In this document: positions 1-5,787 of the stretch, in pieces
Layout of the letters: the number at the start of each line of letters is the position of its first letter
Numbering within the stretch: position 1 is the stretch's first letter
Virus record (IMG/VR): IMGVR_UViG_2690316210_000008
Source: a virus
Lineage: Duplodnaviria > Heunggongvirae > Uroviricota > Caudoviricetes
Reading direction: 5' to 3' (one strand)
Length of the DNA stretch: 5,787 bases
The notes under the pieces: generated by a model
Database searches by the model: none
What the model saw: the letters and a program-made list of their open reading frames with translations, nothing else
What the model was told of the DNA's origin: nothing
Position numbers and translations under genes: made by a program

Positions 1-109
1 GGCATCCGCATAGTGCGCTGGGTTATCGCTCGCCACGGGAATATCTGTGGCAGCGGGCTTGTAATGGGTTAAGTGATAACAGATGTCTGGAAATATAGGG
101 GCAAATCCA
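1..109 (+). mobile_element. Right terminus (last ~109 bp, including the terminal inverted repeat) of an IS2 insertion sequence (IS3 family); the element body lies upstream of the window
   Basis: Seen: bases 68-109 read GTTAAGTGATAACAGATGTCTGGAAATATAGGGGCAAATCCA, which matches my recollection of the IS2 right inverted repeat ending ...GGGGCAAATCCA. Frame 3 of bases 3-98 encodes ...[25 protein letters not shown], the typical C-terminal tail of the IS2 OrfB transposase. Established: IS2 termini are 5'-TA...CA-3'. No database search was possible, so identity rests on recalled sequence. Confidence 0.8.
3..98 (+). CDS. insD: IS2 transposase OrfB (InsD), extreme C-terminal end; 5' part outside the window
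   Basis: Seen: frame 3 is open from the window edge to TAG at 96-98 and encodes [31 protein letters not shown]. Established: the ...HSALGY.SP.EY... tail is characteristic of IS3-family (rve/DDE) transposases. Only 32 codons are visible. Confidence 0.7.
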
Positions 110-1401
110 CTAATGCCGATGCTAAAATTGATGCAATGCACAAGCAAATCACTACCGAAACAGGTAAAACCGTTCAAGCCTCAGCCGATACTCTCAAGAG
201 TCTGATTGCTACCAGTGAGCAAGCTAGCTCAACTAAGATTGATCAGGTTAAAGCTGAACTGAAAGGCGATATCACCAAAGAAGTTAGCGCCTCCGCTACT
301 ACCCTGAAACAAGCAATTGCTACCAGTGAGGCAGCAAGCGCAAGCAAGATTGATCAAGTTCGGGTAGAAATGGATGGCAAGATTGCTGGTGTGAATCAGG
401 AAGCAGATGTAAAAATCGATGCTTTGAAGGGAACCATTAACAGCAAATATAATCTGGCAGTTAATGCAGATGGTCGCGTGGCTGGTATTCACATGAGCGC
501 AACCAACGATCCGGCGCAACCGACGAGAATCATCTTTAATGCTGATAAAATCGCGGTAGCTCCACAGAACGGGTCGGGGGTATGTCCGTTTGGTATCGAA
601 GGTAACAAGGTTTATCTCGATAATGCCATGATTCGTAATGCTGCAATTGGTACAGCCCAGATTAATGATGCGGCGATTACCACGGCTAAAATCGGCAATG
701 CTGCAATTAACAGCGCGAAGATTCAGGACGGGGCAATCACTAATGCCAAGATCGTAAACGGTGCAATTGATAACGCTAAAATCGGTAACTATATCCAGTC
801 TTCCAACTGGAATGGATCTACCGGATGGCATATCAACAAGAATGGCTCTGCTACGTTCATGAACGCAACCGTTAAAGGTAATATCACGGCTGATTCTGGT
901 ACTCTGAACAACGTCACGATTAACTCTAGCTGTGTTATTAAGGGTATGCTTGAAGCTACTCAGGTTAAGGGTGATTTCGTTAAGGTGATTGGTCGTAAGT
1001 TCCCGCACCGTGATGTTAACGTTGATAATGGTTATGCTGGCTATCCACAAGGTACAGTGACCGTTCGCGTTGAAGATGATCACAAGTTCGATCGTCAAAT
1101 CGTTATTCCGGCAATTAGTTTTGGTGGATTGCGAGCGCGTGAAGGGTCGAACGGTAATACGTTTTACGACACCTGTCGCCTTATTGTTCGTAAGAATGGG
1201 TCAGAGTTGTATAATAGGGCTTATGGCGGCAATACTGGTCTTTACTCTGGTGTTATTGATATGCCAGCGGGTAAGGGTGCTGTAACTCTAACGTTTGAAG
1301 TACACTCAAGCGCAATCAACAACTGGACGCCTAGCACATGGATCAGTGATTTAACTGTAATGGTAACTAAAAAAGCCACTACGGGTATTACTGTTTCTTA
1401 A
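73..1401 (+). CDS. Phage tail fibre / host-specificity (receptor-binding) protein, C-terminal portion; the listed GTG start at 73 lies inside the IS2 terminus, so the native gene is probably 5'-interrupted and native sequence begins about base 110
   Basis: Seen: 442-codon ORF ending TAA 1399-1401. It has two full 37-aa tandem repeats built around a KIDQV motif, five consecutive 10-aa repeats of form I-x-[ND]-[AG]-A-I-x-x-A-K (residues 187-236), and an N/G/T/S-rich C-terminal domain. Inference: this composition and repeat architecture is typical of phage tail fibres. Codons 1-12 are encoded by IS2-derived sequence and there is no Shine-Dalgarno before 73 or before the first in-frame ATG at 136. 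Confidence 0.7.
175..396 (+). repeat. Two tandem ~111-nt (37-codon) imperfect direct repeats inside the tail-fibre gene, with partial units flanking (about 124-420)
   Basis: Seen: AAGATTGAT (K-I-D) recurs at 235-243 and 346-354, exactly 111 nt apart, within aligned units ...[20 protein letters not shown]... and ...[20 protein letters not shown]...; further KID motifs at codons 18 and 114. Confidence 0.8.
631..789 (+). repeat. Five tandem 30-nt (10-codon) repeats encoding I-x-[ND]-[AG]-A-I-x-x-A-K inside the tail-fibre gene
   Basis: Seen in translation: [10 protein letters not shown] / [10 protein letters not shown] / [10 protein letters not shown] / [10 protein letters not shown] / [10 protein letters not shown], then IGN. 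Confidence 0.8.
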
Positions 1402-1420
1402 AAATTTAATTTTAATAATT

Positions 1421-1460
1421 AATCCCGCTTAATTCTTTAGAGTTAGGCGGGATTATTTTT
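1421..1460 (+). terminator. Putative rho-independent terminator after the tail-fibre gene
   Basis: Seen: AATCCCGC (1421-1428) pairs with GCGGGATT (1447-1454) around an 18-nt loop, followed by ATTTTTAT (1455-1462). The long loop lowers confidence. Confidence 0.45.
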
Positions 1461-1507
1461 ATCTAAATAATTTTGCCATTAAACTATATAAAAATATCGG
1501 GGGCGTA

Positions 1508-1786
1508 ATGACTGAAATTATATATGGCGGTATCGGTGTTATCGCCTTAATTTGTGGTGGATTATGGAGACTTCACCGAAATCAATTAGCCACAGAAAAT
1601 AGATTGTCGAAATTAGAATCCAATGATGCATTGTTTAATCAGAAGTTTGAAACAATGCAGAATAACCACGATCAGATATCCGAGAGAGTTTATCGCATGG
1701 AACAAACCCTTCACGGTATAGAAAAGAAAGTGGTTGCGATGGACGCTAAATTTGACCAAGTTATCGATTTACTCAGACAAAAATAA
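1508..1786 (+). CDS. Small membrane protein with one N-terminal transmembrane helix and a coiled-coil domain (92 aa); possibly a spanin-like or holin-accessory lysis protein
   Basis: Seen: ATG 1508 preceded by GGGGG (1499-1503). Hydrophobic stretch IIYGGIGVIALICGGLW, then a charged heptad-like segment (LSKLESNDALFNQKFETMQNNHDQISERVYRMEQTLHGIEKKVVAMDAKFDQVIDLL). Inference: this topology resembles i-spanins or antiholins; no sequence-level match was recognised. Confidence 0.6.
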   Translation: MTEIIYGGIGVIALICGGLWRLHRNQLATENRLSKLESNDALFNQKFETMQNNHDQISERVYRMEQTLHGIEKKVVAMDAKFDQVIDLLRQK

Positions 1787-1805
1787 TAATAAAAGGGGTG
1801 AATAT

Positions 1806-1976
1806 ATGAAGAATAAACTTAAGAAATATTTTGGTTATCTCTTGATTGTCGCCCTCACTTATAACGTAGCAATCAGACCTCTGCTTACGTCCTTTGGGCT
1901 TAATCTTCCGGCAATGTCCGTTGATGATGAATTGCTCAGGATGATAGCGGGGGTCTTTTCGTTATTAGGGGGATAA
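1806..1976 (+). CDS. Small hydrophobic membrane protein (56 aa); holin candidate
   Basis: Seen: ATG 1806 with Shine-Dalgarno AGGGGTG (1792-1798); the longer track ORF from 1734 would need a TTG start inside the previous gene. Hydrophobic segments YFGYLLIVALTYNVAI and LLRMIAGVFSLLGG. Stop TAA 1974-1976 sits 1 nt before the next ATG. Confidence 0.55.
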   Translation: MKNKLKKYFGYLLIVALTYNVAIRPLLTSFGLNLPAMSVDDELLRMIAGVFSLLGG

Positions 1977-1977
1977 C

Positions 1978-2661
1978 ATGGCAATCAGTACCAATAAACG
2001 AAACGCTCTAAGGACTAAGAAAGCGTTACGGCAATGGACTGATAAGGCAACCGATACATTCGAAAAGGCGATAGGGGAAGGGGCGATCTTTGCTGCTCGC
2101 GCACTCCAGAAGAAGATTAACAAGAATGTTGATAGACCTACTCGCTGGACTCAGCAAGCTGTAGGTAATACCAACTACAAGAACCGGTCAGGGACCAGAC
2201 ACCAAATCTTCATCAAGGGCGCAAGGGATAAGGACAAGAAGATCGGGAGTCAGGATGACTATCTGAAACACTATTTCGATGGTGGCAAAATCAATAAGCT
2301 AGTGCCAATCGCTAACGGCAAGGTCTTAGACTCCCACGGGAACATTAAGGCCATCAAAGGCGGTAAGATGATGCGTAACATCGAAAACGGCAACTTCATC
2401 AAGATAGAGAACAAGGAAGGGACTTTTATCATGAAGAAGTATAAGCCTAAGAAATCCCGAACCAAACGCGCTAGGAATGGATCGGCGGTGGCAAAACGTC
2501 GCTTAGAGAAACGCACACAGAAACAGAGTAAGCGAATTGTTGCCGTTAAGTCGGATAAAATTTCTACTCGTTATTCGACGCTAGGATCGTGGGAAAGCAA
2601 CGAAGTAATGATGCTTAAGAATATCAATAAGCACATTAAATCACGCATGAAATACGTTTAA
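1978..2661 (+). CDS. Highly basic Lys/Arg/Asn-rich hypothetical protein (227 aa), with an especially basic stretch near the C-terminus (KKYKPKKSRTKRARNGSAVAKRRLEKRTQKQSKR); possible nucleic-acid-binding or virion-internal protein
   Basis: Seen: ATG 1978 preceded by GGGGG (1967-1971); stop TAA 2659-2661; no cysteine; no hydrophobic segment. The function is inferred from composition only. Confidence 0.6.
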   Translation: MAISTNKRNALRTKKALRQWTDKATDTFEKAIGEGAIFAARALQKKINKNVDRPTRWTQQAVGNTNYKNRSGTRHQIFIKGARDKDKKIGSQDDYLKHYFDGGKINKLVPIANGKVLDSHGNIKAIKGGKMMRNIENGNFIKIENKEGTFIMKKYKPKKSRTKRARNGSAVAKRRLEKRTQKQSKRIVAVKSDKISTRYSTLGSWESNEVMMLKNINKHIKSRMKYV

Positions 2662-2671
2662 TCCATAAATA

Positions 2672-2696
2672 CCCTCATAAGAATCTTATGGGGGGG
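2672..2696 (+). promoter_or_regulatory. Stem-loop overlapping the Shine-Dalgarno of the following gene (possible translational control or RNA processing site)
   Basis: Seen: CCCTCATAAG (2672-2681) pairs with CTTATGGGGG (2685-2694), a 10-bp stem with one G-U pair and a 3-nt loop. The stem includes G2691-2694 of the GGGGGG Shine-Dalgarno (2691-2696) for ATG 2703. No T-run follows, so it is not a terminator. Confidence 0.35.
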
Positions 2697-2702
2697 TATA
2701 AC

Positions 2703-3050
2703 ATGGCTAAAAATATTTTCACTGAATTTCCTACTTATCCGGTCGATCAGCTTTCCGGTATTTTTATTAATGGCATTAGCCCTGAATCAATGACCTATGA
2801 TTTTGAGGCGAAGAGAGTCCAACATAAACAATTCAAGCAGATGATCCGCGATGATGGTAATGGGCTAGTGTTTTGTGTTGCGACACTCGCTAAACGTCCT
2901 AAGTATCGCTTTCGTGTAGGGCAGGAGATTGATGTAGTTAATCCTTACAACTTCAATTGTATTGGCGATGCACGAGCGGTATGTGTAGGCACAACTAACT
3001 ACTATATCAAGGGACTCCGCTTTACCGGGTATCTCTTCCAGTACCTTTAA
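2703..3050 (+). CDS. Hypothetical protein (115 aa), no recognisable domain
   Basis: Seen: ATG 2703 with GGGGGG 6 nt upstream is preferred over the track start at ATG 2688, which has no Shine-Dalgarno. Stop TAA 3048-3050. Protein MAKNIFTEFPTYPVDQLSGIF... has no motif I recognise. Confidence 0.55.
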   Translation: MAKNIFTEFPTYPVDQLSGIFINGISPESMTYDFEAKRVQHKQFKQMIRDDGNGLVFCVATLAKRPKYRFRVGQEIDVVNPYNFNCIGDARAVCVGTTNYYIKGLRFTGYLFQYL

Positions 3051-3059
3051 GGGGGTAAT

Positions 3060-3413
3060 ATGATCTCTCGTTACTTTCGACGTAAAGAATTTGAATGCAA
3101 ATGTGGGAAGTGCGGACAGGATACCGTAGACGCTGAATTACTGGCAATTCTTGAGGATGTACGCGAATACTTCGGGAAACCAGTAGTTATTAACAGTGCT
3201 AACCGTTGTCCGGCACACAATAAGAAAGTTGGTGGCGCTTCTCGTTCGATTCATATCACGGGCAAGGTCGCAGATATTGTAGTGAAAGGTGTCTCTCCTG
3301 ATATCGTTCACTCTTATCTTGATAGCAAATATCCCGATCAGTATGGTTTAGGCAAATACAAAACCTTTACGCATATCGATTCTAGAGGATATAAGGCTAG
3401 ATGGAATGGATAA
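3060..3413 (+). CDS. Zinc metallopeptidase of the peptidase M15 (M15A/DUF882-like) family; probable phage endolysin (peptidoglycan peptidase)
   Basis: Seen: ATG 3060 preceded by GGGGG (3051-3055). Motifs RRKEFECKCGKCG near the N-terminus, SIHITGKVAD (His-x6-Asp) and THID. Established: H-x6-D plus a downstream H-x-D/H is the zinc-binding signature of M15 peptidases, a family that includes phage endolysins. No signal peptide is evident, so export would need a holin. Confidence 0.8.
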   Translation: MISRYFRRKEFECKCGKCGQDTVDAELLAILEDVREYFGKPVVINSANRCPAHNKKVGGASRSIHITGKVADIVVKGVSPDIVHSYLDSKYPDQYGLGKYKTFTHIDSRGYKARWNG

Positions 3414-4106
3414 AATTAAAGCGCCTCTAGTGGGCGCTTTTTTGTTTTTTTCACGAGGCTGTTTACACGCAGATTGCCATGTACTTACAACAATCAGGCG
3501 ATCGCCTACATGCTTACTAGTACCACTCATGATAGTATGAATTGCCTCATAAGGAAACTGGCGATAATCAACAAAATCATCACGCATTTGCAGCACTAGC
3601 GACGTGGTAGGAACGATGATCAGCACTTTCCCTTCATAGTTCTCTAAGTACCAGCGAGACAACATACAAGCAATCGCAGATTTACCAGCGGACGTAGGCA
3701 AAACTAACATTCCACGTTTATGATGAATACCTTCAAAGACAGCCTTTGATTGATACCAATGCGGGGTGATCCTGTTAGCACCGGAATATAATTCCAGATC
3801 ATTACACCATTTTGTAATTTCTTCTTCTGTAACTTGTTCTTTTTCGAATAAGCGAGGGTCTACCCATACGCTATATCCCATATTTTTAGCGAAGATTCCC
3901 ACGGTTTTAGTTAGGCCGATTGGTAGTCTATTTTCATAGGTAAAAAGTCTTATGCGACCATCCCAATTGGAATACTTAAATTTTTTGCTAAATCTAGCTC
4001 CCTCAACTTCAAAGGAAAAGTAATCCCTTAGTTCCATCGCTATAGAATCAGAGCAATCAATTTTAACGAAACTATAGTCTTGAAAATGAATTTTAATATC
4101 TGGCAT
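3348..4106 (-). pseudogene. uvsW: N-terminal ~220 codons of a T4 UvsW-type SF2 DNA helicase, truncated after motifs I and Ia; the final ~33 codons are unrelated read-through into the antisense of the terminator and endolysin 3' end
   Basis: Seen: P-loop motif LPTSAGKS and motif Ia VLIIVPTTSL are present, but no DExH box or later motifs; the ORF ends ...STWQSACKQPRE then KNKKAPTRGALILSIPSSLISSRIDMRKGFVFA*. Recalled: the N-terminus (MPDIKIHFQDYSFVKIDC...WDGRIRL...PHWYQ..AVFEG) closely parallels T4 UvsW as I remember it, where DECH follows roughly 10 residues after KQPKEW. The likely start is ATG 4104-4106 (Shine-Dalgarno GGAG 8 nt upstream, overlapping the upstream stop as TAATG), not the track's GTG at 4115. 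Confidence 0.7.
3418..3450 (+). terminator. Strong rho-independent terminator after the peptidase gene, likely bidirectional
   Basis: Seen: AAAGCGCC (3418-3425), 7-nt loop TCTAGTG, GGCGCTTT (3433-3440), then TTTTTTGTTTTTTT to 3450. On the minus strand the same hairpin is followed by TTTAATTTTAT. Confidence 0.8.
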
Positions 4107-4675
4107 TAGTTCCACTCCACACTTGCAATATTCTTGATGTTATTCACTTCCTTCTCATTGAAAACGAATGTCTCTGTTTTGCCGTATTCAATCCCGCCTA
4201 TACCTACATCCAGTAATCTCTTGATTGCTCTTTCAGTGGCTAGTGCATGTTTCATTGATGGCATTTCACCAGCGTAGACAATATCAAAGTTATGACCGGG
4301 ATTGCGTACACCCAGATTAATGCGTCGCTTGATGATTGACTTTGTTACACCAAATTTACCAATATCCCCTGATTTCATTACATAGAGATAAGGCACACCC
4401 GCTTTATATTGAAAGTAATCACTTTTGAGACAAGCACAGCGTTTACCTTCATTAAGCAGGTTAGTAGCTGATTTGTCGGCTCTATTACCACATCGGGTAC
4501 ATGTAAGAGCAATTCTTGAATGAAGCCCTTTAAACTCACCCAGAAAGCCATGAAAGACTAACGGTAAGTCATTATCTTTGATGTGAGTCAGAATGCGTTG
4601 TTCTAATGCCGATGGAGTTACAGCACGGGAGGATTTAGGAGTAAAAACAATATCTTTAGCCATTACTGGAATCAT
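4106..4675 (-). CDS. Protein with a Cys-rich zinc-ribbon-like segment and a C-terminal T5orf172/GIY-YIG-superfamily-like domain (189 aa); homing-endonuclease-like selfish gene candidate
   Basis: Seen: ATG 4673-4675 with GAGGT 4 nt upstream; stop TAA 4106-4108. Motifs C-x2-C-x16-C-x-C (CTRCGN...KRCAC) and YLYVMKSGDIGKFGVT...RR. Inference: the Y-hydrophobic ... K-F/I-G-V-T ... R pattern resembles the T5orf172 (GIY-YIG clan) domain. The N-terminus (AKDI.F ... GFLGEFKG) is paralogous to the gene at 4831. Confidence 0.65.
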   Translation of the reverse strand: MIPVMAKDIVFTPKSSRAVTPSALEQRILTHIKDNDLPLVFHGFLGEFKGLHSRIALTCTRCGNRADKSATNLLNEGKRCACLKSDYFQYKAGVPYLYVMKSGDIGKFGVTKSIIKRRINLGVRNPGHNFDIVYAGEMPSMKHALATERAIKRLLDVGIGGIEYGKTETFVFNEKEVNNIKNIASVEWN

Positions 4676-4830
4676 ATAGACCTCACTTTTTTAACTTATA
4701 GGCATAACCTCAATATGGTTGGTTTGTAACATTAGGGTCGCATATTATACACATCCAGATAGAGAATGCAATAGCAAGACAATTTTCTCTAATAAATAGT
4801 AGTGAGCTTATTATTTTAGAGGAAACTACT
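4676..4830. promoter_or_regulatory. 155-bp AT-rich divergent intergenic region, presumed to hold promoters for both flanking genes
   Basis: Seen: no ORF; the flanking genes diverge. Candidate -10-like hexamers are present (TATTAT 4743-4748, ATAAAT 4792-4797) but I could not pair them convincingly with -35 elements. Shine-Dalgarno AGAGGA (4818-4823) precedes ATG 4831. Confidence 0.3.
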
Positions 4831-5787
4831 ATGAAACTAGCATTTGCCAAAGATATTGATTTTGTTAAAAGAACGAATGGAAAATCACCTTTAGAGATAG
4901 AACAAGAGATAATCGATAAGGTGTCGCCAACCGGATTAATCTATTCAGGATTAATTCTTCCCTTCAAAGGTAGTATGGGTAAGTATCGCGTAACTCACCC
5001 AGACACAGGGGAGTTTAAGGATTATGCAATTAAGCATTTCAATAACTTCACCGGAACAGAATTGTTTTCTACCGAAAAGGCCGCATTAGTCTCGATTAAA
5101 AGGAAGTGCGAGAAATTAGGGAAAGAATTTATAGAATGGGATGGAGGCTGGAAAGGATTTGCAAAAACCAAAGCCGTGATTATGTGCAAAGAGCATGACA
5201 GAACATTAAACCCAAAACTGGTTTATGCACTAAAAGATGATGTTCCTTTGGCGTGTTCCGGTTGTCGCGGCGATACTGTGCACAAGAAATCTAATGGCGG
5301 TAAGACTAGACATGAAGTAAGACAGGAAAAACAAGCAATCATCGAATCCCGTTGCGAAAAGATGAATTACACTTTCAAGGGATTCTCCGGTGATTTACGG
5401 TACTCATATGCAACAAAATTCGTTATTCACTGCAACAAGCATAATGTTACATGGGAATCAACGAAATGCACTATCCATAAGTTTACTTGCCCCGAATGCA
5501 GAAAAGAACAGTTGATTCAGCTTTCCAACCGTACATACACTGATAAGGCTAATTTCTATATTCAATTATTAGATGACAAATTTATTAAATTTGGTGTTAC
5601 CACACGAGATATTAAAATCAGGATGTATGAGCAAACCAGAAAGAGCAATTTTAACCATAAATTAATCTTCCTTCATGAGTTCGCGGAAGGATGGAAAGCA
5701 TTAGACCTAGAGCATGAAGTAAAACAACGCTTTATGAAGTGGTCAACAAAAACTGGCCACCGAGTTAGAGTTTTTCCAGTATCGATT
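4831..5787 (+). CDS. Protein with two Cys/His zinc-ribbon repeats and a T5orf172/GIY-YIG-like domain, paralogous to the minus-strand gene at 4106-4675; 3' end beyond the window
   Basis: Seen: I translated ATG 4831 through base 5787, 319 sense codons with no stop. The supplied ORF track omits it because the ORF runs off the window. Shine-Dalgarno AGAGGA 7 nt upstream. Two repeats ([KR]CEK..., C-x2-H-x15-20-C-x2-C): CKEHDRTLNPKLVYALKDDVPLACSGC and CNKHNVTWESTKCTIHKFTCPEC. Then FYIQLLDDKFIKFGVTTRDIKIR..., which is T5orf172-like. The N-terminus (AKDIDF ... GLILPFKG) aligns with the minus-strand paralogue. Confidence 0.75.
   Translation, partial: MKLAFAKDIDFVKRTNGKSPLEIEQEIIDKVSPTGLIYSGLILPFKGSMGKYRVTHPDTGEFKDYAIKHFNNFTGTELFSTEKAALVSIKRKCEKLGKEFIEWDGGWKGFAKTKAVIMCKEHDRTLNPKLVYALKDDVPLACSGCRGDTVHKKSNGGKTRHEVRQEKQAIIESRCEKMNYTFKGFSGDLRYSYATKFVIHCNKHNVTWESTKCTIHKFTCPECRKEQLIQLSNRTYTDKANFYIQLLDDKFIKFGVTTRDIKIRMYEQTRKSNFNHKLIFLHEFAEGWKALDLEHEVKQRFMKWSTKTGHRVRVFPVSI

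Follow-up and report, generated by a model that had tools for sequence, protein, structure and literature searches.

IS2, a member of the IS3 family, is 1331 bp long; it has a left inverted repeat (TAGACTGG...) and the genes orfA and orfB, with a programmed -1 frameshift. Its right inverted repeat (IRR) measures 41 bp, and the right end of the element carries the -35 half of Pjunc, a promoter formed at the minicircle junction (PMC3299598). IS1, IS2, IS4, IS600 and IS911 are reported to have expanded in all Shigella, and IS630 is among the elements screened in S. sonnei 53G (PMC7373316). On the phage side, the proteins to be compared are the tail-tip proteins of the lambda gpJ type, such as those of the PhiR49_2 and PPompW phages.

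The DNA analyzed here, called the window in what follows, is 5787 bases long. A contig search found it to be identical over all its bases to contig CXAQ01000190.1 of assembly GCA_001261215.1, and NCBI lists its protein products under [Shigella sonnei]. It is one complete short-read contig of Shigella sonnei, at both ends of which the assembler stopped. Both ends are IS copies, IS2 on the left and an IS911/ISEc52-like element on the right; the start of the window within IS2 reflects the breaking of contigs at repeats in short-read assembly. It is very probable that a simple insertion of IS2 split a J-like tail-tip gene of a prophage, duplicated the sequence CTAAT and inactivated the tail-tip protein.

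The IS2 right end and its junction with prophage DNA

Of 5426 complete E. coli genomes, 4262 contain a match to bases 1-114 of the window (best E = 2e-50) in features annotated as 'IS3-like element IS2 family transposase'. As a reference we used an annotated 1331-bp copy in E. coli (L013), which runs from TAGACTGGCCCC to GGGGCAAATCCA, starting with TAGACTGG and ending with AAATCCA. The 109 bases of IS2 present in the window, out of 1331, differ from this copy at one position only (T/C at base 47), beyond which nothing of note distinguishes them from the IS2 of Escherichia coli/Shigella. The likeness comprises the right-end identity, the C-terminus of the OrfB DDE transposase with its stop (TAG at 96-98) and the terminal AAATCCA. 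This C-terminus sits immediately inside the IRR and ends at the same place as the annotated transposase CDS of the reference copy; the IRR itself is identical to that of the reference and ends in CA. The element is thus an ordinary copy of IS2, and the assignment of bases 1-109 to its right end, made in a sequence-only reading that preceded this work, proved exact in its coordinates.

The reference copy lies at an unrelated place, between ymgF and pdeG, where it is flanked by a direct duplication of CTAAT (374-378 and 1710-1714). This flanking CTAAT is the reason why some E. coli matches span the whole of bases 1-114. The sharing of CTAAT by the two insertions may be due to chance or to a mild target preference.

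A search with the whole window retrieved many E. coli chromosomes with prophage DNA 85-91% identical to it. In all the E. coli prophage homologues the alignment begins at base 110 and never further left. The uninterrupted alleles of E. coli (L001, L002) and of a Logan contig from ERR5976846 (L003) read ...GCTCAAGCTGGCG CTAAT GCCGATGCTAAAATT (in a shorter view GCTGGCG, CTAAT, GCCGATGC), and the window reads ...GGGGCAAATCCA CTAAT GCCGATGCTAAAATT (AAATCCA, CTAAT, GCCGATGC). Base 110 falls on the second position of codon 829 in a gene of 1258 codons, so that native sequence does begin there in mid-codon, as the earlier reading had claimed. The coordinates of the features are collected in Table 1.

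Table 1. Features at the left end of the window, with strand and supporting evidence.
Feature	Position	Strand	Evidence
Right-hand 109 bases of IS2 (IS3 family)	1..109	+	108/109 identical to the 1331-bp IS2 of L013
C-terminal 31 codons of the IS2 transposase (OrfB/InsD) with the TAG stop, frame 3	3..98	+	Translation of 3-98; end of the L013 CDS
41-bp IRR of IS2, ending ...GGGGCAAATCCA, holds GTG 73	69..109	+	Sequence; L013; PMC3299598
Hybrid ORF, 12 codons and 1 base from IS2, then native	73..1401	+	WP_252862082.1, CSN79230.1
CTAAT, right-hand copy of the 5-bp target site	110..114	+	One copy at this place in L003, L001 and L002
3' fragment of the J-like tail-tip gene, ~430 aa, codon 829 position 2 to stop	110..1401	+	100% identical to L003 4239-5530

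By chance, the native frame of the tail gene meets no stop in the adjoining 37 bases of the IS2 inverted repeat, back to GTG 73, and for this reason the ORF that ends at 1401 starts at this codon. Since the base-level junction places the end of IS2 at 109, the GTG and the first 12 codons are encoded by IS2, also as proposed earlier. In databases this hybrid ORF appears as a protein of 442 aa, or as one of 421 aa starting at ATG 136; the ORF is an artefact that arises when a split gene is annotated. The transposase is read in frame 3 and the tail gene in frame 1; there is therefore no fusion protein.

Because the window is a short-read contig ending in repeats on both sides, one could imagine that the junction is a chimera produced by the assembler at a contig end, with no real insertion behind it. 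However, at least one further read set, SRR34259919 (L006), yielded the identical junction on assembly, as did ERR024606 (L005, 100% identical to the window), although the latter and the source of the window may be the same isolate. A third assembly, GCA_013655695.1, has a contig that starts at window base 113, and a partial protein of 428 aa starting at this break is found under three S. sonnei accessions. Finally, the complementary product of the gene, 830 aa long, ends at the residue predicted from a simple insertion (see below). A chimera can be given almost no credit in the face of these observations, and the IS2 insertion is real and has been inherited by several isolates. No match to the right junction was obtained in species-representative genomes or in the metagenome collection.

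The interrupted gene and its intact alleles

The gene fragment carried by the window matches the Pfam families Phage_Tail_Tip (PF09327, 1.6e-22) and Ig_GpJ_C (PF12421, 2.1e-34), both above the Pfam cut-offs; the second is the domain with which lambda J binds its receptor. The N-terminal part of the gene gives weak, sub-threshold matches to Phage-tail_3 and fn3. Alignment to J proteins is confined to about aa 845-1258, the C-terminal third contained in the window, which is 34-37% identical to lambdoid J proteins and did not extend to a full-length similarity with lambda J. The N-terminal two thirds are 40% identical to Escherichia phage DCP80 and 23% identical to Vibrio phages. On these alignments, the term J-like fits the gene only for its C-terminal module: it resembles the lambda gpJ-type proteins in its C-terminal third, with Phage_Tail_Tip and Ig_GpJ_C, but not in its N-terminal two thirds. 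It also differs from lambda gpJ-type systems in its neighbours, which are T5-pb9-like, phiJL001-gp84-like and DUF6950 genes.

The same gene order was found in L003 and in 10 E. coli prophages, with products of 186 aa (pb9-like), 217 aa (gp84-like), 139 aa (DUF6950) and 1248-1258 aa. The J-like gene is the last and the largest of this tail-tip module of siphovirus type (distal tail protein, hub, DUF6950, J), and a separate Gp34-like side-fibre gene lies upstream in the intact relatives. The J-type domains, the tail-tip gene order and this separate gene rule out that the interrupted gene encodes a side tail fibre. The description of the locus as an interrupted tail-fibre gene was therefore right as to the interruption, whereas the product is not a side fibre but a J-like tail-tip protein, that is, the host-specificity protein of the central fibre. 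In the E. coli relatives, the prophage is located near the curli genes, where it adjoins a serine recombinase in ycdX.

The insertion point, at codon 829/830, lies about 15 codons before the similarity to J begins (around aa 845). The tail-tip protein is a mosaic, and the insertion point falls near one of its module boundaries.

Comparison with uninterrupted homologues, which the earlier reading had proposed as a check, confirmed the split. The intact gene is 3777 bp long and encodes 1258 aa in E. coli (L001, L002) as well as in ERR5976846 (L003, positions 1754-5530), and it was intact, with 1248-1258 aa, in 10 of the 10 E. coli places examined. Over window positions 110-4762, L003 shows 3 differences in 4653 bp, none of them within 110-1401. 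The absence of any difference between the 3' fragment and the intact allele makes the insertion very recent. A 92-aa protein of the window led only to E. coli prophages with an intact tail-tip gene. Comparison of the whole window with phages revealed no close relative at the DNA level, save for a helicase segment and IS2 itself.

The 5' half and the fate of the two products

According to the proposed mechanism, a copy of IS2 would have transposed into the 1258-codon tail-tip gene of a Shigella sonnei prophage, after nucleotide 2489 of the gene, with duplication of CTAAT and with its transposase in the orientation of the tail genes. The predicted left junction is ...GCTGGCGCTAAT followed by TAGACTGGCCCC or, in a longer view, ...GCTCAAGCTGGCGCTAAT followed by TAGACTGGCCCCCTGAATCTCC. 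After a simple insertion, the 5' half should read GCT GGC GCT AAT and then the TAG of the IS2 left end. As this TAG comes directly after CTAAT, the 5' product should consist of exactly residues 1-830, corresponding to the hub and FN3 part of the protein.

An exact-sequence look-up retrieved precisely this predicted 830-aa protein, CSN79762.1 / WP_252862085.1 [Shigella sonnei]. It ends with GAN and so includes GCT AAT. The protein is encoded on two contigs, the longer of 4306 bp; a contig of this size bounded by IS1 and IS2 ends would fit the native stretch of L003 between the IS1 end and CTAAT, which is about 4217 bp. The accession CSN79762.1 belongs to the same series as the window product CSN79230.1, and the 217-aa hub protein encoded upstream of the gene in L003 includes the accession CSN79768.1. 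The accession series indicates that both halves of the gene are present in one assembly. The IS2 left end and the second CTAAT are deduced from the point at which the 830-aa product ends and are in this sense putative; an IS3-family end starting with TGA would yield the same stop as the TAG of IS2. Of the 5-bp duplication postulated earlier, the right copy is thus in place at 110-114 and the left copy finds its support at the protein level. Likewise, the 5' part of the gene that had been expected beyond the IS does exist, as an exact product in the same S. sonnei series, and the two halves, known from separate short-read contigs, are presumably adjacent across a single copy of IS2.

The halves might also have been parted after a simple insertion, by a later recombination between IS2 copies leading to inversion, deletion or translocation. 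Shigella reference chromosomes contain 229-348 IS insertions (PMC7373316), and PMC8072062 reports IS-associated recombination and high rates of rearrangement in Shigella. Moreover, the two halves lie on separate contigs. A search with two window proteins, of 227 aa and 252 aa, retrieved the prophage variant on contigs <9 kb and on none above this length. Nevertheless, both predicted junction products fall into one accession series, the identity of the 3' fragment with the intact allele makes the event very recent, and no sign of a rearrangement was seen, so that a subsequent separation is unlikely. We therefore retain a simple insertion with both halves still flanking IS2.

Such an insertion would leave the hub and the FN3 region in the 830-aa product and the fibre with the receptor-binding region in the 3' piece, and would inactivate the tail-tip protein by splitting its gene in two. 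Presumably, therefore, no functional tail tip can be made. With IS2 oriented like the late genes, the downstream late genes, that of the M15 peptidase included, would probably suffer from polarity and be expressed at a lower level.

The 3' piece would lack start signals of its own. It had been suggested that a C-terminal fragment could be expressed from an IS-borne outward promoter. This was not borne out: on the + strand no sigma-70-like site passed the promoter scan, and the best sites of a lenient scan reached 7-8/12, with poor -35 hexamers or off-optimal spacers. Neither GTG 73 nor ATG 136 is preceded by a Shine-Dalgarno sequence. The flank contains no good -10 hexamer at 17 bp from the -35 of Pjunc. 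An outward or hybrid promoter was rejected, no convincing site being obtained by the standard or the lenient scan.

The insertion, falling about 15 codons ahead of the J homology, could nonetheless have freed a self-contained module, which IS2 read-through or a hybrid promoter would turn into a free, functional receptor-binding protein occupying or masking the receptor. The frame is open from GTG 73, the 3' fragment holds complete Phage_Tail_Tip and Ig_GpJ_C domains, the IS2 right end supplies the -35 half of Pjunc (PMC3299598), and there is a TAAAAT hexamer at 123-128. Besides the failure of the scans and the missing Shine-Dalgarno sequences, this proposal has against it that the fragment and the transposase are in different frames, and the insertion is too recent for conservation to inform on a function of the fragment. 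We regard expression of a free functional fragment as very unlikely, and the freeing of a receptor-occupying module by read-through as equally so; if true, the free module could protect the Shigella host from related phages. The inactivation of the tail-tip gene by IS2 remains the preferred reading.

IS decay and the right arm of the prophage

The prophage is decaying through the insertion of IS elements. The contig L003 begins in IS1 (bases 1-26), and the 3' end of another contig (L010) is also IS1. In L003, about 48 bases separate IS1 from the distal-tail-protein gene downstream of it, so that IS1 is placed roughly where an upstream gene of 780-809 aa ends in E. coli, and the left part of the prophage may be interrupted or lost too. 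At the other side, window bases 5735-5787 are the outer end of the IS911/ISEc52-like element of the IS3 family (TGAAGTGGTCAACAAAAACTGGCCACC...), which cuts a GIY-YIG/CapR-like gene starting at ATG 4832; this gene encodes 391 aa when intact in the E. coli relatives. Two other isolates leave the window sequence at CTAG and continue into AATAGCTGCGCTTAATACCGC, at about 4758-4784 of L006 (window ~4837-4840) and in L007, which ends at window 4834. CTAG is the target preferred by IS630. The departure near 4839 is probably a copy of IS630 and would represent a further, independent IS hit.

The right arm of the prophage is variable. The helicase ORF on the - strand (window 3348-4106) covers only the N-terminal 252 aa of a UvsW-like helicase of 496 aa, and about 830 bp present in E. 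coli relatives are missing from the window (3446-3521 noted). At the DNA level, window positions 3451-3926 share about 95% identity with uvsW of Krischvirus phages such as RB49 and JSE, which are T4-like and lytic. Such a match to lytic phages is unexpected for a temperate prophage and, at this level of identity, suggests a recent exchange. Some related prophages contain a UvsY gene. Two genes flank the helicase remnant: that of a 189-aa protein (4106-4675, - strand), which shows 26-28% identity to T5-like phage endonucleases, and the GIY-YIG nuclease gene (4832-5734, + strand). In some relatives, a NUMOD3 endonuclease gene lies between tail genes (L015 4880-5653). The variable right arm looks like a cluster of genes of the homing-endonuclease type.

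IS-driven prophage decay of this kind is routine in Shigella sonnei, a species rich in IS elements. As in the IS pseudogenisation described for Shigella by Hawkey et al. (2020, PMC7373316), IS1, IS2, an IS911-type element and probably IS630 have hit one and the same prophage in different isolates; the IS2 insertion of the window is not mentioned in the text or in the supplements examined of that paper. For annotation, the consequence is that WP_252862082.1/CSN79230.1 (442/421 aa) and WP_252862085.1/CSN79762.1 (830 aa) are the halves of one gene, which should be flagged as a pseudogene, and that residues 1-12 of the 442-aa model stem from IS2. Several isolates carry the junction and at least one near-identical isolate does not, so that it could serve as a lineage marker in Shigella sonnei.

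Follow-up and report, generated by a model that had tools for sequence, protein, structure and literature searches.

The window, that is, the whole 5787-bp stretch of DNA that we analysed, is a complete draft contig from Shigella sonnei (GCA_001261215.1, CXAQ01000190.1), and the NCBI names for the proteins that it encodes are those of S. sonnei. It represents the right arm of a prophage of the temperate siphovirus type, from the tail tip into the cargo region: the tail-tip gene is followed by four conserved small genes, an endolysin gene and an accessory (cargo) region, and IS elements bound the contig at either end. The features are the following.

1–109, plus strand: right-hand end of IS2 (last transposase codons and terminal inverted repeat), stopping exactly at the IS terminus
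110–1401, plus strand: 3' 1292 nt, from codon 829 to the stop, of a lambda-J-like tail-tip/central-fibre gene (Pfam, NCBIfam)
1420–1455, plus strand: terminator-like hairpin after the tail-tip gene, a 16-pair stem and then a T-run
1508–1786, plus strand: 92-aa ORF, found family-wide; by inspection an N-terminal hydrophobic segment and then a coiled coil
1806–1976, plus strand: 56-aa ORF, hydrophobic by inspection, 87–100% aa identity in relatives
1978–2661, plus strand: 227-aa basic ORF, a conserved core gene, 95–100% aa identity and equal length in relatives
2703–3050, plus strand: 115-aa ORF, a conserved core gene, 83–100% aa identity in relatives
3060–3413, plus strand: intact M15-family peptidase, the presumed endolysin (Pfam Peptidase_M15_3, 9.4e-28; PHROG 894 endolysin, 5.1e-41)
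3418–3440, no single strand: bidirectional terminator hairpin, detected on both strands
3447–3450, no strand: deletion junction, where surplus T residues separate the terminator T-tract from codon 219 of the helicase, placed by alignment to the relative L001
3451–4106, minus strand: 5' part (656 nt, 219 codons) of a uvsW-type helicase gene, with UvsW_N, motif I and motif Ia (Pfam)
3451–3923, minus strand: Krischvirus-type patch in the helicase fragment (gene nt 184–656), differing from phage JK32 at 13 of 473 nt
4106–4675, minus strand: gene A, intact, 189 aa, nuclease-like, with a CapR zinc finger and a T5orf172 (GIY-YIG-like) region (Pfam, PHROG)
4831–5734, plus strand: gene B, CapR/T5orf172 nuclease-like, first 301 of 392 codons (PHROG 681, 7.7e-33; CapR, 8e-9)
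5735–5787, plus strand: end (53 nt) of an IS911-family (IS3 family) element, aligned to the annotated end of such an element in L020

To what kind of element does this arm belong? The family consists of elements of ~37 kb that are inserted in ycdX in E. coli relatives and carry a large serine recombinase. Members of it (L001, L002, L005 and L021–L025) show the split halves of ycdX, a 559-aa serine recombinase, and terminase, portal, capsid and tail genes. The search for an integrase and an attachment target that had been suggested for this DNA was thus answered, with L001/L005, L002 and L025 carrying the ycdX halves, the recombinase and the virion genes, all of them outside the window. IMG/VR lists proviruses of 35–45 kb with the same gene, and no sequenced phage has a capsid protein more than 43% identical to that of the family. 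This ycdX prophage family has so far been undescribed. Its members integrate into ycdX by means of the large serine recombinase, and they may form virions.

At the left end, positions 1–109 are identical at 108 of 109 nt to the end of IS2A in MG1655 (L009, positions 1283–1391, within an element annotated as 61–1391). The match includes the right inverted repeat and continues up to the annotated last base, which identifies the element as IS2. Base 110 corresponds to nt 2486 of the 3777-nt intact gene of the isolate L010 (codon 829, phase 1), and the fragment from there on is 100% identical in amino acids to that 1258-aa gene, covering the fibre region and the C-terminal receptor-binding domain. 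The preliminary description's reading of an IS2 of bacterial origin inside a tail-fibre gene is therefore correct. With lambda gpJ the gene shares the Phage_Tail_Tip (8.8e-24) and Ig_GpJ_C (4.9e-34) domains and its place as the last gene of the tail operon with a terminator after it. On the other hand, the window holds only the C-terminal third, and the NCBIfam lambda_TipJ score is 213 bits against a cutoff of 1950, which makes it a homologue and not lambda J itself.

Could the IS junctions be assembly artefacts, with unrelated repeats fused to phage DNA in a chimeric contig? Both lie at contig ends, the least reliable part of short-read assemblies, and each IS is represented in the window by one side only. 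However, the IS2 and the IS911-family sequences both terminate exactly at known IS ends, and both junctions recur elsewhere: that of IS2 in L012 and L013, and that of IS911, as implied by contigs that end 28–30 nt into the IS, in L012, L014 and L017. Contigs from the runs ERR024606 and SRR34259919 show the identical IS2 junction (28 nt of the IS end joined to tail-tip sequence); of these runs, ERR024606 is possibly the same isolate as the assembly, so that independent confirmation would then come mainly from SRR34259919. Furthermore, L010, which is 99.94% identical and lacks the IS2, has an uninterrupted tail-tip gene at exactly base 110. An artefact, including the assembly chimera that had been named as a way in which the IS2 could be spurious, is thus extremely improbable. 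Other read sets contain the IS2 junction and a 99.9%-identical isolate lacks it, which shows it to be real and recent.

The window holds one junction of each IS, and either site may be a simple insertion with a target-site duplication or the product of an IS-mediated deletion or inversion by which the remainder of the tail-tip gene or of gene B was lost or displaced. The essential tail-tip gene was probably hit at codon 829 by a transposing IS2 while IS elements were multiplying in the way typical of Shigella, and the short-read assembly would have broken at both IS copies to leave a 5.8-kb contig. The IS2 would part the N-terminal portion of the protein from the fibre and receptor-binding portion, and infectious virions should then not form. 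For the prophage of this S. sonnei isolate, as viewed through the window, the tail-tip gene alone is the basis for the term defective.

A second IS lies at the other end of the contig. The terminal inverted repeat there starts with TGAAGTGG, in agreement with annotated IS911-family elements, and this terminal repeat, into which gene B runs at 5735 (TGAAGTGGTCAACAAAAACTGGCCACC...), has 5443 matches across 2718 complete genomes of E. coli. The 904 nt of gene B (CapR score 36 bits) are 100% identical to the intact 392-codon gene of L025, and the cut falls at codon 302, inside the nuclease domain and before the conserved G(W/Y)(S/T)ET motif. The likely event is a recent transposition of an IS911-family element into this codon, which would have removed the end of the nuclease domain. 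Gene A, 91–94% identical in amino acids in relatives, matches CapR (3.3e-5, 24.4 bits; cutoff 24.2) and PHROG 681 endonuclease (1.8e-18); its T5orf172 match is weak, with a score of 17.8 bits under the Pfam cutoff of 20, and the conserved motifs align. We regard A and B as putative nucleases. The nuclease-like genes had been described as intact, which holds for gene A but not for gene B, and the two independent disruptions counted earlier become at least three (the IS2, the 3' deletion of the helicase and the IS911-family end at 5735).

Between the two IS ends, the conserved genes are in order. The 92-aa ORF has an equal length and 91–100% aa identity in L001, L002, L021, L025 and L010; its Pfam matches are weak coiled-coil ones only, and its product is possibly lysis-related. 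For the 56-aa, 227-aa and 115-aa ORFs, family searches (among them Pfam and PHROG for the first two) gave no match. All four are full length and collinear with the relatives, as is the M15 peptidase in every one of them. The peptidase match spans the whole profile, and the zinc ligands Hx6D...H are visible (SIHITGKVAD...FTHID), in line with the earlier view that the lysis gene is intact. The terminator hairpin behind it separates the conserved lysis module from the variable cargo region, and the alignments of family members without the helicase all stop at 3446.

On the cargo side of this boundary lies the helicase ORF (4106 to 3348, minus strand), which has UvsW_N (1.2e-38) and only the first part of the ResIII/DEAD domain in Pfam and encodes 252 aa, compared with 496–497 aa for the full-length protein in relatives. 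Window positions 110–3446 align with L001 20001–23332 and positions 3450–4874 with L001 24165–25589, and the gap between these blocks (23332 versus 24165) therefore corresponds to a deletion of 832 bp at the 3' end of the helicase gene. The breakpoint, at gene nt 656, falls 32 nt short of motif II (DECH), which in the RB49 gene lies at nt 688. Walker A (motif I, PTSAGKS) is present; motif II (DECH) and the C-terminal RecA-like domain (Helicase_C) were tested for and are absent, motifs II–VI having been deleted, and helicase function is therefore impossible for the remaining ORF. After the breakpoint, the ORF continues across the terminator as far as 3348 and so gains 33 unrelated codons, which lie antisense to the end of the endolysin gene.

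Is this truncation a further sign of local decay, as had been assumed? The identical junction peptide (...ACKQPRE followed directly by KNKKAPTRGAL...) is found in E. coli P0002, P0003 and P0014, in contigs of up to 202 kb, and the sole difference of a 229-aa variant is in the T-run. In L025, a 194-kb E. coli scaffold with an overall identity of only 93.8%, the 252-aa allele stands with an intact 1226-aa tail-tip protein, 392-aa nuclease and 559-aa recombinase. Because the same junction occurs in E. coli copies, such as L025, that have an intact right arm as far as sampled, the truncation was inherited with the phage and did not arise as an independent local lesion. We propose that an ancestor of this phage sublineage lost the 832 bp from an accessory uvsW, which would have brought codon 219 up against the T-tract of the terminator behind the endolysin gene. 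UvsW is a recombination and repair helicase of T4-type phages, not a replicative one, and the gene is absent from L021, L022, L023 and L024; it is an accessory gene and not the phage replication module. Consequently, the preliminary description was right that a helicase is truncated at a module junction, with its 3' 832 bp gone at the endolysin terminator, but not that it is a replication helicase.

The lesions are thus of two ages, the helicase deletion being old and inherited, and the IS2 and IS911 insertions recent and host-driven. Shigella has undergone an expansion of IS1, IS2, IS4, IS600 and IS911 that varies from strain to strain (Hawkey et al. 2020, PMC7373316), and the damage pattern fits what this expansion predicts. 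The likeness comprises the IS types (IS2 and IS911 here, and IS1 in sister isolates, where its ends lie upstream of the tail genes and at window position 5629), insertions within coding sequences, polymorphism between strains and short-read assemblies fragmented at IS copies; the difference is that prophages are not the subject of that study, the word being absent from its main text.

Might this instead be a domesticated island of phage origin, with selection preserving the lysin, the nuclease-like genes and the small cargo genes as structural and replication functions erode? In favour of such an island, the endolysin, gene A and all four small ORFs are intact, and an essential structural gene, that for the tail tip, is broken. 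However, IS911 cuts the nuclease-like gene B itself, and the small ORFs belong to the core genes of every family member and not to the cargo. The IS2 is polymorphic among 99.9%-identical isolates, which implies very recent damage and intact genes that have merely not yet been hit. The S. sonnei copies, moreover, are 99.9–100% identical and only 0–3 substitutions apart; such near-identity gives no power to detect selection, and these substitutions carry no signal of purifying selection. We consider domestication very unlikely. The earlier contrast between a defective or mosaic prophage and a functional virion genome stands insofar as this is mosaic, damaged prophage DNA in a bacterial chromosome; the selective retention of genes is unsupported.

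The helicase fragment also records a different process. Residues 1–219 are 90.9% identical to UvsW of Krischvirus RB49, and UvsW_N, motif I and motif Ia are shared with the RB49 and JK32 proteins; the prophage gene differs in having neither motifs II–VI nor the Helicase_C half and in residing in a temperate prophage. The 473-bp patch, 97% identical to Krischvirus, extends right up to the deletion junction, whereas the first 183 nt of the gene share ~68% identity with Krischvirus and ~83% with the prophage-type allele, a distinct lineage. Krischvirus uvsW is preceded by the inh intergenic region, and the window gene by nuclease-like gene A, whose stop overlaps the helicase start (TAATG). The helicase belongs to the accessory DNA and is related to that of the lytic, T4-like phages of the genus Krischvirus; it lies next to genes that resemble CapR/T5orf172 homing endonucleases.

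Across the family, the cargo regions carry one to three such highly divergent genes, together with varied fragments (uvsY', uvsW.1', uvsW, inh', hoc') from one ~5-kb Krischvirus neighbourhood, in patches of 97–99% nucleotide identity. The best phage homologue of gene B (32% aa identity) is a gene inserted beside uvsW in Krischvirus JK32 and Whisky; a search for a close homologue of gene A or B among T4-type genomes found none. A single cargo position combines presence or absence of A/B-type genes, highly divergent alleles and high-identity tracts nearby, and the cargo region is a recombination hot spot. CapR plus T5orf172 proteins have been described as homing endonucleases that occur near essential genes and at the boundaries of genetic exchange (Barth, Dunham & Seed 2023, PMC10448857). 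Genes A and B share with these, and with the PLE-encoded CapR (PMC8096241), one or more CapR-type zinc-finger regions followed by a T5orf172/GIY-YIG-like region, extreme allele divergence at one position and a location at the edge of exchanged tracts. They differ in lying in the cargo of an integrated temperate prophage beside scraps of lytic phage, and in being putative nucleases, one below the Pfam T5orf172 cutoff and the other truncated by IS911. We infer that the patches may be gene-conversion tracts from encounters of prophages with infecting Krischvirus phages, an exchange that the CapR/T5orf172 genes could promote. Ordinary homologous recombination without a nuclease could also yield Krischvirus-like patches.

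Could the truncated UvsW, translationally coupled to gene A, be a working module, acting as a dominant-negative protein, a decoy or a homology arm and, with the T5orf172 nuclease, hindering or invading Krischvirus? In E. coli and Shigella copies that have diverged, with several aa substitutions, the truncated allele has kept its reading frame open, the helicase start and the gene A stop overlap, and the UvsW_N DNA-binding domain and Walker A are what remains. Krischvirus fragments repeatedly adjoin T5orf172 genes in the cargo, and CapR-domain proteins serve in phage–satellite conflict (PMC8096241, PMC10448857). However, the 33 codons at the C-terminal end are junk from read-through and change with the length of the T-run, and relatives hold plainly non-functional scraps (a 64-aa uvsY tail, inh and hoc pieces), which shows that retention needs no function. 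No known defence family was matched beyond generic helicase similarity: PADLOC models gave weak matches to the helicase alone (PbeA, 9e-7; HamB) and none for A, B or the small ORFs. Such a module is unlikely.

Taken together, we hold with high confidence that this is the right arm of an S. sonnei prophage with an inherited helicase truncation, recent IS2 and IS911 lesions and a recombination-prone cargo. Overall, the locus reflects ordinary prophage decay with traces of DNA exchange with lytic T4-like phages. More tentatively, and with rather low probability, the cargo may be an arena of two-way traffic between the temperate phage and Krischvirus, in which the CapR/T5orf172 nucleases would cut or home into the uvsY–uvsW–inh region of infecting genomes, and the uvsW, uvsY, inh and hoc pieces on the prophage, with patches of 97–99% identity, would be homology arms or repair scars. 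If this is true, the module would represent prophage-encoded, sequence-targeted interference against one genus of lytic phages.

The window is the entire draft contig CXAQ01000190.1 of assembly GCA_001261215.1, in reverse orientation (5787 bases), as found by exact-protein look-up, and its proteins carry the NCBI name Shigella sonnei. It represents a minor part of a bacterium's short-read assembly and not a complete phage genome, which the preliminary description had named as the finding that would speak against a defective prophage. NCBIfam and Rfam gave no specific-family or RNA-family matches in the window besides those underlying the following features.

Features of the window
110–1401: fragment of a lambda-J-like tail-tip gene
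1508–3050: four small ORFs, function unassigned
3060–3413: M15 peptidase endolysin
3418–3440: bidirectional terminator
4106–3451, minus strand: fragment of a UvsW-type helicase, the ORF continuing to 3348
4675–4106, minus strand: gene A, CapR/T5orf172 nuclease-like, 189 aa
4831 onward, plus strand: gene B, a larger CapR/T5orf172 gene

A DNA search of 5426 complete E. coli genomes placed the locus, at 85–91% identity, in a few dozen chromosomes. In the E. coli relatives L001/L005, L002, L021–L024 and L025 (a metagenomic E. coli scaffold), the window region forms the right arm of an element of ~37 kb, which interrupts ycdX and adjoins the csg operon. This element carries virion genes (terminase, portal, capsid, tail tube, T-even-like fibre, gp38-like adhesin, tape-measure-like and tail-tip genes), the four small ORFs, the endolysin, a variable region and a 559-aa large serine recombinase; IMG/VR holds proviruses of 35–45 kb that share gene A. 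No sequenced phage comes closer than 43% identity in the capsid protein, and DNA matches of the window to the phage collection were confined to uvsW and IS2, with none to its structural or lysis genes; therefore, no cultured relative can be named. The literature searched contained no relevant report of a prophage in ycdX or of a prophage-borne uvsW. The four small ORFs and the M15 endolysin have equal lengths and 76–100% amino acid identity in every family member examined. These are core genes rather than cargo, and the lysin is intact, as had been noted before.

The long tail-fibre gene and the "receptor recognizing protein Gp38" of L001 (7971–12622), annotated like a T-even adhesin, constitute a second T-even-related module besides the uvsW region. 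The early region, only ~7 kb, holds small hypothetical genes, a regulator of the Rha family and, at L005 3452–4837, 1.4 kb without an annotated gene. The annotation of the element (L005 599–7295 and L001 26795–29769) includes no gene recognisably for replication apart from the accessory uvsW.

The first 109 bases of the window match the last 109 bases of MG1655 IS2A at all but one position (108/109) and end at the annotated terminus. L010, a contig of a different S. sonnei sample with 99.94% identity over 4653 nt, has an unbroken tail-tip gene of 1258 codons; window base 110 corresponds to nt 2486 of that gene, in codon 829 (phase 1). Thus, the IS2 reported to lie within a tail gene does so, its exact terminus abutting codon 829 of the tail-tip gene. 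Two further contigs, L012 (ERR024606; possibly the same isolate as the assembly) and L013 (SRR34259919), share this junction and reach 28 nt into IS2. Together with the uninterrupted gene in L010, this indicates that the insertion is real, recent and polymorphic, and it disposes of the concern that the junction was an assembly chimera. Both this junction and that of the truncated helicase, which were located through exact-protein look-ups, occurred in 0 of the 5426 complete E. coli genomes in an exact junction search, the collection being one without Shigella. Since the window holds one junction per IS (IS2 and an IS911-family element), insertion and IS-mediated rearrangement are not distinguishable within it.

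IS2 parts the N-terminal section of the tail-tip protein from its fibre and receptor-binding domains (Phage_Tail_Tip, Ig_GpJ_C). By likeness to lambda J, this split should abolish the formation of infectious particles, and it is the broken tail-tip gene, by itself, that upholds the view of a defective prophage, as opposed to a virion genome, for this isolate. A GTG at position 73, within the IS2 end, starts a fusion ORF (73–1401) in frame with the tail-tip fragment, comprising 12 IS-derived and 429 tail-tip codons; given outward transcription from IS2, it could express the receptor-binding part. The fragment also contains two internal repeats: a duplicated coiled-coil-like unit of ~35 residues (S.A.TLK..IATSE.AS..KIDQV) at 180–360 and a run of heptad-like repeats of the NAAI..AKI type at 640–790, the latter showing up as self-similar BLAST hits as well.

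At the other end of the window, homology to the relatives stops at 5732–5734. The last 53 bases, starting TGAAGTGGTCAACAAAAACTGGCCACC, match 5443 places in 2718 E. coli genomes, and one of these is the terminus of an IS911-family element annotated in L020, with a flanking 3-bp duplication. Over 904 nt, gene B has 100% identity with its intact 392-codon counterpart in L025, after which it runs into the IS sequence. The cut lies within the T5orf172/MUG113 domain, so that the conserved G(W/Y)(S/T)ET motif is lost. The two nuclease-like genes are consequently not both intact, as had been thought: the IS911-family element interrupts gene B at 5735, a lesion overlooked at first reading.

Furthermore, three contigs (L012, L014 and L017) terminate 28–30 nt into the same IS911-family element, and IS1 ends occur in sister S. 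sonnei isolates inside gene B, at window position 5629 (L016 1–27), and just upstream of a 186-aa tail gene (L010 8866–8891). The prophage has been struck repeatedly and differently by IS elements in different S. sonnei isolates. In Shigella, IS1, IS2, IS4, IS600 and IS911 have expanded and created strain-to-strain variation (PMC7373316), a pattern that explains a contig bounded by IS elements at both ends. The IS2 and IS911 hits are recent, host-driven events. Past window position 4839, L013 (SRR34259919; 1–26) diverges, 9 nt into gene B, to GTGTAGCGGTATTAAGCGCAGCTATT (L013 reading), which had no match among the sequences compared and could mark the end of another mobile element or the boundary of a different allele.

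Could the truncated helicase be part of the same damage? In the relatives, the UvsW homologue has 496–497 aa. Window 110–3446 corresponds to L001 20001–23332 and window 3450–4874 to L001 24165–25589, with 832 bp absent. The deletion junction reads ...GCGCTTTTTTGTT, TTTT(T), CACGAGGCTG and links the T-tract of the terminator to helicase codon 219, 32 nt ahead of the DECH motif II. The truncated product thus keeps UvsW_N and Walker A, loses motifs II–VI and ends in 33 read-through codons. All 10 of the 10 contigs with gene A have this truncation, and the same junction peptide occurs in the E. coli proteins P0002, P0003 and P0014, on contigs of up to 202 kb; in a 229-aa variant, the T-run is the sole difference. 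In L025, which is only 93.8% identical to the window overall, the truncated helicase lies in a copy whose tail-tip gene (1226 aa), gene B and recombinase are all intact.

The sharing of the junction with diverged E. coli copies, including one with intact neighbours, indicates that the truncated allele came with the phage by inheritance and is evidently tolerated. Furthermore, uvsW is wholly absent from L021–L024, so the helicase is dispensable for this prophage family. In the S. sonnei isolate, the truncated form of this accessory gene is older and inherited, and not a product of decay there. These results revise the preliminary description in several respects. The helicase is indeed cut at a module junction, the lysis/cargo boundary, but "replication" is the wrong label for it. 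Decay through two independent disruptions holds for the IS hits, but the window has three lesions, and the helicase lesion arrived by inheritance. The proposed selective retention of lysin, nuclease and cargo genes finds no support, gene B being cut by an IS and the small ORFs being core genes.

In some Krischvirus-like genomes, a split intein with a nuclease gene divides uvsW. Such a "fractured" uvsW was observed in L029 (5001–7781), a Krischvirus-like 170-kb metagenomic contig (ERZ15610163), as three overlapping ORFs in different frames. One (331 aa) has the N-terminal half ending in VVDE, followed by a Hint/intein N-part; a separate 308-aa ORF has a TnsA-like nuclease domain; the third is the C-terminal half, opening with an intein C-part (...AKN/CHKA). 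The gene is split exactly at helicase motif II, between DE and CH; the window's deletion breakpoint lies 32 nt away. We considered whether the deletion is tied to this split-intein homing site; with the breakpoint 32 nt upstream and the patch of phage-type sequence in L001 starting ~110 nt downstream, the fit is not tight enough, and the proximity is suggestive, a lead only.

The helicase fragment is ~95% identical over 476 nt to uvsW of the lytic T4-type Krischvirus phages (RB49, JK32, ECD7 and others), and this similarity is patchy. Nucleotides 1–183 of the window gene are of a prophage type (~83% to L001, ~68% to Krischvirus), and nt 184–656, reaching the deletion junction, have only 13 mismatches in 473 nt to JK32. 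L001 has its Krischvirus-type patch elsewhere (nt 808–1328; 6 mismatches in 521 to phage Whisky), and L002 is of the prophage type throughout. The prophage-type protein is nearest to that of Krischvirus-size phages (74.7% aa to phage AV108) and ~50–55% identical to those of other T4-type phages.

Other pieces of the same phage neighbourhood lie in the relatives: a 64-residue uvsY tail 100% identical to RB49 UvsY (L002 15349–15540), pieces of uvsW.1 and inh (L023 4001–4510), further inh pieces (L021 12389–12646; L024 4001–4418) and a hoc-like piece (L022 9894–10224), besides uvsW in the cargo region of L001 (23331–24821). Such DNA is present in 34 of the 5426 complete E. coli genomes, always chromosomal, and the fragments have the endolysin terminator on one side and the serine recombinase on the other in every case, with highly divergent CapR/T5orf172 genes next to them. 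From these sequences, we infer that the high-identity patches are probably conversion tracts imported from infecting Krischvirus phages, import being the favoured direction: in dozens of phage genomes the patches continue into Krischvirus-type flanks, and in the prophage only sublineages have them.

Every variant examined has one to three CapR/T5orf172 genes at the cargo spot, with alleles 26–57% identical. The best phage homologue of gene B (32% aa) is a 361-aa CapR/T5orf172-like gene that separates uvsW from uvsW.1 in the lytic Krischvirus phages JK32 (L006 2020–3105) and Whisky (L007 2020–3105) and is missing from RB49 and G2248; homing endonucleases are annotated beside uvsW in other T4-type genomes too. 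Proteins combining CapR (PMC8096241) with T5orf172 have been described as phage-enriched homing endonucleases whose genes lie close to essential ones and at the edges of exchanged tracts, among them tracts swapped between phages and integrated satellites (PMC10448857). In IMG/VR, close homologues of A or B sought among T4-type viral contigs came only from this prophage family, so neither gene can be traced to a T4-type source, and PADLOC gave no match that would support a known defence system in the window. The cargo region is probably a hot spot of nuclease-associated recombination, with A and B as putative nucleases.

An IS-damaged prophage in an IS-rich pathogen is, as such, a routine finding, and it carries a caution: an IS-bounded contig and an inherited truncated allele can each mimic stepwise local decay. 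Of greater value is an undescribed E. coli/Shigella prophage family that carries, next to genes resembling homing endonucleases, assorted pieces of one lytic T4-type region with near-identical patches. These are direct evidence, at the sequence level, that virulent and temperate phages have recently recombined, and infection of lysogens with RB49- or JK32-type phages would offer a tractable system for the role of T5orf172 nucleases in exchange or exclusion.

Follow-up and report, generated by a model that had tools for sequence, protein, structure and literature searches.

Does the tail fibre gene at this locus carry DNA tandem arrays that alter its length at present, or repeats that belong to the architecture of the protein and are old? 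A sequence-only reading had favoured the former. It described two distinct arrays inside the tail fibre, one with a period of 111 nt (37 aa) around KIDQV motifs and one with a period of 30 nt (10 aa), and it proposed that close DNA similarity of the 111-nt units reflected recent duplication and that slippage in such arrays could change fibre length and host range. From the results described here, we consider it highly probable that both periodicities are ancient structural repeats of a lambda-J-type central fibre protein, and not currently unstable DNA tandem repeats.

The fibre gene and its interruption by IS2

The window, by which we mean the whole stretch of 5787 bases that was analysed, is the complete contig CXAQ01000190.1 of a Shigella sonnei draft genome (assembly GCA_001261215.1). 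The first base of the contig is already within IS2, and the left part of the window is organised as follows.

1-109, + strand: right end of IS2, with the 3' end of insD (stop codon at 70-72) and the terminal inverted repeat, which ends ...GGGGCAAATCCA at 109
110-1401, + strand: 3' part left of a lambda-J-like gene for the central tail fibre (tip attachment protein), with codons ~829-1258 of 1258 and the stop codon
1420-1455, + strand: terminator-like hairpin (intrinsic type) after the fibre gene, with a 16-pair stem followed by a T run

Bases 1-109 match IS2/insD in phage records with 99.1% identity, and similarity to the intact fibre alleles starts exactly at base 110, so that the junction is placed at 109/110. 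An open reading frame of 442 codons extends from a GTG at 73 to 1401. This GTG falls in the IS2 terminal repeat, with the insD stop lying in the same frame, and because the reading frame opens inside IS2, the true fibre sequence is 110-1401. This sequence is 100% identical to 4239-5530 of an E. coli contig (L002), which are the last 1292 bases of an intact gene of 1258 codons. The match places the IS2 insertion after approximately codon 828, and the remnant consists of the last 430 codons. The N-terminal hub and FNIII domains, which seat the protein in the tail tip, are absent from the window, where homology begins at about codon 829. In our proposal, the insertion would have separated these domains from the remnant. 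Anchorage in the tail tip is provided by the 828 codons cut off by IS2, so that the remnant cannot be assembled into a tail.

The window copy is a pseudogene, the truncated form of a lambda-J-like fibre gene, and the ancestral gene is a member of that group. The repeats do lie in the shaft of a tail fibre gene, as had been stated; what the window holds of that gene is only the IS2-truncated 3' remnant. A role in host range does not apply to this genome, because the gene is inactivated in it. A weaker possibility, suggested by the likeness of the remnant to the soluble receptor-binding gpJ713 fragment of lambda, is that the remnant might block the receptor if it is still expressed.

The junction itself was considered as a possible assembly artefact. 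This was rejected, as contigs from three other assemblies begin at the IS2-fibre junction: two Logan contigs (L004 and L005) keep the last 28 nt of IS2, and an NCBI contig starts 3 nt past IS2. The recurrence in other assemblies indicates that the junction is real and carried by a lineage. A search of the plasmid collection gave zero matches. Separately, the same fibre gene is independently truncated by IS903B in E. coli PSJ-07 (L010; NZ_AP027619.1, 1-925), where the cut corresponds to approximately nt 400 of the window, within the third KID unit.

Judging from sequence and model comparisons, the gene is a phage tail fibre gene of the lambda-J central fibre type. In Pfam, the Ig_GpJ_C receptor-binding domain of the tip attachment protein J (PF12421) matched residues 307-442 of the open reading frame with an E value of 2.1e-34 (119 bits; cut-off 26.2), and the Phage_Tail_Tip core (PF09327, formerly DUF1983) matched with 1.6e-22 (80 bits; cut-off 22). 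Tail-fibre and central-tail-fibre-J families matched in PHROGs. The C-terminal 190 residues retrieved A8 gpJ (E 2.6e-54) and lambda gpJ (E 1.1e-37) in a PDB sequence search, and the shaft and core retrieved T1 gp33 (9L9P chain S), the 'J-like tail tip protein gp24' (23GD) and the F2 pyocin fibre (25VF_A). When the AF2 model was searched with Foldseek, the four best matches were all gpJ central fibres, with E values of 1e-18 to 1e-20.

Upstream of the part that remains in the window, Phage-tail_3 and fn3 match the intact L002 allele weakly (E 8e-4, below the cut-offs), and Phage-tail_3 matches P0121, a representative with 68% identity, at 27.7 bits, above the cut-off of 23. In the relatives L001 and L002, though not in the window, the fibre gene is seen to close a siphovirus tail-tip block, and it is preceded by the tail tube gene, a 2.4-kb gene and DTP-pb9-like, Gp84_N-like and DUF6950 genes. 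With regard to the receptor-binding domain, we observed that it is clearly nearer to that of A8 gpJ, solved together with OmpC of E. coli EDL933 (9WCB), than to that of lambda gpJ, which is a hint that the intact alleles may use a porin different from LamB as their receptor.

The remaining part of the window was inspected as well. The region 3' of the fibre gene, 1508-3413, contains two small membrane-protein-like reading frames (92 and 56 aa), a Peptidase_M15_3 endolysin, and reading frames of 227 aa (very basic) and 115 aa with zero family matches; it is probably a lysis module. A second terminator-like hairpin is located at 3418-3440. On the minus strand, 3348-4115 encodes only the 5' half of a UvsW-like helicase, consisting of UvsW_N and the start of the ResIII/DEAD domain. 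A stretch of 832 nt that the E. coli prophage L001 has at 15333-16164 is missing at 3446/3450 of the window, and the same deletion is found in L002, whose fibre gene is intact. The helicase fragment at 3451-4106 shows 85-96% DNA identity to uvsW of virulent RB49-like (Krischvirus) phages of the T4 type, and the occurrence of uvsW-like DNA in a chromosomal prophage points to exchange between temperate siphovirus-like prophages and lytic myoviruses. The start of the helicase gene is flanked by two genes with CapR and T5orf172 domains (4106-4675, minus strand; 4831-5787, plus strand, running off the contig), which match a PHROG named 'endonuclease' and a relative of which is named GIY-YIG nuclease in RefSeq; by these similarities they may be homing-endonuclease-like elements. 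Intact relatives such as L001 (E. coli 2017.18.04CC, 1-21800) are prophages in ycdX with a large serine recombinase, in which a gp38-like adhesin accompanies a tail-tip block of siphovirus type. For another relative (NZ_CP069522.1, hit H121), the annotation of this region includes a UvsY gene.

The two periodicities and the predicted fold

Within the remnant, the following segments were distinguished.

124-234, + strand: 37-aa unit 1, within the predicted helix (residues 2-114, pLDDT 82-91)
235-345, + strand: 37-aa unit 2, with 56% nucleotide and 49% amino acid identity to unit 1; missing in the relatives P0121, L008 and L009
346-456, + strand: degenerate third unit, with 40-41% nucleotide identity to units 1 and 2; ends the shaft and leads into the beta core
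457-618, + strand: non-repetitive Phage_Tail_Tip core (PF09327) between both arrays; aligns to T1 gp33, the F2 pyocin fibre and 23GD gp24
619-798, + strand: decapeptide array of six 30-nt units, the last degenerate, made of I-x-x-A-x pentad pairs; predicted short beta strands, pLDDT ~60
799-1398, + strand: neck and C-terminal receptor-binding domain (Ig_GpJ_C, PF12421); 48% identity to A8 gpJ over 182 aligned columns

KID motifs start at nt 124, 235 and 346, and an additional one at 412. The in-register nucleotide identity at a lag of 111 was 0.56 over 124-345 and 0.49 over 124-456, compared with 0.30 in codon shuffles (z ~6), and none of the 500 shuffles attained the observed value at any in-frame lag. 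For the second array (619-789), the identity was 0.60 at lag 30 and 0.61 at lag 60, compared with 0.33 in shuffled sequences (z 6-6.6; 0 of 500). Autocorrelation at the protein level was equally clear for both. The two periodicities that had been reported were thus confirmed, the first over 124-456 and the second over approximately 619-798, where five good units are followed by the degenerate sixth.

What could not be upheld is the close similarity of the 111-nt units in DNA, and with it their recent duplication. Even the two full units are just 56% identical in DNA, the third is 16-24% identical to them in amino acids, and the longest exact run common to the units is 15 nt. The 30-nt units show a mean nucleotide identity of 55% (33-70%) with a longest common run of 12 nt. 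Tandem Repeats Finder reported no array in the fibre gene, even at a minimum score of 30. Conservation in the protein combined with weak similarity in DNA indicates that these are protein-level repeats and not DNA tandem arrays. The 111-nt array consists of two full units and a degenerate third rather than of a longer series. The head of unit 2 resembles that of unit 3 and its tail resembles that of unit 1, and the best 68-nt stretch (repeat D2, 205-272 versus 316-383) is 75% identical. From these alignments, unit 2 seems to have arisen by an old duplication of 111 nt, in register, which spanned the unit 1 tail and the unit 3 head. All 50 E. coli alleles that share unit 2 diverged after this duplication.

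In the second array, hydrophobic residues recur with a period of 5.0 residues, which indicates that each decapeptide is a pair of I-x-x-A-x pentads. The array segment gives three matches to the PF09327 profile, at positions ~82-113, and from this threefold match the array is taken as an expanded version of the domain's tail end. The pentad motif occurs very widely: 7813 cluster representatives were found at E <0.001, with arrays of up to 76 uninterrupted pentads and proteins of up to 4696 aa.

The AF2 model is of the monomer, built from an alignment of 30 sequences, and has a mean pLDDT of 68 and a pTM of 0.34. Residues 2-114 of the remnant were modelled as a single unbroken helix (pLDDT 82-91) that covers all KID units and ends at approximately nt 450, and residues 161-234, which cover the decapeptide array, were modelled as short strands (pLDDT ~60). 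Among the PDB sequence matches, there was no solved structure covering either repeat; for SU10 gp16, the middle part was modelled by AlphaFold, and the C-terminus of T1 gp33 is unresolved experimentally (PMC11945409). In lambda gpJ, the C-terminal order is FNIII, a three-helix alpha-helical segment (AHS), the beta-prism 'central straight fibre' (CSF) and the receptor-binding domain, and the AHS spans about 50 aa (residues 809-861) (PMC11101478). The corresponding AHS or shaft of the F-type pyocin fibre has been solved as a three-stranded coiled coil (PMC13455828). The stretch from W..QD to INSKY, which includes the shaft, is about 140 aa long in the window protein.

On this basis, we propose that the C-terminal third of the intact 1258-aa protein would run from a helical shaft through the beta core (PF09327) and the decapeptide beta array to the receptor-binding domain (PF12421). 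The 37-aa KID units would make up most of the shaft, for which a three-stranded alpha-helical coiled coil is expected in the trimer, and this shaft would be the counterpart of the lambda gpJ AHS and of the long shaft found in T1 gp33 as well as in the F-type pyocin fibre. The decapeptides would act as a spacer of beta structure by which the fibre is made longer between core and receptor-binding domain. Whereas the periodicity, the homology, the IS2 junction and the distribution of copy numbers are shown by the analysis, we infer the trimeric coiled-coil and beta-prism geometry, and likewise the effect of unit number on fibre length.

Unit number in relatives and the competing explanations

Of 5426 complete E. 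coli genomes, 57 have the fibre gene. Fifty of the 57 alleles (87.5-95.8% identical) aligned in one piece over 110-830 or 110-815, with equal spans and zero indels in up to 721 nt. Across the repeats, the Shigella contigs that carry the junction are 100% identical to the intact L002 allele, the set of identical contigs being L002, L004, L005 and L006. The six closest protein clusters have the same unit numbers as well, and the sole change affects P0001, where unit 2 has 4 aa deleted.

Differences in unit number appear at a greater distance. The shaft of P0121 measures 103 aa versus 140 aa, which is exactly one 37-aa unit fewer. Four E. coli alleles (L008, L009 and two L008-like alleles), whose shaft lengths were measured differently from that of P0121, are also without one 37-aa unit, and the unit left in L008 and L009 is 41 aa long. 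The alleles with a differing unit number are strongly diverged, with 30-56% nucleotide identity over 110-314, which indicates that the difference is old or was brought in by module exchange. For the spacer that contains the pentads, bounded by the conserved anchors VYL and IQSxNW, T1 gp33, the F2 pyocin fibre and 23GD gp24 each have a length of 18 aa, and other J-like proteins one of 38, 48, 58 (window) or 138 aa, so that these vary in steps of ten. Variation in copy number as such is therefore borne out across the family, in P0121, L008 and L009 as well as in the spacers, but it is confined to diverged relatives, and copy number is invariant in the 50 close alleles. Accordingly, our proposal is that whole units (37 or 33 aa, and 10 aa) would be gained or lost over long evolutionary distances, altering fibre length, while unit number would stay fixed among close alleles. 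Mosaic boundaries between alleles were located near 314-359, 700-760 and 980, and the conserved repeats may serve as crossover points for module exchange that leaves unit number unchanged.

These comparisons bear directly on the view that the repeats are recently duplicated DNA and act as hotspots of slipped-strand or unequal recombination that now vary fibre length and host range. Several observations agree with it: homologues differ in length by whole units, T1 gp33 carries two nearly identical 33-aa copies, so that duplication does happen in the family, and the breakpoints at ~314-359 and 700-760 are in or near the repeats. Against it stand the low identity of the units (55-56% in DNA, with short exact runs), the blank Tandem Repeats Finder result, the 50 alleles without an indel and the identity of the junction contigs with the intact L002 allele across the repeats. 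Besides, the variants in unit number are highly diverged around the very difference, and the gene is inactivated here by IS2. A present-day hotspot is thus largely refuted at this locus, and we regard it as extremely unlikely. The preferred reading, ancient structural repeats of a central fibre protein, leaves room for two further questions on how the repeats fold. [quoted passage not shown] In a 2026 preprint, the central fibre of the F7 pyocin is reported to have a coiled coil of 163 residues that becomes a beta-prism on cell contact. The preprint predicts such a switch for 21 out of 24 related central fibres from siphophages, among them those of the T1-like phages TLS and Shfl1, which have helical inserts of 33-40 aa (PMC12874032). 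Consistent with this, residues 27-178 of the query align to the distal shaft of the F2 pyocin fibre (1005-1154; E 1.2e-8), T1 gp33 aligns to the shaft as well (E 3.4e-14), the predicted helix end at residue ~114 coincides with the point where the alignment reaches the non-helical core of the pyocin fibre, and the shaft is rich in Ala, Ser and Thr. However, the published strand motif of the fold switch, SxSxxMxxLxS, occurs 7 times versus 5.4 expected from composition, a count reached by 29% of shuffles, and according to the same preprint lambda and T5 have no extensive switch (PMC12874032). For the truncated copy in the window the matter is moot. We consider a fold switch in the intact alleles a genuine possibility, albeit an unlikely one.

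The other question is whether the decapeptide array folds as a pentapeptide-repeat (Rfr) domain of the classical kind, with a right-handed beta-helix that is four-sided and monomeric, instead of being part of a trimeric fibre prism. The hydrophobic period of 5.0 residues would fit such a domain, as would weak PDB matches to the pentapeptide proteins NP275 and NP276 (E 0.3-0.5) and the sub-threshold matches of long-array proteins with the same motif to Pentapeptide_4 and Decapeptide (PF25296). On the other hand, no pentapeptide (PF00805, PF13599) or decapeptide Pfam family matched the array segment of the window protein even at E 10, the segment matching PF09327 instead; the length steps are 10 aa, whereas one Rfr coil takes 20 aa; and the array, with a trimeric domain on either side, is placed on the three-fold axis of a fibre that is itself trimeric. 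An Rfr fold is accordingly very unlikely in our estimate. Finally, if the KID units of the intact alleles were refolding coiled-coil modules, gain and loss of units together with the 10-aa spacer steps might tune the firing stroke and the reach of a non-contractile tail; this extension by analogy to the pyocin fibre strikes us as quite improbable.

Comparison with known fibres

The locus itself is of little consequence, as it contains ordinary building blocks of a known fibre family and the copy is a pseudogene. The quantised length steps, 10 aa for the beta spacer and 33-37 aa for the helical shaft, would be suitable units for engineering the length of J-type fibres or tailocins. In addition, since the shaft is homologous to the region for which the preprint reports a fold switch in F-type pyocins, the natural one-unit and two-unit alleles of E. 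coli prophages could be used to test that mechanism.

Lambda gpJ (8IYK, 8XCJ, 8XCK) and A8 gpJ (9WCA, 9WCB) share the same C-terminal order with the window protein, from helical shaft through PF09327 core to Ig_GpJ_C. Lambda gpJ, however, is without a decapeptide array between core and receptor-binding domain, and its shaft of ~50 aa contrasts with the ~140 aa from W..QD to INSKY in the window protein. For this reason, the transfer of structure from lambda is indirect. The window protein's receptor-binding domain is only 27-48% identical to those of lambda and A8 gpJ, and the window copy is without the first 828 residues.

T1 gp33 (9L9P chain S) is similar in other respects. It has approximately three copies of the shaft repeat motif IDQLKAQIGDDIQASLTDIREVIATETEALSRE, which is common to the window protein, and it has the same core and the same closing ...ITNAMIGNFIQSNNY motif. 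The units differ in length, being 33 aa in T1 gp33, where two are nearly identical, and 37 aa in the window. The pentad spacer is 18 aa in T1 gp33 versus 58 aa in the window, and the C-terminal domain differs.

The Pentapeptide_4 family (PF13599) and the Decapeptide repeat region (PF25296) show the same I/L-x-x-A-x pentad periodicity as the array in the window. Long-array proteins match these two families below the curated cut-offs, whereas the window protein does not match them. The F-type pyocin fibre (F2, 25VF; F7, PMC12874032) has a long helical shaft of three strands, after which come a beta-prism seed and a motif shared with the window protein (PMC13455828). The Ig_GpJ_C receptor-binding domain of the window protein is missing from the pyocin fibre. 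The pyocin shaft is a docking site for side fibres and, in F7, undergoes the change of fold.

What the first reader, a model, noticed from the sequence alone, without database searches (positions are those of the whole stretch)
1508..3413. Lysis-like operon with non-canonical content between the tail fibre and the M15 peptidase
Five co-oriented genes are tightly packed, each with a G-rich GGGGG-type Shine-Dalgarno. They are a membrane and coiled-coil protein (92 aa), a small hydrophobic protein (56 aa), an extremely basic 227-aa protein, a 115-aa unknown, and an M15 zinc peptidase, ending at a strong terminator. There is no lipoprotein o-spanin (no lipobox Cys in any small ORF) and no textbook holin. 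The basic protein and the 115-aa unknown are unexpected inside a lysis cassette and could be moron-type cargo such as anti-defence, superinfection-exclusion or DNA-binding factors.
Basis: inference. Interest (0 to 1): 0.5.

Follow-up and report, generated by a model that had tools for sequence, protein, structure and literature searches.

The report
Conserved spanin-less prophage lysis module
The five genes are the conserved end-of-late-operon lysis module of an undescribed family of E. coli/Salmonella prophages; it has no outer-membrane-breaking (spanin) genes, and its two unknown proteins are fixed core parts of the module, not cargo.

Summary
Five co-oriented ORFs (92, 56, 227, 115, 117 aa) each have a G-rich Shine-Dalgarno sequence. 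They sit between two strong terminators, are under purifying selection, and no lipobox ORF exists in any frame.

The window is an IS2/IS911-bounded remnant of a ~37-kb siphovirus-type prophage. Intact copies sit in ycdX in 55 of 5,426 complete E. coli genomes.

The same five-gene order follows the J-like tail-tip gene in Salmonella, Providencia, two more distant prophage lineages and phage DCP80. Only the last gene changes, between three enzyme families: Peptidase_M15_3, Peptidase_M15_4 and lysozyme. That pattern marks a lysis cassette.

The 227-aa and 115-aa genes are always present and tightly coupled to their neighbours, so the moron-cargo reading is not supported. PADLOC gives no hit.

The 227-aa protein belongs to phrog_1924, annotated as Cronusvirus "minor tail protein", with only weak links to lambda gpZ. 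The 115-aa protein is a small beta-barrel with no known relatives. The 92-aa protein has the Mu gp25 "releasin" layout but fails the DUF2730 sequence test. No holin family matches either membrane protein.

My leading reading is a lysis module plus two virion-completion-type proteins. The main rival is that the pair replaces spanins. Only experiments can decide.

The parts
110..1401 (+). 3' end (last ~430 codons) of a J-like tail-tip / central fibre gene, cut at its 5' side by an IS2 end (window 1-109). The module starts directly downstream.
   Evidence: Pfam Ig_GpJ_C 2.1e-34 and Phage_Tail_Tip 1.6e-22. Window 110-3446 aligns to L001 20001-23332, which lies inside a 1258-aa tail-tip gene.
1420..1455 (+). 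Intrinsic-terminator hairpin plus T-run between the tail-tip gene and the module. It is followed by a conserved TAAATAnTTTTGCC motif.
   Evidence: 16-pair stem and T-run. The hairpin is conserved in E. coli, Salmonella and Providencia copies, with changes on both arms that keep pairing.
1508..1786 (+). 92-aa membrane protein: 3 residues, one TMD (residues 4-22), then a ~70-aa coiled-coil domain. Predicted topology is N-out/C-in. It is a candidate holin partner or regulator, or the holin itself.
   Evidence: Hydropathy. Only generic coiled-coil hits in Pfam. phrog_12015 (unknown function) at 3e-4 to 1.9e-5. Family alignment has invariant W20, H23, E30, R32 and E37. dN/dS 0.06-0.08.
1806..1976 (+). 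56-aa membrane protein: Lys-rich N-terminus, one TMD, short C-terminal hydrophobic Gly-rich tail. Predicted N-in. It is a candidate holin.
   Evidence: Hydropathy and pI 9.6. A 56-57-aa counterpart with the same layout exists in all relatives. Its stop codon lies -8 to +8 nt from the start of the basic-protein gene in all of them. Weak phrog_2024 hit, unknown function.
1978..2661 (+). 227-aa very basic soluble protein of family phrog_1924. It has a conserved N-terminal ~125 aa (motifs DRPTxFT, QxxYL, GNI) and C-terminal ~40 aa, with a variable Lys/Arg-rich middle.
   Evidence: pI 10.7. Only 12 relatives in 1.84 billion representatives. 12 of 15 family members hit phrog_1924, the best at 2.4e-33 and the Salmonella orthologue at 8.5e-10. 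hhalign against RcCronus gp44 gives 96% and against R4C gp49 gives 96.7%. The AF2 model is unusable at pLDDT 43.
2669..2699 (+). Conserved RNA hairpin that pairs the G-run Shine-Dalgarno of the 115-aa gene.
   Evidence: Folding energy -15.1 kcal/mol, z -2.7. The stem ATACCCTCAT / ATGrGGGTAT is present in 5 E. coli and Salmonella copies, but no pair changes on both sides.
2703..3050 (+). 115-aa soluble protein, predicted small beta-barrel, with no known family. It is always the gene just before the endolysin.
3060..3413 (+). 117-aa zinc peptidase of family M15 (Peptidase_M15_3). It is the endolysin and has no signal or SAR sequence.
   Evidence: Pfam 9.4e-28 and phrog_894 endolysin 5.1e-41. H65-x6-D72 and H105 are present in the sequence. 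The N-terminus is hydrophilic (MISRYFRRKEFECK).
3418..3440 (.). Bidirectional terminator hairpin that closes the module. At 3447-3450 the window joins a truncated uvsW-like helicase gene on the opposite strand.
   Evidence: 9-pair G+C-rich stem with T-runs on both strands.

Best explanation
The five genes are the last late-expressed module of a ~37-kb temperate siphovirus that integrates into ycdX. In this window the phage is a decayed, IS-bounded remnant.

**Lysis part.** The module is the phage's lysis cassette.
- The M15 peptidase is made in the cytoplasm without an export signal, so it needs a hole-forming holin to reach the cell wall.
- The two small membrane proteins supply that function. 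One is 56 aa and predicted N-in. The other is 92 aa, predicted N-out/C-in, with a ~70-aa cytoplasmic coiled coil like Mu gp25. One acts as holin and the other as its partner or regulator.
- The phage has no spanin of either type.

**The two unknown proteins.** The 227-aa basic protein and the 115-aa beta-barrel protein are fixed core members of the module, not cargo.
- The basic protein belongs to phage family phrog_1924.
- I rate it most likely (about 45%) a gpZ-like tail-completion or virion-associated protein, co-translated with the lysis genes, with the 115-aa protein as its partner.

**Shown:** gene content, boundaries, purifying selection, conservation of order, swapping of the endolysin, family membership of the 227-aa and 117-aa proteins, and absence of lipoprotein genes.

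**Inferred:** membrane topologies, which membrane protein is the holin, and the virion role of the 227/115 pair.
For: **Context.** An intact prophage carries terminase, portal, capsid, tape measure, distal tail protein and a 1258-aa J-like tip, followed by these five genes.

**Conserved order.** The same five-gene order follows the tip gene in:
- Salmonella;
- Providencia;
- an unnamed enterobacterial contig;
- two distant lineages, L012 and L014;
- phage DCP80.

**Swappable last gene.** The last gene is Peptidase_M15_3, Peptidase_M15_4, Phage_lysozyme or a T4-lysozyme-like endolysin. The four upstream genes persist.

**Tight coupling.** Spacing from the small-protein gene to the basic-protein gene is -8 to +8 nt. 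Spacing from the ~100-aa gene to the endolysin is -4 to +10 nt, except in DCP80.

**No rival lysis genes.** No other holin, endolysin or spanin candidate appears in the prophage by PHROGs. No lipobox ORF appears in any frame.

**Family of the 227-aa protein.**
- It belongs to phrog_1924.
- Family member P0083 also hits phrog_4688 minor tail (2.8e-6), phrog_27 tail completion/Neck1 (5.5e-3) and Pfam Minor_tail_Z (0.11).
- P0083 and RcCronus gp44 score z 4.5-5.6 against lambda gpZ, with 0 of 200 shuffles reaching the score.
- gpZ has similar size and charge: 192 aa, pI 12.0.

**Precedent for gene position.** In the related phage R4C the tail terminator gene lies after the tip and fibre genes (PMC10276861).

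Against: **Holin assignment.**
- No holin-family HMM matches either membrane protein.
- The assignment rests on size, hydrophobic segments and position only.

**The 'minor tail protein' label.**
- I found no experimental support for the label on phrog_1924.
- The 12-protein cryo-EM inventory of the R4C virion does not include its phrog_1924 homologue gp49.

**Link to known tail-completion proteins.**
- Profile comparison of the family with lambda gpZ and with HK97 gp10 is negative.
- BLASTP with composition correction gives only E 0.065-0.22.

**Structure.**
- The best structural match of the 115-aa model is PilZ-type split barrels, not phage parts. The model itself is of medium quality.

**Arguments for the rival lysis reading.**
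- A structural gene pair wedged between membrane proteins and the endolysin, and coupled to them across all lineages, is unusual.
- The phage lacks any known outer-membrane disruption gene.
Confidence: 0.5

Rival explanations
1. The basic 227-aa protein and the 115-aa protein, possibly together with the 56-aa membrane protein, are new lysis factors. They would do the job of the missing spanins (outer-membrane disruption) or control the timing of lysis. After the holin and endolysin act, the strongly cationic protein would weaken the outer membrane, as phiKT's disruptin does.
For: - No spanin exists in the cassette or anywhere in the prophage.
- The pair lies between the membrane proteins and the endolysin in every lineage. 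It stays in place while the endolysin is replaced by unrelated enzymes.
- The trio of 56-aa, basic and ~100-aa genes stays contiguous even in DCP80, where other genes were inserted around it.
- The protein has 57 K+R and a Lys/Arg-rich variable segment.
- There is precedent for a spanin-less coliphage that uses a cationic peptide (bioRxiv 10.1101/515445).
- R4C gp49 is not in the virion inventory.
Against: - There is no sequence or size resemblance to disruptin, which is 56 aa with net charge +7.
- In Cronusviruses the phrog_1924 gene lies at the genome's right end next to cos and terminase. There it is separated from the SAR-type endolysin and its membrane partner, gp03/gp04.
- Weak homology leads point to tail-completion families.
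- The case rests on guilt by association only.
Confidence: 0.3
2. The 227-aa and 115-aa genes are moron-type cargo, such as anti-defence, superinfection-exclusion or DNA-binding factors, that happen to sit in the lysis operon.
For: - Neither protein has an assigned function, and the basic protein could bind nucleic acid.
- The basic protein is only 33-38% identical between E. coli and Salmonella copies, while its neighbours are 63-88% identical. That fits a protein in an arms race.
Against: - Both genes are present in the same slot in all lineages examined, down to ~30% identity.
- They have no promoter of their own.
- Their G+C is not deviant.
- They are translationally coupled to their neighbours.
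- PADLOC gives no hit.
- The real cargo-like genes of these prophages, OmpW/Ail-type outer-membrane proteins, sit near the attachment site.
Confidence: 0.08
3. The 92-aa TMD-plus-coiled-coil protein is an Rz-like inner-membrane spanin subunit working with a non-lipoprotein partner. On this reading the cassette does carry a spanin, of an unusual kind.
For: - The layout is an N-terminal TMD followed by a coiled coil.
- There are weak hits to phrog_739 'Rz-like spanin' at E 0.035-0.07.
Against: - Charge distribution in all homologues predicts N-out/C-in: acidic or neutral before the TMD and W-K/R-x-H-R/S-x-x after it. That puts the coiled coil in the cytoplasm, opposite to i-spanins.
- The protein is shorter than typical i-spanins.
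- There is no lipoprotein partner in any frame.
- The PHROG hits are at coiled-coil noise level, alongside many unrelated coiled-coil families.
Confidence: 0.05

Closest known systems
Lambda-type lysis cassette (S holin, R endolysin, Rz/Rz1 spanin)
   Same: - Small membrane proteins plus a cytoplasmic, signal-less endolysin lie in one tightly packed late transcription unit.
- The endolysin slot is filled by unrelated enzymes in related phages.
   Different: - There is no spanin of any kind.
- Neither membrane protein matches a known holin family, and neither has the 2-3 TMD layout of class I/II holins.
- Two conserved soluble proteins lie between the membrane proteins and the endolysin.
- The cassette follows the tail-tip gene rather than preceding the terminase genes.
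Phage Mu gp25 'releasin' (DUF2730, PF10805)
   Same: - Both are ~92-99 aa with only 3-4 residues outside, one N-terminal TMD predicted N-out/C-in, and a ~70-aa cytoplasmic helical domain.
- Both are encoded within a few genes of the endolysin (PMC9239132).
- A short motif after the TMD looks alike: GGLWRLHRNQLATENRLSKLE here, GGAVWAMRRSFASTERVERLE in Mu gp25.
   Different: - The window protein has no Pfam DUF2730 hit.
- hhalign against Mu gp25 gives 2.4%, and against a 5-sequence DUF2730 profile gives 10.6%.
- The endolysin here has no SAR anchor to release.
- The phage is not transposable.
Cronusvirus 'minor tail protein' (RcCronus gp44, R4C gp49; phrog_1924)
   Same: The N-terminal ~115 residues are homologous to the 227-aa protein's family (hhalign 96-97%). 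Size (199-201 aa) and strong basic charge are similar.
   Different: - It is encoded alone at the right end of the genome next to cos and terminase, not in a cassette with an endolysin.
- The functional label is an annotation only.
- It is not among the 12 virion proteins modelled for R4C.
Lambda gpZ tail-completion protein (PF06763) and the HK97 gp10 family
   Same: - gpZ is a ~190-aa extremely basic protein with pI 12.0.
- Alphaproteobacterial phrog_1924 members show weak collinear similarity to it: z 4.5-5.6, Pfam 0.11, phrog_27 5.5e-3.
   Different: - The window protein and its family profile show no detectable similarity to gpZ or HK97 gp10.
- gpZ is encoded between the head-completion and tail-tube genes.
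phiKT gp28 'disruptin'
   Same: The phage is a spanin-less coliphage. A strongly cationic, signal-less protein is encoded inside the lysis cassette.
   Different: - gp28 is a 56-aa amphipathic peptide, whereas the basic protein here is 227 aa with a conserved folded core.
- The 56-aa protein here is hydrophobic with net charge about +3.
- There is no homology.
Peptidase_M15_3 phage endolysins (phrog_894)
   Same: The 117-aa protein is a full-length member with the zinc ligands in place.
   Different: Nothing notable. It is an ordinary member of the family.

Membership tests
Peptidase_M15_3 (PF08291) endolysin | HMM score above the curated cut-off over the whole domain | tested here: met
   96.9 bits against a cut-off of 23.2, covering residues 5-107 of 117. 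phrog_894 endolysin at 5.1e-41.
Peptidase_M15_3 (PF08291) endolysin | Zinc ligands H-x6-D ... H of LAS-type metallopeptidases | tested here: met
   H65-ITGKVA-D72 and H105 (FTHID) are read directly from the translation. The ligand pattern itself comes from my own knowledge of the family.
Holin (operational definition) | Small protein with at least one TMD and a charged C-terminus, encoded next to the endolysin | tested here: met
   The 92-aa and 56-aa proteins each have one hydrophobic segment (KD19 1.77 and 1.56). They lie 2-4 genes upstream of the endolysin.
Holin (operational definition) | Sequence membership of a described holin family | tested here: not met
   No holin model hit in Pfam, PHROGs or NCBIfam, either for the window proteins or for divergent homologues.
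Holin (operational definition) | Forms lethal membrane holes that release the endolysin | not testable with these tools
   This needs inducible expression and lysis assays.
Two-component spanin (Rz/Rz1 type) | Outer-membrane lipoprotein subunit with a lipobox Cys, separate from, overlapping or embedded in the i-spanin gene | tested here: not met
   No lipobox ORF in any frame of window 1400-3450. None in the whole intact prophage or in five related loci. The single L012 hit lies beyond the endolysin gene (L012 11585-, inside the span of the minus-strand recombinase gene), and I judged it spurious.
Two-component spanin (Rz/Rz1 type) | Inner-membrane subunit N-in/C-out with a periplasmic coiled coil | tested here: not met
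   The positive-inside rule applied to all homologues predicts N-out/C-in for the 92-aa protein. This is a prediction, not an experiment.
Unimolecular spanin (T1 gp11 type) | N-terminal lipoprotein signal plus a C-terminal TMD in one protein | tested here: not met
   No lipobox anywhere. Neither small protein has a C-terminal TMD combined with an N-terminal signal.
Releasin / DUF2730 (Mu gp25) | Match to PF10805 over its whole length | tested here: not met
   No hit at E <= 0.1 for the window protein. One distant positional homologue has only a 'faint' precomputed hit, and a fresh scan did not show it among the best 25 of 32 families. hhalign gives 2.4% and 10.6%.
Releasin / DUF2730 (Mu gp25) | N-terminal TMD predicted N-out/C-in, ~70-aa cytoplasmic domain, gene within five genes of the endolysin | tested here: met
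   Three residues precede the TMD, basic residues follow it, and a 70-aa helical tail comes after. The gene is four genes upstream of the endolysin. The criteria are taken from PMC9239132.
Releasin / DUF2730 (Mu gp25) | Partner endolysin carries a SAR anchor (for the demonstrated releasin function) | tested here: not met
   The endolysin N-termini are hydrophilic in the window, L012 and L014.
phrog_1924 ('minor tail protein') | HMM match to the family profile | tested here: met
   The window protein scores only 3.9e-3, but 12 of 15 family members match. The Salmonella positional orthologue scores 8.5e-10 and P0083 scores 2.4e-33 over its full length. hhalign against RcCronus gp44 and R4C gp49 gives 96-97%.
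phrog_1924 ('minor tail protein') | Presence in the virion tail | not testable with these tools
   No experimental basis for the label was found. The R4C virion model lists 12 proteins without gp49. Virion mass spectrometry is needed.
Lambda gpZ (PF06763) / HK97 gp10 tail-completion proteins | Detectable sequence or profile similarity | tested here: inconclusive
   The window protein and the family profile show none. Alphaproteobacterial members are weakly similar to gpZ (z 4.5-5.6; Pfam 0.11; phrog_27 5.5e-3), but composition-corrected BLASTP gives E 0.065-0.22.
Disruptin (phiKT gp28) | Short (~56 aa), hydrophilic, highly cationic amphipathic peptide without a TMD | tested here: not met
   The 56-aa protein is hydrophobic with a TMD and net charge about +3. 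The cationic protein is 227 aa with a conserved core.
PilZ domain | c-di-GMP-binding motifs RxxxR before the barrel and (D/N)xSxxG in it | tested here: not met
Moron / accessory cargo | Patchy presence among related phages, own promoter and terminator, deviant composition | tested here: not met
   The genes are present in all lineages in the same order. No promoter-like site lies upstream on the + strand. G+C is 0.42-0.44 against 0.41 for the window.
Known anti-phage defence systems (PADLOC) | HMM match to any component model | tested here: not met
   No hit at E <= 0.01 for any of the five proteins or for two divergent homologues.

The most novel reading that the evidence does not exclude
The 56-aa membrane protein, the basic phrog_1924 protein and the ~100-aa beta-barrel protein form an invariant, translationally coupled trio. 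This trio could be a new kind of lysis component that replaces spanins in a whole lineage of enterobacterial siphoviruses. It would disrupt the outer membrane or gate lysis, and it would work with any of three unrelated endolysins.
Probability: 0.27. Interest if true: 0.75.

Novelty: new variant of a known kind. Interest (0 to 1): 0.45.

Why it matters
**The open question.** Phages of Gram-negative hosts are thought to need a dedicated step to break the outer membrane. About 15% have no recognisable spanin, and only one substitute, disruptin, has been described.

**What this module offers.**
- It is a clean, compact test case in genetically tractable hosts.
- It is conserved, has no spanin, carries a swappable endolysin, and holds exactly two conserved soluble proteins of unknown role.
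- Lambda Rz/Rz1 complementation and virion proteomics would settle whether the pair is a new lysis function or a displaced pair of tail-completion proteins.

**Annotation value.** Either answer gives a name to four 'hypothetical protein' families. They are present in about 1% of complete E. coli genomes and in many Salmonella genomes. The answer would also correct or confirm the untested 'minor tail protein' label of phrog_1924.

**Limit for this window.** The element here is a decayed remnant, so the biological interest lies in the intact relatives.

Tried and rejected
**Known phages and plasmids**
- DNA similarity of the cassette to known phages gives only a 66%-identity match of the peptidase to Vibrio phages.
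- tblastn of the 227-aa protein against 50,697 phage records finds nothing.
- No plasmid matches.

**Structure prediction**
- AF2 of the 227-aa protein on a 7-sequence alignment gave pLDDT 43, which is unusable. I should have waited for the deeper alignment.
- AF2 of the 115-aa protein gave pLDDT 61.5.
- Foldseek against BFVD and PDB finds nothing at E <= 1e-3.
- The afdb50 library was unavailable.

**PDB sequence searches**
- Profile searches with both families found nothing relevant.

**Tail-completion and terminator comparisons**
- Family profile of the 227-aa protein against lambda gpZ and HK97 gp10: negative.
- 115-aa family against the R4C terminator gp018 and RcCronus gp20: negative.
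- I tried to identify the stopper and terminator of the E. coli prophage by comparing its 96-aa and 140-aa proteins with R4C and with PDB sequences. The comparison was uninformative. I therefore could not show whether a neck component is missing from the main morphogenesis block.

**DUF2730 / releasin**
- I built a 5-sequence profile from Mu-like phages. hhalign gave 10.6%, against 1.6% for a reversed control. That is not enough to claim membership.

**Wider synteny survey in IMG/VR**
- The mixed alignments were too divergent for the tool.
- The close alignment returned only near-identical prophages.

**Literature**
- No paper mentions these protein accessions or a ycdX prophage.

**Readings rejected**
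- The i-spanin reading of the 92-aa protein fails on predicted topology and the lack of a partner.
- The o-spanin and u-spanin readings fail because there is no lipobox.
- The defence-system reading fails because PADLOC is empty.

Full report
**Context of the window**

The window is not a piece of a free phage genome.
- Bases 1-109 are an IS2 end at 98-99% identity.
- Bases 5734-5787 are an IS911 end at 100% identity.
- Between them lies a fragment of a prophage. Intact copies of about 37 kb sit inside ycdX in E. coli chromosomes and carry a large serine recombinase at one end.

The intact element (L001/L002) has a complete siphovirus-type morphogenesis block. It encodes a small terminase, a gpA-type large terminase, a head-tail joining protein, a portal and a 668-aa fused capsid protein. 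These are followed by a major tail protein, chaperones, a tape measure, a distal tail protein, a DUF6950 protein and a 1258-aa J-like tip protein.

In the window only the last ~430 codons of the tip gene survive: window 110-1401 equals L001 20001-21292. The GTG start of the 442-aa ORF at 73 lies in IS2.

Downstream of the five genes, a uvsW-like helicase gene on the opposite strand has lost 832 bp of its 3' half. The phage is therefore dead here, but the five genes of the finding are intact.

**Check of the observation**

The five ORFs, their lengths and their G-run ribosome-binding sites are as described.
- The unit is bracketed by a 16-pair terminator hairpin at 1420-1455 and a bidirectional terminator at 3418-3440. 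The scan found 6 terminator-like sites in 1300-3600 against 1.6 expected.
- The first hairpin is conserved in E. coli, Salmonella and Providencia copies, with changes on both arms that preserve pairing.
- No sigma-70-like promoter lies upstream on the + strand.
- dN/dS against the intact E. coli copy is 0.06-0.33 for all five genes, so all are real coding genes.
- The 227-aa protein has pI 10.7.
- No ORF in any frame of 1400-3450 has a lipoprotein signal. A wider screen found none in the whole intact prophage or in five related loci.

**Comparative evidence**

The four non-enzymatic proteins have very few relatives.
- The 227-aa protein has six clusters in a 5.8-billion-protein word search. 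A full HMMER scan of 1.84 billion representatives found 12.
- The 115-aa protein has 17 relatives and the 92-aa protein has 49, all from E. coli, Salmonella or Providencia.

Fetching their contexts showed one recurring arrangement directly after the J-like gene:
1. a TMD-plus-coiled-coil protein of 92-153 aa;
2. a membrane protein of 56-57 aa;
3. a basic protein of 181-239 aa;
4. a protein of 99-117 aa;
5. an endolysin.

This order holds in the following loci:
- Salmonella (L006-L008, L010);
- Providencia (L003);
- an unnamed enterobacterial contig (L011);
- two much more distant prophage lineages (L012/13 and L014/15);
- the deposited phage DCP80, where two of the ORFs are unannotated.

The endolysin slot holds Peptidase_M15_3, Peptidase_M15_4, Phage_lysozyme or a T4-lysozyme-like enzyme. 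The four upstream genes stay, at 17-39% identity to the window proteins in the distant lineages.

Gene spacing is tight throughout.
- The stop of the small-protein gene lies -8 to +8 nt from the start of the basic-protein gene in all seven versions.
- The ~100-aa gene ends -4 to +10 nt before the endolysin gene, except in DCP80.
- In DCP80 an endonuclease VII gene and a reverse-strand gene have been inserted into the module, but the trio of small, basic and ~100-aa genes remains contiguous.
- A conserved hairpin at 2669-2699 pairs the Shine-Dalgarno sequence of the 115-aa gene, which suggests its translation depends on the gene before it.

The cassette is present in 55 of 5,426 complete E. coli genomes, always chromosomal.

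**The individual proteins**

*117-aa protein.* It is an ordinary Peptidase_M15_3 endolysin with its zinc ligands in place and no signal or SAR sequence. It therefore needs a hole-forming holin.

*92-aa protein.*
- Three residues precede a single TMD. Basic residues follow it (W-R/K-x-H-R-N-Q), then ~70 helical residues.
- All homologues share this charge pattern, so the predicted topology is N-out/C-in with a cytoplasmic coiled coil.
- That is the layout described for Mu gp25, the 'releasin' (PMC9239132). It is the opposite of an i-spanin.
- A short motif after the TMD resembles gp25. However, Pfam DUF2730 does not match the window protein. Profile comparison gives 2.4% against gp25 and 10.6% against a five-sequence DUF2730 profile that I built, with 1.6% for a reversed control. 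Membership is not established.

*56-aa protein.* It has a Lys-rich N-terminus, one TMD and a short hydrophobic Gly-rich tail. It matches no holin family.

*227-aa protein.*
- Its family has a conserved N-terminal ~125 residues and C-terminal ~40 residues around a variable Lys/Arg-rich segment.
- Twelve of 15 members match phrog_1924, 'minor tail protein'. The Salmonella positional orthologue scores 8.5e-10 and the most distant member, P0083, scores 2.4e-33.
- The profile matches RcCronus gp44 and R4C gp49 at 96-97% probability.
- In those Cronusviruses the gene stands alone at the right end of the genome, next to cos and the terminase genes.
- I found no experimental basis for the 'minor tail' label.
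- The cryo-EM inventory of 12 R4C virion proteins does not include gp49. The same paper shows that the tail terminator of that phage is encoded after the tip and fibre genes, so structural genes can sit there in this broad group (PMC10276861).
- Links to lambda gpZ are weak. P0083 hits Pfam Minor_tail_Z at 0.11 and phrog_27 (tail completion/Neck1) at 5.5e-3. P0083 and RcCronus gp44 score z 4.5-5.6 against gpZ. gpZ is similarly sized and even more basic.
- Against this, the family profile does not match gpZ or HK97 gp10. Composition-corrected BLASTP is not significant.
- The E. coli and Salmonella alleles of this protein are only 33-38% identical, although the flanking genes are 63-88% identical.

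No PADLOC model matches any of the five proteins.

**Interpretation**

The module is the lysis cassette of this phage lineage.
- It is the only place in the prophage with an endolysin and small membrane proteins.
- The endolysin is exchangeable.
- The unit is a separate terminator-bounded block at the end of the late genes.

- it has no spanin;
- it has no recognisable holin family;
- it has two extra conserved soluble proteins.

Their role is not settled by anything I could compute. My estimates are:

| Reading of the 227/115 pair | Probability |
|---|---|
| Virion or tail-completion-type role | about 45% |
| New lysis function that stands in for spanins | about 30% |
| Everything else, including cargo | the remainder |

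These are phrog_1924, the weak gpZ and tail-completion links, and tube-fold neighbours of the 115-aa model. The second rests on context only, but that context is striking.

**Comparison with known systems and novelty**

- The unit works like a lambda-type holin-endolysin cassette, but it lacks Rz/Rz1 equivalents.
- The 92-aa protein looks like a releasin but is not a demonstrable DUF2730 member, and its endolysin has no SAR anchor.
- The cationic protein recalls the disruptin idea (bioRxiv 10.1101/515445) but shares neither size nor sequence with gp28.

I classify the finding as a new variant of a known kind. It is a conserved spanin-less lysis module from an uncharacterised prophage lineage. 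The closest deposited phage capsid is only 43% identical, and no paper was found.

Interest is moderate. Nothing here is proven to be new biology. However, the module makes the question of how spanin-less phages of enteric bacteria get out directly testable with standard lambda complementation tools.

Noticed in passing
window 1-109 and 5734-5787: The window starts with an IS2 end (98-99% identity) and ends with an IS911 end (100%). The prophage fragment between them is a decayed remnant. The IS2 insertion removed about 830 codons of the J-like tail-tip gene, and the apparent GTG start at 73 lies in IS2.
   Followed up: partly
window 3450-4115 (- strand): The N-terminal 222 codons of a UvsW-type helicase gene are ~95% identical at DNA level to uvsW of RB49-like T4-type lytic phages (Krischvirus). 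An 832-bp deletion relative to the intact prophage removed the C-terminal half. Salmonella relatives, and E. coli FDAARGOS_1267 by its annotation, also carry UvsY. A temperate siphovirus that shares near-identical recombination genes with lytic T4-like phages is unusual.
   Followed up: partly
window 4106-4675 (-) and 4831-5733 (+): Two nuclease genes flank the helicase gene. One is a T5orf172/CapR-domain endonuclease of 189 aa. The other is a GIY-YIG family nuclease cut by IS911. They look like homing-endonuclease-type genes and could explain the exchange of uvsW with T4-like phages.
   Followed up: no
window 2669-2699: A conserved hairpin (ATACCCTCAT...ATGGGGGGGTAT; -15 kcal/mol, z -2.7) pairs the Shine-Dalgarno G-run of the 115-aa gene. 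It starts 8 nt after the stop of the 227-aa gene and is present in five E. coli and Salmonella copies. It probably couples translation of the two genes. The stem is conserved in sequence, so there is no covariation proof.
   Followed up: partly
window 1420-1475: The terminator after the tail-tip gene is conserved from E. coli to Providencia, with compensatory changes. It is followed by a conserved TAAATAnTTTTGCC motif and no sigma-70 consensus promoter. The motif may be a late-activator or antitermination-related site.
   Followed up: partly
L009 (Escherichia phage DCP80, PQ671644) 1-26000: This 141-kb record is filed as a T4-like Gaprivervirus. It carries a siphovirus-type morphogenesis block (capsid 43% identical to the prophage's) and homologues of the module, next to T4-type genes (endonuclease VII, motA). 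ORFs 22472-22933 and 23411-23584 are unannotated. It is either a real hybrid or a chimeric assembly.
   Followed up: no
window 1508-3413 compared with L001 21398-23299: There is a gene-by-gene mosaic. DNA identity to the intact E. coli copy is 98, 90, 96, 84 and 73% for the five genes in order. The basic protein is only 33-38% identical between E. coli and Salmonella copies, while its neighbours are 63-88% identical. This points to allele replacement rather than gradual drift.
   Followed up: partly
L001 7971-12622; L003 15265-15969; L010 17374-18366; L011 18050-19679: The intact prophage has a T-even gp38-like adhesin and a 1147-aa fibre gene inserted inside the siphovirus tail block. Salmonella and Providencia relatives carry OmpW/Ail-type outer-membrane protein genes next to the recombinase. 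Those look like the true cargo genes of this family.
   Followed up: no
L001/L002 (NZ_AP027850 3013808-3050660): In the intact prophage the small terminase gene lies at the far left end. It is separated from the large terminase gene by about 6 kb that includes a Rha-family regulator. No repressor or replication initiator was recognisable. The life cycle of this element is unclear.
   Followed up: no

Follow-up and report, generated by a model that had tools for sequence, protein, structure and literature searches.

The window, that is, the whole 5,787-nucleotide stretch of DNA that was analysed, is the right-hand part of a temperate siphophage found as a prophage of E. coli and Salmonella. Its left end is occupied by the 3′ end of IS2, an element of the IS3 family, which cuts the gene of a J-like tail tip protein at about nucleotide 110; only the C-terminal ~430 amino acids of the J-like protein are left. 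As IS2 interrupts the tail tip gene, this copy of the prophage is defective. The right end of the window is an ISEc52-like end of the IS3 family, and the contig probably ends in repeats.

Downstream of the J-like remnant is a unit of five genes set between two terminator-like hairpins (Table 1). The genes encode, in order, a protein of 92 amino acids, one of 56, the strongly basic protein of 227 amino acids which is the subject here, a protein of 115 and an M15 endolysin. The 92-aa and 56-aa proteins may be holin-like. The annotated start of the 115-aa gene at 2688 is probably wrong, as its homologs begin at 2703. Tested as a tail terminator, the 115-aa protein showed no detectable similarity to gpU of lambda, the R4C tail terminator or gp20 of RcCronus; it also has no match in the PDB, and no family or fold was assigned to it.

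Table 1. Features of the window, with the parts of the 227-aa protein given as the nucleotides that encode them.
Feature	Position	Strand	Basis
J-like tail tip gene, remnant	73-1401		
Terminator-like hairpin and T-run after the J-like gene; left boundary of the unit	1420-1455	+	
Gene for 92-aa protein, N-terminal membrane segment and coiled coil	1508-1786	+	Conserved beside the family (synteny)
Gene for 56-aa protein, hydrophobic, no Cys	1806-1976	+	Conserved immediately 5′ of the family (synteny)
Ribosome-binding site AGGGGGA, 4 nt 5′ of the ATG	1967-1973	+	Read from sequence
Gene for 227-aa basic protein, tail-completion-like, PHROG 1924-related	1978-2661	+	ORF, composition, dN/dS, family, fold
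Residues 3-50, long bent N-terminal helix (helices 3-23 and 27-50)	1984-2127	+	Secondary structure of model, hhalign
Residues 54-125, conserved core: PTRWT, beta-hairpin 62-79, Q..YL, K..P(x10)GN	2137-2352	+	Alignments, model
Residues 82-91 (ARDKDKKIGS), first lineage-specific insertion, absent from ~180-aa relatives	2221-2250	+	Alignment
Residues 153-186, polybasic stretch	2434-2535	+	Alignment, model, composition
Residues 205-225, C-terminal helix, preceded by invariant GSW motif	2590-2652	+	Alignment, model
Gene for 115-aa protein, conserved immediately 3′ of the family	2703-3050	+	Start judged from homologs
Peptidase_M15_3 endolysin gene, last of the five-gene unit	3060-3413	+	Pfam 9.4e-28; phrog_894 5e-41
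uvsW, N-terminal half only	3348-4115	-	
Bidirectional terminator-like hairpin after the endolysin; right boundary of the unit	3418-3440		
Gene for CapR/T5orf172 protein, 189 aa	4106-4675	-	phrog_681
Longer nuclease ORF, runs into the right-hand IS	~4830-5787	+	Annotated GIY-YIG family in L007
ISEc52-like IS3-family end	5722-5787		

The gene of the 227-aa protein is an intact reading frame of 227 codons from ATG to TAA, with the same translation as in the preliminary description. The ATG lies 1 nt past the stop codon (1974-1976) of the 56-aa reading frame. This stop codon falls between the ribosome-binding site and the ATG, an arrangement which suggests translational coupling of the two genes. 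Full-length homologs with 59-96% identity are found in the chromosomes of E. coli and Salmonella. The dN/dS ratio against four of the orthologs is 0.06-0.17. At 90% nucleotide identity or more, the gene is present in 53 of 5,426 complete E. coli genomes (~1%), and these copies are always chromosomal and always annotated as ‘hypothetical protein’. The reading frame is a real, conserved gene under purifying selection and not a chance ORF.

The protein contains 38 Lys (16.7%), 19 Arg, 18 Asn, 19 Ile and no Cys. With 57 basic (K+R) against 18 acidic (D+E) residues its net charge is +39, its pI is 10.73 and its GRAVY is -0.99. The best 19-residue Kyte-Doolittle window reaches only 0.44, hence no membrane segment is present, and a holin or spanin was rejected due to this lack of both a membrane segment and Cys. 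The preliminary description of a Cys-free, extremely basic protein dominated by K, R and N is borne out by these values. It had proposed calculation of pI and disorder, and in the charge-hydropathy plot the protein falls on the ‘disordered’ side. The gpZ protein of lambda falls on the same side, so a composition of this kind does not discriminate. The especially basic stretch which had been remarked on near the C-terminus is located at residues 153-186, where 17 of the 34 residues are K or R and one is acidic. As the remaining 193 residues still carry a net charge of +23, the basicity is not owed to this stretch alone.

Intact copies of the prophage lie beside ycdX and the csg genes, where a large serine recombinase has integrated them. 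Their structural genes start with terminase, a W-like adaptor, portal, a protease-capsid fusion and an FII-like protein of 96 amino acids. A 140-aa protein, a major-tail-like protein of 277 amino acids, a side fibre, a lambda-V-like tube protein, chaperones and the 809-aa tape measure protein follow, and then a pb9-like distal tail protein, two further tip proteins and the J-like tip. The window begins within this last gene. Outside its lambda-like gene order, serine recombinase and protease-capsid fusion of the Cronusvirus/phiHAP-1 type, the intact prophage (NZ_AP027850) contains T4-type genes for recombination (UvsW, UvsY) and adhesion (a gp38-like adhesin), with endonuclease VII present in relatives.

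Only the N-terminal half of uvsW is retained in the window. The junction is at 3446/3450, and the 832 bp deleted here are present in the intact prophage (L007, NZ_AP027850, 23333-24164). Positions 3451-3926 are ~95% identical at the nucleotide level to uvsW of RB49-like lytic phages (Krischvirus, T4-type). This points to genes having been exchanged recently between the temperate siphophage and lytic phages of the T4 type. The start of uvsW is flanked by two homing-endonuclease-like genes, those of the CapR/T5orf172 protein and the longer nuclease ORF. Given the fragmentary state of the prophage in the window, this copy of the 227-aa gene probably no longer contributes to the making of phage.

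By profile searches, the 227-aa protein is a member of a small family of enterobacterial prophage proteins for which Pfam and NCBIfam have no entry. Both collections were searched with the protein and with the family profile, at E up to 10 and 0.1, respectively, and no domain was found. Matches of four family members to DUF6441 (best 6e-4) are below the gathering score, and matches to OXA beta-lactamases (E 0.05) were discarded as short compositional coincidence. A sequence search of the PDB gave only spurious matches. The family is small. Of 1.84 billion representative proteins searched with a profile, only 12 reached E ≤0.001, and a word-indexed profile search returned 25, six of them full-length orthologs. 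The other members are 177-185 amino acids long, ~30% identical, and are encoded by prophages of Klebsiella, E. coli, Citrobacter, Kluyvera and Serratia; the relatives as a whole range from 177 to 239 amino acids.

A single isolated phage, DCP80, carries a family member, and it was the sole relative found by tblastn among 50,697 phage records. The record of Escherichia phage DCP80 (PQ671644), 141 kb in length, is filed under Straboviridae/Gaprivervirus. It holds the same siphophage structural module as the prophage, consisting of terminase, a capsid protein with 43% identity, a J-like tip, endonuclease VII, the family member and a lysozyme, directly beside motA and other T4-like early genes. 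Either the genome is a true hybrid or the assembly is chimeric; a literature search on this phage gave nothing relevant.

Conserved motifs are spread along the whole family alignment: W20, PT.(W/F)T, Q..YL, K..P, GN, KR.VA and GSW. All 39 relatives have a pI of 9.7-12.0 and at most one Cys, and the 37 full-length ones have a pI of 10.2-12.0 with a net charge of +22 to +44. Two segments are specific to the branch of 227-239 amino acids, residues 82-91 and the greater part of the polybasic stretch. The polybasic stretch is mostly a lineage-specific insertion between two beta-strands which is absent from the ~180-aa relatives; at this position the branches of P0028 and P0030 have basic insertions that differ from it in sequence.

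The preliminary description recognised no family for the protein. Profile comparison now places its family as homologous to PHROG 1924, annotated as ‘minor tail protein’. Among 26 family members, 21 match phrog_1924 (best E 1.4e-7); the window protein alone gives E 0.0039 against this profile. In hhalign, the family profile matches gp44 of RcCronus (94.7%, E 6e-8), gp49 of R4C (95.1%, E 3e-8) and, most strongly, an alignment of five PHROG 1924-type proteins (98.1%, E 1.1e-13, 116 columns). The similarity is confined to the N-terminal 90-116 columns and the C-terminal halves differ. The label of PHROG 1924 is an annotation only, and the virion map of R4C, with 12 assigned proteins, does not include gp49 (PMC10276861).

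PHROG 1924 in turn leads to gpZ of lambda. The PHROG 1924-type profile aligns in register with the N-terminal 72 columns of a gpZ-family profile (67.6%, E 5e-5). The latter was built from eight hand-picked gpZ homologs, as an automated scan with gpZ gave only copies with at least 99% identity. The gpZ protein itself matches phrog_1924 with E 1.9e-4, and P0036, a member of PHROG 1924, matches phrog_27, ‘tail completion or Neck1’, with E 5.5e-3. Within the 227-aa protein it is the N-terminal helical part, residues 3-50, which aligns with the PHROG 1924 proteins and, transitively, with the N-terminus of gpZ. Direct comparison gave no signal: Minor_tail_Z (PF06763), HK97-gp10_like (PF04883), NCBIfam, phrog_27 and phrog_5 do not match the family, and hhalign detected no similarity of the family to lambda gpZ, whether gpZ was entered alone or as the profile of its own family. 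When the family and its relatives of the PHROG 1924 type were merged into one alignment, the comparison with the gpZ-family alignment was again negative. The link to gpZ, which passes through PHROG 1924 and is of moderate strength (68%), weakly suggests a common origin.

An AlphaFold2 model of the 227-aa protein, computed from an alignment of 26 sequences, has a pLDDT of 70 and a pTM of 0.59. It consists of a bent N-terminal helix, a beta-hairpin (62-79), short helices with further strands, the polybasic loop and helix, and a C-terminal helix (205-225). P0011, a relative of 179 amino acids without the insertion, was modelled with the same order of elements at a pLDDT of 81.7. The lower confidence of the first model is limited to the polybasic insertion and some loops; residues 153-186 are modelled as a loop followed by a helix at 170-184, with a pLDDT of about 61-75. 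For both models the best match of the predicted fold among 48,164 PDB chains is a solved tail completion protein (TCP, also Neck1), and the elements of the TCP fold (a long bent N-terminal helix, a beta-hairpin loop with a short helix, and a C-terminal helix) are present. The same order of elements has been described for the TCP fold, with gpZ as a version that carries an additional beta domain (10.1101/2024.12.10.627806). With 227 amino acids the protein is also within the TCP length range of 112-255. A confident match to an ordered structural family had been named in the preliminary description as the result that would speak against its own reading. Such a match has been obtained at moderate confidence. 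Foldseek against the PDB returned nothing below E 0.9.

The evidence thus consists of a real and constrained gene, homology to PHROG 1924, a predicted fold closest to that of a solved TCP, and a location in the tail/late block. By analogy with characterised phages, the 227-aa protein is probably a divergent TCP of a temperate siphophage, a low-copy component of the tail lumen which would bridge the DNA end and the tape measure protein. To judge from the models, it is fairly likely to share the fold class of lambda gpZ, HK97 gp10, SPP1 gp16.1 and 80alpha gp51. A distant relationship to the gpZ-type TCPs is most likely, and the protein should accordingly be regarded as an ordinary part of the virion and not as a new kind of protein.

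The function of such proteins is known from a few systems. In 80alpha, a single TCP is located inside the lumen of the neck, against the DNA end (bioRxiv 10.1101/2024.12.10.627806). In SPP1, gp16.1 aids the joining of tail to head and is required for the DNA to be routed into the cell (PMC11099176). The particles of lambda Z mutants assemble, with an infectivity that is ~500-fold lower. From these precedents we infer a presence in the virion, a position there, a contact with DNA and a role of the insertion. As in 80alpha and SPP1, one or a few copies would join the finished tail at a late stage and occupy the lumen where head and tail meet. The N-terminal end of the tape measure protein would be held by the helices and the beta-hairpin, and the strongly basic surface, enlarged by the insertion of ~30 residues, would face the end of the packaged DNA. 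In this way the protein would assist in the joining of heads to tails and help to guide the DNA correctly when it is ejected. The earlier suggestion of a packaged internal protein in contact with nucleic acid comes close to this mechanism, given the position of the 80alpha TCP at the DNA end; its histone-like and disordered-effector parts do not.

The position of the gene requires separate consideration. In siphophages the TCP gene is found immediately upstream of the genes for the tail terminator and the tail tube (PMC11099176, Table 1), a rule already broken in P2 and Mu (PMC11099176) and by the terminator gene of the related phage R4C. The gene of the 227-aa protein is outside this slot. 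At every family locus examined it is part of the block of structural genes, on the same strand as the J-like tail tip gene and directly behind it. Every locus has the order of J-like tip, a ~95-aa membrane/coiled-coil protein, an optional endonuclease VII, a hydrophobic protein of 56-70 amino acids, the family member and a protein of 100-117 amino acids. Between the FII-like and the major tail gene of the intact prophage no TCP was recognisable. The 140-aa gene which occupies the canonical neck slot was tested as TCP or terminator with no signal either way, and could be the real TCP.

The constant company of the J-like tip gene speaks for another reading, in which a virion protein with a TCP-like fold is a low-copy accessory on or in the tail tip instead of the neck. 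The T5-type distal tail protein of the prophage, with a weak match to the B-domain of pb9, fits this reading, as does p143, the nominal TCP of T5, which was assigned a place at the side of the tail tip, as a monomer (PMC11784142). The parallel with p143 is loosened by its dissimilarity to the family (hhalign 0.2%), by the fact that phrog_3725, to which p143 belongs, is never matched by family members, and by the authors of the T5 study, who themselves question p143 as a TCP (PMC11784142). Moreover, the PHROG 1924 homolog adjoins cos/terS and not the tip gene in both R4C and RcCronus, where it is the last gene before cos/terS (35640-36245 and 35320-35919, respectively). R4C, a phage with the same capsid type as the prophage, encodes its tail terminator, structurally identified by cryo-EM, after the tip and fibre genes (PMC10276861). 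Given this displaced terminator gene, displacement of neck and tail genes is normal in the lineage and gene order is a weak guide. A position at the tail tip is considered unlikely.

Another context is the lysis/late cassette. A non-structural late protein which binds nucleic acid (a regulator, an RNA or DNA chaperone or a nucleoid-condensing protein), and whose resemblance to TCPs is fortuitous or ancestral, would account for the extreme basicity, for the terminator-bounded unit which the gene shares with two small membrane proteins and the M15 endolysin in the window, and for the lysozyme or endolysin gene 1-2 kb downstream in several relatives. This link is not conserved, as no such gene is near the Klebsiella locus L008 or the E. 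coli locus L011, whereas the link to the tip gene is. Searches of Pfam and NCBIfam revealed no domain for binding DNA or RNA, annotations of the homologs name tail proteins, and the best fold match is a virion protein. Such a late protein therefore appears improbable.

It is also doubtful, though conceivable, that a protein with the TCP fold moved to the cassette behind the tip gene, gained a polybasic arm of ~30 residues and acquired a role beyond plugging the tail. A relocated protein of this kind might be ejected on the leading DNA end, for piloting or end protection, or might be situated at the tail tip like p143 of T5. If true, the conserved four-gene module formed with the two membrane proteins and the 115-aa protein would be one not yet described.

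The disordered, packaged and ejected effector or histone-like internal protein of the preliminary description, which agrees with the charge-hydropathy plot and with the lower confidence of the modelled polybasic arm, is very unlikely, as AlphaFold predicts an ordered helix-plus-sheet fold (pLDDT 70, and 82 in the relative without the insertion) where a hydrophobic core had been thought absent, the conserved motifs extend over the whole length, gpZ shares the same side of the plot, and no histone-like or nucleoid-protein family in Pfam or NCBIfam was matched.

The divergent TCP remains the best-supported reading. TCPs are nearly universal in long-tailed phages and poorly understood. Cryo-EM has resolved gp51 of 80alpha in the neck, while p143 of T5 was fitted into density of low resolution at the tail tip. 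The family of the 227-aa protein is likely to represent a diverged, unannotated branch of this known kind of virion protein; it is not covered by Pfam or NCBIfam and is listed as ‘hypothetical protein’ in ~1% of complete E. coli genomes. Its peculiarities (the displaced gene, the polybasic insertion and the conserved four-gene neighbourhood) are minor and change no concept. As the gene is far from the neck genes, the family is useful for the annotation of prophages and for neck-typing by gene order. The variable polybasic loops common to the family and gpZ offer a testable candidate for a DNA-facing surface, and an asymmetric re-analysis of the R4C virion data could locate the PHROG 1924 family.

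Among known systems, the closest are the PHROG 1924 proteins, represented by gp44 of Rhodobacter phage RcCronus, gp49 of Dinoroseobacter phage R4C and the homolog of Synechococcus phage S-CBS1. These have ~200 amino acids and a pI of 10.4-12. The motifs PTxFT, Q..YL and P...N.[YF]GN are held in common with the family, and in both groups the genes are outside the canonical neck slot. The Cronusvirus-type phages also resemble the prophage in their protease-capsid fusion and in their W-like and FII-like neck genes. In contrast to the family, the C-terminal half does not align, the gene precedes cos/terS instead of following the J-like tip, and the two extra insertions of the 227-aa protein, including the polybasic arm, are absent.

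Lambda gpZ (PF06763 Minor_tail_Z; phrog_27) is similar in size (192 against 227 amino acids) and composition, with a pI of 12.0, a net charge of +37 and no Cys. It is described as a TCP fold with an extra beta domain, as in the models obtained here, and in both groups variable basic loops are inserted between beta-strands. As the relatives of gpZ also vary by such insertions, the variable polybasic loop would be a family trait and not an oddity. The differences are the lack of direct sequence or profile similarity and the place of the gpZ gene, between FII and U. The location of gpZ in the virion is itself unresolved (PMC12617516).

The gp51 protein of 80alpha/SaPI1 (HK97 gp10 family, PDB 9mu2 chain P) is a TCP that cryo-EM has resolved in its position inside the neck. 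Identity to it is only 9-11%. It has 115 amino acids, is acidic (pI 5.2), has no extra beta-strands or basic loops, and its gene is in the canonical position. T5 p143, with 255 amino acids, is similar in size to the 227-aa protein and is a low-copy protein of the tail with a location at odds with the textbook; the T5-like distal tail protein of the prophage is a further parallel. Unlike the 227-aa protein, p143 is mildly basic (pI 9.9), belongs to another PHROG and has a different predicted fold (PMC11784142).

Follow-up and report, generated by a model that had tools for sequence, protein, structure and literature searches.

How did a UvsW-type helicase gene come to end abruptly against the lysis genes of a temperate prophage, and is its remaining front half still a functional protein? 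These questions are raised by a minus-strand open reading frame (ORF) in the window analysed here, a stretch of 5,787 nucleotides that is a whole Shigella sonnei contig. Its ends are IS2 and IS911, and its content is the remnant of a siphovirus prophage that integrates at ycdX. The ORF is most probably an inactive UvsW helicase remnant, which arose from a deletion of about 832 bp and has been kept intact mainly by recombination with Krischvirus. Taken alone, the truncated gene is a case of ordinary prophage decay; what has a modest interest for the study of phage evolution is its context. The helicase of this prophage family, whose members occur in E. coli, Shigella and Salmonella, was captured from T4-like phages; nucleases of the CapR/T5orf172 family are encoded beside uvsW in both prophage and T4-like phage genomes; and truncations that arose independently lie close together, beside the point at which an intein splits the uvsW gene of some phages.

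The window and its truncated helicase ORF

The IS2 end (positions 1-109; IS2 copies in several phage records match it at 98-99% identity) forms one contig border and cuts a tail-tip/central-fibre (lambda J-like) gene, whose remaining 3' part of about 430 codons (110-1401, plus strand) matches Pfam Phage_Tail_Tip and Ig_GpJ_C. Homology to the relative L001 begins at position 110, and the tail-tip product has 1226-1259 amino acids (aa) in relatives, with full-length genes in L001, L014 and L019. Four small plus-strand ORFs encoding 92, 56, 227 and 115 aa (1508-3050) lie between this gene and the endolysin gene, as in all relatives, and have no significant Pfam or PADLOC match; the 92-aa product gives weak PHROG matches, to families of unknown function, and the other three give none. 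The endolysin gene (3060-3413, plus strand; stop codon at 3411-3413) encodes a peptidase M15 of 117 aa (Pfam Peptidase_M15_3, E = 9e-28; PHROG endolysin, E = 5e-41). On the other side of the helicase ORF lies ORF189 (4106-4675, minus strand), which encodes a putative homing-type endonuclease with CapR and T5orf172 (GIY-YIG-like) domains and whose stop codon overlaps the helicase start (TAATG). Its Pfam match to CapR is just above the cut-off (E = 3e-5) and that to T5orf172 is below it (E = 0.005); it also matches the PHROG_681 endonuclease family (E = 2e-18), and its homologues in T5-like phages and RB16 are named 'endonuclease'. ORF189 is optional among relatives, being present in L001 and L011 and absent from L010. 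Beyond it, positions 4831-5734 (plus strand) hold the 5' part, about 300 codons, of a CapR/T5orf172-family nuclease gene (tblastn; PHROG_681, E = 8e-33), which encodes 392 aa in L014 and is homologous to ORF361 of JK32, a neighbour of uvsW. This gene is cut by the IS911 end (5735-5787; 100% identity to IS911 in the Sf6 and SfII records), the other contig border. A plasmid origin of the window was rejected, as plasmid matches are confined to the IS ends. In PADLOC-DB, ORF189 and the 4831-5734 nuclease give no match and the helicase fragment gives partial, generic helicase-core matches only (PbeA, HamB and a type IV REase); membership of a known anti-phage defence system was rejected, there being no significant full-length system-specific match.

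The helicase ORF occupies positions 3348-4106 of the minus strand and encodes 252 aa from an ATG start; an alternative GTG start (3348-4115) gives 255 aa. The initial annotation had recognised a UvsW-type helicase with motifs I and Ia and a retained N-terminal domain, and Pfam and alignments bear this out for codons 1-219 (3450-4106), which end with CKQPRE. Pfam UvsW_N (PF21241) matches residues 6-86 (about 3858-4100, minus strand) with E = 1.2e-38 and the profile fully covered. Motif I, the Walker A sequence LPTSAGKS (3678-3701, minus strand), and motif Ia (IIVPTTSLV) are conserved in the alignments. Residues 3-219 align with residues 2-221 of T4 UvsW (PDB codes: 1RIF, 2OCA; E of about 1e-79), and the alignment ends there. 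DNA homology to prophage and Krischvirus uvsW stops at position 3450, inside the interval 3440-3455 to which the end of similarity had been assigned. In full-length relatives the DExH box (IVDESH or IVDECH) lies 10 codons past the last homologous residue of the window ORF, the distance at which it had been estimated to be missing.

Beyond this point the window shows no trace of the remaining helicase motifs. The Pfam ResIII match covers only about the first 125 of 164 profile positions, motif II (DExH, Walker B) has no trace in the window in alignments or tblastn, and Pfam finds no Helicase_C match in the product that would represent the second RecA-like domain. No hidden frameshift accounts for the loss of motifs II-VI, because tblastn of the C-terminal 275 residues of two full-length homologues (L001 and RB49) against the window gives no match. 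A product without motifs II and III, and without any of the second RecA domain, cannot be a helicase, and ATP-dependent branch migration or unwinding would not be expected of a protein with this domain content. AlphaFold2 gives pLDDT values below 50 at residues 215-252 and around the strand preceding Walker A. Databases currently label the truncated gene as an intact 'DEAD/DEAH box helicase family protein'.

The window ORF shares UvsW_N, Walker A and motif Ia with T4 UvsW and its orthologues in the Krischvirus phages RB49 and JK32 but differs from them in its length (252 aa versus about 500 aa), in its unrelated 33-residue tail and in having neither DExH box nor motif III nor second RecA domain. 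Unlike those genes, it resides in a temperate siphovirus-type prophage, not in a virulent myovirus, and the partner gene UvsW.1 is absent.

The deletion and the native order of the modules

The end of homology had been read as a breakpoint at which illegitimate recombination fused a replication-module helicase gene to an unrelated tail-fibre and lysis module, with positions 1-3450 replacing the original sequence. Intact relatives do not bear out this reading. The prophage family is of siphovirus type, integrates at ycdX beside the curli genes and uses a large serine recombinase for this; in its intact members, the helicase gene is part of a variable region that has the lysis genes on one side and the recombinase gene on the other. 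Intact E. coli relatives have a full helicase of 496-497 aa at the same position, convergent with the endolysin gene, with its stop codon abutting the same terminator. The helicase is full length in L001 and has 496 and 497 aa in L010 and L011, respectively; nine further E. coli genomes have the same extra sequence of about 820 bp and an annotated DEAD/DEAH helicase next to the endolysin gene, the E. coli genomes with a full-length helicase in this place being put at about 9-13. The helicase of an intact ycdX prophage of E. coli, WP_338384105.1 (NZ_AP027850), shares with the window its locus, orientation, upstream ORF, nuclease genes, endolysin and terminator; unlike genes of this type, the window allele lacks the last 277 codons and has a Krischvirus-like middle. 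Since intact relatives carry the full helicase at the same site, the helicase and lysis modules were already neighbours, and since the full-length gene is natively convergent to the same endolysin and terminator, the event is a deletion within the helicase gene, which lost its 3'-terminal 832 bp as far as its own stop codon. No publication on UvsW fragments in prophages or on ycdX prophages turned up in literature searches.

The intact syntenic relatives thus largely refute a fusion of unrelated modules, which is very improbable. The terminator does act as a general module boundary, in that L009 and about 13 other relatives without a helicase have 110-3446 in common with the window and diverge right after ...GCGCTTTTTTGTT, and the Krischvirus-like helicase segment has a history differing from that of the lysis segment. 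However, L001, L010 and at least nine genomes have a full-length helicase adjoining this endolysin and terminator, the right flank with ORF189 and the nuclease gene is syntenic with prophages carrying the full helicase, and the junction still holds the final bases of the helicase gene's stop codon and 3' UTR.

The comparison with L001 defines the deletion. Window positions 110-3446 match L001 12001-15332 (91.5%) and positions 3450-4874 match L001 16165-17589 (83%), and the missing sequence of about 832 bp, which lies in L001 where the window has its junction, corresponds to the 3' 277 codons of the helicase gene up to its own stop codon. Codon 219 (GAA) is joined to this stop codon, and the junction reads GAA|(TA)ACAAAAAAGCG, with an AA microhomology. 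Three extra A on the coding strand (3447-3449, minus strand), which are unaligned in blastn, are most likely a homopolymer expansion. The allele P0032 has one Lys codon fewer at the junction, giving a clean GAA|AACAAAAAAGCG, and the alleles P0027 and P0031 have other A-run lengths, as judged from their protein sequences.

The non-homologous tail of 33 codons and its stop codon (3348-3449, minus strand) follow the junction. As originally described, codons 220-252 read the terminator and the 3' end of the endolysin gene in antisense. The frame of the tail shifts with the length of the A-run, so that members of the cluster have 252, 251, 229 or 228 aa, the junctions of the three shorter forms being deduced from proteins. 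The terminator (3418-3440) is a predicted bidirectional intrinsic hairpin with a GC-rich stem followed by a T-run, found by a terminator scan on both the plus and minus strands; its minus-strand RNA has a folding energy of -12.3 kcal/mol (z = -2.4), and it is conserved in L001, L009, L010 and L014. In relatives it is common to the endolysin and the convergent helicase; in the window it falls inside the tail of the truncated ORF, and the stop codon lies past it. Because the frame runs through the terminator, most transcripts would be expected to end before the stop codon and to yield a non-stop message.

The identical 252-aa product and junction occur in six contigs of S. sonnei type, of which one is from an NCBI assembly and the others are from five sequencing runs, each assembled on its own, and a near-identical allele is found on 13 further contigs of up to 202 kb. 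The same junction is present in L014-L018, which represent an E. coli prophage that is intact in other respects: its tail-tip protein has 1226 aa, its recombinase 559 aa and its nuclease 392 aa. Among GTDB representatives the exact junction pattern gave no match; the assignment of the host to S. sonnei comes from cluster names. An assembly chimera was thus ruled out, because the same junction and product recur on independent contigs. The window is a short contig bounded by IS elements and its junction lies within homopolymer runs, as might be found if a chimeric contig or a frameshift had produced the truncation; with the junction recurring in all these assemblies and the downstream helicase sequence present in no frame, the chance of a sequencing or assembly artefact is negligible. 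The deletion predates the IS decay, since it is common to otherwise intact E. coli prophages. The window resembles other pseudogenised Shigella prophages in that IS2 and IS911 cut the tail-tip and nuclease genes and the helicase has an internal deletion, but differs in that this deletion came before the IS decay.

Exchange with Krischvirus uvsW and the case for selection

The first 60 codons of the window helicase are of the prophage type, and the middle part is Krischvirus-like (95% identity, versus 70% to intact prophage alleles). Codons 61-219 (3451-3926) have 95-97% DNA identity to Krischvirus uvsW, and the protein is identical but for one residue. Between the window and L014, this segment differs by 31 synonymous and 3 nonsynonymous changes; codons 1-60, which are too diverged from Krischvirus to recombine, differ by 0 synonymous and 2 nonsynonymous changes, and the tail does not differ at all. 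The overall pN/pS is 0.04, in a small sample. Haplotype blocks come from different phage alleles: at coding positions 309-312 the window matches JK32, and at 510-531 L014 matches L026v. The apparent purifying selection, which at first seemed to favour selection on the fragment, is restricted to the phage-exchangeable segment, where both the partitioning and the haplotype table place the signal. Blocks common to different circulating Krischvirus uvsW alleles are evidence of DNA exchange between virulent phages and resident prophages. In the 72 nt next to the junction there are seven third-position differences, of which the closest two are 9 and 18 nt away from it; these are not easily explained by an ordinary double-crossover conversion from a full-length donor.

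These observations lead to a probable sequence of events for an inactive remnant. An intact UvsW-family (SF2) helicase gene, convergent with an M15 endolysin gene in a ycdX prophage and served by one bidirectional terminator for both, lost about 832 bp, from the codon after Glu219 to its own stop codon. The A-run at the junction most likely grew later by three A in the window allele. The reading frame now continues through the terminator hairpin into endolysin antisense, and most transcripts would end before the stop codon. Codons 61-219 have probably been overwritten again and again as the uvsW genes of Krischvirus (RB49-like T4-type) phages that infected the host recombined homologously with them, and the remnant would remain open and conserved in protein sequence mainly because of this overwriting. 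Its conservation can be explained without selection on the fragment. In Shigella-type prophage decay, the remnant would subsequently have been bracketed by the IS2 and IS911 insertions.

It is improbable, though less so than a fusion of modules, that the fragment is a functional small protein maintained by selection, such as a decoy or dominant-negative version of Krischvirus UvsW. Its N-terminal DNA-binding domain and Walker A half-domain would then hinder the recombination-dependent replication of superinfecting T4-like phages; if true, such prophage-encoded exclusion would represent a new type of exclusion factor. Consistent with a function, every truncated allele seen is open through codon 219, the near-identity of codons 61-219 to Krischvirus UvsW protein and the pN/pS of 0.04 could reflect selection, and the fragment occurs in otherwise intact prophages, in an accessory region and translationally coupled to the upstream ORF. 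A second lineage (L019) has its helicase cut 4 codons later, 13 nt from the first junction, with a proper stop codon ahead of the terminator and a product of 223 aa. However, the synonymous excess is found only in the segment able to recombine with phage uvsW, where the phage haplotype blocks are. The earlier suggestion that a truncated DNA-binding protein could still be produced from the remnant is possible but lacks support, in view of a tail of variable frame and length, a window allele whose stop codon lies past the terminator, the loss of the core motif II strand and with it half of the RecA fold, and differences outside the exchangeable segment that are exclusively nonsynonymous. The PADLOC similarity is that of helicases in general, and that all fragments found are N-terminal is an ascertainment effect of the N-terminal query.

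Losses elsewhere in the family also argue against a maintained function. Other helicase relatives are broken at the unrelated positions 143, 160 and 307, the last by an IS1 insertion at codon 307; the 3' part of the gene is replaced by a T5orf172 gene in Salmonella; and the helicase is wholly absent from L009. The helicase is thus frequently lost in the ycdX prophage family. Viral and metagenome scans for close relatives returned three loci each, all full-length phage uvsW, and an alignment-based GTDB scan returned distant matches only (at most 48% identity), nearly all on contigs of metagenome-assembled genomes (MAGs).

Split uvsW genes and the origin of the truncation

The two lineages cut only 13 nt apart suggest a non-random process, a point against the reading as a remnant of ordinary decay. 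About 25-39 nt downstream of their junctions is the DE|CH site, at which UvsW genes of Krischvirus-type and other T4-like phages carry a split intein and an intervening 306-aa ORF, the junction of the Krischvirus-type split allele being deduced from protein sequence. In such 'fractured' genes (cf. PHROG_16259), which consist of an N-half with N-intein, an intervening ORF and a C-intein with C-half, the N-terminal half of UvsW (1-231) is naturally a separate polypeptide. The window ORF resembles them in encoding a UvsW N-half that ends near the DExH box, 12 codons ahead of the DE|CH split site, and this natural N-half could also be taken in favour of a function for the fragment. Unlike a fractured uvsW such as that of L033, the window product has no Hint/intein match in Pfam and the window holds no C-half; moreover, with the motif II strand missing, nothing can be spliced back together. 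The 'uvsW_1/uvsW_2' pair of Whisky was rejected as a split gene, uvsW_1 being full length and uvsW_2 being UvsW.1.

A triggered origin of the truncation is compatible with an inactive remnant, as it concerns the origin only. An infecting T4-like phage may have brought in a homing endonuclease associated with uvsW, or a split-intein element, that made a double-strand break close to the DExH codons; alternatively, a broken Krischvirus uvsW fragment may have integrated by one-sided homologous plus illegitimate recombination. Either way, the other end would have been joined at the stop-codon A-run. In agreement with such a trigger, the two junctions lie close to the split site, Krischvirus-like sequence extends right to the junction, and CapR/T5orf172 nucleases flank uvsW both in the prophages and in the Krischvirus phages JK32 and Whisky. 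On the other hand, these nucleases have no known cleavage site, a nuclease domain is not recognisable in the middle ORF of the split gene, and a very asymmetric loss is needed, tens of nucleotides on one side versus about 800 on the other. A full-length Krischvirus-like parental allele for comparison was found in no prophage, and a simple AA-microhomology deletion in A/T-rich sequence suffices. A triggered origin is therefore rather unlikely, at perhaps one chance in a handful. More doubtful still is the combined idea that the 219-residue front half of UvsW is an interference protein or recombination 'bait' kept by prophages against Krischvirus-type T4-like phages, truncated at least twice next to the split-intein/homing site and matched to the phage UvsW by repeated gene conversion.

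Besides the helicase, one member of the prophage family keeps a UvsY fragment beside it.

Deletion of the helicase 3′ end

The minus-strand ORF at 3348–4106 encodes a truncated UvsW-family helicase of 252 aa (255 aa from an upstream GTG) and is a further example of something familiar, a gene remnant left by deletion in a prophage undergoing decay. The UvsW_N domain is complete (E = 1.2e-38); the ResIII domain stops after its first three quarters. Residues 3–219 align with residues 2–221 of T4 UvsW (PDB codes: 1RIF and 2OCA; E ~1e-79), and the alignment stops at residue 219. Walker A (LPTSAGKS) and motif Ia are both retained, the last homologous residues are CKQPRE, and the DExH box of relatives would start 10 codons later, in agreement with the initial annotation, which placed the end of the ORF about 10 codons before this box. 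The same annotation correctly derived the final 33 codons from the antisense of the terminator (3418–3440) and the endolysin 3′ end. With the last 275 residues of two full-length homologues as queries, tblastn gives no match in any frame of the window, arguing against a hidden frameshift, and the identical protein and junction recur in one NCBI assembly and in five read sets that were assembled separately. The truncation is real. The remnant is homologous to UvsW helicases but lacks motif II and domain 2, differs from a split-intein N-half in having neither intein nor C-half, and shows nothing more than generic helicase similarity to PADLOC systems.

The prophage of E. coli 2017.18.04CC (L001) carries a 496-aa helicase at exactly this site, convergent with the endolysin gene, with the two stop codons 31 nt apart. 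Blastn aligns window 110–3446 with L001 12001–15332 (91.5%) and window 3450–4874 with L001 16165–17589 (83%), and the 832 bp of L001 missing from the window are the last 277 helicase codons up to the stop codon of the gene. The extra ~820 bp seen in L001, together with an annotated DEAD/DEAH helicase, are also found in at least nine further complete E. coli genomes; the full-length protein is 496 aa in the related prophage L010 and 497 aa in L011. Since the intact helicase lies beside the endolysin in these relatives, the helicase and the lysis module were already neighbours. The breakpoint proposed initially exists, but the region at 1–3450 is not the unrelated tail-fibre and lysis module that had been envisaged, the endolysin being a native neighbour; the alignments indicate that the helicase gene lost its own 3′ end by deletion and that no unrelated modules were fused.

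The coding strand reads CGT GAA AAA AAC AAA AAA GCG CCC at the window junction and ATA TAA CAAAAAAGCGCCC at the end of the L001 helicase. A 251-aa cluster member (P0032) has one Lys codon fewer than the window, giving a simpler junction of GAA joined to AACAAAAAAGCG. Judging from the protein sequences, GAA (Glu219) would have been joined to the TAA stop codon through two bases of microhomology, and the three extra A of the window would be a homopolymer expansion.

Recurrent truncation beside the uvsW split site

The junction of the window also occurs in L014–L018, an otherwise intact E. coli prophage with a tail-tip protein of 1226 aa, a nuclease of 392 aa and a recombinase of 559 aa, 93.7% identical overall to the window. 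In E. coli and S. sonnei, members of the cluster are 252, 251, 229 or 228 aa long, and each length is accounted for by differing lengths of the two junction A-runs, so that the tail is not conserved, even in frame. A second, independent-looking truncation is seen in a related prophage that lies close to codA and lacZYA and has another serine recombinase (L019–L023). Its helicase (L019 10001–10672; 223 aa) ends in PREWFKQ, 13 nt further into the gene than in the window, and the terminator directly follows the stop codon. Other members have IS1 inserted at helicase codon 307, Salmonella prophages keep 143–164 N-terminal helicase codons followed by a T5orf172 gene, and the relative L009 has no helicase at all. 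These cases, together with the truncated ones, show the helicase to be an accessory gene often lost from this prophage family.

In a number of T4-like phages, among them Krischvirus-type members of the same 90% protein cluster, uvsW is split (L033 5001–8109; proteins P0033, P0035, P0038, P0008, P0010 and P0011). The N-half (1–231) and the N-intein fused to it, together ~330 aa, are followed by a 306-aa ORF without a Pfam match, the C-intein with the C-half (306 aa) and UvsW.1. PHROG_16259 (330 positions) appears to be the family of the split-uvsW N-half. The split site, between DE and CH, lies 12 codons past the breakpoint of the window, and this recurrence of truncation beside it is worth keeping.

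A CapR and T5orf172/MUG113 nuclease family, putatively of GIY-YIG-like homing endonucleases, flanks uvsW in the Krischvirus phages JK32 and Whisky as well as in the prophages. The prophage members are ORF189 upstream of the remnant, the 392-aa nuclease and Salmonella proteins of 197 and 396 aa (window 4106–4675, minus strand, and 4831–5734, plus strand; L001 17546–18721; Salmonella prophage L031 4674–5864 and 6561–7154). The JK32 and Whisky member (JK32 locus L013 520–1605) is a 361-aa ORF between uvsW and uvsW.1, 29–34% identical to the prophage proteins (E = 1e-43 to 1e-51). On this circumstantial evidence, a nuclease-induced break near the DExH codons could have given rise to the two junctions 13 nt apart. 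One nuclease of the family stands in place of the helicase 3′ part in Salmonella prophages.

Exchange with T4-like phages

Window 3451–3926 is 95–97% identical to uvsW of Krischvirus phages such as RB49, JK32 and ECD7 and only about 70% identical to intact prophage alleles, whereas the first ~75 nt of the remnant are of the prophage type (85% versus 66–67%). In its 3′ part, the L001 helicase is likewise close to RB49 (86% identity), and a 55-aa C-terminal fragment of UvsY lies convergent to the helicase in L011 (8376–8543), matching the gene order of RB49. The prophages therefore acquired their helicase region from T4-like phages, and further exchange has remodelled it. L001 also encodes a protein annotated as 'receptor recognizing protein Gp38' (4116–4622); with the UvsY fragment, this shows that several T-even-type genes have entered this siphovirus-type temperate family.

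Over the 219 homologous codons, the window and L014, which have the junction in common, differ at 31 synonymous and 5 nonsynonymous positions. The resulting pN/pS of 0.04, taken alone, suggests constraint. However, all 31 synonymous differences lie in codons 61–219; codons 1–60, which are too diverged from Krischvirus for recombination with its uvsW, have 0 synonymous and 2 nonsynonymous differences, and the 102-nt tail has none. Within codons 61–219, the window and L014 are each nearer to particular phage alleles than to each other, with multi-site haplotypes shared by the window, JK32 and the phage locus L025 (coding positions 309–312) and by L014 and the phage locus L026 (510–531). Since the synonymous excess is confined to this segment and follows phage haplotypes, it appears best explained by import from functional phage uvsW genes after truncation, and the shared blocks imply repeated homologous exchange of T4-like phages with prophage DNA. 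This evidence that virulent Krischvirus phages continue to exchange sequence with a resident fragment of prophage is worth keeping. Seven third-codon-position differences from L014 lie within 72 nt of the common junction (window 3450–3522), the nearest at 9 and 18 nt. Ordinary double-crossover conversion with a full-length donor accounts poorly for these, and conversion tracts reaching the edge of homology are required. Heteroduplex formation with trimming of the non-homologous tail might be one such route.

Prophage context and the truncated product

The window is one whole draft contig (CXAQ01000190.1 of GCA_001261215.1; 5787 bp), and its helicase product is the Shigella sonnei protein CSN79250.1/WP_216080576.1. 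The contig is so short because it is bounded by an IS2 end (1–109), which cuts the J-like tail-tip gene to its last ~430 codons, and an IS911 end (5735–5787), which interrupts the 392-codon CapR/T5orf172 nuclease gene near codon 300. Such borders are typical of IS-driven prophage decay in Shigella, and the intervening 5.6 kb shows synteny with a prophage family carried on E. coli chromosomes. E. coli members are integrated in ycdX beside the curli operon with a large serine recombinase adjoining, and Salmonella members have the same arrangement. In intact members, the tail genes, ending with the J-like tail-tip gene (1226–1259 aa), are followed by four small ORFs, an M15 endolysin, a variable region and the recombinase. 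The four ORFs (92, 56, 227 and 115 aa) are conserved at window 1508–3050 and have no match in Pfam or PADLOC searches; only ORF92 matches PHROG families, weakly, and these have no assigned function. Its membrane-spanning appearance makes the 56-aa ORF a candidate holin.

The helicase start overlaps the ORF189 stop (TAATG) with GGAG upstream, so translation is plausible. The ORF contains the bidirectional terminator hairpin (3418–3440; −12.3 kcal/mol for the minus-strand RNA) and reaches its stop codon (3348–3350) about 70 nt beyond it. Transcripts stopped at the terminator would carry no stop codon, and the products of such transcripts undergo tmRNA tagging and then degradation. Through the truncation, the first RecA domain loses its central motif II strand, and AlphaFold2 pLDDT is below 50 for residues 215–252 and 132–139. 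The fragment is thus unable to act as a helicase and most probably has no activity. Codon 132 (3711–3713), just before the Walker A strand, encodes Gly; the residue is Arg in 14 other close alleles and T4 UvsW, and Arg is also found in another S. sonnei allele (P0028). This position is variable among distant homologues.

Follow-up and report, generated by a model that had tools for sequence, protein, structure and literature searches.

The two divergent genes at 4106-4675 and from 4831 onwards in the 5,787-nt phage sequence analysed here (the window) are probably free-standing phage homing-type endonuclease genes (HEGs) of the T5orf172 class. This CapR-domain plus T5orf172 class is known from ICP1, T5-like and other phages (Netter 2021, PMC8096241; Barth 2023, PMC10448857) and has its own Pfam family, PF21817, so the layout that a preliminary description of the window was unable to name is in fact a published one. 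That description had suggested selfish homing-type nucleases as one possible function, and this is the reading best supported by our analysis.

The window is an entire short-read contig bordered by IS2 and IS911, representing a piece of a prophage whose family resides in the ycdX gene of E. coli and Salmonella. Its features are as follows.

1-109, no strand assigned: end of an IS2 copy, forming the contig boundary and truncating a tail-tip J-like gene
3060-3413, plus strand: peptidase M15 endolysin, a context gene (Pfam PF08291, 9.4e-28)
3450-4107, minus strand: UvsW-type helicase gene remnant comprising the first ~219 codons (UvsW_N, 1.2e-38)
4106-4675, minus strand: short CapR plus T5orf172 nuclease gene, 189 aa, apparently intact and present in the open reading frame list
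4121-4393, minus strand: T5orf172/GIY-YIG-type domain, short protein residues ~95-185
4424-4615, minus strand: CapR-type module, short protein residues ~21-84 (helix, beta-hairpin, CxxC...CxC)
4676-4830, no strand assigned: divergent intergenic region
4831-5733, plus strand: 5' 301 codons of the long nuclease gene (three CapR modules plus T5orf172), truncated by IS911
4879-5055, plus strand: module 1, long protein residues ~17-75, CapR-like fold without cysteines
5056-5274, plus strand: module 2, long protein residues ~76-148, CxxH...CxxC
5299-5508, plus strand: module 3, long protein residues ~157-226, CxxH...CxxC, with the best Pfam CapR stretch (169-220)
5542-5733, plus strand: N-terminal two thirds of the T5orf172 domain, placed by family alignments
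5735-5787, no strand assigned: IS911 terminal repeat, TGAAGTGGTCAAC..., forming the contig boundary

A prophage fragment between two insertion sequences

The IS2 end sequence closes with ...GGGGCAAATCCA and matches IS2 ends in Shigella plasmids, and in uninterrupted prophages homology to the window begins at 110. At the opposite border, 5734/5735-5787 is 100% identical to the IS911 ends in Shigella phages SfII and Sf6, a junction that is also placed by comparison with the uninterrupted prophage L014. A hairpin with a T-run was observed at ~3418-3446, 3' of the M15 endolysin gene.

The plus-strand frame starting at ATG 4831 is open up to 5787 (319 codons) as first described, and it is missing from the open reading frame list because it runs off the window end; the gene itself, however, ends inside the window. 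It is coding up to 5733/5734, where the IS911 end starts, homology to intact long alleles ceases at ...EVKQRF, and the final 18 codons in this frame are IS-encoded. Intact long alleles measure 391-393 aa, leaving the window copy without ~92 C-terminal residues and most likely inactive. For annotation, this turns an apparently open-ended gene into an IS-truncated pseudogene, while 'hypothetical' proteins of 185-189 aa can now be named.

The window prophage is thus decaying, being cut by IS2 and IS911, with a 3' deletion in its helicase gene and a shortened long gene next to an intact short gene. It might be argued that the two genes are themselves decayed pseudogenes or chance reading frames in a dead prophage remnant, as their surroundings are broken by both IS elements and the helicase deletion and the long gene is certainly disrupted. 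The short reading frame, however, is full length and 89-94% identical to alleles of intact prophages, distant alleles with 38-51% identity keep the same core residues, both genes are preceded by GAGG-type ribosome-binding sites, and the profile and fold evidence laid out below is strong, which makes this explanation extremely improbable.

Domain architecture and paralogy of the two genes

Both proteins carry N-terminal CapR-type zinc-finger domains, scoring 24.4 bits (short) and 36.0 bits (long) against Pfam PF21817 with its gathering score of 24.2. The C-terminal domain belongs to the T5orf172 type (PF10544/PF13455, GIY-YIG clan) and is truncated in the long gene of the window. Against Pfam T5orf172 the short window protein reaches 17.8 bits, just under the 20-bit cut-off, which we count against the homing reading; the homologues P0007 and P0011 exceed it with 25.5 and 20.5 bits, respectively, and P0011 additionally matches GIY-YIG PF01541 with an E-value of 0.0016. 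The long family, represented by the L001 allele, reaches 28.6 bits against MUG113 (cut-off 22.3) and 20.1 bits against T5orf172 (cut-off 20). Pfam profiles thus support the fold suspected in the preliminary description, with CapR above cut-off in both proteins and T5orf172 or MUG113 above cut-off in close homologues of both. Both proteins furthermore match PHROG 681 'endonuclease', and a structure comparison returned 105 predicted viral structures (E <= 1e-3), named CapR homology, T5 Orf172 or homing endonuclease. With 2052 representative clusters at E <= 1e-3 the family is large, and its proteins contain 1-10 CapR-like repeats. Searches against NCBIfam returned zinc-ribbon noise only, all of it sub-threshold, and a PDB sequence search with both family profiles gave no meaningful match.

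AF2 models of the short and long proteins were obtained with pLDDT values of 85 and 78, respectively. In the CapR module of the short protein, whose Pfam stretch covers residues 36-80, a helix (21-34) is followed by two strands (39-45 and 54-59) and the cysteines C59xxC62...C80xC82, all four of which are invariant in the family alignment. Module 1 of the long protein is modelled with the same elements (helix 20-34, strands 37-42 and 51-55, pLDDT ~86-91), while modules 2 and 3 present the ligands C119xxH122...C142xxC145 and C201xxH204...C220xxC223 and are a true tandem duplication (BLASTP E 2e-6). The cysteine-based modules proposed earlier, one in the short and two in tandem in the long protein, are hence confirmed. 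As for the conserved N-terminus ascribed to both proteins, the similarity stands, but it is not a separate feature, since in the structure model of the long protein it forms the start of the cysteine-less module copy.

The C-terminal K[FI]GVT...R segment, for which a resemblance to the T5orf172 domain had been noted, is its second GIY-YIG-type motif. A GIY-YIG-type core of Tyr, Lys/Gly of the second motif, Arg and Glu is invariant in both families, the fully conserved residues being Y96, Y98, K107, G109, R117, E148 and E168 in the short and Y243, K253, G255, R264, E294 and E317 in the long family; one of the conserved glutamates in each would presumably be the catalytic one. The truncated long protein of the window retains Y243, K253-F-G255, R264 and E294, and is devoid of the C-terminal tail and of the strand-helix bearing the invariant G314/E317/T318.

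These domains also bear on whether the proteins could be HEG-derived DNA-binding regulators similar to the PLE-encoded CapR, binding via their zinc modules and regulating genes of the prophage or of rival phages without cutting. CapR itself is a HEG derivative whose cysteines are required for DNA binding (PMC8096241), and even the IS-truncated long gene retains all three DNA-binding modules. Intact alleles of both genes, however, encode a full nuclease domain and in this differ from a nuclease-less CapR-like repressor; in both families the T5orf172 domain is complete, with an invariant core and a confident nuclease fold prediction. As an intact nuclease domain would be unexpected if binding alone mattered, we regard this reading as very unlikely.

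Direct pairwise comparison of the short and long proteins yields weak similarity confined to the N-terminus (BLASTP E 0.007). Comparison of the family profiles by hhalign extends it considerably: N-terminal residues 1-75 and 1-72 of the two proteins align with an E-value of 5.6e-8, pairing the short CapR module with long module 1, and a second collinear alignment places short residues 6-184 on long residues 146-331, i.e. the last zinc module plus the nuclease domain, with an E-value of 4.3e-5. With similarity beyond chance, the genes at 4106-4675 (minus) and from 4831 (plus) are, as judged from their profiles, a divergent paralogous pair, as had been proposed. Their 5' ends form a 34-nt inverted repeat (4643-4676 / 4830-4863, 76% complementary), and a simple sigma-70 and terminator scan of 4000-5000 detected no site in the divergent intergenic region.

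Helicase mosaicism and allele replacement around the pair

The helicase ATG overlaps the short-gene stop codon as TAATG, and the gene lacks ~832 bp of its 3' part relative to L001. It had been speculated that insertion of the nuclease pair contributed to this disruption, which we can rule out because the deletion lies at the end far from the pair and because E. coli and Salmonella relatives carry the pair next to a full-length helicase. L014 has this deletion junction too, with both of its nuclease genes intact.

The helicase remnant is a mosaic, being prophage-type at roughly 3927-4107 and Krischvirus-type at roughly 3450-3926. Identity to Krischvirus is 60-71% over the first 180 nt and 82-100% over nt 181-600, with 92-100% to RB49, Whisky and JK32; the recombination breakpoint accordingly lies 180 nt from the start codon, and the Krischvirus-type tract reaches the deletion junction. 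At the nucleotide level, the prophage helicase and Krischvirus uvsW are homologous exactly up to the start codon adjoining the short gene, which, like the nearby breakpoint, we count among the HEG-like signatures. We also considered a recent capture of helicase and pair as one block from Krischvirus, which was rejected as the helicase is long-standing in the prophage family, most members showing 70-80% nucleotide identity to Krischvirus. Going by these identities, only the tract 3450-3926 in the window lineage is a recent Krischvirus acquisition. The mosaic thus documents a recent flow of DNA from a T4-like phage into a prophage directly beside a nuclease gene.

Both nuclease slots of the prophage family show allele replacement, deletion and IS disruption, with alleles of 27-44% identity lying between flanks of 86-99% identity. 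In the comparison of L001 with L017, identity amounts to 98.7% for the recombinase and 86.5% for the helicase, compared to 44% for the short and 27.5% for the long gene; for L006 versus L017 the values are 96.4% (helicase), 44% (short gene) and 34% (long gene). Microhomology deletions removed both nuclease genes from three E. coli genomes. One prophage without the pair, L007, was examined as a candidate empty target site and rejected: it still contains 108 nt of the short gene plus 7 codons of the long one, and with its junctions at microhomologies it is a deletion product. Such sporadic presence and absence, allele replacement and frequent decay are typical of HEGs.

In the mechanism we propose, the N-terminal CapR-type modules (alpha-helix, beta-hairpin and small zinc knuckle), one in the short and three in the long protein, would recognise a DNA sequence, near which the C-terminal GIY-YIG-superfamily (T5orf172) domain would cut. 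The nucleases may thereby cleave related genomes that do not carry the respective allele, and recombinational repair would copy or retain the nuclease cassette. Cleavage and repair of this kind could explain very different alleles between near-identical flanks beside the UvsW helicase and the serine recombinase. Nuclease activity, sequence specificity and homing of the pair are inferred, and homing is experimentally unproven for every T5orf172 HEG (PMC10448857). Against homing, those prophage alleles that lack the HEGs proved to be deletion derivatives rather than naive target sites, and they define no cleavage or insertion site. E. coli and Salmonella prophages occupying the same chromosomal site also share the order helicase, short gene, long gene, recombinase, which could equally be compatible with a retained useful function.

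Such a function might be exclusion or defence, with the pair being domesticated nucleases similar to ICP1 Odn, whose swappable CapR modules would target competing phages, e.g. Krischvirus, or satellites; allele diversity would then result from an arms race instead of homing. The pair occupies a hypervariable slot beside the integrase, a typical site of prophage accessory and defence genes, the same arrangement recurs in E. coli and Salmonella, catalytic-type residues being retained, and the 92-100% Krischvirus uvsW patch with its illegitimate end junction resembles the scar of a survived infection. Domesticated T5orf172 nucleases moreover have precedent in Odn and the Inny/Muut nucleases (PMC10448857). 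On the other hand, no PADLOC defence model matched either protein at E <= 0.01, the genes are repeatedly lost or disrupted, including by IS911 in the window, and occur in no more than 17 of 5426 complete E. coli genomes, no target homology was identified, and any other defence could account for the recombination scar. We therefore consider defence unlikely. Quite improbable is the more specific idea that the pair is a specificity-swapping module acting on infecting T4-like Krischvirus at or near uvsW, which would exclude these phages and at the same time promote the exchange of DNA between virulent and temperate ones, leaving the helicase patch as its footprint.

For the preferred reading as homing-type nucleases, the intact, allele-swapped, deleted and IS-disrupted versions between near-identical flanks offer a compact natural series for testing homing. 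Megablast and sensitive blastn searches of the pair against 50,697 phage records returned the IS911 end only and no copy of the nuclease alleles, which counts against homing as no recent transfer is documented.

Comparison with known systems

With the pair described here, temperate enterobacterial prophages join the known hosts of CapR/T5orf172 nuclease genes, hitherto mainly virulent phages. The ICP1 HEGs gp174 and gp165 (Barth, Dunham & Seed 2023, PMC10448857) likewise combine N-terminal, often repeated CapR zinc fingers with a C-terminal T5orf172 domain. Those of ICP1 and other phages also share variable presence, in-frame deletions, disruptions and variation in repeat number with the pair, as well as a location beside essential or replication genes and at the borders of exchanged DNA. 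In contrast to the ICP1 genes, the pair is arranged divergently and resides in a temperate E. coli/Shigella/Salmonella prophage instead of a virulent phage, and the long protein features CxxH...CxxC ligands and a cysteine-less first module. Identity of the window proteins to phage T5orf172 HEG members is only ~25-30%.

The short gene resembles a 190-aa 'CapR homology domain-containing protein' of the Salmonella T5-like phage NR01 in length and in its layout of one module plus T5orf172, with a full-length structural match (E 3.2e-12) and tblastn values of 7e-9 to 1e-8 to proteins of this type. The counterpart in the NR01 relatives HildyBeyeler and TrudiRoth is annotated 'putative homing endonuclease'; NR01-type proteins differ in being 26-28% identical to the short protein and in their context of a T5-like virulent phage. 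The long gene has a full-length homologue of 361 aa in Krischvirus Whisky and JK32, which is 34% identical to the window gene and about 30% to the E. coli L001 allele (tblastn). Like the window pair it neighbours a UvsW helicase gene, being located between uvsW and uvsW.1, a site at which RB49 lacks it; unlike the pair, which lies upstream of the helicase, it follows uvsW and shares its orientation. Its presence in some of these phages and absence in another is a further HEG-like signature.

CapR, the capsid-operon repressor of the V. cholerae satellite PLE (Netter et al. 2021, PMC8096241), shares the PF21817-defining zinc finger with the window proteins and the CxxC...CxC pattern with the short one, but is a transcriptional repressor, while intact alleles of the window families keep the full nuclease domain. 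Odn, the origin-directed nuclease of ICP1, similarly fuses a T5orf172 nuclease domain to a swappable DNA-binding domain and represents a domesticated use against a rival element. In T4 Seg proteins and I-TevI, finally, the nuclease is N-terminal, whereas the window proteins display the reversed order with a C-terminal nuclease, a second motif of K-[FIV]-G instead of Y-I-G, and DNA-binding modules of a different type.

Boundaries of the prophage fragment and of the long gene

The window (5787 bases, locus L010) is an entire short-read contig (CXAQ01000190.1, assembly GCA_001261215.1), in which a prophage fragment fills the space between an IS2 and an IS911 end.

Features of the window, in order
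1–109: end of an IS2 copy, at the contig edge
from 110, where it is cut by IS2: C-terminal part of a J-like tail-tip gene
small lysis-region ORFs
M15 endolysin
3450–4107, minus strand: truncated UvsW-type helicase
4106–4675, minus strand: short gene of the putative nuclease pair
from 4831, plus strand: long gene of the pair
5735–5787 (final 53 bases): IS911 terminal repeat, at the contig edge

The listed ORF 73–1401 begins within IS2, and the bases from 5734/5735 to 5787 are 100 % identical to the IS911 ends of the Shigella phages SfII and Sf6. In E. coli and Salmonella, the prophage family of the window is integrated in ycdX, beside the csg operon; the high IS count and relatives labelled Shigella suggest a Shigella-like host.

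Starting with the ATG at 4831, the plus frame has 319 open codons up to the window edge and is missing from the ORF list solely because it has no stop codon. It had been taken to continue past the edge, which does not hold, as IS911 cuts it: the alignment to intact alleles (391 aa in the related locus L001; 393 aa in protein P0015, 98 % identical) ends with EVKQRF at residue 301, nt 5733, and the 18 codons that follow belong to the inverted repeat of IS911. The truncation has cost the gene its C-terminal tail and the final strand-helix of the nuclease domain, which carries the invariant residues G314, E317 and T318; the plus gene of the window is a truncated pseudogene. The short gene (189 aa) is full length, with 89–94 % identity to the nearest alleles of related E. 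coli and Shigella-like prophages (94 % for the L001 allele).

Paralogy and domain architecture of the pair

Similarity between the two proteins is marginal by pairwise BLASTP (E 0.007) and clear when profiles built from the homologues of each protein are compared. Residues 1–75 of the short protein align to 1–72 of the long protein (E 5.6e-8), and the complete short protein (6–184) also aligns to residues 146–331, comprising the last zinc module and the nuclease domain (E 4.3e-5). At the nucleotide level, the 5' ends of both genes form a 34-nt inverted repeat with 76 % complementarity. Taken together, the two genes are therefore paralogues, confirming the divergent pair with one unlisted member that the preliminary description had proposed.

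Both proteins score above the gathering score of Pfam PF21817, the CapR homology domain, and match PHROG 681, annotated as endonuclease (1.8e-18 and 7.7e-33). The T5orf172-type fold suspected earlier also finds profile support: the T5orf172/MUG113 domain falls slightly under threshold in the short protein of the window (17.8 vs 20 bits) and over it in close homologues from both families. In AlphaFold models, the short protein (pLDDT 85) has one helix/beta-hairpin/zinc-knuckle module and the intact long allele P0015 (pLDDT 78) has three; a beta-beta-alpha-beta-alpha domain follows in both. The short protein shares the zinc ligand pattern CxxC...CxC with CapR, where it is required for DNA binding (PMC8096241), whereas CxxH...CxxC is found in modules 2 and 3 of its long counterpart, which are a tandem duplication (E 2e-6). 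Module 1 of the long protein has lost its cysteines. The conserved N-terminus noted before is present in both proteins, albeit not as a separate feature, being the start of module 1. As the GIY-YIG-type core residues are invariant across both families, it is unlikely that the proteins are regulators only, in the manner of CapR. Membership of both genes in this family is close to certain, and nuclease activity would be expected from it.

Helicase remnant and cassette-like behaviour

The helicase has lost its 3' part by an 832-bp deletion that fused it directly to the hairpin/T-run behind the endolysin. The deletion lies at the gene end distant from the nuclease genes, and the identical junction is present in the related locus L014, where both are intact; it was therefore not insertion of the pair, previously considered a contribution to the disruption, that broke the helicase. 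The remnant (3450–4107) is a mosaic. Its first ~180 nt, adjoining the short gene, are prophage-type with 60–71 % identity to Krischvirus, while nt 181–600 are 92–100 % identical to uvsW of RB49, Whisky and JK32 and only 60–78 % to other prophages. This Krischvirus-type tract (3450–3926) reaches exactly to the point where the deletion joins the endolysin terminator. This suggests that two joins, one homologous and the other illegitimate, arose in a single event, and the tract looks like a scar left by recombination with a T4-like phage during infection. At 255 aa, the helicase ORF as listed runs on through the junction and terminator into the endolysin 3' end (3348–3449), its final ~35 codons being out-of-context read-through; in L014, a one-base T-run difference gives 229 aa.

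In related prophages the end order is endolysin, UvsW-type helicase (with uvsY in some), short nuclease, long nuclease and serine recombinase, with the short-gene stop and helicase start overlapping in TAATG. The 70–81 % nucleotide homology of other prophages to Krischvirus uvsW stops exactly at this start codon. Between loci L001 and L017, the recombinase is 98.7 % and the helicase 86.5 % identical, the short genes 44 % and the long genes 27.5 %; between L006 and L017, these values are 96.4 % for the helicase, 44 % and 34 %. Judged by these identities, the two nuclease slots act like cassettes. Alleles in L006 and L008 have one module fewer. The 3'-terminal ~23 codons of the short gene (4106–4180) are the same in the homologues P0012–P0014 and the E. 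coli type, which are otherwise ~40 % identical, therefore placing a cassette boundary inside the ORF, beside the helicase start; the tail in the window departs from this shared one (VFNEKEV vs HYCNKSL).

Both nuclease genes are deleted in three complete E. coli genomes. Each was removed by a deletion of its own at short, imperfect direct repeats (CACATCCAG/CACATTCAG and ACGCTGCC/ACGCTCTC; L007:11890-12060), and what remains is 108 nt of the short gene and, from the long gene, a mini-ORF of 7 codons (MKLAYAA*). Among 5426 complete E. coli genomes, no more than 17 have any match to the pair, and the DNA-binding region of the window's long gene was found in none of them. Such rarity and repeated loss, together with the lack of a PADLOC model match, argue against the main rival explanation, that the pair is kept by the prophage for exclusion or defence, as nucleases whose specificity modules can be swapped, by analogy with ICP1 Odn. 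The Krischvirus scar and a gene order conserved between E. coli and Salmonella speak in its favour, but we consider such a function rather improbable. On the best-supported reading, which we regard as probable, both are selfish T5orf172 endonuclease genes of the homing type, sitting in a prophage that is decaying, and one of them has been inactivated by an IS; this part of the earlier interpretation stands without its link to the helicase.

Further homing-type genes occur in the family: a gene with a NUMOD3 domain (255 aa; L014:1571-2338) has inserted between tail genes, and L006:15711-16757, on the recombinase's far side, encodes 348 aa with three CapR domains (E 1.1e-28) and T5orf172. The ycdX prophages L001, L006, L016 and L017 carry the serine recombinase alongside T4-type genes (UvsW helicase, uvsY in complete or fragmentary form, and a gene annotated as Gp38 receptor-recognising protein). 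Such mixing of temperate with T-even-like modules is unusual.

Relatives in virulent phages and the published class

Homologues with 25–30 % identity were detected by tblastn in Krischvirus, T5-like, Aeromonas and Vibrio phages, a T5 gene among them. Among viral structures, the short protein is matched best by a 190-aa "CapR homology domain-containing protein" of the T5-like phage NR01 (E 3.2e-12). In the Krischvirus phages Whisky and JK32, a 361-aa T5orf172-type homologue lies precisely between uvsW and uvsW.1 (L002:4583-5668, L003:4669-5754), a gap of only 44 bp without such a gene in RB49 (L004:4290-4332); the long-known uvsW/uvsW.1 split is thus a mobile nuclease gene site. A profile search of 1.84 billion representatives returned 2052 clusters (E <= 1e-3), whose proteins contain between 1 and 10 CapR-like stretches.

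The gene boundary is corrected here, and the "hypothetical" proteins can be named. Their layout, for which the preliminary description had no name, is that of the T5orf172 homing endonuclease genes of Netter et al. 2021 (PMC8096241) and Barth et al. 2023 (PMC10448857). Homing, the putative activity of the window's pair, is stated by these authors to be so far without experimental verification, and the natural allele series at this locus suits a first such test for the class. Members of this class are described with repeated, shuffling zinc-finger domains (CapR, DUF723, DUF4397), variable presence and frequent decay, and are positioned at the boundaries of exchanged DNA (PMC8096241, PMC10448857).
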